DNA of 48,620 nt from Octopus bimaculoides (lineage: Eukaryota): positions 6,132,017-6,180,636 of the forward strand of contig NC_068990.1 of assembly GCF_001194135.2 (NCBI RefSeq). Direction: 5' to 3'. The first letter of the stretch is position 1. Every line of letters starts with the position of its first letter. The translations under genes and the position numbers were made by a program. The notes under the pieces are model-generated. The model did not search any database and had not been told where the DNA came from. It saw only the letters and a program-made list of their open reading frames with translations. Of this stretch, positions 1 to 48,620 are shown in pieces.

Positions 1-319
1 ACACCGACAGGTGTTGCCGCAAGGAGTGGCCGGCAGAACGGAAGTGGCGTGACACCGGGGTGTCATTGCCGACGTTGATATCTCGGAGGTGTTCCGCGAA
101 TCGGTCGGCCAGGCGCCGCCCCGTTTGTCCGATGTACAGGGATTGGCAGAGAGAGCAGGAGAGGCAATATATGATGTTGGTAGACGTGCAGGTGAAGGAG
201 TCGGTGATGCGATAGGGTCGGTGATGGGTGCTGGTGAGGAGGGTGGTGTTGGAGAGGTAAGGGCAAGTGCGGCAGCGTGGACGGGAGCAGGGGAAAGAGC
301 GTTTTCTTCCTTTTATCAT
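1..319 (-). mobile_element. Penelope-like element fragment: linker Zn-finger plus GIY-YIG endonuclease (Neptune-type motif layout); runs off the window start
   Basis: Manual translation of a minus frame missing from the ORF track, from ATG 319-317 with no stop to the window edge: MIKGRKRSFPCSRPRCRTCPYLSNTTLLTSTHHRPYRITDSFTCTSTNIIYCLSCSLCQSLYIGQTGRRLADRFAEHLRDINVGNDTPVSRHFRSAGHSLRQHLSV. It has CX4CX2C, FTC, IY..C..C..YIG, R..EH and RHF..H motifs. It abuts (TA)n at ~328-345. Confidence 0.93.
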
Positions 320-459
320 TACTCTCCCATATATATATATATATAAGAAGAAAATAAAACAATGATTGAAGAAGTGAATACTAGAACAGTTAATAAAAAC
401 CTGAATGTAATTGAATTCCAGGAAAACAAATAAATCTCAAAAGACAAAAATATTATTAA

Positions 460-950
460 AGATAACTGAATGCTTAAAACGATATAGATGCTTTGAGAAC
501 AAATGAATGTTTGTAAAATACATATTTAAAGCTTGGAAAATATGTTTAAAAATAAGTGAATGCTTTAAAATAAATGAATGCTTGTAAGACATGCAAATGT
601 CTAAAAAAGAAATAAGTGCATGCTTAAAGTTAAATAAATGCTTGAATGATGCAGGATTGTCTCAAAAATAAAGAAAGGCTTAAACATTAAACAAATGCTT
701 GAAAGGTAAATAAATGCCTCAAAAGTAAAAGAATGCTTAAAAATGAATCGACTAGTTGAAGAATAAAGACATGAGTAAAAATAATGACCACTTAAAACTA
801 AAGGAATTTTTTAAAACATATGAATGGTTAAAATATCCGAGTGTAGGAAAAATTGATGAATGAAATTTCAAACAGATAATAAAAGCTTCGAAAGAAATGA
901 ATGTTTAAAGCATTAAAAACTATTGAATTCTTGAAATAAATGAACTATTG
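460..950. repeat. Degenerate AT-rich minisatellite, ~19-bp period, consensus near AAATAAATGAATGCTTAAA
   Basis: ATGCT/ATGTT cores at ~470, 488, 507, 542, 560, 578, 597, 620, 638, 695, 714 and 733. Confidence 0.7.
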
Positions 951-1161
951 AAACTAACGGATGCATAACAAAAAACTGTTGTAGATGCCTAAAAATTAAA
1001 TGTAGACTTTGTGTTTAGTTTCACACCGATCTTCCTCACAACTTGCATAATGTGAGATGGCTACGGTTGGAAGGATTGCATTACTGCAACATATAAAACC
1101 TATATCAATATGCTATTTAAAAAAAAATACCGATGGCAAAACACTGTGGATGGTGGTAGAA

Positions 1162-1286
1162 GATGATGATGATGGCTATGGTGGCGATGATGATAATGAG
1201 AAGAAGAAGAAGAAGAAGAAGAAGAAGAAGAAGAAGAAGAAGAAGAAGAAGAAGAAGAAGAAGAAGAAGAAGAAGAAGAAGAAGAA
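1162..1286. repeat. (GAT)n then long (GAA)n microsatellite
   Basis: Direct inspection; source of the poly-K/R/S ORFs. Confidence 0.97.
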
Positions 1287-1964
1287 ATGCTATTCGTTGT
1301 AGGCTTATTTTCGATGGAGCAAAATATCAAAAGAAATTCNNNNNNNNNNNNNNNNNNNNNNNNNNNNNNNNNNNNNNNNNNNNNNNNNNNNNNNNNNNNN
1401 NNNNNNNNNNNNNNNNNNNNNNNNNNNNNNNNNNNNNNNNNNNNNNNNNNNNNNNNNNNNNNNNNNNNNNNNNNNNNNNNNNNNNNNNNNNNNNNNNNNN
1501 NNNNNNNNNNNNNNNNNNNNNNNNNNNNNTGTGTGTGTGTGTGTGTGTGTTGCTTTTTTTTATTATTTTGGAAACTTAAGGTTTGAAGTGATGGTAGAAA
1601 TTGAAAGCTTCTCAGAAAATACACTTCTTTTTACACATCCATCCCTACTTTTTACCAAATTTCTTTTAACTAAAAATATGGAGAGGAATTGATAATCAAA
1701 GAAAGGGTGAAATTCTTTCCTCCTCCACGAGAATTTTAAAAAATTGCTATGGTTAAAAATCGATTTTCCTGCTTCTAATTGCTAATCGATAAGCTTACAG
1801 AAGCTATTGAAGATATGGAGATAAATATTGAAGATATGAATATTTGCTGTCGCTGTTGCTTTGTAGTTGATGAGGAGGAGGCGGAGGAGGAGGAGGAGGA
1901 GGAGGAGGAGGTAATTGCTGCTGTTGTTGATGCTGCTGCTGTTGCTGTTGTCGCTGCTTGCGGT

Positions 1965-2182
1965 GTTGCTGTTTAACTTCAGGCTATGCTTGATCGTGAA
2001 GACTTATGACCAAAGATATTCCAGACAGAACTATCTTAATATGTATGTTTTTTTTATATCAGTGGCTACATTAGTCATTGTGCATTTCCCGTATTTTTTT
2101 TTTCTTAATGGCGGTGGTGTAAGAGTTGAGATATATTCGGCTGGTATTTCTCGCAAGCTAAATGACCACCCAATGGCTCCTT
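1965..2182 (-). mobile_element. Interspersed repeat 'family D' (SINE-like, CAA-type tail, structured head)
   Basis: Homologous diverged copies at ~13575-13716, 14200-14262 (tail only), 15063-15290 (+), 15455-15520 (+, head only), 29650-29862 and 31420-31612 share the ..CTAGAAATAGCAGC(C)(G/A)AAT.. head and/or GCTAAACAAC-like tail. Confidence 0.65.
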
Positions 2183-2479
2183 GCTACACTCCGTATCTCT
2201 TCCTTTCAACAATTTACTTCCCCGTCAAATACTTTTACTCAGCAGCTATAAGATATAAAGTGAAGAACAATGGAATCATATTTTGAATAATTTATACAGA
2301 CGTTAACGGTGATGGAGAATATTTTGTTTTTGTAGCAAAGCTTTTTGCTTTGTCATTTTATTTGTGTTGTTTTCGTTTTCGTTTTCTCATGCATAGTTTA
2401 TAGCAGTTAATACACGTGGGGATGTCTATGGAGACGAAACAAAATAGGAAGACGGCAACTTGCAAGAAAACTGGCAACC

Positions 2480-2622
2480 GTGTAGAGAGAGAGAGAAAGA
2501 GGGGTAGGAAGGGAGGGAAGTAGAGAGAAGGAGAGAAAGAAAAGGCAAGGAAGAAGAAGAAGAAGAAGAAGAAGAAGAAGAAGAAGAAGAAGAAGAAGAA
2601 GAAGAAGAAGAAGAAGAAGAAG

Positions 2623-2660
<38 letters not shown>

Positions 2661-2722
2661 GGAGGAGGAGGAGGAAAAGAAGAACAAGAAGAACAAGAAC
2701 AAGAACAAGAACAAGAACAAGA
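2480..2722. repeat. Compound microsatellite (GA)/(GAA)n/(CAA)n/(GAG)n/(GAACAA)n
   Basis: Direct inspection. Confidence 0.97.
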
Positions 2723-2744
2723 ATTTATATTTCATTCGTTTATT

Positions 2745-2945
2745 TTCTTCAGTCATTGGCCTGCGAACATGCTGAGGCACTGCCTCGAAGAGTTTAGTTA
2801 ATCAAATCGACATCTACGTACTGTAACGCTTGGCACTTGTTCTATCGATCTCTTTTTATCGAGCCGTAAACAGGCTAACACTGGCTGTTAAGAACAGAAA
2901 GGCAAGTGCAAAGACGCGCACGCTCACACATACACACGTACGTAC
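2745..2945 (-). mobile_element. SINE family A, 3' part
   Basis: TTCAGTCATTGGCCTGCGAACATGCTGAGGCACTGCC is the reverse complement of the family 3' end seen at 22245-22290 (GGCAGTGCTCCAGCATGGCCGC..ATGACCGAAAC). Confidence 0.75.
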
Positions 2946-2984
2946 GTATGTATGTATATATGTATATGTAAATACATTAACTAG

Positions 2985-3310
2985 ACGGGTGAAGAGAATA
3001 TGAACGCTAATGACATCGTACTTATCGCCGAGGCTACAGATCATGTATAGACCATGCTGACAGGGCGGACACCAATAGTTCAGCAGTAGCCCTTAATATG
3101 AACAGCATGTAAACAAAATGCATGCGACCCGAAGAGGTAGAATACGGTCGAAGAGAGATGGAAAGCGATGAATTCGAGGAGGTACCTGTTTAGGACACAG
3201 TGAATATGCACCGAGATATGGATATTGAAATCTCAAAAAGAATAAGGACACGGGGGAAGGTGTATGCCTCAATAAAGAATGTGTTCAAAGCAAAACTGAA
3301 CAAGAACATA
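2985..3310 (+). mobile_element. RTE-clade LINE reverse transcriptase remnant, 5' part (interrupted by mariner)
   Basis: Decayed translation NANDIVLIAE (YADD-type motif), TML..AVALNMNSM*TKCM, DMDIEISKRIRTRGKVYASIKNVFKAKLNKNI. Confidence 0.8.
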
Positions 3311-4214
3311 CGAGATGGTATCAAAAAGTTCTAAGGGTTAGTGATGTTTAATAAAAATAATAACTTATTTACCTAAGTTTTAACATCATCTCCTTCGAAA
3401 TAGTCACCTTGCGCAGCAATACACTAGACCCAGCGTACTTGTCCCTTTTGGAATCCGGCGTGGAAGTCGTTTTCCGTAAGCGAGTCGAGGACCTTCTACG
3501 ATTCGCCCTGGATCTCGACAAAGGTGTTAAAACGACAGCCTTTGAGGTACATCTTCTCGTTGAGGAGGATATGGAAGTCCGCGGATGTTAAATCTGGCGA
3601 ATAGGGTGGGTTCAGAAGCGATACTATGTTGTTTTTGGCAAGAAACTCACGAGTGTGAATAGGTCGGTGACAGGGTGCATTGTCGTCGTGAAGGATCCAA
3701 TTCTTCGCGCTCCACAGATCCTGTCTCTTTCGCCCTCAAATGTTTAAAAATGTCGTTGATTATCCTCCGACAATCCTCATGCACAAGATGAATTTTGTCC
3801 ACATTTCCGGGGGTGATGCTCGTGACAGGTCTTCCAGATCATTCATTATCCTCCAGAGACGTTCTTCCGCTTTTCAAGACCCCGAGCTACTCGAAATATT
3901 GCATATTACTCATTGTCTCATCGCTGTAAGCATGCTCAATATCTCTGTAGCAGACTTCCTAACTTTAACGCAAAGTTACACGTTGGCTCTTTGTTCCAAC
4001 TTCCTGTCCATGACAAAAATTGCAGATTACAACACACACGTGATCACCGATTACAGCATACACAGATTACAACATACAGGTGGTAAACACAGCGATGTCA
4101 TTCGGCACACTGCCTCTTGAAGGTCACTGCTAGCTCTCACTACGCATGCAACTGTGTGCTCCCATCTGTTGGCGCACAACAGTACTAGTCCGGGAACTTT
4201 GTGATACCACCTCG
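3311..4214 (-). mobile_element. Internally deleted mariner (DD34D-type) transposon, 904 bp, with TIRs and TA duplication
   Basis: TIRs 3311-3331 and 4194-4214 match 19/21; TA at 3309-3310 and 4215-4216. Pseudo-ORF 4011->3373 has N-terminal MDRKLEQRANV*LCVKVRKSATE..SGRTSLEDNE*SGRP and C-terminal WILHDDNAPCH..PPYSPDLTSADF..GDYFEGD. The segment with the first catalytic D is missing. Confidence 0.95.
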
Positions 4215-4216
4215 TA

Positions 4217-4580
4217 CATACCAAACTCTTCAATAGCAGCGTAACACCTACGCTCTTATAAGCTACTGCAAAAAGGGAACATTGATCGGCTACGATGCAA
4301 AGAACCATAGAAAGAATCGAAGCTAGGAATGCCATGGCGAAAGCATACCCGAACTGAAATAATTCGAGAACTGAATACACGATGTGATCGCTCAAAGCGC
4401 AAGTTCTGCTGAGCCGGATATGCCGCAAGATTCACTAACAACAGATGGGCCCATGCAGTTGCCGGGTGATATCCAAGAGACCGGAAAGTGTAACTCAAAA
4501 GTTTCCACAGCAATCGATTTAGTTAAGCGATTTGGGCCAAGATGGAAAAGAATGCCGCAATCAAAGAAATATTGAAGGTG
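4217..4580 (+). mobile_element. RTE-clade LINE remnant, 3' part
   Basis: Continues in frame (HTKLFNSSVTPTLL*), then *AGYAARFTNNRWAHAVAG*YPRDRK, matching the RTE WAGHVAR..NRW....W.PR..KR motif. Confidence 0.8.
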
Positions 4581-4774
4581 CGTTGTGACCAACGATGTAA
4601 GATTACATCCGATATTGTGGTTGATACAGTGATACGCACGTACGCACTCACACACACATTATATACGGGGAACTTCTCCAGGCATTTTAACCCAAAATGT
4701 AGAGAGCCAGAAGATATACCGTAATGCATTTCCGCCGACGTGCAAACGATTCTGTTACTCTCCCGCGCGCAGGG

Positions 4775-4890
4775 TAACGTAAAATGAAGTGTTTTGCTCC
4801 AGATCACAACACAACGCCCGGTCCAGAAATGGAACCCACGATCTAGCAATCGTGGGTGCGGCACCCCTACCACTTGGCCACGCGCCTTCA
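4775..4890 (-). mobile_element. SINE family C, tRNA-like head plus CORE-like box
   Basis: Reverse complement GAAGGCGCGTGGCCAAGTGGTAGG..CGTGGGTTCCATTTCTGGACCGGGCGTTGTGTTGTGATCTGGAGCAAAACAC (A/B-box-like); homologous to 24075-24430. Confidence 0.75.
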
Positions 4891-5699
4891 TTAAGACAGT
4901 AAATTTTTATCCATCCTCTGTAAACAAGACAACGACAAAGTTATAAAACTGGCTTAAGAAGTATCACAATAAAACCATGCAATCTCCTGTAATCTGTCAT
5001 TTTAGAACTTTTTCAGCCGTCGGCTGAATTGGTTTATGTTATAGGAACGACATATAATCAAACAAGTTTGCAATATACATAGAATTATTTGTATCAGAAA
5101 ACAGAGTGGATGTAATTATATTTAACAGTAACATTGTCGAAATGTTTAATTATAGCATTCAGGCTACATATTAGAATTTTAATTTGAGATTTGCATCTAA
5201 AACAATTTATTTCTTGTGTAATAAATGTTATTTATATTGTACAGGAAAATCTCTTATCGAGATAGCTAGCTGTCATATTTAGATAACTTGTTACAATATC
5301 TTTAAAATTTATCTTGATTTAATGTTATAGCATAAATGAAATTGATCCACTTAGTCGTCTACGAAATATTCTAAGCAGTTATGTTTTATGTATGAGATAA
5401 AAAGGTCTGTTGGGAGACCGATAAATATGAAAAAGTTACAGTATCTCCTGAAATATGTTTTCAAATGCAACAAAATTAAATGTATTTATAATCAAACTCT
5501 ACTCTCTCGTGAGGCTTTTGTTGGTTATTTATCATTTGTAGTCATTACAGTAGTTTACTCTATTATGTTTTCTCTATATTTAGATGCATTTCTTGAGATG
5601 CTTTATGTATATATATATATATATATATATATAACTTAGACATGCTTCGGCCAAAGATTGGTCCAGACCATGTCTAACTTAATAGCACAACCTGATAGG

Positions 5700-6165
5700 A
5701 TTAGTTAAATCCTTTTTAAGTCATGTTTAGTAGTATCGTGGAAAGAACAGAGTTTCAATGCTTTAAGGTGGTCCCAATAATCGTGATCAGTCATGCCCTT
5801 AATTCTTTTACTGAATCCCCTCTGAGGCGATTCAGTTTTCGAAATGTTTTGTTTTGTATGAGGAGACCAAAGAGAGCAGCAGTATTCGAGGTGTGGCCGT
5901 ACAAAGGAGGAGAAAAGAGGAGTGATAACACCTTGTTCTCTGGACCGGAAGGTTTTTGGGATCCAGGAGTTCATCGTCCTTAGTATCCAAGAGCCTATAT
6001 CGACCTTATTGTTGATGTTGGCACTCCAGCTGAGATTGTTGTCAACAATTACTCCTAGGTCTCTGATATTAGTAGATGCTGTGAGTGGTTTCCCTGAAGG
6101 AAGAGAGTATAGCTACTTTAGCATAGTCTTTCTTCCAAAATGCGTCAGCTCAAATTTTCCCTCCT
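5700..6165 (-). mobile_element. CR1/L2-type LINE ORF2 C-terminal fragment
   Basis: KFELTHFGRK..IRDLGVIVDNNLSWSANIN..SWILRT..FRSRE..FVRPHLEYCCSLWSPH..ESPQRGFSKRIKGM..LKALKLCS matches the CR1/L2 post-RT motifs (RDLGV, VRPHLEYC, WSP). Confidence 0.9.
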
Positions 6166-7657
6166 TATATATNNNNNNNNNNNNNNNNNNNNNNNNNNNN
6201 NNNNNNNNNNNNNNNNNNNNNNNNNNNNNNNNNNNNNNNNNNNNNNNNNNNNNNNNNNNNNNNNNNNNNNNNNNNNNNNNNNNNNNNNNNNNNNNNNNNN
6301 NNNNNNNNNNNNNNNNNNNNNNNNNNNNNNNNNNNNNNNNNNNNNNNNNNNNNNNNNNNNNNNNNNNNNNNNNNNNNNNNNNNNNNNNNNNNNNNNNNNN
6401 NNNNNNNNNNNNNNNNNNNNNNNNNNNNNNNNNNNNNNNNNNNNNNNNNNNNNNNNNNNNNNNNNNNNNNNNNNNNNNNNNNNNNNNNNNNNNNNNNNNN
6501 NNNNNNNNNNNNNNNNNNNNNNNNNNNNNNNNNNNNNNNNNNNNNNNNNNNNNNNNNNNNNNNNNNNNNNNTATATATATATATATACGCACACACACGC
6601 GCACACTCACACACATATGTATATACCCTTTATACCCTTTATACATACATATATATATATATGTATCCTTTATATATGCATATGTACATATGTGTGTGTG
6701 TGTGTGTGTATAAAAATATATGTGTGTGTATATTAAAACACACGTTATCACACGCACACATCATCATCATCATCATCACCGTCTTCATCATCATCATCAT
6801 CATCATCAAATGTGAAAGGAACAAATAGAATAAAAGGGGGTAAATTTATCCATTGTTCAGTTAATTTTTATTTATCTTTAAGGTGACATGTTTTTTGGCC
6901 CCTTATCACTGGAAATATGGTTGATTAATTGCGTTCCTGAAATTTTGAAACCAATGAACTTAATTTAATTTCCATCGATTAAATATGATATTTATTGAAT
7001 ATTCTCTCATGTCGTCTTGCCTTTTACTTTTTTCTTTTTTCTTTTTTTTTTTTTTTTCCTGATCTTGTTTCAGTTGTATTTACGCGTTTTTTAGGTTTTT
7101 TTTTTTTTTTTGCTTCATTCGTTTGGTATTTTGCGAAATTTTATTTATTACGCTTCATGTAATATTTATATATTTTATATTTTTTAATCTGGTATCTTCT
7201 TTGTTTTACTTGTTTGTTCGTTTGTTTGTTTGTTTGTTTGTTTGGAGTATTGTGAAAAGCATATTTTGAAAATGTTAGATATTACGTTACTGTGGATATT
7301 ATTGTTGTTGTTGTTGTTGTTGTTGTTGTTATTTTAGGTTGTTTCTTAAAACTTTTCAAGTTCTTTCGTCTTTCGGTTGCAATTTGGAGATAAAAAAAAA
7401 GGTAGATATAGAGAGAGAAAGATTAAGAAATTACGAGAGGAAAGACCGAGAGAAGAAGACAGTAAGATTGAGAAAGATAAAGGCGAGAAGAGGAAGAGAG
7501 ACAGAAGACGAAAGAAAGGAAGCGATAAGGAAGGAGAGAGCAGAGGAGATAAACTGAGAGAAAAGAGAGAGAAGGGAAAGAGAGAGAGACAGCTGAATGG
7601 TTCTGATAAATAAAAAACAGACATTAACAGTGTTGTTTGGTCTTGTAATTGATGGAA

Positions 7658-7703
<46 letters not shown>

Positions 7704-7705
<2 letters not shown>

Positions 7706-7779
7706 GTTATGGGGACATAAACACACCAATACCAGTTGTCAAGCGATGGTGGGGTATAAACACCCAAACTCACAAATAT

Positions 7780-7824
<45 letters not shown>

Positions 7825-7958
7825 ACGGGCTTCTTTCAGTTTCCGTCCACCAAATCCGCTCACAAGGCTTTGGCCGAGACTATGTTAGAAGACACTTGTC
7901 GAAGGTGCCACGCAGCGGGGCTGAACCCGGGACCATGTGGCTGAGAAGCAAGATTCTT
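7704..7958 (-). mobile_element. SINE family A with internal (TA)n
   Basis: Reverse complement gives a tRNA-like head (CCACATGGTCCCGGGTTCAGCCCC), CORE-like GGCACCTTCGACAAGTGTCTTC, GGAAACTGAAAGAAGCCCGT, a microsatellite and CCATCGCTTGACAAC. Confidence 0.85.
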
Positions 7959-8914
7959 TATTTCTTTTAAATCGCCATAAAGGCATTACACAGAGAGGGA
8001 CACTACAACACATGTGGAGACATATAACACTTAAAATAAAAATATGAAAATGAACATATTGATATTTTATATGGGTATAGGTTGGAAAGGTTTAAGTTTG
8101 TAGATTTAGAAACAAATTTTTAGACTTGATCAGAGGTATAACTCCTTGTAGATTCTCTTCTTGGAGGAAGTAGAACCTGATGCCTTTTTTTTCCAGTTAG
8201 GTATTTCAATGAAATATATCTTAGATGAAGGTAATTAAAACTGTAATAATTGAATTGACTGAAATTTGGTAATATTGGTCACGAAGGTTTACTGTTGTAA
8301 TGAAATGAATCCCTTCGTAATATAATTAATAAGTTACAGATTATATCATGCTGAAGATTTCTAAAACAAAATAATAAATGATTATCATCAGCTAGAAATT
8401 ATGAAGACTTCATAATGGCTAAAATAAAAATTAAATATGGAAACTAAATGCGACGTCCTCCTCGTGCTTCTTAATTTCAAATTCAAATTTCTAATCCCGC
8501 CTCGTACTGTAAGAAGATGATTATCTCCCTTGTTTTAACGGCCGTGGCCAGAGGACATCACTTGTAATAATGTGTTAGTTTCTCAGAAAATTATTCAAGC
8601 GAAGCAGCAAGTTTACTCATAATTTAAAAGCAGAAAGAAAAAAATAAGTTTAATCCAGTTAGGATAAATAATATTTGAGGTAATTTTCACAAGGTTCAGT
8701 AATTAATAAAGGATCTTGTTCTATAACCCACAGGTGGTAAATATAACTGTCATAGATCAAACGAGGTATATTTAGTCAAGCTTTCAACAATAGAAAACAT
8801 TTTGATCAAAGAGAGTAAGGTAATAAAAGAGACACCATAAGAAGAGAAATGTACTTTGAACATAGATACGATTATGAATAGCAAGTCTACTTAATAAAAA
8901 CAGAAAAATGAAAT

Positions 8915-9025
8915 TGTTTTTAAATATTTCATAATAGGATATTCAATGTTTTTAAATATTTTTAATAGGATATTCAATGTTTTTAAATATTTTTAATAGG
9001 ATATTCAATGTTTTTAAATTTTTCA
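8915..9025. repeat. 31-bp tandem repeat, ~3.3 copies
   Basis: TAGGAT recurs at 8935, 8966 and 8997; unit ATAGGATATTCAATGTTTTTAAATATTTTTA. Confidence 0.9.
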
Positions 9026-9531
9026 GGATGGATAAGCTTTGAGTAAAATTATATTCATAATGGCACAAAGTAATTATCTGCTTCTCGTGGACCGAGTAGG
9101 ATAACCTGTTGTGGAAACTTCTAAAGTATTACTGGAAAACTCAGTGAAGCAGATCAAAGTAACGAGTATGATTGTAATTTTCAGGGCCATTAATCTCATC
9201 TTTCGACAACTGAATATTTATAATTACACTATTTTTCGATCATTAAACATCTTATTTCTGGATATCTACACTATCCTAGACTCAATTCGATCTTGGAACT
9301 TATATTTCTAAGTTAAGGGTAATAATATTATTTACTATTCCACTATGATAGTGGAATAGTAAAGTTATCCTCATGGTAAAGTTATCCTCGGTGGAATTTG
9401 AACTCGGAATGTAGGGCTATAGTTATATACTGCAAGGCAGTTTTTCCGAAGCTTTAAGAATCCTACCAACCCACAAACTCCAATGCGGCAGTTATAACAG
9501 CAAGAATTCAAGTTATTCGAGGCAATACACT

Positions 9532-9578
9532 GAAGGCGCATGACTCAGTGGTTAGAGTGTCAAGCTTACAATTCCCGG
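9532..9578 (+). mobile_element. SINE family C head, 5' piece split by the TIR element
   Basis: GAAGGCGCATGACTCAGTGGTTAGAGTG..CAATTCCCGG; the body resumes at 10706. Confidence 0.8.
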
Positions 9579-10705
9579 AAGCAAATTCTTCCCACGAGAG
9601 TTCCGGACCCCAGTAATGAACTCATTTGCATACAGCCAATCAGAGTAGAGCCACCTTTATCCTTTTTTTCCTTTCTAATCAGCACCGTGCATATCTTACT
9701 CTTTCCCTCTCTACTGGCAGACAGCAACCTTTTTGTCACTATCGCAAAACATTTTCATAATAGGAGAGTATTGTAATTTGCTTGAAGCATTGTGTATTGT
9801 TTGTAAAAAATAAAAAGTTTTGAATGGTACAACAATGCACTATAATACAAAAAATGGACTATATATCTGTTGTAATTTAGTTATCCATAGTCCGATGATA
9901 TTTCGCTGCTAGCGACTCCATCTAAGAATATCTGAAGAAGGAATTGTATTCCGAAATATCATCGGACTATGGATATAACTAAATTACAACAGGTCCATTT
10001 TTTGTATTATAGTGCATTGTTGTACTATTCAAAACTTTTTATTCTTTATTTTCATAATCACTACAAGTACTACTGTCTCTAACTACCTGTCGGGCAAACG
10101 AATAAATATATTTGGTGTGATCCTTCGATGTTCATTGGTTACTCCGACGTTGGCACAATAATACACTTGCCCAAACTCAATTGTTGGAGTTATTTCATTT
10201 TTATTTCCAGAAAAATGTTTTTAAAAAGTTATAGAGGTTTAGTTTGATCATCTTCACCCTGTCAGGCGAAAAGATAAGGTCACTTGGTTAAGGAATGACC
10301 ATGCTTCTTTTCTCTTTTAATAATGCTTACTGTTCTTGTTCTTGTTTCAACCATGGCTGCCTCTGCGTATTTATTTGTGCTGTTGTTTATTTTGTAAAGT
10401 AGTAAGGGGATAGGATTGCTAGCACATCATCCTCTACCCACATTTTTCCCATCCACGTCTTTACCATATGGGGCCCTAACAAAACCGGATAATAGGTATA
10501 GATACAAATCTATCTAATTACTTGTCTCCTAAAATCAGGCATAACTTGGCGATCGATCTACTTACAACACTGTTCTTCGTCTTGAGTTTACTTGGTAGAG
10601 TGTGTTTGTTAACTTGACAACAAGGTCAAGGTGAGCTCTGATTAGCTGTATGCAAATGAGTTCATTACTGGGGTCCGGAACTCGCATGGGAATAATTTTT
10701 CGCTT
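9579..10705. mobile_element. Non-autonomous DNA transposon with ~67-70-bp TIRs
   Basis: 9579-9645 and the reverse complement of 10636-10705 differ by a 3-nt indel and 4 substitutions. Flanking direct repeat is CCCGG (or TTCCCGGAA if the ends are 9581/10703). Confidence 0.88.
9929..9963 (+). ncRNA. Candidate minimal type I hammerhead ribozyme (PLE-type)
   Basis: AU-CUGAAGA-A-GGAAU/UGU/AUUCC-GAAA-UAUC|AU: core, 5-bp stem II, palindromic AUAU stem III (dimer type), AUC site and a 2-bp stem I. Confidence 0.55.
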
Positions 10706-10965
10706 CCCGGAATGGGCTACGTGATGTGTTCTTAAGCAAGACACTTTATTTTACTCATCTGTAGAAATGAATTGCGACATTACTGGTACCAGGCTGTATC
10801 GGCCTTTGCCTTTCCTTTGGACAGCACAGGTGGCGTGGAGAGGGGAGACTTGTATGCATGGGCAACGTCTAGTCTTCCACAAACAATCTTTCTCGGTCCT
10901 GCTGTATCTCGGAGGGGAACATTCTAGATACAATCCCATGGTCATTCGTGGCCGAAAGGTGTCTA
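10706..10965 (+). mobile_element. SINE family C body and 3' part
   Basis: TGTGTTCTTAAGCAAGACAC..GCTGTATCGGCCTTTGCCTTTCC..GGTGGCGTGGAGAGGGGAG..CAATCCCATGGTCATTC; homologous to 24075-24430 and 44695-44846. Confidence 0.88.
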
Positions 10966-13821
10966 AGTAAAACTCTGTCCACAAACTGGTTAGTACCACC
11001 TACAAAGATAATGTACGAAAGGGTTAAAACTTATATAATAACTGAAGAAAGCAATTGCTACAGTGATGCTAATGCCCAAACAAAAAGAAAACAAAAATAT
11101 AACCCAAGAGGACAGTACAGAGATCCAGTTTGTATGAAAATATAAATTACATACAAGCGGAAGTTTTTGTCTACGAAATACTTGGATTATCTCAGCTGAG
11201 TGAAGCCTTTTAACTCACTAATTTACATTCGTGAGATCGTATCTTACAAGTACGAAAAGATCTCACAGATCGCGACTACCCTGAAGTATTTTCCCTCATC
11301 AGTATTGTTGGTATTTTATTCTTCAGTATATGAAATGACGGTGAGTTGTCAGAATTGGTAGGGTTCCGGACAAAATATGTTGTTGTTTCTAGTTTTATTT
11401 CTTTATGTTCTGAGTTCGAAGCCCGTCAACGTATTTATTACGATGCTAAATTTTCCATTTCCTTTTGCTTTTTAATCAACTGTTTTATTTTTATTCTTGG
11501 ATCCATTTTCACTCAGACAAGATATACCGACACCTTACCTAAGCTCATGACATGCTAATTCCATAGAAGGGAGTTGCAGTGACCGTTCTCAAAAGGAATA
11601 ATCCTCAAAAGTTTTCGTACCTCGAAAGCTTCCTAATATTCGAACACTGATGGGGGACATATGACATGTCCCCCATCAGTGCATGTCAGCCACAGATTTT
11701 TCGGTTAACTTGCAATAGACTCTGAAAAAGAATAATTCACTGCTGTAGCTTGTTATAAAAAAAACTCATCAATAAGCATTTGTCTGAAAATAAAATATAT
11801 GTGTACAGATATGTGACACTCTAAAGACAGGGTTATTTAAAAAATTAAGATTTCTTCATGCCAAACTAAAAAGTTTCGTCGTTACTGCATATACAAGTAT
11901 CTTAATATTTTGTCATATAACCATAGAATTCAAGTATTTATCTTAACTTTATAATGACATTTAACACGACGCGTTTCAGTATTAATTCTGCCCTGTTTGT
12001 TAAATACATGCCTAAATAACAAATTGAAATAAACATAAACGTCTCGAACGAATCAATTAAAGAATTTATTCGTAGTCACTTAATCTGCAAGATATAACAG
12101 TCAACTCTCCTTCAAGCTATACCTTACCGCCTTTAAAAAAGAGAGAGAGAGAGAGAGAGAACATTTTGGGAAACGTAGTCTGAGATAAACTATGATTACA
12201 AAAATAAAGAAATGTTCATATTTTATTAATGCTGATCTGGGATTGAACAACAATAATTATGACAAAACAACTGGGATAGAGCCTAATTTGCTTTTGGTAT
12301 TCGTTTTTTGTTTTGCTTTTTGTGTCCCAAGTTCATTTTGTTCGTGTATATTTTGTTTATTTTTTATTTGAGCATTCCTAATTATTGATTAAACGAAATT
12401 AAAAAAAAATAAACAAAAGAAAATTTGGTGAAACAGAAATGTAAGTCACTCTTAGTTCCTGGTTTGATTAATTTATTGATGGGTAATGTCTTTTTGGCGA
12501 CAGTGATGCTGAACAAATATCTAACCGATGAAAAAATTTCCATATGTAAATTTACTGCTCTTGAGTCTCTCACACTAATGAGGTCTTCATTGAGCAACTT
12601 GTTTGCATAAACCAGAATTAATGGACCGTAGCAAACGGACTCATTTGAATTGGAACATCACAGAAACTTGTAAGTCGGCGATGCGTCAATAATACAAAAG
12701 AGAATATTCTTTTTCTTTTATTTTTCAATTTAATCCTGTTTAATGGATTCACAAAATATTGAATTATTTTTCATCTCAGTCGTTGGAATATATATACAAA
12801 CACACACACACACTTACACACACACACACACACATTGCGAAGAAAAATCAATAAAACATCATAAAGCATTTATAAAATTCAAACATGAAAATGTCTTGTT
12901 AAAAAGAATACATATTTCTAAATGGAATTATCCTTGCTGAAAACTCTATTGAAAAGGATCACAAGGAATATATTAAGAGCATGAATAAATTATTTATGGA
13001 TATTTGATATGAATAAAATATTTTTTTCTTATCCTTTGCCGTTAAGATATCTAACAGTTTGTTTATTTGTCACGCTGACAATATTGGACGGGAAAATAAA
13101 CTCTGAACTACAGTTTATATTACTTCATGTCGCAACAACAATTCTGGCTAAGACTCAACTCTGCAATCCTACTTCAGTGTTATTTAGTTTGCTTTTTTGT
13201 TTTGTTTTGTTTTGTTTTCTTCATGCAGAGTTTGAACTCTCCCGGAATCTTTTTTTTTTTTCATACTCATATGGCTATTGTTGTTCAATACCCCGATGTG
13301 AATGGACATGCGAAGGCCATAGGTACAACACCTACAACAGTATTTCGTAAGAGGGCTTTAAATAAAATTAGGTGTGAAGTGAATATCAAAATTCCTAAAG
13401 ATTTGCACCTGCGTCACACATTGTAAATGTAATGCAGTGAGGTCGAATTTTGGTGTTTTTTGCAAAATCAAAAGGAGCGTCTGATCACTGATCGAAACTA
13501 GACGATTATACAAAAAGGAAACGAGAACATTTGAAGTTATATCTGATTGAGAAAACCTAAGATCAAAGGCGTTTCAGCAATAAACATCTCATCTTATTTT
13601 ATCAAGAACTACGTTGTCCAATGTGTCCTGCTTTAAAAAAAAATAAGACCATATCATTTGAAAGATATTTAGGTCGTTATTTCTAGTTGATCGAGCAACT
13701 ACTCAGAGGTTTCATCAGTAGCTCGTAACTCACTGGAATATCAAGAAGTAATGAAGAATGAAGGAATTAAGTATTCTGACTAGAAACAGCACTAAAGATT
13801 TGAACTCATTACCTATTCATA

Positions 13822-14028
13822 CTCTGGGCACAAGGCTCGAAATTTTGGGGGAGGAAGCCAATCGATTATATCGACCTCAGTACGTAACTGGTACTTAATT
13901 TATCGACCCTGAAAGGATGAAAAGCACAGTCGACCTCGGCGGAATTCGAACTCAGAACGTAAAGACAGATGAAATATCGCTAAGCATTTCGCCCGGTATG
14001 CTAACGTTTCCGCCAGCTCGCCGCCTTT
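13822..14028 (-). mobile_element. SINE family B (tRNA-like head, conserved body)
   Basis: Reverse complement AAGGCGGCGAGCTGGCGGAAACGTTAGC..CTGAGTTCGAATTCCGCC (A/B boxes), then GTCGACTGTGCTTTTCATCCTTTCAGGGTCGATAAATTAAGTACC. Further copies at ~9365-9480, 11335-11440 (+), 16035-16300, 29485-29635 and 32700-32850. Confidence 0.9.
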
Positions 14029-15797
14029 GGAGAAGTAAATATTGGATACAGCAGAGTTGACGTGATGTGTTTAGCAGAGCCTGCCGACATACTCTGAAAT
14101 TGTGCTGTCTGACAAGAAGTTTCGAATCTGGCCTCATGTCAGACAAAGTCAAAGGCTTTGCCGATGTATATTTAGAAAATAATAATACATGAGTTATGGT
14201 TGCTGTTGTTGTTTAACCCCAAGTTCAGCCATAATTGAGTAGATCTATGAGTAAACGCAATCGATAACCTACTTAGGTGCTTTCCCCAGATGGCGGTGGA
14301 AATTTTTATATAGATCCTAGGGACAAAGGGGCGTGTTGGAGGCGAAAGATTCGTCATTTGATTGCCCTAATTTTCAAAACTATTTTCAATTTTCATTGTG
14401 GCTGCAAATCATCTGGTTGAAATGTTGTTTTGACATTCCATATTATATTGATAATACGATATATATACAAGTAGTCCTTTAAACGGCGATCAACCTGTCG
14501 TCAGTAATTTGTGTGGCGTGTTTAATTTTGCTGAAGCGCAACAAGGAAGGTGTTAAAATACATTTAGTAAAAGAAAGGAAGTCATAGTTAAAAAGAAAGA
14601 TTAGAAGCATTGCTACTATTCAACACAACTGATAGGAGACCGGGGCGTCTGACTAATAATAATTAAGCCAGCTGCTATTCGCTAAGACTGTATTGAACCG
14701 ACGCATTATTGATGCCAGATCTCAACAAAAGATATCTCTATTTAAATAAATACATGATAAAATTAATATCACTATTCTAAATTCAGACAAATATAAGAAA
14801 ATACATTAATCAATTACTGGATGTCAGCTCCAAACTTTTATGATATCCCAAGGGGATAAAATACTGCAATTCAAATTCTTTCTCAATAGACTGTTTGAAG
14901 CCATCGTGGCAGTAAATAACACTGACGTCAGACTGAGCACAGTCTTTGGTAAATATCCACTTGCCGCCTTCGACGGTTATGCTAAAATACGCAAAACAAG
15001 AATATCCTCTTGAGACCTATCATCGCTCAAACTAAACAACATCACCTGCTTTGCAGGTCATCGAGGAAGCTTCTTTGTTATCGCTCGACTAGTTCGAATT
15101 AGTAGTCAAATCTCACTTCAAATCATTCCTTTCCATCTTGAAATATAAAAGGAATGAAACGTGGGATAATGTAGTCTTGAATATACATTGCCTGAAATAG
15201 AAAATGAGATGGAATCGGTTGAGATGTTTTAAATCAAAGACCTTATTGATGAGAGCTGACTAAAGGCTAAGCAACATCAGCAACAACATTAATGTACCAG
15301 AAATGCAATACTTGGATAAAATTGTTGAAAACCATAAAGAATAATTTGAATAGAAAGTTAATTGCATGAGAGTTGAAGGGATTCTTTTGTAGCAAAACAA
15401 TCTGTAAACTATTAACTAAATGTCTGTTATCTTTCTCTTCTACTTTTCTCATGGCGAGCCAACAAAGGTGTCTGGTAGGTAACTCAACCTTCTAGAAATA
15501 GCAACCAAACATCTTTCAGCCTTTCACTGTCAACTGCACAGATAAAATAAATATCTATTATAGTTTGTATATTTCTTAAGACTGTAAATACTACACGAAT
15601 TTAAGATCAAAATAGGAACATTTTTAAATAATTCTATTTTAAATACTATCTAGAATTTACAATTAACATAATAAAGTTCTAACTTATGGATTAGGAAGTT
15701 CTCTGTTGGTAGAACTTCAGTTTTCACTTTGCTTTTTTTAACCAGTTATATATTTAAAACAATCAAAGAAGTTTATTTCTACGTAACTACGTTAAGA

Positions 15798-15799
<2 letters not shown>

Positions 15800-15868
<69 letters not shown>
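15800..15868. repeat. (TG)n microsatellite
   Basis: Direct inspection. Confidence 0.97.
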
Positions 15869-15869
<1 letters not shown>

Positions 15870-18800
15870 TTCTTTTATCTTTTAGTCAGGTGGTATCAAT
15901 GATCCTTACAGGATCATCGATACAATTGGGAGAGAGGAAAGTATTCTAAAAAAGTCTAGCTGGATCCTTGCAATATAACATACTCCGCTAAAAGCACACA
16001 AGACATTTATCTGCTGGCAGTATTAAACAGGGAAGCGGTTTAAGTCTGCCACTTAAGAAGACTTAAGTTGACTGTAATGGGATTTTAACTCAGAACGCAG
16101 AAACTACAAGGCATTCGGTCCGAATTCGGTCCGACATCCTTGTAATTTCACCATTTCACCGCCCTAGACTGGAACTTCTTTACTGGGTCAGAAAGAATGA
16201 AAGGTAGAGTTAACTTCAGCTGGATATGAAGTCAGAGCATAGAGAATTGAAACAAATACCGCGAGATATTCTATCCGATGCTCTAACGAGTCTACCGATT
16301 TATTGTCTCTTAACTGTAATAAATAATGAAATTCAATCTCAGATCAGGAGAAATAACATAACTGGAGTCAATAGAATATACTTTATAGCCTGGTCAGAGG
16401 AAGAAGGGTAACGTCCATAAACATTTTTTTTTATATAGGGCATCGGTGACTGGGGAAATGAGCGGAAGGAACCGGAAACCCGGTCCGAGTGCTTGCGATA
16501 GAGAGCTTTGCTAAAGGCACCTAAGGATCAGGTGGATGTGATAAACCGAACGAATTAACTCTACCACCTAATAACAAGTAGCATCTATCCGACAGCAATT
16601 TTTTTATCAGCCCAAAATTACGGCCCAAGACTACGTTTTATGCACTTGAAACGAACAAATAACTACATGAATGCGAAGCGAAGTTCTAAAACCAATATAA
16701 GATGTCTTCTAAAGATAATATAGCTTTATCATGATCTACAACAAAACAGAAATTTCACAGCATTTCAGACTTGTAAGCAGAACGACTCACGGATACTACA
16801 GACGATACTTTTTCAGGTTGCGTGCAGTAGGATCGAACCAAGAACCACGTGAATGCGAAGCTGTCTCCTTAGCTGCTTAATAACTTTTAAAGGAAGTGTA
16901 TCATATTTTCAAAGTCTGCTACAATAGCGAACTCTGACATTACTCCTAAACAGAACAAGTAGTTTTTCATTGTAATAGCAATTATGATTTCTTATTTTGA
17001 TACCACACCACGAATTTGTTGGAGAAGATTGTAGACGATTGAATCAGCTCTGGTACGTAATTGGTACTTATTATATCGAGTTTGGGATACACGGTAAAAT
17101 CATCGTCACTGAAAATGAATCACTCTGACTTCTTGTAATGGTTTTCTCCTAATAATTTATTTTGTTTACTCTGGAACTAAGTGCGATAAAACAAATACTA
17201 ATAATTTACTACTTCAATTCCATCGATTTTATTCGATGAGGAAAGTAGTTTTGCGTCTAGAGAAAATAATCGTTTTACTATACATATAAAGATAAGTCGG
17301 AAGTTATGAGGAAAATTGTAAGACTGCCAGACTAAAAGCATTATAGCATTGTTATTCGTACATCTGCGTTATGAGTTCAAGTCTTAGTAATGTTGTCTTT
17401 GACTAGCAGCTGTCTAGTACAAGAGTGGAGAGCCTGCGGCCTTTGAGGCTCTTCGTGCGGGATTCTGGATGAAGTTGACATCTTGTCCAAATATATATTT
17501 GTTGATTTATAAATTATTATATTTAGTAGCAAGAAAACGTCCTCCGGGTGGTTTCCTGTTAGTCATTATAATAAGGACATGCTTTTTTCTTTTAGTTAGA
17601 GAGGATATCAAAAAGAGAGATTTCGGTTACATACATGCATCGTCGACAGGTTAGCATGATTATTGTTATATTCTGATGTTTCTGAATTCTCAAAACCTCA
17701 TTCAAAAGCCAGTTAAATTTTTATTTTTTACTTTAATATTTATATTCACATTTTCACAATAAATTTAATTACATTTTCATATATACATAACTATCTTTAA
17801 TACGGCCTTGTTAAATTACATTTAATTTAATGTAGCCCTCAAATATAACATAAACGCAACTTGCCCTTGATCTAGGTTCAAAAACATAATCCAGTTGCAA
17901 ACTGAAATTGATTCAATGACTATGCCGATATATTTCTGGCTTTGCGGCAATTCAATAACGAATGCTATGATAAAGAATGAATTTCATTAAAATAATTTAA
18001 AGTGAATAGCCATCGGTTTTGCCTTCTAAACAATTAATATATTTCCGCAATTAAATTGGTCCTGAACTGAATAATAAATTTGCCTCTAATTTATATCCTG
18101 TTTTTATATCTGACAACCAATATTCCCCTTTCATATAATTCTAGCTTGCAGATGATAATTCTAAATTATGAAAATCACATCTAATTCGCGGATATAACCT
18201 ACTAAATCCTTAGAAATTGAAGATGTATGAATGTATGAATAAAATACTATGCCATGATACCTTGATATTAATGGTATAATTTCTTACTAGTTGAGCTGTT
18301 CAAACGATCATTATCAACTGTTAAGCTTTATCAAGTTCATTGATAGAAACACAATGGAATCTCTTATCCAGAAGCATGTTTTATTAATGAAGTACAATGA
18401 ATTAGGCAAGTATTTGATAAATTATACAGCGGAATGTGTCACACATTCATTAGACAACTCCACAAAGTATACATTTTGTTAACTGGCCAACACGTTAAGA
18501 TATTCGCCTGTCCAATTTATCTAATTCTAAACATGACGATTACACTATAATTGATTAGTATTTTGTTACTATGCAGTAATACACAAAACCTGGAATATAC
18601 AGATATACTTACACTGGAGAGGCAGATATATCTCCCGACAGCTTTAATTGATAAAGTTTCAACTATGTATACTCTACTATGAAGAACAATTCTCAAAGAC
18701 AGACAATATACACAAACATCTGAAGCAAAATCTCTTGTTCGAGCTCTATCCAAACATTCCAACTAGAACTTTTTATACTCATAAGTTGATAAAATTGAAA

Positions 18801-20094
18801 TAACCGAAAAGAAATTATATTGAAGTCCAGCAGGGCAAAATTAAGACTGCCGGGAAACTGAGTGAAGATCTGCACCAGCAACAATGCTAATTAAATTCGA
18901 AAAACATCTTACTATTTAACTTTTCACAGCAATCAAACATATTGAACCAACACATTCTTCCGTTGTTGTTTTTGGCCTTCGGGAAGGGAATGCTGCATGG
19001 TCGAAATAGGTCCTCCCCGAGATTGGTCATATCGATAATATTTAATGTTTCCTTTTGGAAAATACCAATTTGAATGTTGCGTGGAAAATGTGTGCAAGGG
19101 AGAAAATACCGGTGAGAAGCAGGATTCTGTGGGAGACAGAATAAGTGCAATTACAAGCTCACAGTCTTTGAGTTATGATCTGTTAGAGAAAGTTGTGTTC
19201 TGGGGCAGTGTACGTAATTCAATAGGTCTGCGGTGGCGAACCATTTTTAATGTGAAAAAATCGAAATTTAATTTCTTTAGTAACACTGTGTAACATTTTT
19301 TTCTTATCTTTGGTTAGCAAGTGTTATTTCCCATTTGCTTTTACCTAGAAATCAAAGGAAATTACTTTTGTAACCTAGGCATCAATGTTTTGAAACTGAC
19401 CTATTTTCCATTACATTTCAGACAGATCCCGATGATGCAGAAATATCGTTATAGCAAATATTCTGCTCAATACCACAGATTTGCTTGTTATTTACTTGAC
19501 CTTAACCACTGGAGCCCCATAGTAGCTGACACTATGTGCATCTCTGAGCAGGAATAGTTTGACAATACATGCATCATGAGCAGGAATAGTTGGAGAGCAT
19601 CATAGCCATGTGTTGAGATGTATTCTTTGGAGTTTGAATAAATGTAACAAAAGTAGTTTGAAGGAAATATCGGCTAATTTTCATACTTTCCTGTGAAAGC
19701 AAATAGGAAATAACAGTTGCTACCCAAGGACAAAAGTCGTGTTACACAGTGTGATCCTGTTATTGATGGTATAATCTAAATTTGTGCAATTTCATATACA
19801 TTCATTGACACCAATTAGCTTCATGTATACGCACATATCAATGCATAATACTGCACTTACAGATCATCGAACTCTAGAAACAGCTGTAAAGGATTACCCA
19901 TATTCACTGCTCTGTAATCAGTGAGGCTAGAATATAAACTCTCCGGATTCCTACATGTGTATGAAGAACCACAATGAAGAACTGCTTGGATTCTCCCCGT
20001 TCTATTCTCTTTTATCTGTGATTTTAGAGTATGAACCTACCTATGAAAAACTACTCTGAACTTTCGCTTTTATGGTTTTTCTATTTTCTGCTTT

Positions 20095-21419
20095 CAGTCC
20101 GCGACAGCATCGAGGGTACTTTTGAATTTTTCCCACCGAGTAATCATTTCCCAGGCCCTAAACACCCCGGAAAGCGATGGAGCTCGCCGCGTAGTTTATA
20201 TCCTGATATTTTTTCTCTCTGTAAGGGATTTTTAAAAGAAAAGAAGAAAGGAAGTAAAAACTACCGCCTAAAGGAACACGTTTCGCTTATGCATGACAAT
20301 TATGTCAAGCGAATGATGAAAGTAAAGGAAGAGAAGAGTCAGAAGATCGTTTATATGGATGAAAGCTACATCCACAAGAACGATTGTCGGCATGAGGATT
20401 CATCCTACGATCCAAATGATGAACAAGATCTTACAACTATTGCATGCCACAAAGGACAACGATATTGTTTCATTGCTGCAATTATAGATGCCGATCATAG
20501 TATTCCGGACGGTCAACGATCGAATGAACAACAATCTGGATTACTGATGGATACGCTTGATCTCTTTGAAAAGGAAAAGAAGCAAACGAAGGATTATCAT
20601 GGCATGTTTAATCCCGAATACTTTGTCAAATGGGTGAGACAGTTATTGCAGTCTTTGAAAGGGGAGAACATATCCAATGTTGGTATCGTGATGGACAATG
20701 CCAAGTATCATAAAAAGCTACCCGAAAATACGCCGATAAAGAAAGCAACATTACAAAAAGCGGGTACAAAATATGGAACTGATTTTGATGGCAATGACAC
20801 GAAGGCTAAGTTATGGGGTAAACTGCTTCTGTGTACCCAAGGTAATGTAATTCTTGTTATTGCAAGAATGGCTCAAGATGAAGGACAGGAAGTACTATTT
20901 TCACCACCTCATCACTCGGATTAGCAACCAACTGAGACTGTCTGGGATGTTGTAAAAGGAGAGATTGGTAGGCAGTACACATCCGGCACTAGATTCATAG
21001 ATGTACTTCAATTTTTGAAAGGGGCTTTTAATCATCTGAAAGCAAATATTGTTTCAAGGATGCACCGATAAAGAAAATAGGAATCTGGGAAGCCTATGAG
21101 AACACATCACGTCTATGGATGAAAATGGATTATGAAAAAAGAGATGATTCAGATGAGAATATGGGTCTTAGTGGCTCTGATGCCGAGGAAAGCATTACTG
21201 AGGACTCTGATAATGATGATTAAAAATAAACCCGTATTTTCTTTTCATTAACCTTATTTTTCTAGCAAATGGTAAAATATTGTATCAATTCAAGATCATA
21301 CCTTTGCCAGAATTGCGCTATCAATAATTCCTCGGTTTTAGGCGTATCATGCAGCAACAGAGGTTGTGTTGAAGTTTTTTAACAAGTATCATTAATACCC
21401 ACGAAGCTGTCGCAGACTG
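20095..21419 (+). mobile_element. IS630/Tc1/mariner-superfamily transposon with long D-E spacer (Sailor/DD82E-like), 1325 bp
   Basis: 24-bp TIRs 20095-20118 (CAGTCCGCGACAGCATCGAGGGTA) and 21396-21419 match 21/24 and enclose the transposase pseudogene. Confidence 0.88.
20226..21223 (+). pseudogene. DDE transposase pseudogene (DD79E as it stands); N-terminal DNA-binding region absent
   Basis: VYMDESYIH, QRYCFIAAI, DYHGMF, IVMDNAKYH, FSPPHHSD*QPTETVWDVVKGEIGRQY. TAG at 20922-20924, two later frameshifts, acidic tail ending TAA 21221-21223. Confidence 0.9.
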
Positions 21420-21644
21420 TTAATTATATGTATAATCACTTCTGTGTATAACATTTTTTCTAAATGCTTTGATGTCATTAACAACCGCCTTTACAACTTG
21501 TATATTTATATCGGTTAAATTAGTGAGGAAGGCAAACAATTAGTCAAGGCGGGACTACGGCATTTAAATTCATTTAATCTATATATATATATATATATAT
21601 ATGATACTATATATTTTGTAAAATTTGTTTTATAAAAGTATATA

Positions 21645-21679
<35 letters not shown>

Positions 21680-21985
21680 NNNNNNNNNNNNNNNNNNNNN
21701 NNNNNNNNNNNNNNNNNNNNNNNNNNNNNNNNNNNNNNNNNNNNNNNNNNNNNNNNNNNNNNNNNNNNNNNNNNNNNNNNNNNNNNNNNNNNNNNNNNNN
21801 NNNNNNNNNNNNNNNNNNNNNNNNNNNNNNNNNNNNNNNNNNNNNNNNNNNNNNNNNNNNNNNNNNNNNNNNNNNNNNNNNNNNNNNNNNNNNNNNNNNN
21901 NNNNNNNNNNNNNNNNNNNNNNNNNNNNNNNNNNNNNNNNNNNNNNNNNNNNNNNNNNNNNNTATATATATATATATATATATAT

Positions 21986-22300
21986 GCTATAGTCCCTCAG
22001 GCCCACCAAAGCCTTGTGAGTGGATTTCTTACACGGAAACTGAAACAAGACTGTCGTATATATGTGTATATTTGTGTGTGTGTGTGTGTATGTGTGTGTT
22101 TGTGTGTATGTTTATACGCACACCATCGCTTACCAACCGATGTTGCTGTGTTTACGTCTCCGTAACTTAGCCGTTTGGCAAAATACACTGATAGAATAAG
22201 TACTAGGCTTACAAACAATAAATGCTGGCATCGATTTCTTCGACTAAAGGCAGTGCTCCAGCATGGCCGCTGTCACATGACCGAAACAAGTAACACAATA
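21986..22300 (+). mobile_element. SINE family A, 5'-truncated, internal (TA)/(TG) tract
   Basis: CCAAAGCCTTGTGAGTGGATTT..CACCATCGCTTACCAACCGATGTTG..GGCAGTGCTCCAGCATGGCCGC..GAAACAAGTAA. Confidence 0.9.
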
Positions 22301-22338
22301 AAATAGTATTCCATTTTAATCCCGAGCAATGCCGGGTA

Positions 22339-22415
<77 letters not shown>

Positions 22416-22421
<6 letters not shown>

Positions 22422-22728
22422 AACCTCGGTTTACGAATTTAATTCGTTCCTGAAGGCCGTTCGTCACTCGAAACGTTCGTGAATCGAAACTATGTTTCGC
22501 CGCAGGAAATTCAAGGGAAAATTCGAGCAGGGATGTGCACTGAGCGAAAGCCAGACACCAACTGGTGCTCTCCTACTGATAATTCTAGCTTATTGCCAAC
22601 CATTGCTTGTTGTTTGTGTATTCGTTGCTCGAGACTCTATTCGTCACCCCAGATGTTTTATGTTCGAAAACTTGTTCGTAAACAGATTTGCTTCTGATGA
22701 GAGGCATTCGTAAATCGATGTTCCACTG
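22416..22728. mobile_element. Tigger/pogo-like MITE, ~313 bp
   Basis: Left end (T)AGTGAAACCTCGGTTTACGAAT vs right-end reverse complement CAGTGGAACATCGATTTACGAAT; TA on both flanks; internal TTCGT motifs. Confidence 0.85.
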
Positions 22729-23247
22729 TATATATAATATCCGCTTTATAGAAGTTTATTTATGTAAATACATCAATATTAACCTTCAATTTATATTAAG
22801 ACACATAATTTTTTTAACATTCCTTTTATTTTTATTTAGTTTGTTTTTAAATTTTCTATTACCAATTTCCTTGTTCTTAATATGTTGACTTACTGGCCAT
22901 ATCTTCGTAATAGCTTAAAAATATTTTTTACCTTTATTATCATTATTAAATTATTCTGTCCTGCTTTTGTTTTTGCTTTCATTTTTACCCATTATCTACC
23001 GCCATGTTTGACAGTTATCATTCGATAACTCAGAAAACCTAATGGATTCTAGCTTCAGATTCTCGTTTCACCAATTTAGGAAACATAGAAATGCTCTTAA
23101 CTTGTCTTGCCTAAAAGGTTAAAGCTACAAGTTACGAGATTCTCAGGTATTTTGATACTTCATACCTAAAACTTAACCCGCATAATCTCCAAAAAGAAAC
23201 AATATTTTAGGTGGTCTTCGTATTACACACCACCCATACCTATTCAC

Positions 23248-23265
23248 ATGCGAAGCTACATACAT

Positions 23266-23350
<85 letters not shown>

Positions 23351-23650
23351 CATATATACATATATATATACATATATATATATACATATACGTATATATA
23401 TGTGTATGTCAATGTATATAAATATATATACTTTTATATGTGTATATTTATATACGTGTGTATGTGCGCGCGTGTCTTTGTGTCTGGTGTATGTGCACGC
23501 GCGTGTCTTTGTGTGTGGTGTGTGTATATATATGTGTGTGTGTGTTTGTGTGCGTGCGTGTGCGAGCGTAAACTTATACAGATACATATGTCTATTTTCA
23601 CATACGCATGCGTATACGTGTGTCTGTGTATTTGTGCACGTGAATGTAAC
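23248..23650. repeat. (TA)n and degenerate (TG)/(TA) low-complexity tract
   Basis: Direct inspection; source of the YIYI/CVCV ORFs. Confidence 0.95.
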
Positions 23651-24074
23651 ATATCTTTCTTTTAAATTTGATTCTGAAAACACGAATATATCTCAATTAC
23701 ATTTTTTACATTACTATTTTGTTATATATTACAGTTTTATGTATTAAAGTTTCCTGTTTTGTTTGAAATGGTGTAATGCTCCTATGAAATTTGCACCATC
23801 AATATTTCAAGGATTCTGCGGGGTTTTATCCTCCCTTTGAAAACAATGGTACAGGGGACTAGTGTCGTTCGAAGAAAATTTCTTTCGGTGAGATTGAAGA
23901 AAGGGTGGGAGCCCTAGGGGTTTGAATATAGACAAGAATCGGTATATAAGATTGCGTAAGGTAAGTAAATATGTATGCGTGTACTCGTGTGTATATATAT
24001 GTGTGTGCGTGTGTCTATGTATGTTTGTGTGTTTATACATATATGCACACGCATATATAAGTATGTGCAGATGT

Positions 24075-24430
24075 GAAGCCTCATGGCTTAGTGGTTAGAG
24101 CGTCGGGCTCACAATCATGAGGTAATGAATTCGATTCCCGGACCAGGCTGTGAATTGTGTTCTTGAACAAGATACTCTGTTTCTCGTTGCTCCAGTTCAC
24201 TCAGCTGAAGAAATAAGTTGCGGCGTGATTGGTACCAAGCTGTATCAGCCTTTGCCTTTCCCTTGGATAACATCGGTGGCGTGGAGAGGTGAGGCTGCTA
24301 TGCTGGTCTTCCATTAACAACCTCGGGCTTATGCCTTGGACTTATGCCTTACTCGGGCTTATGCCTTCGAGGGTAACTTTCTAGGTGCAATCCCATCGTC
24401 ATTCATCACCGAAGGAGATTTTTACCCTTT
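24075..24430 (+). mobile_element. SINE family C, near full length
   Basis: TGGCTTAGTGGTTAGAG (A box), AATTCGATTCCC (B box), CORE-like TGTGTTCTTGAACAAGATAC, and a short internal duplication (GGGCTTATGCCTT). Confidence 0.9.
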
Positions 24431-24433
24431 ATA

Positions 24434-25709
24434 TAATAAGGTAGTCAGAATGTTGGATGATTATATATATTTTTTTTACATTTTCAGCGCTTTCTTCGGT
24501 TATCGGATTTATCAAAAAAGTGGTCTATAGTAAGTTTGCTTCGCCTTTTTATATAAAATTGAAACTATGATGTTTTAGAAGGAAAGAGAGGGGGAAGAGG
24601 GGGAAAGAGAGGAACAAACTAGAAAGAAGGAAGGTGCAGGGTGAGAGAGGAGGAGAGAGTGGAAGACAGTGAAGATAGAGAAGAGAAAGAAAGTAGGAGT
24701 CTTTTGGGGAGGTGCGGAGGAAGAGAAAAGAAAGAAGAAGGAGGCGTGGCTTTTCTATCAGTGTGGTCAAACTTGTTTGATTAGGATTCAATATATTGTT
24801 TTCTCCCTTTTTAGTGACCTTTTGGGTTGGAAAGGAAAGGAATATTTTTGTATTCAAGTGGCCAAGGATTTTAATTGGAAGACCAGATGTTGTTTTTGAT
24901 TTTCACCAGTAAGAATTATAAATACCTTTCAAGGTCTTGCATATTTTTATTCTTTTGCATTCATTATTACATTAATGTTTGTATGGATGTAGTCAAACAT
25001 TTTCGATTAAAATGCCAGATGTTTTTAATTTAGCCGTGTAAGGCTATGTTTTTGAAAGAGTGATTTTAAAGTGAGTATATATATTATTTTAAATGCAATC
25101 TGAAAAAAAGTTTAATTGTGGGAAAGTATTTCTCAATTTATAATTTATAACTTATAATTGAGAAACACTTTCCCACACTTAAACATTTTTCAGATTGTAT
25201 TTAAAATCATACCTATACTCACTTTAAAATCACTCAATCAAAAACATAGCCTTATACGACTAAATCAAAAATAACATCTGAAATTTTAATCGAAAATGTT
25301 TGACTACTCGATATAACAATTAATGTAACAACGAATATAAAAGAATTTTTAAAAAGCAAGACCTTAAAATGTACCTATAATTCTTACTGATGAAAATCAA
25401 AAACAACATATGGTCTTCCAATTAAAAACCTTGACCACTTGAATACAAAAAAATTCTTTTACTTTCCCACCCAAAACGTCACTAAAAGGGTAAAAAAAAA
25501 CAACATATTGAATCCTAATCAAACAAGTTTGACCACACTGATACATAAGCCACGCCTCCTTTGCCTCCCCTCCCTCTCAAACTTTTTCTTTCTTTTCCAT
25601 TCCTCCGCAAATCCCCAAACACTCCTACTTTCCTCTTCTCTATCTTCACTATCTCCCACTCTCTCCCACCTGCACCTTCCTTTCTAATTTGCTCCTCTAT
25701 TTCCTCCTC

Positions 25710-25747
<38 letters not shown>

Positions 25748-26075
25748 NNNNNNNNNNNNNNNNNNNNNNNNNNNNNNNNNNNNNNNNNNNNNNNNNNNNN
25801 NNNNNNNNNNNNNNNNNNNNNNNNNNNNNNNNNNNNNNNNNNNNNNNNNNNNNNNNNNNNNNNNNNNNNNNNNNNNNNNNNNNNNNNNNNNNNNNNNNNN
25901 NNNNNNNNNNNNNNNNNNNNNNNNNNNNNNNNNNNNNNNNNNNNNNNNNNNNNNNNNNNNNNNNNNNNNNNNNNNNNNNNNNNNNNNNNNNNNNNNNNNN
26001 NNNNNNNNNNNNNNNNNNNNNNNNTATATATATATATATATATAAAATCATCCAGCATTCTGACTACCTAATTAT
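24434..26075. mobile_element. Foldback (near-palindromic) element, arms ~700 bp, loop ~8 nt at ~25144-25151
   Basis: Arms match as reverse complements from the centre (GGGAAAGTATTTCTCAATT/AATTGAGAAACACTTTCCC) to the outer ends (AGGTAGTCAGAATGTTGGATGATT vs AATCATCCAGCATTCTGACTACCT). The right arm contains the 25748-26024 gap. Confidence 0.9.
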
Positions 26076-26118
26076 TCTCAATATACAATATCTGTCCATC
26101 ACTTCAAAAACTCTCTAC

Positions 26119-26170
<52 letters not shown>

Positions 26171-26861
26171 ATATAAATGTAACTAATACAAGAATATATT
26201 ACGGTACTATATATCCAAATCTATATATAATAATGTATGTACATGATGGGGCGCCAAATTCAAATCAAGACGTGTGGCGAGGTTCTGTGTGTGTCCATAC
26301 TCAAAGCCAGTTTCATTATTGTACATGACAGCGAAGCATTTTATTTCACAAGGTATTCTTCTCATAAATTTAATTTTAGGCGTAAGGTAAAGAAATTTTT
26401 CATATTTTACATAATTGCCCGATATCTTTTTTTCAGCTAAAATCAAATTTATCAAAACATTCACTGAAATATAATAGTCCTTGTATTTCTAAAGTCTATT
26501 TATCAAAATGAATAATGGTAATTATTAATTCTTTGCTCTCTTTTAAATATTTTATTTCAGTTTGATCGTGCTAAAAATTTATTGTATTTAATTCAAATTA
26601 GAACATTCTGTTTCTATTATGAATTTTAAAATGTTTTAAAAATATTTCATTTTCATAAAGTGTGCCAATCGTTAATAATTCAAACATATTATTATGAAAT
26701 ATTGATGTTCTTAAACGAAAGAAATTCTTGATAGAATTATGAAGATATACTTATTCTGAAACTCCGCTTTAGAACTGGTATAAATAAGAGTGTCACCCCA
26801 GAAAGCTTTTCAAGTCCATTCCCACATACCAAAACCTGGCAGCAAACCTATTCATAATGCC

Positions 26862-27013
26862 AATATGCGATTAAGAAGCTTGCTTTGCAGCCACATCGTT
26901 TCGAGTACACTTCCATTCTGTGGTACCTTGGGCAAGTGGCTACTACTATAGCCCCAGGCCGGCCGATGAACTGTGAGTGAATTCGGAAATTGTTTGGAAG
27001 CCCATTGTGTGTT

Positions 27014-27059
<46 letters not shown>

Positions 27060-27590
27060 NNNNNNNNNNNNNNNNNNNNNNNNNNNNNNNNNNNNNNNNN
27101 NNNNNNNNNNNNNNNNNNNNNNNNNNNNNNNNNNNNNNNNNNNNNNNNNNNNNNNNNNNNNNNNNNNNNNNNNNNNNNNNNNNNNNNNNNNNNNNNNNNN
27201 NNNNNNNNNNNNNNNNNNNNNNNNNNNNNNNNNNNNNNNNNNNNNNNNNNNNNNNNNNNNNNNNNNNNNNNNNNNNNNNNNNNNNNNNNNNNNNNNNNNN
27301 NNNNNNNNNNNNNNNNNNNNNNNNNNNNNNNNNNNNNNNNNNNNNNNNNNNNNNNNNNNNNNNNNNNNNNNNNNNNNNNGTGTGTGTGTGTGTGTGTGTG
27401 TGTGTGTGATAGTATTTATTTATGTCCTCCACACCACTGCTTGGTAACTAGTGTTGGCTTGTTTACGTTTCTGTAACTTAGTGATTTCGGCAAAAGAAAC
27501 TGATAGAGCAAGTATCAGACTTTAAAAAGTACCTTTAAAGGTGATGCCCCAATACGGCCGCAGTCTAATGACTGAAAGAAGTAAAAGATA
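26862..27590 (+). mobile_element. SINE family A; its internal (TG)n spans an assembly gap
   Basis: Head TTAAGAAGCTTGCTT..GGTACCTTGGGCAAGTG; tail GGCCGCAGTCTAATGACTGAAAGAAGTAAAAGA. Confidence 0.85.
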
Positions 27591-28009
27591 ATGTCTAAAT
27601 TTATTTTGTATCGCGCTAATGTATTTTTATGGTGCATTATTTAAAGATGCATGTCTTCGGTTGTATTTCGAAAGCGAAAACAGTGGAGATATTCGTGTTA
27701 TTTAGTCAAACTTTCTTGCTACATGTCTCTGTAGTTATAAAGATCACAAAGTACATATAGTATTCTTACATGCTTTTCAGTAAAGGTAAGACCGAGTTAC
27801 ATAAACCTGCCTGGTGTAATTTACGGCTACGATCATAAAATTCTTTACGGTCCGTTTTCTTTATTTTTTTTTTAATGTTAAGTAATATTTTTCTAATAAA
27901 CCTAAGATTCAATCTTTTTCAATCTTGGAAAGAATATCCGGTGACGTATCACCTTCGTAGTCAATTTTAATGTATACTTCTTTTCCTTTCTTTTCTCTCT
28001 GCTGTATAT

Positions 28010-28013
28010 ATAT

Positions 28014-28076
<63 letters not shown>
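28010..28076. repeat. (GATA)n microsatellite
   Basis: Direct inspection; a second (GATA)n lies at ~48527-48599. Confidence 0.97.
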
Positions 28077-28077
<1 letters not shown>

Positions 28078-28247
28078 GGACCAGCAAGAAACTCAGTTTC
28101 TCAATTGCACTTTGATAATGTTAACATGTAATTAATTACATCGGGCCAATGTTTAAGTAATTTGATGATTCAATCTTCACTGAAACACGTGAAAGGACGC
28201 TATAACTAAATAATTTGAGAGCAAATTCTTCAGTCTTGTTCTCTCTT

Positions 28248-28323
<76 letters not shown>

Positions 28324-28384
28324 TCGCTCTCTCTCTCCTTCTGTGTGTCTGTACATACATCCATATATTATTATATTGGTTTCT

Positions 28385-28588
28385 AATTTTGGCACAAGGC
28401 CTACAATTTCAGAGAAGGAAATAAGTTGATTACATCGACCGCAATGTTCAACTGGTGCTAGTTTTATCGACCCCAAAAGGATGAAAAGCAAAATGAACCT
28501 CCGTGGAAATTGATCTGAAAACATAAAGACGGACGGAATACTGCAAAACATTTATTTCAGCGTGTAAACGATTCTGCTAGCTCGCCGT
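28385..28588 (-). mobile_element. SINE family B
   Basis: GGCACAAGGCCT..TTTTATCGACCCCAAAAGGATGAAAAGCAAA..GCTAGCTCGCCG; homologous to 13822-14028. Confidence 0.82.
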
Positions 28589-28680
28589 ATTACATATAGA
28601 TATTATATTAGATGTACAACTGTCTTTTAATTTTATCTTAAAGATAATTTTGAATAGTCATGTATTCAATACAATATATA

Positions 28681-29465
28681 TTAAGGATTTGTAGGTACGT
28701 GGTACATCGTTATGCAAACACAATATACTAAAAGGTATAGTAATTTTTTTTAATAAACCGGTACCACGTTCTGTTGTGTCAGCAGTACTCTATAGCCGGC
28801 ACTGACGTTTCGTATCGAGATGTCAGATGTAAACAGCCAATGTGATCAAACACAAAAGTGAATTTTGAGTGCATATACAATATTTCAGGAGGGGGAGATT
28901 GCCCCTTCTTCAGCACTCATCTAACCCACTATTTCTTCGAACACATTGCTTATATAGCCACTGCATACAGCTGTGTTAAGTTACTGGGTATACCAATTTA
29001 CATGTTAGACGCATTCCTGGGGCTGGTATGCAAACATTAAAGATTTGTAGGTACGTGGTACTTCGCTATGGAATCACAATATACTATAAGATATACTAAT
29101 TGTTTTCATAAATCAGTACCACGTTCTATTGCGTCAGAAGTGCTCTTACATGATTTTGTTAAGGTTATTTCTACAGATATTCTAGAGAACTTATAGGCAG
29201 CACTGATTTTTGCTACAACGTTTCGTATCGGGGATAGTTGCCATTTCTTCAGCGCTCATCTGACCTACTGTTGCCTCCAAACACATTGCTTATATAGCCA
29301 CCGCATACATATATCCAGTAACTTAACACTGCTGTATGGCATATTCACTCATTACCCACTTTTGTCTTCAATCACACTAACTGTTTACATCTGATGTCTC
29401 GATACCAAACGTTGTAGCAAAAATCAATGCTGGCTTTAGGGTCTGTTGAAATAACCGTAACAATA
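28681..29465. repeat. Complex tandem plus inverted duplication
   Basis: 28681-28791 is repeated at 29037-29146, and 28897-28970 at ~29232-29310. Inverted copies of ~28965-28992, ~28810-28880 and ~29155-29225 lie at ~29311-29465. Confidence 0.85.
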
Positions 29466-31619
29466 TATATATATATATATAGTGGTTACGTCCCTTTTAG
29501 CCAAATTGAATCTACCAGTAGTGCTACTTTATTTTAATACGAAGGAAAAGTTATCCTCGGTTGGATTTGAACTCAGTATATAAAAGGCCATAACTAAATA
29601 ACTCAAAACAATTTGCCCGATGTTCTAACAACCCTTCTCAATAGTAATTCGTTGTTATTTATCGCCAAGTGAACAACATCAAGACAGGCATCTCATAAAA
29701 GACATCAAACCGTGACCATCTCATCTGTGTAGTATGTACAAAGTTTCCTGCAGTACATTATATTAGATACACGTTTCTTTCATTTCTAAGACGGTAAATT
29801 ATGATGGTTTGAGCAAGACTTGACTACCACTGCTAGCAAAGCTAGAACCTCTCAGAGGCTTTATTTTTGTCTCGTTTATGGTTAGCTGTAATGCGTGAAA
29901 TAATCTGCTTCTTCATTGTTCTAATAACGTGTATTCACGACGCGTATATTTCATACATAAAATACTTTATTGATGGTTTGTTTGCTATTACAAAACTGTT
30001 TTTTGCCTTTATGATTTTCAATCTGTTTCTGAATTGTTGTATAATTTGATCTACTAATTTATTTGAACGTTCGTTATTAAATAATGTTTTGTTTATCCTA
30101 TTAATTCTTTATGTAAAGCTGCTTTTTGTGGAAGTGAATCTGAAGGCTTTCTGAATAGAATTTTTATAAGAGATTGCATATATGCATGCGGACATTCGAT
30201 GTTTCTATGCACGTATAAGTAATTTGTGAATATACTGATTCAATATATTTATATTAACCACTATGGTTAACAATACATGCTAAATTTACCTATTTATGCT
30301 GGAGATTAAAATGGATTTTTTTTTAAAAAGCTAGTTATTTCCCTAATACATTTTATTAAAAATATTTGCAACTCTATGCATTCACCACAATAAAGATATA
30401 TTTTCTATGCCCTAGCGTTTGCTACGGGATTGCATTTATATTAGGACAGAACTTGCATTTTTATGCTAACCATGTAATAAAGATACAGATATTGCTGTGT
30501 GTTTAAGAAAAGAAAATACTTGGTTTCGAGTTCGGTCCCAAACACGGCCCTTTCGGTTTCAAATGTAGTCTTGTGAGTAGAACATGGTAGGCGGAAACTG
30601 TGCAGGAACCCGTTCTTCATATGTGTGTGTATCTATATTTTTTCCCCTACCGATGCAAACCGTTTGAGTTGCGTCCTTTTATGCAAATTTGAAAATCGAT
30701 AAAATAAACCAGATTGGAAGCTTGTACTGAGATCGATATCATCGACTAAAATTATGATACCCCATCTTAGCCGAAGTCCAGGAACTAAACCAAAGCAAAA
30801 GCTGGAGTGGAGAATCCCCTGAACATATATTCTGATTCTGAAAATATAAATGAAAGGATCACGAAACTTTGAAAGCTCAAGGAACATTCGAGCATGGTTA
30901 CTTCAAATACAAAATAAGACGAGAAAAGGTGTCTTGAAAGAAATTAATATAGTCATCGATTAATAAGCTACACCCACGTGCATGCACACACACATACACA
31001 CACACATGCATACGTACACACACACATGCGTATGCACACGTGCGCACATACGCATACACGTGCGCGCACACCACAAAGACACTCTGAAGATTTAATTAAG
31101 CATTGAATGAAACGACCTGTCGATGCCTTTCTTTTGAAACTGTTCGCAAATGTATCGACCGAAGCCAGTGTCTCTTCTTTGAATCCTTGCTGTATTTTTC
31201 ACGTCACGTGATCTGTAGCGATGATCATTAATTAAGTGGGGTTTTTTTTCTGTTCTTGACATCTGGTAAGTTCTTTGACTACTAAACGTTGGTCATTCTT
31301 TGGCCCTCGTCACTCAATTGTGATTTTGTAGGTTTGGTAAATGATCTATCACTGCGAGTGTTAAATTCCGGTTCGCCTATTTGTTTTTGTTGTTATTGTG
31401 CTGGTTCTTGTTCTTGTCGTCGTCGCTGTTTCTGTTGCTGTTGTTGTTAGCCACAGGTATGCCCTAATTGAGTTCCATCCATGACTATCTCATCTTATTT
31501 TAAAACACTATAGTAAAAGCTATATTGTCCTTCCTTGCTTAAAACGTTAGGTTTCATTTGAAGGATAATTCGCTGTTATTTCTAGTAGGTTGAGCAACCA
31601 CTCGGAGGATTCACACTCT

Positions 31620-31985
31620 TCACGAAGGGTATCACATCTCTTTAGACAGCACTTGTTTTTTAAACAACATGTATTCAGAATCCAACTCATTGTTTGTTGA
31701 GTGTTTTGCTTCTCTAATATCGAAATTTTGTAACTGATTATTTCATGTATATGTTACTGTTGCTTTTCTCATTGAGTTTTCAGAAGTATTTGAATAAAGC
31801 CATTATGTTCAGCTTGTTTGATTTGTGAAAGCTGCTGACATATTGTAACGGTTTTTTAATAGGCCTTTCATAAATCCAATATAGCTGACCAATTTGTCGC
31901 TGTTTGCTGTTACTATAGCACGAGATATAATGTCACCATACCAATCTCTTAACATTCACCATGGAATGGACTGTTGCTTAGAATG
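31620..31985 (-). mobile_element. Highly decayed PLE GIY-YIG remnant of a second type
   Basis: Three frames give SPFHGEC* / DIISRAIVTANSDKLVSYIGFMKGLLKNRYN..AF / ALFKYF*KLNEKSNSNIYMK*, fitting CPL.G.CL..IVY.A.V..YIG.T...FK.RY.NH..SF..T.LSKYIW.LK....I.W. The last two stops fall at the Trp positions. Confidence 0.65.
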
Positions 31986-32189
31986 TTTTAAGTGTATTTG
32001 GTATCAAGATCGCTTACATTGCTAATTATAGTTGCAGCTTATCAATTTTTTTCCTTCTTCCTCTCAAATAATACTAATCAACAAAATGTAAATATAATTT
32101 TTTTTTAATAAAAGAATATGAAAATTAAAACAGTAAAACATGAAATTGAGAATAAGGAGAAAGCAATATTTAAAATATTGCCTAAATAA

Positions 32190-32402
32190 TTCTTTCTACT
32201 AAAAGCACAAGGCCTGAAATTTTGTTGGGAGGAGGCCAGTCGAATATATTGACTCCAATACTCAACTGGTACTTATTTTATCTACCTTGATAGGATGGAT
32301 AGTAAAGTCGACCTCGGTAGCATTTGAACGCAGAACCTGAAGAGCCGGAAGAAATGCTAGGAAGTATTTTGTCTAGCGCGGTAACGATTCTTCCAGCTCG
32401 GA
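32190..32402 (-). mobile_element. SINE family B
   Basis: TCTTTCTACTAAAAGCACAAGGCCTGAAATTTT..GGTACTTATTTTA..GTCGACCTCGG..CCAGCTCG. Another copy lies at ~33245-33465. Confidence 0.85.
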
Positions 32403-32889
32403 TATTCTGGAAAAAAACGTTCTCTGGGGTAGCCCTTTTCCTGACTTGCTTGCATCATCAGGTTGACGAACGATCTCTGGTGTACTTTCTTAAGCAAAAC
32501 TATGTATTTGTTGCTTGAATTTTCCTGGGAGAATACAAAAGTGCCTTTTTTTATTTATTTTCGTTTCTTATTGTTTTGTTTATGTTTTGTGGGGGATTGG
32601 AGGGGAGAGGAATGTTTTTTTTATTATTTTGTTCTGCTTTTATAAAACATTTTATTTGAGAAAGTAAGAGTTTGTGGAAGACATGGAGGGAAAAACAGAC
32701 TCTAGTCCGCGACTGATACTTTGTTTATCAACCTTGAAACTTTGAGGAACAGAGTTAATCTCGGCGAGATTTGAATTCGGAGAGCTGAAAAATTACCGAA
32801 AGGTATACTACCCACCACTCTAACGACTCAACCAATTTTCCGCTTTCCTTCTGAGGAGAAGTCATTGAAAAATAATGGGGAAAAAAAGT

Positions 32890-33235
32890 AATCGGAGGGG
32901 CGATGCATATCCTGCGCGCGCACTCAAAGATATAATAAAATCTAATTTAATAAATATATTCTCAAATTCATATTTCAGCAAAATTACATAATGAGTTACT
33001 TATCGTCTATGCTTATCGTCTATGAATATGTAACAAAGAAAAAAATAATTTGATTTACCCGTCTGCCTGTTTTGAATATAATCAAACCAAAATAATGAGT
33101 TCGAACCACTCACCCAATGAGTATTTCTGCTAAATTTGGGTGAAAATCCGTTCAGCCGTTTTCCAGTAATTTTGCAAACACACAGACTAAGACAAGCGAC
33201 TACAATACCCTGCTTTCGCTTATGCGCGCAGGGTT
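32890..33235 (+). mobile_element. Helentron-associated (HINE/DINE-like) non-autonomous element
   Basis: 5' ATCCTGCGCGC (32909-32919) is inverted relative to GCGCGCAGGGT (33224-33234). 3' stem-loop ACCCTGC..GCAGGGT (33207-33234), preceded by GAAAATCCGTTCAGCCGTTTT and a CAGAC/AAAC tract. Confidence 0.55.
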
Positions 33236-34267
33236 ATAATAATAATTGCTTCTAATTTAGATACAAGGTCGGTAGTTCTGTTGGAAGGAGATTAGTAAAG
33301 TACGTCGACCTCAATACTTGGCTAGTACTTCATTTTTTATCGTCATGGAAGAATGAAAGGCAAAGTTTACTTTGGTGGAATTTGAACTCAGATTGCAGAT
33401 AGCTGGAACAAGTAACCAAAAACATTCTATCTGACACTTTAATCCTGTAATCACTCTGCTGCTTTGCCGTCTTCAACCTCGAGCGAAGACATTTTAATAA
33501 TAATAATAATAATAATTTTTTTTAAATAGTCAATTTCGATTATCCGCCTTGAATGTGGCCAAGGAAGAAATAGGTATTAGGACATTCAAATAACTTCTCC
33601 AGTGAGATTAACAACGTAAATGAAGTGGAATAACCACAAGCATGAGTGCAGTATAGCAATGCGGGAACATGGGTCACTGAATCAGCTTGCGAAATAGTTA
33701 CATTTTACTGATCGAAATTCGCCACACGTTCATTAATTTATTCATTCATTCATTTTTACTACATTAAATTCTTTCCTAGTTCTAATAACAAATCTCTCTG
33801 CTTGCTTTAACAAAGCTGTAATTCATTGCAATAACGTATTTCTTTTCACTTTCGGTTATCTCGATTTATATATAACTAATTTTCGCAACAATTACTTTGT
33901 AAGACATGTGATAATTATCTTTTAGATAATATATATGTATATGAGATGTCATGCAACTTATCCATAAGTAATGTATTTTTAAATACCACCTATGTGTTGC
34001 CATTGACGGAGGACAGCATTAACATAAGAATGTCTTGTGCATCTATGACAGAAAAATGTTGTCCGTACAATGGAACAAGTACATCATATGTGTGAATACG
34101 TGTGCATGCGTGTATGTGTATATGCATGTGTTTATGTATATGAATGTCCGTATAAATGTATATTTACATGTGTGTTTATGTACCAGTGTATATGTATATA
34201 TGCATGTATGAGTGTATTCATGTGTATATATTCACAGATGCATTCGTGTATGGATATATATATATAT

Positions 34268-34475
34268 ATATTTCGTTTTGGGATTTGGTTTGCAAGATTC
34301 TTTATGTGATTTCGTGTGTTGAAGCATATTCTGTTGTGTCTGGGGAGAGTCATTTTCTTTTTGTGTCTTATAATTTAACACATTCACCGGTAAAATTTCC
34401 ACTTATTTCTTATTTTTATTTTCCTAAAATTTTCGTTGCGTCTTGCAACCTTTTCAATAGTCTTCACTCTGTCCG
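34268..34475 (-). mobile_element. Putative PLE 5' end: ribozyme-bearing leader plus ORF start (MTLPRHNRICFNTRNHIKNLANQIPKRN), truncated at (TA)n
   Basis: Hammerhead-like motif ~70 nt upstream of ATG 34353; leader-then-ORF order is typical of PLE pseudo-LTRs. Confidence 0.6.
34424..34460 (-). ncRNA. Candidate minimal type I hammerhead ribozyme with U3:A8 core variant
   Basis: CUA-UUGAAAA-G-GUUGC/AAGAC/GCAAC-GAA-AAUU-U|UAG: 3-bp stem I (CUA/UAG), perfect 5-bp stem II, palindromic AAUU stem III. Confidence 0.6.
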
Positions 34476-34499
34476 TTATTTACGCTGCGTTCTGTTTTT

Positions 34500-34957
34500 G
34501 CTTTTTTTTCTTTGCGCATGCGTGTGTCTCAGTGTGTGTGTATGTATGCATGCATGTGTGTGTGCATGTGTGTGTATGTATGTCTGTGTGTGTGTGCATA
34601 TGTATATATGTATGTATGTGTGTGTGTGTATATATGTATGTATGTGTGTGTTTGCATGTATGTATGTATGTATTCTGCATTTGTGTGTTTTTTTGTTTCT
34701 TTTTTTATGTATGTGTGTATATGTATGTATGTACCTCTGTCTCCTTGTGTGTGCATGTCTGAGTGCGTGTGTGTGTTTTGCTGCCATGCACCATGTTTGT
34801 ATGTATGGGTGCACATCTTCATATGTGTGGACAAGTGTGTGTATATGTGGCCATGTGTTTCAGTTTCTATTTGTGTATGTGGTTGTCTGTTCATATACCC
34901 TATGTACCTACCCGTCTGTATGTAGACCTGTTGGTTTACATATACATACATGTGCAT

Positions 34958-35004
<47 letters not shown>

Positions 35005-35010
35005 GACATA
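34500..35010. repeat. Degenerate (TG)/(TATG)/(CA) low-complexity region
   Basis: Direct inspection; explains the stacked C/V/Y/M and H/T ORFs. Confidence 0.93.
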
Positions 35011-35120
35011 CATACATCTATCTGCATAAAAGCCCATCAATTGTTCTACTTTACCTGTGTAAAATGTGGGTATGGGGGTATGATATCTATGTATATTTCC
35101 TATTTAATATTGGGGAAGTT

Positions 35121-36350
35121 TCATTTATAAGGACATACTCCCGTATTTGTCTTAGAGTTGGGTCTTTTGNNNNNNNNNNNNNNNNNNNNNNNNNNNNNNN
35201 NNNNNNNNNNNNNNNNNNNNNNNNNNNNNNNNNNNNNNNNNNNNNNNNNNNNNNNNNNNNNNNNNNNNNNNNNNNNNNNNNNNNNNNNNNNNNNNNNNNN
35301 NNNNNNNNNNNNNNNNNNNNNNNNNNNNNNNNNNNNNNNNNNNNNNNNNNNNNNNNNNNNNNNNNNNNNNNNNNNNNNNNNNNNNNNNNNNNNNNNNNNN
35401 NNNNNNNNNNNNNNNNNNNNNNNNNNNNNNNNNNNNNNNNNNNNNNNNNNNNNNNNNNNNNNNNNNNNNNNNNNNNNNNNNNNNNNNNNNNNNNNNNNNN
35501 NNNNNNNNNNNNNNNNNNNNNNNNNNNNNNNNNNNNNNNNNNNNNNNNNNNNNNNNNNNNNNNNNNNNNNNNNNNNNNNNNNNNNNNNNNNNNNNNNNNN
35601 NNNNNNNNNNNNNNNNNNNNNNNNNNNNNNNNNNNNNNNNNNNNNNNNNNNNNNNNNNNNNNNNNNNNNNNNNNNNNNNNNNNNNNNNNNNNNNNNNNNN
35701 NNNNNNNNNNNNNNNNNNNNNNNNNNNNNNNNNNNNNNNNNNNNNNNNNNNNNNNNNNNNNNNNNNNCCATGGGCTGTGGCCTCTACAAACATCACTCCT
35801 TGATATCTGTCGGTTTTATACCACGTGTTTGCCTTGTTGGCTTTGTCACAAATTCTTTGTATCCTATTCCATTCTTTGTTTCTATATCTAGGGCAGGTAC
35901 CACTGGTATCATTACTTATAATCTTATCTAACCTCTTTCTAGCTCCCCTGTATACTCGAACCCTATCTTTCTTATCATATCCAGAGAACTGCATGCGGTG
36001 CATGAAGTTCTGTATATGTTTTTTCGTTTCATAGGGTTCGCATCGTGGGGAGATGTTGTTCATTATCCTAACTAAGTCTGCTATCAGTATGTTAATTTTC
36101 ATGCTGTGTGACAAAGCTGAGTTCTTGTGAACAACATGTTTTGAAGCTTTGGGTTTCATATAATACGAGTGGAGGAGCTGCACTCTATTGCTCACAGTCT
36201 CTAACCAAAGTTCAGTATCAAGTGCCGGGAGCCTATTGTTGGGGTGTTTAGTCGGGTAATCTATAGTTACCTTGATACTTTGGTGGATGGAGTTAGCTAT
36301 TTGCTGGATGCTCTCCATTACGTTCCTTTTTGTTTCTACATGACTGTCAC
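35121..36350 (-). mobile_element. Penelope-like element RT thumb/linker fragment (interrupted by N gap)
   Basis: Stop-free from ~36350 to the gap: TIDYPTKH..LPALD..LHSYYMKPKASKHVVHKNSAL..K..IL...LVRI..N.S..FMHRMQFSGY..R..CPRYRNKEW..WY..YQGVMFVEAT. Post-gap peptide KRPNSKTNTGVCPYK. Confidence 0.85.
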
Positions 36351-36354
36351 CAGA

Positions 36355-36402
36355 GTTGGTCCTAACTATGATATTAATGTTGGTCCTAACTATGACATTA
36401 AT
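36355..36402. repeat. 24-bp tandem duplication
   Basis: GTTGGTCCTAACTATGA(T/C)ATTAAT x2. Confidence 0.9.
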
Positions 36403-36519
36403 ACCCGCCACCCTAATTCTAATAGAACATTAGGAGAAACAAACAATTATCAGAGAGAAATTTATTCATTTTAAAAAACATATAACTTATTTACTTTGAT
36501 AATTTTTTATCCATTTATT

Positions 36520-37172
36520 TGATTTGGTCATTGGACTGCGCCTGTGCTTGGGCACCGCTTTAAAGTTTTTAGTCAATCAAACTGATCCCAGGACTTAATT
36601 TTTAAAAGTCTGGTACCTATTCTATCGGGGCTTTTTTTACCGAACGGAAAAGTTACATGGATATAAACAAATCAACACCGATTTCAAGCGATGGTGCGGT
36701 TAAACACAAAGACATGTGCATACACATATACATACATACATACATACTTACATTCAATGAAGGAGCTTTGGATCTAGGTTAGAAATTGGTTCTTTCTTGA
36801 TTGGCAAGAAATCTTGAAATAAACTGAATAATGACATACATACATACATATATACATACATACATACATGCATACATACATACATACATACATACATACA
36901 TACATACATACATACACACGTGAGTGCATATATATGTATGTGTGCGCATGTATGTGTGTGTGTGTGAGTGCTTGTGTGCGCTCGCTCACGCGCACTTATG
37001 TGTGAATCTATATCTGTATACACACATAGAGTTTCCAGATTCACTCTCAAGGCGCTGGCCGGTTCGGAGCTATAGTAGAAGATAATGTTCACCCAAAGTC
37101 TGCACGGTGAGACTGAACCCGACACCACGTAGTTATAAAACGAACTTCTTAACTTCACGGCTATGCTTGCGC
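36520..37172 (-). mobile_element. SINE family A, full span, with internal microsatellite and a ~90-bp insert
   Basis: 3' end GTCATTGGACTGCG..GGCACCGCTT at ~36525; head GCTATAGTAGAAG..GACTGAACCCGACACCACGT at ~37070-37165. Confidence 0.75.
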
Positions 37173-37929
37173 TTATATTACGATTATGATGACTAACGTT
37201 CTTTTTATCATTTTTTCTTTTTTTTCTTTTTTTTTGCTGAAAAATTTGACGAAACTGGATCGTTTTGGAAATGAATACCAAATAAAATTTACTTGACCGA
37301 AGGCAAATGGCAACCTCATTTGAAAGAGGCTAATGACTGTCTAACATTTTTAATGAATAGAAATGCTGCTGGTCATTTAAAATTAAAACCCCTTGTTGAT
37401 TTATCGACTGGAAAACCATATGCTCTTAAAAGGTTCAGCAATCATGCTCTACGGTTTATTGGAAATTAAATAGGAAAACGTGGATTACAAACCTTTATTT
37501 GAAGATTAGTTCAATTATTTGTCAAAGCCATCGAAAAATGACAATGGGAGATAATGCAATTAATCTTAGAGGAACTTGAAGCTTGAGAATGCATTGGAAA
37601 ATATTAATGAAGCACGGTGTGAGGTAACAGCCAGTAATACGAGAGCTGTTTAGACAAATATAATTTCTCATTATGCAAAAAAATTTCGTGGAGTTACAGG
37701 GACCGCAACAGAAATCACTCATCTTGGTTCACAACTGGTCTAAAATCGGCAATGATAGTATCAGTAAATTGCTTTGATTCGCATAGTGTAAGCCTCGATT
37801 ATGAAGATCTTTTGAATCTAAAGCAGGATCGTTCATATGATGAAGTTGATAACCAAAATAGAACATGATGCCAAGATGCAAAGGAAAGTTTTTCCATGCA
37901 TCATCCCGTGATATACCAGAACATATAAT

Positions 37930-38410
37930 CAATGATGTTTCCTGGGCTTATTATGTGCTTCAGTTCTTTCAACATCAGATACCGTCACGTAAGTGAACCA
38001 ACCGGATTTGATGAAACCCCAGCTTGTTGTGTCCACTTAGCACTACACTAGATAACACTGAATCATCCAGGACTCGCACCTCCTGATCCGTAGCCACCTT
38101 GGAGCAATCTCTGCTTCCTCCACAACCAATCTGACGGCCTTCAGCCTGCTGACCTCTGTGCTGCCGAGTATGTTGTAAGCTCTGTAGAAGAACTGGCCTG
38201 CAAACCCTCAACACCCCACCTCGATGCGATCACACCTTGTTTGCCACCCAATGCTTTGGCATAACTCCACAAGCTCAGCATATTTCCTCCTCTTAATCTT
38301 GTTAACCTACCAGGGAACAGAGGGTTCTAACAGAACGACCTGCTTGGATGGTCTGAGATCAGCACAATATCCGACCTTAGTGATGTTCAGGCCACAGTTT
38401 CTGCTTCTCT
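37930..38410 (-). mobile_element. HERO/NeSL-type LINE 3' fragment: restriction-like endonuclease plus 3' UTR
   Basis: TSLRSDIVLI..KQVVLLEPSVPW*..RRKYAELVELCQSIGWQTRCDRIEVGC*GFAG..RAYNILG..EEAEIAPRWL.IRR matches the RPDIV..ELTVPWE..K..KY..L..EVG.RGF RLE motif. Confidence 0.88.
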
Positions 38411-39189
38411 GGGATAAGGAATTTTTGAAGAAGAAAGACAGGTGATTACGTATGTTAATTCAAATTTAGAGAGGGCGGCACTCGCCAGAAGATAAACTGG
38501 AAATGAGCTCGGAACCTACAGGAGCTGCTACAATTTGAAGAAGAGAATAAAATAGAAATTAGCGTCACTAATAGGATTTTTTTCTAAAGAGCAATAAAAG
38601 CGTTTTATTTCATTGTTTTTTCCCTTTTTACATATCTTGATATAAGTCAATAAACTTATAAAGCATAAAACTGGGTCCAAATCATTAATATCCAAACGTT
38701 TTTTTCATACCCAAGGTATTTCAAAAGTTTTAAAAAATTAATATTTTTCAAAGTTTGTACATCAATTAATGACATTATATACTGTGATATTTTTGAGACG
38801 CACATTACAGACAAATTTTGTGGTTAATCTGGTTGAATATCGTATCAAGAAAGAAAATTGAAGCCCCACTCAAAACAAATATTTTATAAATATAATTTCA
38901 CTTTCGGTATTGTCTTTCAGTAAATGTTCTGTTGTAGTATTAGGTTGTTCCGAAAATAATAGCCGCTCTATGTGTTGTGTTTTTAAACGCAATTTCATCA
39001 TAGTATTTTAATTATATTTTTGGTGAATTTCAACATACTTAATAGATGATGTATGCTCTTTAATAATTTTCTACATATTTCAGACAGAAGACATTCTTGA
39101 AGCATAGGTGCCCTTAATTAAGAACATATGAATATCCACACACCTATATATACATATATGAATATACATGTGTGTGTTCGTGTGCGTGT

Positions 39190-39322
39190 GTGTGTGATGG
39201 GTTTTCAGACAGTACCCTTCCTCTACCACATTCGCTCACAAGGCATTGGTTGACCCGATGTTATACAAGAAGACACTTGCCCAAGTTGCTGTACAGTGAG
39301 ACTAAACCAGAACCCACAATGT
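39190..39322 (-). mobile_element. SINE family A head fragment
   Basis: CTCACAAGGCATTGGT..AGAAGACACTTGCCCAAG..CAGTGAGACTAAACC. Confidence 0.75.
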
Positions 39323-39590
39323 GCTTATGATTTATACAGACATATCTTCCAGAAATATGGATCGATGACAAAAGAAAATATATACAATTTGTATTGTTTT
39401 AATATGTATATTTTGCTTTATTTTTCACGTGTCATTTGGTGCATGTTTTTCAATATATTATCGCTCGAAAATTGAATTATTCTATTTCATTTAACCATTT
39501 GCTAAACTTAACGTAAAAAATATTCTCGTTTTATTGTTATATTCCTGAAATATTCTCTCCCATAGATACATACATATATGCATACATACA

Positions 39591-39628
<38 letters not shown>

Positions 39629-40086
39629 NNNNNNNNNNNNNNNNNNNNNNNNNNNNNNNNNNNNNNNNNNNNNNNNNNNNNNNNNNNNNNNNNNNNNNNN
39701 NNNNNNNNNNNNNNNNNNNNNNNNNNNNNNNNNNNNNNNNNNNNNNNNNNNNNNNNNNNNNNNNNNNNNNNNNNNNNNNNNNNNNNNNNNNNNNNNNNNN
39801 NNNNNNNNNNNNNNNNNNNNNNNNNNNNNNNNNNNNNNNNNNNNNNNNNNNNNNNNNNNNNNNNNNNNNNNNNNNNNNNNNNNNNNNNNNNNNNNNNNNN
39901 NNNNNNNNNNNNNNNNNNNNNNNNNNNNNNNNNNNNNNNNNNNNNNNNNNNNNNNNNNNNNNNNNNNNNNNNNNNNNNNNNNNNNNNNNNNNNNNNNNNN
40001 NNNNNNNNNNNNNNNNNNNNNNNNNNNNNNNNNNNNNNNNNNNNNNNNNNNNNNNNNNNNNNNNNNNNNNNNNNNNNNNNNNNNNN

Positions 40087-40139
<53 letters not shown>

Positions 40140-40223
40140 CATATGTATGTATATACATATATATATACATATATATATATATACATACATATGCATGTAT
40201 ATGTATATACATGTATATATATG

Positions 40224-40257
<34 letters not shown>

Positions 40258-40900
40258 CATATATTGTATATGTATATACGTTTGCATATGTATATATACA
40301 TATATGTGTGTATGTGTGTGTGTGTATTATACACCACACATACAGAGATAAAAGGGTTTTACAATATCAATAGTTCCTCCAACGTGCTACTTAAATATTA
40401 CAAAAAAAACTGAATGCCTTCTAAAATTAAACTAAATGACGAGGGTAAAAGAAATATTTATTTGTAGTTAGTTATAGCTAAATAATTGATTTTTCTTTTC
40501 GTTGCATAACGTTTTGCTAGACAAACAATGTTTGAAGCAAAGGAAAAAAAAGCAGAAATAAATGTATATAAAACGAGAACAGAACATTAAAACCACAATA
40601 CATGAAATAAAATATATTATTAGAAGTGGAGGGTTATAATAGTTGAGAGTGTTTGAAACCTTCCTTTGAAACTTTGAATTTTTAAACTGAATAAATAAGG
40701 TTCACAAGAGTTCAATACGATATGCAGTTATGATACAAATGCACACTCATACAGTCGCATTAGCATGCGCTTAAACGCATAAATACATGGTGTGGGTGGT
40801 GGGGAGGAATTATTCAATACAGGTATTCGAGTTTATTCGTTCATTCAAAGCTTAGAGTTCATTCATACTTTGAATTTCCCATTTCCAAAACACACGCACG

Positions 40901-40969
<69 letters not shown>

Positions 40970-41135
40970 GATGCTCGCGTGTGTGCGTACACATATAAGC
41001 ATGCAATACATATGTATGTGTTTATATACATAAATAAATGTATATAGGTATGTGTCTGTATTGTCGAAGATGCACGCACACAGACACGCGTGTCTATATT
41101 AATGAATGTGTGCATGTGTGTATATATGTGTGTCT

Positions 41136-41174
<39 letters not shown>

Positions 41175-42809
41175 GTAAAATGCAAAGTGGTGGTGGTGGT
41201 GATGGTGTTTGGATAGTGAAAAGTGTATTTCTTTTAATTGAACTGGGTTTTTATATCACCTATCACTTAACGCATGCACATTAGCGCAATTTCGTGAAAT
41301 ATTCACGATTATTTACGTGGCAGATATATGCAATTTAACAAAAGGTTGTATCATATGTACGGGATATTTCTTTTTTGTTTGTTTGTTTGTTTGTTTATGG
41401 GGGAAATGGAAAAATAAGATTGAATATTTATTCTATGAGTGCTGTGTATTAAGTCTATAAAATTGTGCGTAAAGTATATAAAGTGCACTAGGTAATCATC
41501 GTATTCGAATTTCTTTCATTTTTCAATAATCAGCAGATGAGTGACTTCCTTTCCATACAGACACAACACAGGCTATGCTTTCGGATTTTTTGGATAAAGT
41601 TTTCAGAAATAACCTAATAGGTTTACCATTAACTTCGTGAAATATTCGCGGGTCCCGGTAGTAAACATATAATTTTAACATCGATATAATAAGTAGACAA
41701 AATTGTTACACCAACAGTTTTTTTTTTTTTTATCCGAGAGCAGAAAAAATAGAAGCAACCTGACCTTCATCAGAGTAGTATACCTATCTTCGGCGCAACA
41801 TGGGCATTCGTTGAATGTTCACACTGGGGCTCAAGTAATCTGGTGAGCCTAATTTGCATAACTGACCCTTGACCCATCAATTGTCCTCTCACTATAAATA
41901 AGGAATTTATTTTCCCCACATCCAGCACTTATTCACACCCGTACATATGCGCAACTGCATGTATCCTTTAAAATCCCCTTCTCTACCTCTCTACCCACTT
42001 CTGTCTCTCTCTTCCCCTCTCATCCTTTGACCCTCACCCTTACCCTCGTTTCATCTCACAATCATACATGTAAAAAAAACTGGGTTGAAGAATTACCACT
42101 TGAATGCTGGCGTGCAGGTCATTAGCTAAGAGACCAATCTATGGAACATAATTTTGATTGGTTTAAGAGCCAAACAAGATTGTCTTTACTGTGTTTTGAC
42201 AGTCTTTTTTTATCCATATGTTTCGTTCAGATTTTTCACATCTCTGACACCCATAAACTGGATGTGGTGGTTTCATGCCTCCAGTAATAAAGAGCCCAAG
42301 TTTTTTACTCAATTATATCCGATGACTGTTAATTTACTTTTCTACACTTAGAAGGTTCTTCAACAAGAAACTGTTTGGTAACATGAATCGATTTTTATTA
42401 GAATAAATTCATAATGTTGTATAATGTATACACTTATTTATATATAACATGCACGAGCCCAAAATAGCGTTTCTCTGTGAAGGTTGCTAGCCTATGGCAC
42501 ATGCACTAAAAGTGATGTATTGTGTTATTAAAAATATTGCATTGCGCATCTTTATATCTATACAACACAAACCAAAACCCTGCTCAACTACATTACCTTT
42601 TCGCCGATTGCATATATGCGTGTGCAAATTGTTATGCTCACCTCTTTTGCAGAGGTAAGCAAATGACAAACTGCATCTTAGATTGTCTTCGCCAGTACAT
42701 TTTGATATATGTTCACTACATCATTAACATAAGTCAGTTCACTTTTGATAATGATACGATATTTGAAAAAATTTGGTGGTTTGTTCTGTGACACTTTTCA
42801 TAATAGAGA

Positions 42810-43190
42810 GAAAGCAGAGCGGCCGTGAATACAGGTAGCTGAAAGGATTTCTGGAGTAACGTCATTCGACAACGTGTGGTACACAGAGATTTAAGTCTCT
42901 CCCGCCTGAGCTGCTTCTTCTCAGCATTGAGAGGTCAAGGCTTCTGACTACAGACAAGCGATTAGAATGTCGCAGGAAGGAATCGCACGACTGATTCTTC
43001 AATTCGAGTCAACCGGTAAGAGACTTAGAGCTACGTCATAAATGAGATGGTTGAATAGTAATCAAAATCTCGTGAATCCAGCCAGAAAGCCTAATGACGG
43101 TTGCTTCTTATAAGACCCTAAGGAGGAGGTAACTGAGGTTTCTATTATTACGACACTCCCAGGGATAGTGGGCAAAGACGATGAGTGACT
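42810..43190 (+). mobile_element. RTE-type LINE 3' fragment
   Basis: IQVAERISGVTSFDNVW..PELLLLSIERSRLL..YRQAIRMSQEGIARLIL..STGKRLRATS*MRWLN matches IQAAE..G.T..D..R..LL.IERS.LRW.GHV.RM..ER..TGKRPRGRP..RW. Confidence 0.75.
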
Positions 43191-43334
43191 GGATGGATTT
43201 GTGCTTTGTTTGTCCTTTATGAATAGTTACAGGTTTGTACTTCTTTCGAACATTAAAACTTTTAAAAAAGTTTATATTTTACCATCATAGTGGATCGAAA
43301 ATATCTTTTTAAAAATAGAAAGCAATAGTAAGCG

Positions 43335-44585
43335 TGAATCCAATGAACAGTTGAAAACGAAGTCTTTTATGGTTTGTCCTTCAGGAAAACCATTTTATGA
43401 AAATGATTTATCACGTAATAGAAAACATGATCTCAATAGGCGTTACAAATCACCCCAGACTAAAAATAGAAAGGGAACTAAAGCCAGTGTTTGTGTCTGA
43501 ATTACAGAAACGATGTAAGGATGAAGCAAGAAATCAAAACACGGCATAATATATTTGTATATTATATATCTTTATTGAAATGAATTGTGGAAATTTGGCT
43601 TTGAAAGAAACATTCCACGAAATTTTATTACCGTTGATCAAACAAAACCAATACGAAAACTTTTTGTAATGAAAAAAAATTGTTAGATCTTGTATCCAAA
43701 TGTAAGCAAGATATCTTAATGATTAAAATATCAAAGGAAATTAATCTGTCAAAGCAGTTAGGAAACTCACAGAAGATATCTCTCGTGATGTATATGAATA
43801 TCTGAAAAGCTCTTTTTTCCATGTTTGGTTTTATTTTCTTAAATTTTCACTGAATCTGCCGATAAACGTGATATAGACTCCAGATAAGCACTTTCATAAG
43901 AGGAATTTATGACAATTTTACAAGTTTTGAAGAATTTATTGGTTTTAAATTGTTTCGCGGAAGAAACAAGACGATCAGACGTATTTCACAAAGTAAAGTC
44001 ATGTTTAGAAAATTTACACTTCCAGTAAATTTGTTAGGTTTTATACTGAAAGAATTCTACCGAGAGCCGATAAAGCCGTTGGGGCTACAACTTGATTTAA
44101 AGATTCTTTTAAACTGTTTCTTCTAAAATACTACAGCATTATATTCCAAGAGCTATTATGTGGGGGGAAAAAACTTTTACAGTTTGTCGAATGTTATGTT
44201 AACGATCTTGAAATGAGTGAGTAAAATTAGAACAAGAGCATTTAACGGGAGAAAATTCAGCTAATATTACAAAATGTTAAATTTGGAACACAGCAATCTT
44301 GAAATGTTCAGTTTTGCTGGAGGACAGATTCTGAATAGATTTTGGAAATTGAAATACACTGTTCATAATTTTCTAGAAGAGAAAAATGAACTGTCCAAAG
44401 AAAGAACAATTTTATGTAATAACAATTGGCTATTTAGTTGATGTGACCAGTCATCTCCATTACCTAAACTTGAAGCTACAGAGCAAGAACAAATTGTTTC
44501 CTAGTTTAGTAAATGATATGAATGCATTCACGTTGAAACATTTAGAGGTAAAACTGTTTATCTCTCAGCTATTTACCCTGATGAA
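43335..44585 (+). pseudogene. Decayed hAT (Charlie/SPIN; GTF2IRD2-like) transposase
   Basis: SGKP..LSRNRKHDLNRRY (BED-finger-like), TFIRGIYDNFTSFEEF, YSIIFQELLCG (HCIIHQE..C), KIRTRAFN.RKF, ILNRFWKLK..FLEEK, LVDVTSHL..LNLKLQSKN..LFISQL; many stops and frameshifts. Confidence 0.88.
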
Positions 44586-44694
44586 AAATAAAAGAGTAAA
44601 TGTTCTGGTGATAATGGCAATTTTTATAAACTAGGGCGAGAGAATCGGATTGCTGCAAGTCATTTGAAAGTCATTTTTGTAATCTTGCTAAATG

Positions 44695-44846
44695 AGTTTG
44701 CATAACATCGGTGGTGCGCATAGGGGAGGATGGTATGCATGGGCGATTGATAGTCTTCCATAAACAGCCTTGCTCGGATTTGTCCCTCGAAGGGTAACTT
44801 TCTAGGTGCAATCTCATGGTCATTCATGACCGAAGAGGGTCTTTTG
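44695..44846 (+). mobile_element. SINE family C 3' part
   Basis: CATAACATCGGTGG..GGTATGCATGGGCG..GGGTAACTTTCTAGGTGCAATCTCATGGTCATTCATGACCGAAG. Confidence 0.85.
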
Positions 44847-44970
44847 AGATATGTAAAAAACAATTATTGAATATACCTTTAGCATATTTGAGGCCATTAC
44901 TGCTACTAATAACAGCAAAATCATCATCAGATGCTAGATCTTTCTATTATTTCGTCCAACTCCTGTATAT

Positions 44971-45975
44971 TTATATATGTATATATGTATATATATGTGT
45001 GTGTGTTTGTACATATATATGTATATATAGATATGTGTGTGTGTGTTTATTGGAGCCCTCTCTGCTCTCTTTTCGTAGGGTTTCTTCTCTTGTTGGGGTT
45101 GCTTTTGTTGTTGGGGTTGCTTCTGTTGTTGTGGTGTGGGTAGTGCATTCCTTCTGTTTTAGTTGTGGGCAGAAGGCTTTCAGATGGTTATTCTGTCCGC
45201 ATTGATAACATCTTGGCCTTCTGCCCTCAAATGTGACGTTCAGCATAGCGCCTTCTGGAAGGTTGAGTTGGTCAGGAATTTGTTCCAAAACGTTTTGGTT
45301 TATTTGGACTATTATTTGCAATTCTTGACCAGTCCAGTTGTTTTTTGCTTGTTTCTCGACAAGGATGATTCTGATTTTATCTTCTGAGTCGAGGAGGACG
45401 GTTGCGACAATCCAGCAAGCGTTCATTTCTGTTGGTATCTCCAGTATTTTCATCTTGGCGACGCGCCGTCCCAAGTATGTTGGAACTAGGACAAGTTCAC
45501 TGTTTCTCAGCTGGGTTGTTGGGTGCTGTTTTGCTACGTCTTCTGTAGCAAATCTGACTTCAATTGTGCCATATTTCTTACCCCTCGACAGATATGTTAC
45601 GTCTTTCCAAATGGGTTGCAAGCATTTTTCAACTGCTTGTTTTGTGTCAGTTTCTGAACGTCTACTTTTTAAAGATATATTTTTGTACACTATGGTACGT
45701 TTGTTTGTATTGTGTATAATATCTGAAGGTGTGTTTATCGAAACGCATCTTTCGCTTTTTCTTTTTAACATGTTTCTGTAATCTTTGAGAGATTCTACAG
45801 AAACGTTAATGAATTCATTTCTAGGCCTTGTCATGAAAACAAAACCTTGGCTGTTTAATGCATTGGGTTGTTGTTGTTGTTGTTGTTGTTGTTGTTGAGT
45901 GTTCAATGTGTTAGTGTTAGTGGGGGTAGTGGGAGGGCTTGGATTCAGAGATGATGCGACGCTAGCAGCGTCCAT
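44971..45975 (-). CDS. L1/Tx1-type ORF1 (gag-like nucleic-acid-binding protein with CCHC zinc knuckle), ~310 uninterrupted codons before running into a microsatellite
   Basis: From ATG 45975 (MDAASVASS..): polyQ, RRM-like GTIEVRFATEDVA..PTYLGRR..VKI-type segment, VTFEGRRPRCYQCGQNNHLKAFC (CX2CX4HX4C) and a Thr-rich tail. The ORF-track extension upstream through the N gap is artefactual. Confidence 0.82.
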   Translation of the reverse strand: MDAASVASSLNPSPPTTPTNTNTLNTQQQQQQQQQQPNALNSQGFVFMTRPRNEFINVSVESLKDYRNMLKRKSERCVSINTPSDIIHNTNKRTIVYKNISLKSRRSETDTKQAVEKCLQPIWKDVTYLSRGKKYGTIEVRFATEDVAKQHPTTQLRNSELVLVPTYLGRRVAKMKILEIPTEMNACWIVATVLLDSEDKIRIILVEKQAKNNWTGQELQIIVQINQNVLEQIPDQLNLPEGAMLNVTFEGRRPRCYQCGQNNHLKAFCPQLKQKECTTHTTTTEATPTTKATPTREETLRKESREGSNKHTHTYLYIHIYVQTHTHIYTYIHI

Positions 45976-46450
45976 TAGCTGAATTTCCTTGCTCTTTTCC
46001 TCTTCTTTCTCGCGTTTCTTTTCTTTTTTTTTCCTTTTGTTGCTCAGCGTTGCACGTGCTAGCAATACTTTGGTCGTCCCTCTCTCTCTGTCTTTTAAGG
46101 CGCAGAGAGGGCGGAGACAATTAATTTTTAAACTTTTTTGGCTGTTTTCCGACAGCAGAAGAGGGGGAGTCAACAAGAAAGGAAGAGTTGACGCCCTTTT
46201 CCAAGGACNNNNNNNNNNNNNNNNNNNNNNNNNNNNNNNNNNNNNNNNNNNNNNNNNNNNNNNNNNNNNNNNNNNNNNNNNNNNNNNNNNNNNNNNNNNN
46301 NNNNNNNNNNNNNNNNNNNNNNNNNNNNNNNNNNNNNNNNNNNNNNNNNNNNNNNNNNNNNNNNNNNNNNNNNNNNNNNNNNNNNNNNNNNNNNNNNNNN
46401 NNNNNNNNNNNNNNNNNNNNNNNNNNNNNNNNNNNNNNNNNNNNNNNNNN

Positions 46451-46511
<61 letters not shown>

Positions 46512-46525
46512 TGATGATGATGATA
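46451..46525. repeat. (AAT)n then (GAT)n microsatellite at the 5' junction of the Dong element
   Basis: Direct inspection. Confidence 0.95.
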
Positions 46526-47770
46526 TCTTGCACAAAGAAATGAAAGACAAGGTCATCACTGCATATTTCAAGCGCCTCAAACTTCTCTTGAAATCAAACC
46601 TCAACGTAAGGAACCTTGTGACTGTCATCAATATATGGGCTGCTGCTGTAGTCCGCTATATTGCACTCATCCGGAAAGGATACAAGCGGAGATTGACCAA
46701 CTTGATCGCACTACCCGAAAGACAATGACAATGCATGGTGCCCTCCACCCTAAGGCAAATGTACACAGGCTGTACATGAAGAGAGGTAAGGTTGGACGTG
46801 GGCTGATTAGCGTACGGGAGTACATCGACAGTGAAAGAAGAAACATGGCAGAATATTTGGTCAACGGCAAAGGAGACCTGCTATAGTATGCTGCTAGTGC
46901 AGAAGGGGTTAACAAAAATGGACTTGAGAGTGCTCATGAATTTCGAACAAGAACAGCCAACGGGAGAGAAGAAACCCTACTCCGTATGGAATTACGTGGT
47001 CAATTCCACCGTGAAACCAACAAATTAAAAGACCAGGAAACGTCATGGAGGTGGGTCAATAAGGGTGACCTAAAAAAGAATACTGAAAGCCTAATCATCG
47101 TGGCCCAGGACCAGGCATTGAATACCAACTCAATGAAAAAGAATATATGCCAAACAGAATGTGTGGGAAGAGGGTCGAAAGTGTAACACATTGTTAGTGC
47201 TTGTAAAATCTTGTGCAGAAAGAGTACAAGTGTAGACACGACAAAGTAGCCCAAAACTTCCACTGGCTACTATGCCGTAAGTATGGATATGAGTTACGGG
47301 TGCTTGGTACCAACATACACTGGAAAAGGTAACGGACGAAAAAGAGGCTGCAAAGATCATCTTGGACTTTGATTTCCAGACAGACAAAGTGTTAGAGCAC
47401 CGAAGTAACCTTTAGGGGGGACAAACAAGAGTGCTAATAATCTACGTAGCAATGCCAGGAGATCAACACATCATCATGAAAGAAAGAGAAAAAGTTGATA
47501 AATATGGAGACCTGAGAATTGAGATCGCTAAGATGTGGCAGCTACGAGAGTCGAACATAAAGGTTATCCCTATCGTCATCGGAGCATTGGATTCAATACC
47601 ACCCAATCTGAAAAAACATCTGAAAAACTTAGAGATACCCTACAAATTAGATATATTGCAAAAGTCGGCATTACTTGGAACTGCACGCATATAGCGTAAA
47701 GTACTGTCTGAGGTACACACAATATCTTCAATCAACAACCTCACGATATTTTATACTGTGCGACGTCTAT
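46520..47770 (+). mobile_element. R4/Dong-clade LINE, 5'-truncated, frameshifted (post-RT, CCHC remnant, RLE)
   Basis: HKEMKDKV..YFKRLKLLLKSNLN..INIWA..RY; LDRTTRKTMTMHGALHPKANVHRLY.KRGKVGRGLIS; GQFHR..SWRWVNKGDLKKNTESLI..AQDQALNTN; KIILDFDFQTD; KEREKVDKYGDL..IPIVIGAL..LQKSALLGTARI*RKVL. Confidence 0.93.
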
Positions 47771-48057
47771 AATAATAATCCTTTCTATTATAGGCACAAT
47801 GCCTGGAAATTGCAATCTCTGCCAGTTTGCAGCCTTCCATAAATTCTAATTTTGGTCCAGGGCCACCAATTTTGAGGGTAGACTGAAATCGAAACCATTG
47901 ACCCCAGCACTTGACTGATACTTTATTTTATCGATTCCGAAAGGATGAAAAACAAAATTGATCTGGGAGAGATTTGAGCTCAAGAACGTAAAGAGATGGA
48001 ACAAACTCCGCTTAGCATTTTGTCCGACGCACATTTTGACTGCCAGCTCGCCGCATT
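47771..48057 (-). mobile_element. SINE family B with (TTA)n tail (AATAATAAT on + strand), 3' end partly duplicated
   Basis: AATAATAATCCTTTCTATTATAGGCACAA..TTTTATCGATTCCGAAAGGATGAAA..GCCAGCTCGCCGC. Confidence 0.82.
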
Positions 48058-48148
48058 AAGAAAATGAAGGTATAGGAATTTGCGCTTATAGGCGATGTAG
48101 TTCTTTTTAGCTTGTATCTACGTGTGCGAGCGCGTGTCTGCGTGGTGC

Positions 48149-48183
<35 letters not shown>

Positions 48184-48518
48184 CGTGTGTGCGTCCGTGT
48201 GTGTGTGAGTACGCGCATTTATATGTGTCAGTTCTAAAAGAAACCTTTTCCTAAGAATACATTCAAATACATTCAATTCAGTTGTCAGAAAATATGACAC
48301 ACAGGCATAAGTATCTGAATAAGAACTGCCAACATTGAAACAATTGTTCAGCATCCAGCTCTATGTATGTACTTCTTAAACGAATTAACAATGCATAGTC
48401 AATAGCAATAGTTTTGTACTTAATGTAATAAGCAAATATAGAGGTAAGGAAATACGCGCGCGCGTGTGTGTACACTCGTATGTATGTGTGTATATGCTTA
48501 AAACATTAGATGTGCAGG

Positions 48519-48599
<81 letters not shown>

Positions 48600-48620
48600 G
48601 CATAGGTGTATATATATATA

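What the first reader, a model, noticed from the sequence alone, without database searches (positions are those of the whole stretch)
20095..21419. Sailor-like DD79E transposon with possible non-TA target duplication
I count 79 residues between the second D (MDNAKYH) and the E (QPTE), far above Tc1 (34) and near the DD82E Sailor group. The motifs (DESYIH, KGQRYCFIAAI, DYHGMF, PPHHSDLQPIE-like, GRQY) resemble, from memory, those of oomycete/protist-type members, which raises a horizontal-transfer question. Both TIRs survive, but the flanks are TT rather than TA. Transposase similarity begins abruptly at ~20226 after a pyrimidine tract, with the N-terminal HTH missing. The long catalytic region has only one stop, so inactivation was relatively recent.
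Basis: partly seen in the sequence, partly recalled or inferred. Interest (0 to 1): 0.7.

Follow-up and report, generated by a model that had tools for sequence, protein, structure and literature searches.

The report
Dead, truncated Sailor (DD82E) transposon copy
This is a broken, internally deleted copy of a known kind of cut-and-paste DNA transposon (Sailor/DD82E), ordinary in itself, but it belongs to a branch otherwise named only from oomycetes, a diatom and choanoflagellates, and that branch inserts at T-N-A sites rather than TA.

Summary
Window 20095-21419 is a 1,325-bp element with 24-nt terminal inverted repeats (21/24 matching). It carries a Tc1-like DDE_3 transposase remnant with 79 residues between the second D and the E.

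- **Family:** it is a Sailor (DD82E) element. Twelve of 15 intact relatives have exactly 82 residues (the other three 81-83). The 79 comes from a private 3-codon deletion.
- **Branch:** it clusters with Phytophthora sequences from the Sailor paper's own dataset (49-51% identity). Published mollusc Sailors are 25-32% identical. The closest relatives (55-68%) are unnamed environmental contigs, and one (58%) is a diatom-transcriptome protein.
- **Host:** probably an octopod, on one TE-like hit. The Sailor paper lists no cephalopod.
- **Horizontal transfer:** can be neither shown nor excluded.
- **"TT" duplication:** an offset reading. In related elements, 40 of 42 distinct flanks read Y-T-N-A next to CAG. 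This implies a 3-bp TNA duplication, as in Tc4. The window has TTT/TTA, which is TTA with one substitution.
- **Age:** not recent. The copy has lost the N-terminal ~190-230 residues. It carries two stops and two frameshifts, and it differs at 14% of family-invariant positions.

Verdict: a decayed new member of a known family; low to moderate interest.

The parts
20092..20094 (+). 5' copy of the target-site duplication, TTT (inferred TTA with an A>T change at 20094), preceded by C (Y at position -4)
   Evidence: Sequence. The family rule Y-T-N-A|CAG holds at 40/42 distinct flanks.
20095..20118 (+). 5' terminal inverted repeat, CAGTCCGCGACAGCATCGAGGGTA
   Evidence: Nearly the same TIR occurs in L001, L010 and the JAAUXU01 contigs L003, L005-L008.
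20119..20210 (+). 5' subterminal, non-coding remnant. It ends in the pyrimidine tract where the internal deletion junction lies (about 20205-20211).
   Evidence: It aligns with the subterminal region of the JAAUXU01 elements (TAAACACCCCGGAA...). No transposase similarity lies upstream of 20211.
20211..21056 (+). Transposase remnant in the frame of 20097, matching residues 89-372 of P0001 at 62% identity. Landmarks: D1 at 20358-20360, D2 at 20694-20696, E at 20934-20936. Defects: in-frame TAG at 20922-20924 and a 9-bp deletion between 20735 and 20736.
21058..21123 (+). Transposase remnant after a frameshift (GCTDKENRNLGSL*EHITSMDE), with an in-frame TGA at 21097-21099
   Evidence: tblastn with P0013; coordinates.
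21119..21223 (+). Acidic C-terminal tail in a third frame after a second frameshift (homologous part from about 21143), ending at TAA 21221-21223
21224..21395 (+). 3' untranslated/subterminal region, with a block at 21310-21343 (GAATTGCGCT...CCTCGGTTTTAGG) conserved in L001 and L017
   Evidence: Alignment A3.
21396..21419 (-). 3' terminal inverted repeat (reverse complement CAGTCTGCGACAGCTTCGTGGGTA), 21/24 to the 5' TIR. Beyond position 24 it is more decayed than the 5' TIR.
21420..21422 (+). 3' copy of the target-site duplication, TTA, followed by A (R at position +4)
   Evidence: Sequence; family rule.

Best explanation
The feature is a dead, internally deleted (non-autonomous) copy of a Sailor/DD82E cut-and-paste DNA transposon of the IS630-Tc1-mariner group.

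Inferred from the family: an intact element of this lineage is about 1.8-2.15 kb. It encodes a ~470-540 aa transposase with an N-terminal DNA-binding region and a DDE catalytic domain, in which two insertions stretch the D-E spacer to 82 residues. The transposase would bind the ~24-32 bp TIRs, which share the conserved blocks CGACA and ATCGAGG. It would then excise the element and reinsert it.

Shown from flanks of relatives: insertion is at Y-TNA-R sites, and the flanks are consistent with duplication of the central TNA.

The window copy inserted at C-TTA-A. It then decayed:
- it lost ~0.6-0.8 kb holding the start codon and the N-terminal ~190-230 residues;
- it lost three codons between D2 and E, which gives the 79 spacing;
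- it gained two stop codons and two frameshifts;
- it accumulated point substitutions, including one in the 5' copy of the duplication (TTA>TTT).

It cannot make transposase. At most it could be moved in trans if the genome still holds an intact relative.
For: - Pfam DDE_3 at E=3.2e-10.
- 71 homologues down to E=1.8e-109.
- In alignment A1, 12 of 15 intact relatives have D-82-E and three have 81 or 83. The window has a 3-residue gap, NTP---IKK.
- The nearest named reference sequences are Ch-Physoj and Ch-Phytub from the Sailor paper's Data S2, at 49-51% identity. The split from the animal/bacterial Sailor references has 100% NJ bootstrap.
- The TIR's first bases after CA are GTCCG, a start the paper lists for several Sailors.
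- The TIR and ~95 nt of subterminal DNA are shared with elements in JAAUXU01 contigs, and the TIR with L001 and L010.
- Intact relatives measure 1,836-2,143 bp between TIRs, against 1,325 bp here.
- Damage is mapped.
- Target rule: 40 of 42 distinct flanks are T-N-A, and position -4 is C or T in 40/40. The background T.A frequency is 0.066, giving a binomial P~4e-45.
- Pairs TAA/TAA (L014, Aphanomyces astaci), TTA/TTA (L007) and TAA/TAA (L010) are perfect.
- Chance TIR-like hits in bacterial genomes lack both a transposase and this flank pattern.
Against: - No other copy from the host genome could be examined. The age, the original TSD and the consensus are therefore inferred from relatives in other organisms.
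- My tree has no Tc1/mariner/pogo outgroup. Monophyly with Sailor rests on the paper's own inclusion of the Phytophthora sequences.
- Three of eight end pairs disagree in the middle base of TNA (L009, L011, L013). For L009 and L011, chimeric short-read contigs are a likely cause, since flank shuffling is directly visible in L083-L099. L013 comes from a 48.9-kb Aphanomyces contig and is unexplained.
- Sequence alone cannot separate 'TNA duplicated' from 'N duplicated, with A/T belonging to the element'. Both give the same filled and empty sites.
- The Sailor paper reports TATA, not TNA.
Confidence: 0.85

Rival explanations
1. The element entered the mollusc lineage by recent horizontal transfer from an oomycete or another protist. 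Under this reading, its protist-type sequence is the signature of that transfer.
For: - All named relatives in a 5.8-billion-protein search are oomycetes, Salpingoeca rosetta and EukProt protists. There is no named animal.
- A 58%-identical protein sits in the Stephanopyxis turris (diatom) MMETSP transcriptome.
- Published mollusc Sailors lie on the other main branch.
- The Sailor paper lists no cephalopod.
- The family is known for a patchy distribution (PMC8533490).
Against: - Identity to named protist sequences is only 45-58%, too low for a recent transfer between sampled taxa.
- The copy is old and decayed.
- Transposons are usually masked before animal genomes are annotated, so their absence from named animal proteins says little.
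- The closest relatives (55-68%; same TIR in L001, L010 and JAAUXU01) come from unidentified organisms, which may be animals.
Confidence: 0.15
2. The element really made a 2-bp TT duplication, that is, a non-canonical non-TA integration by a TA-targeting transposase.
For: - The two bases on each side of the TIRs are TT.
- Under a strict TA model, both flanks would need the same A>T change, which is unlikely.
Against: - In relatives, the base next to CAG is A in 41/42 distinct flanks and the base three away is T in 41/42. The lineage therefore does not use a 2-bp site at all.
- The window's 3' flank, TTA followed by A, fits the rule exactly.
- The 5' flank, C-TTT, needs one substitution to fit.
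- The two 'TT' are different positions of the triplet: (T)TT| versus |TT(A).
Confidence: 0.1
3. It is an ordinary Tc1/mariner or pogo element whose long D-E spacer is an artefact of decay or of an insertion in this one copy.
For: - Pfam sees only the generic DDE_3 domain.
- The only PDB sequence match of the family profile is the Sleeping Beauty catalytic domain, at E=0.29.
Against: - The long spacer is present in every intact relative, at 81-83 residues.
- The closest named references are in the Sailor dataset.
- The motifs around D, D and E differ from the Tc1 motifs quoted in PMC8533490.
Confidence: 0.03

Closest known systems
Sailor (DD82E) superfamily of IS630-Tc1-mariner transposons (Shi et al. 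2021, PMC8533490), specifically the Phytophthora sojae and P. tubulina members of its dataset
   Same: - DDE triad with an ~82-residue D-E spacer.
- The same motifs (DESYIH, RxCFIAAI, DYHGMF, MDNAKYHK, PPHxSDLQPIE).
- Short TIRs whose bases 3-7 are GTCCG/GTGCG, as in several listed Sailors.
- Two conserved TIR blocks.
- Element size near 2 kb when intact.
   Different: - The window copy has 79, not 82, through a private deletion, and it lacks the N-terminal region.
- The flanks of this branch are Y-TNA-R, not the TATA reported for the superfamily.
- The branch is distinct from the animal/bacterial branch that holds all published mollusc Sailors (25-32% identity).
- The paper's tables list no cephalopod host.
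Tc4 of Caenorhabditis elegans and relatives (TcMar-Tc4)
   Same: It inserts at an interrupted palindrome and duplicates only the central TNA: C|TNA|G for Tc4 (PMC11071193) and Y-TNA-R here.
   Different: Tc4 transposases are DDD, with a different catalytic-domain lineage. This element has DDE with the Sailor spacer. Only the target resembles Tc4; it is not a member.
Tc1 / Sleeping Beauty type elements (DD34E)
   Same: TIRs begin CAGT. It has a DDE_3 catalytic domain. A cut-and-paste mechanism is presumed.
   Different: The D-E spacer is 34 there against 79-82 here. They duplicate TA against TNA here. Sequence similarity is barely detectable (SB100X at E=0.29).
PIF/Harbinger
   Same: A 3-bp TNA/TWA target-site duplication.
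   Different: The transposase family is unrelated. Pfam gives DDE_3 here, and there is no second Myb-like gene. The TIRs are of the Tc1 type.

Membership tests
Sailor (DD82E) | DDE triad with a long D-E spacer (DD78E-DD111E, mostly 82) | tested here: met
   The window has 79. Of 15 intact relatives, 12 have 82 and three have 81 or 83.
Sailor (DD82E) | DDE domain clusters with Sailor reference sequences | tested here: met
   49-51% identity to Ch-Physoj and Ch-Phytub from the paper's Data S2, and NJ clustering with them and other oomycete sequences. Caveat: there was no Tc1/mariner/pogo outgroup in my tree, so monophyly of Sailor as a whole was not re-tested.
Sailor (DD82E) | Short TIRs with two conserved motifs, with 'GT' after the first two bases | tested here: met
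   The 24-nt TIRs read CA-GTCCG..., with CGACA and ATCGAGG conserved across the window, L001, L009-L011, L018 and JAAUXU01. GTCCG/GTGCG starts are listed in the paper's Table S3.
Sailor (DD82E) | TATA target-site duplication (as published) | tested here: not met
   The window has TTT/TTA. Relatives of this branch show T-N-A at 40/42 distinct flanks. The published TATA may combine a TA duplication with the first two TIR bases. I could not re-examine the animal branch.
Sailor (DD82E) | N-terminal DNA-binding domain in the transposase | tested here: not met
   It is deleted in the window copy, where similarity starts at residue ~89 of the N-truncated P0001, or ~169 of the 491-aa P0013. Relatives keep a conserved N-terminal region. 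Pfam gives no HTH call for it.
Tc1/mariner (DD34-41E/D) | D-E/D spacer of 34-41 residues and a TA duplication | tested here: not met
   The spacer is 79-83 and the flanks are TNA.
Tc4 (TcMar-Tc4) | DDD catalytic triad with a CTNAG target | tested here: not met
   The third catalytic residue is E (QPTE, or QPIE in relatives). Only the TNA target is similar.
PIF/Harbinger | Harbinger-type DDE transposase (plus a Myb-like partner gene) | tested here: not met
   Pfam hits DDE_3 only.

The most novel reading that the evidence does not exclude
The stramenopile/choanoflagellate-type branch of Sailor integrates at Y-TNA-R and duplicates TNA. This is a target rule not reported for Sailor, which is published as TATA, and otherwise known in the Tc1/mariner group only for Tc4. 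The branch also occurs in a cephalopod genome, which would be a cross-kingdom, marine-biased distribution that vertical descent cannot easily explain.
Probability: 0.45. Interest if true: 0.45.

Novelty: new member of a known kind. Interest (0 to 1): 0.3.

Why it matters
The copy itself is a routine fossil transposon. Three things give it modest value.

1. It corrects the "DD79E" and "TT duplication" readings, so they are not carried forward as new signatures.
2. It places a (probable) cephalopod on the host list of Sailor, and in a branch so far named only from oomycetes, a diatom transcriptome and choanoflagellates. That is relevant to the debated horizontal spread of this family.
3. The flanks of 42 independent ends indicate that this branch uses a Tc4-like Y-TNA-R target rather than the published TATA. 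If that holds, it refines how Sailor elements should be annotated (TSD-aware boundary calling). It would also show that target choice has shifted within one transposase family.

Tried and rejected
- **Other copies in the window:** self-BLAST of 19000-21679 against the window and a TIR search with 3 mismatches found no other copy and no paralogous empty site.
- **Bacterial and archaeal genomes:** a TIR pattern scan gave 64 hits. None has a transposase by tblastn, and the dozen I inspected (the lower-GC and short-contig loci) have unrelated flanks. I treat them as chance matches and used them only as a negative control.
- **Metagenome scan:** two of its seven hits (L002, L004) are GC-rich chance matches.
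- **Accession look-ups:** a literature search for GCA_003358065, PJEL01, JAAUXU01, SRR12463107 and ERZ2944887 found nothing, so the organisms behind the closest relatives remain unknown.
- **Prior reports of TNA:** searches for a TNA duplication in Sailor-like elements, or for the RepeatMasker class 'Sagan', gave nothing usable.
- **Solved structures:** a profile search against PDB sequences gave only SB100X at E=0.29.
- **Alternative end models:** I considered a 2-bp TSD with TIRs starting ACAG, TA plus an optional extra base, and a blunt insertion into T|A with element-borne N. I rejected them. N varies among copies with identical TIRs, and the required TAA...TTA pairs are not seen.
- **Upstream match:** a weak match of 20152-20202 to the ARRVVYM motif (E=0.74) is chance. 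That stretch aligns with non-coding subterminal DNA of the JAAUXU01 elements.
- **Ends not found:** TIRs could not be located in L012 (5' end cut), L015, L016 or L017 (degenerate).

Full report
**1. What is in the sequence**

Window 20095-21419 (+ strand) is bounded by inverted repeats. The 5' repeat is CAGTCCGCGACAGCATCGAGGGTA (20095-20118). The reverse complement of 21396-21419 is CAGTCTGCGACAGCTTCGTGGGTA, which matches at 21 of 24 positions. A degenerate pattern with up to 3 mismatches finds only these two sites in the 48.6-kb window, against none in 100 shuffles.

The frame opening at 20097 reads through a Tc1-like catalytic domain. Pfam DDE_3 matches at E=3.2e-10, 40.5 bits against a cut-off of 28.6.

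| Feature | Codon | Coordinates | Motif |
|---|---|---|---|
| D1 | GAT | 20358-20360 | YMDESY |
| D2 | GAC | 20694-20696 | VMDNAKYH |
| E | GAG | 20934-20936 | QPTE |
| In-frame stop | TAG | 20922-20924 | PPHHSD*QPTE |

The spacings are 111 and 79 residues, with the TAG counted as one residue.

**2. Which family**

A search of about 5.8 billion proteins returned 71 homologues, the best at E=1.8e-109 and 63% identity. I aligned the window with 16 long homologues (alignment A1). Twelve of the 15 intact ones have exactly 82 residues between the second D and the E. One has 81 and two have 83. A fourth sequence, P0004, also measures 81 but has E in place of the second D. The window shows a 3-residue gap (NTP---IKK) where every close relative has residues. 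DD79E is thus a private 9-bp deletion in a DD82E lineage.

DD82E defines the Sailor superfamily (Shi et al. 2021, PMC8533490), which spans DD78E to DD111E and is reported from 17 molluscs among 256 species. That paper's own DDE alignment (Data S2) contains Phytophthora sojae and P. tubulina sequences with the same motifs as the window: DESYIHH, RRxCFIAAI, DYHGMF, MDNAKYHK and PPHYSDLQPIE.

I transcribed 11 reference DDE domains from the supplement and added 12 homologues. In an NJ tree with 200 bootstraps:
- the window pairs with P0001 (98%);
- it sits in a 100% clade of unnamed environmental sequences;
- this clade lies next to the oomycete groups;
- it is separated by a 100% split from the branch holding bacterial, annelid, arthropod, nematode and all four mollusc references.

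Identity of the window to each group is shown below.

| Compared with | Identity in the DDE domain |
|---|---|
| Phytophthora references | 49-51% |
| Haliotis, Mercenaria, Limnoperna, Bathymodiolus | 25-32% |

The tree has no Tc1, mariner or pogo outgroup, so I did not re-test the monophyly of Sailor. A family profile against PDB sequences finds only the Sleeping Beauty catalytic domain, at E=0.29.

**3. Who carries the relatives**

A profile search with A1 gave 132 proteins at E<=1e-20. The named ones are all Aphanomyces, Achlya, Phytophthora, Nothophytophthora, Salpingoeca rosetta or EukProt protists. One 90% cluster (P0017) includes a protein from the Stephanopyxis turris (diatom) MMETSP transcriptome. 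That protein is 58% identical to the window remnant over 284 residues.

The closest sequences are 55-68% identical in the DDE domain. They come from short contigs of unidentified origin:
- Logan SRR12463107;
- GCA_003358065.1 (PJEL01);
- GCA_977009615.1;
- ENA and TARA Oceans assemblies.

Literature searches for these accessions found nothing.

The host of the window is not given. A TE-like ORF at 35772-36411 (-) has its best named hit in Octopus bimaculoides, at 67% identity. The AT-rich, microsatellite-rich, gap-ridden sequence fits a draft cephalopod assembly. This is suggestive only. The Sailor paper's supplements contain no Octopus or Cephalopoda entry.

No named animal protein was found. 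That is weak evidence, because transposons are usually masked before animal genomes are annotated. Horizontal transfer can therefore be neither shown nor excluded. Identities of 45-58% to named protists rule out a recent transfer between sampled taxa.

**4. The ends and the target site**

A scan of metagenome contigs with the TIR pattern gave five JAAUXU01 contigs carrying CAGTGCGCGACAGCATCGAGGGTACTTTTG. Two of them hold MITE-like elements of 543 and 592 bp. Their first ~95 nt align with window 20095-20205.

Contigs for eight relatives gave further complete elements, 1,836-2,143 bp between TIRs. Two proteins that occur on many contigs gave 17 more loci.

Reading every end inward toward CAG and removing duplicates leaves 42 distinct flanks.
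- Forty are T-N-A: TAA 15, TTA 14, TCA 8, TGA 3.
- Position -4 is C or T in all 40 flanks long enough to score.
- The background T.A frequency in these loci is 0.066, giving a binomial P of about 4e-45.
- The two exceptions are the window's 5' flank (TTT) and one end in L006.

The middle base varies among copies that have identical TIRs, so it comes from the target. Perfect pairs occur in L014 (Aphanomyces astaci, TAA/TAA, inside the palindrome ACCAAAC-TAA-GTTTGGT), in L007 (TTA/TTA) and in L010 (TAA/TAA).

Pairs that disagree in the middle base come mostly from short-read metagenome contigs. There, the same flanks are visibly recombined between contigs, and even swapped end-for-end: the L096 3' flank is the reverse complement of the L097 5' flank. 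L013 (TTA/TAA, from a 48.9-kb Aphanomyces contig) remains unexplained.

TIR-like chance hits in bacterial genomes have no transposase, and the dozen I inspected do not show this flank pattern.

The simplest reading is insertion at Y-TNA-R with a TNA duplication. This is the behaviour known for Tc4, C|TNA|G (PMC11071193). The window copy then sits at C-TTA-A with one A>T change at 20094.

The Sailor paper reports TATA. Its table lists the four bases before 'GT', such as TATA, TACA, TATT and TAAA. That could be TA plus the first two TIR bases. I could not re-examine the animal branch.

Sequence alone cannot separate 'TNA duplicated' from 'N duplicated, with A/T belonging to the element'. Both predict identical filled and empty sites.

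**5. State of the copy**

Similarity to intact transposases begins at 20211, at residue 89 of the N-truncated P0001 and residue 169 of the 491-aa P0013. It begins directly after non-coding subterminal DNA. The start codon and the N-terminal ~190-230 residues are gone, roughly 0.6-0.8 kb. The paper calls this region the DNA-binding region.

The damage, in order along the element, is:
1. the 5' internal deletion;
2. a 9-bp deletion at 20735/20736;
3. the TAG at 20922-20924;
4. a frameshift at about 21057;
5. a TGA at 21097-21099;
6. a second frameshift before the acidic tail, which ends at TAA 21221-21223.

The window differs at 8 of 57 alignment columns that are invariant in 15 homologues (14%). 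Intact sequences tested the same way differ at 0-7%. One of the eight columns lies in the non-homologous 5' part. The changes include L>stop and I>T in the QPIE motif. The two TIRs differ at 3 of 24 positions, and the 3' TIR has decayed further beyond position 24. 'Recent inactivation' is not supported.

**6. Mechanism**

- Shown: the anatomy, the family, the damage, and the flank rule in relatives.
- Inferred from established knowledge of Tc1/mariner-type DDE transposases: TIR binding by the N-terminal domain, excision, and staggered integration followed by gap repair that creates the duplication.

The copy is non-autonomous and coding-dead. Both TIRs and a conserved 3' subterminal block (21310-21343, shared with L001 and L017) survive. 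Trans-mobilisation would be conceivable only if an intact relative exists in the host, and that was not testable.

**7. Verdict**

This is a new, decayed member of a known family. The 'DD79E' signature and the 'TT' duplication are not real novelties. Two points are worth recording. The copy belongs to the stramenopile/choanoflagellate-type branch, not the published mollusc branch, and that branch shows a Y-TNA-R flank rule. Interest is low to moderate.

Noticed in passing
window 35772-36411 (-), abutting the N gap at 35170-35767: A TE-like ORF with no Pfam domain. Its best named homologue is the uncharacterized protein LOC128248506 of Octopus bimaculoides (67% identity over 61% of the query). 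This is the only clue to the host.
   Followed up: partly
window 44971-46208 (-), next to the N gap at 46209-46450: A long ORF with a poly-Q run and a CCHC zinc-knuckle-like motif (CYQCGQNNHLKAFC), probably a retroelement Gag remnant. It has no Pfam hit at E<=0.01.
   Followed up: partly
window 1340-1529, 6173-6571, 21680-21962, 25748-26024, 27060-27379, 35170-35767, 39629-40086, 46209-46450: Eight assembly gaps, most bordered by microsatellites ((TA)n, (CA)n or (GA)n; for example (TA)n at 21577-21679, 160 bp downstream of the element). Repeat-induced breaks of a short-read draft assembly are the likely cause.
   Followed up: no
window 21310-21343; L001 about 1523-1556; L017 about 1523-1556: A conserved non-coding block (GAATTGCGCT...CTCGGTTTTGG) in the 3' subterminal region, shared by the window copy and two relatives that are only ~62-72% identical in protein. 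It may be an internal transposase-binding or regulatory site.
   Followed up: partly
L006 11821-12412 and L007 2637-3179 (JAAUXU01 contigs): MITE-like derivatives of 592 and 543 bp with the same TIR and subterminal sequence as the window element but no transposase. The family has therefore spawned short non-autonomous elements in another, unidentified organism.
   Followed up: partly
L014 997-1006 and 2843-2852 (Aphanomyces astaci MZMZ02001351.1): The element sits in a perfect interrupted palindrome, ACCAAAC-TAA-GTTTGGT. The 5' flank of a second insertion (L013) is similar (ACCAACC-TTA), which hints at a longer preferred target or at insertion into a repeated sequence.
   Followed up: no
L083-L092 and L093-L099: Metagenome contigs that carry an identical transposon combine the same flanking sequences in different pairings, and even at opposite ends. 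TSD pairs from such contigs are unreliable; only single flanks should be used.
   Followed up: yes
P0171 (EukProt EP00591, Stephanopyxis turris MMETSP0794): A transcribed relative in a marine diatom transcriptome, 58% identical to the window remnant, with YMDKSY in place of YMDESY. It could be diatom-encoded or come from a contaminant in the culture.
   Followed up: partly
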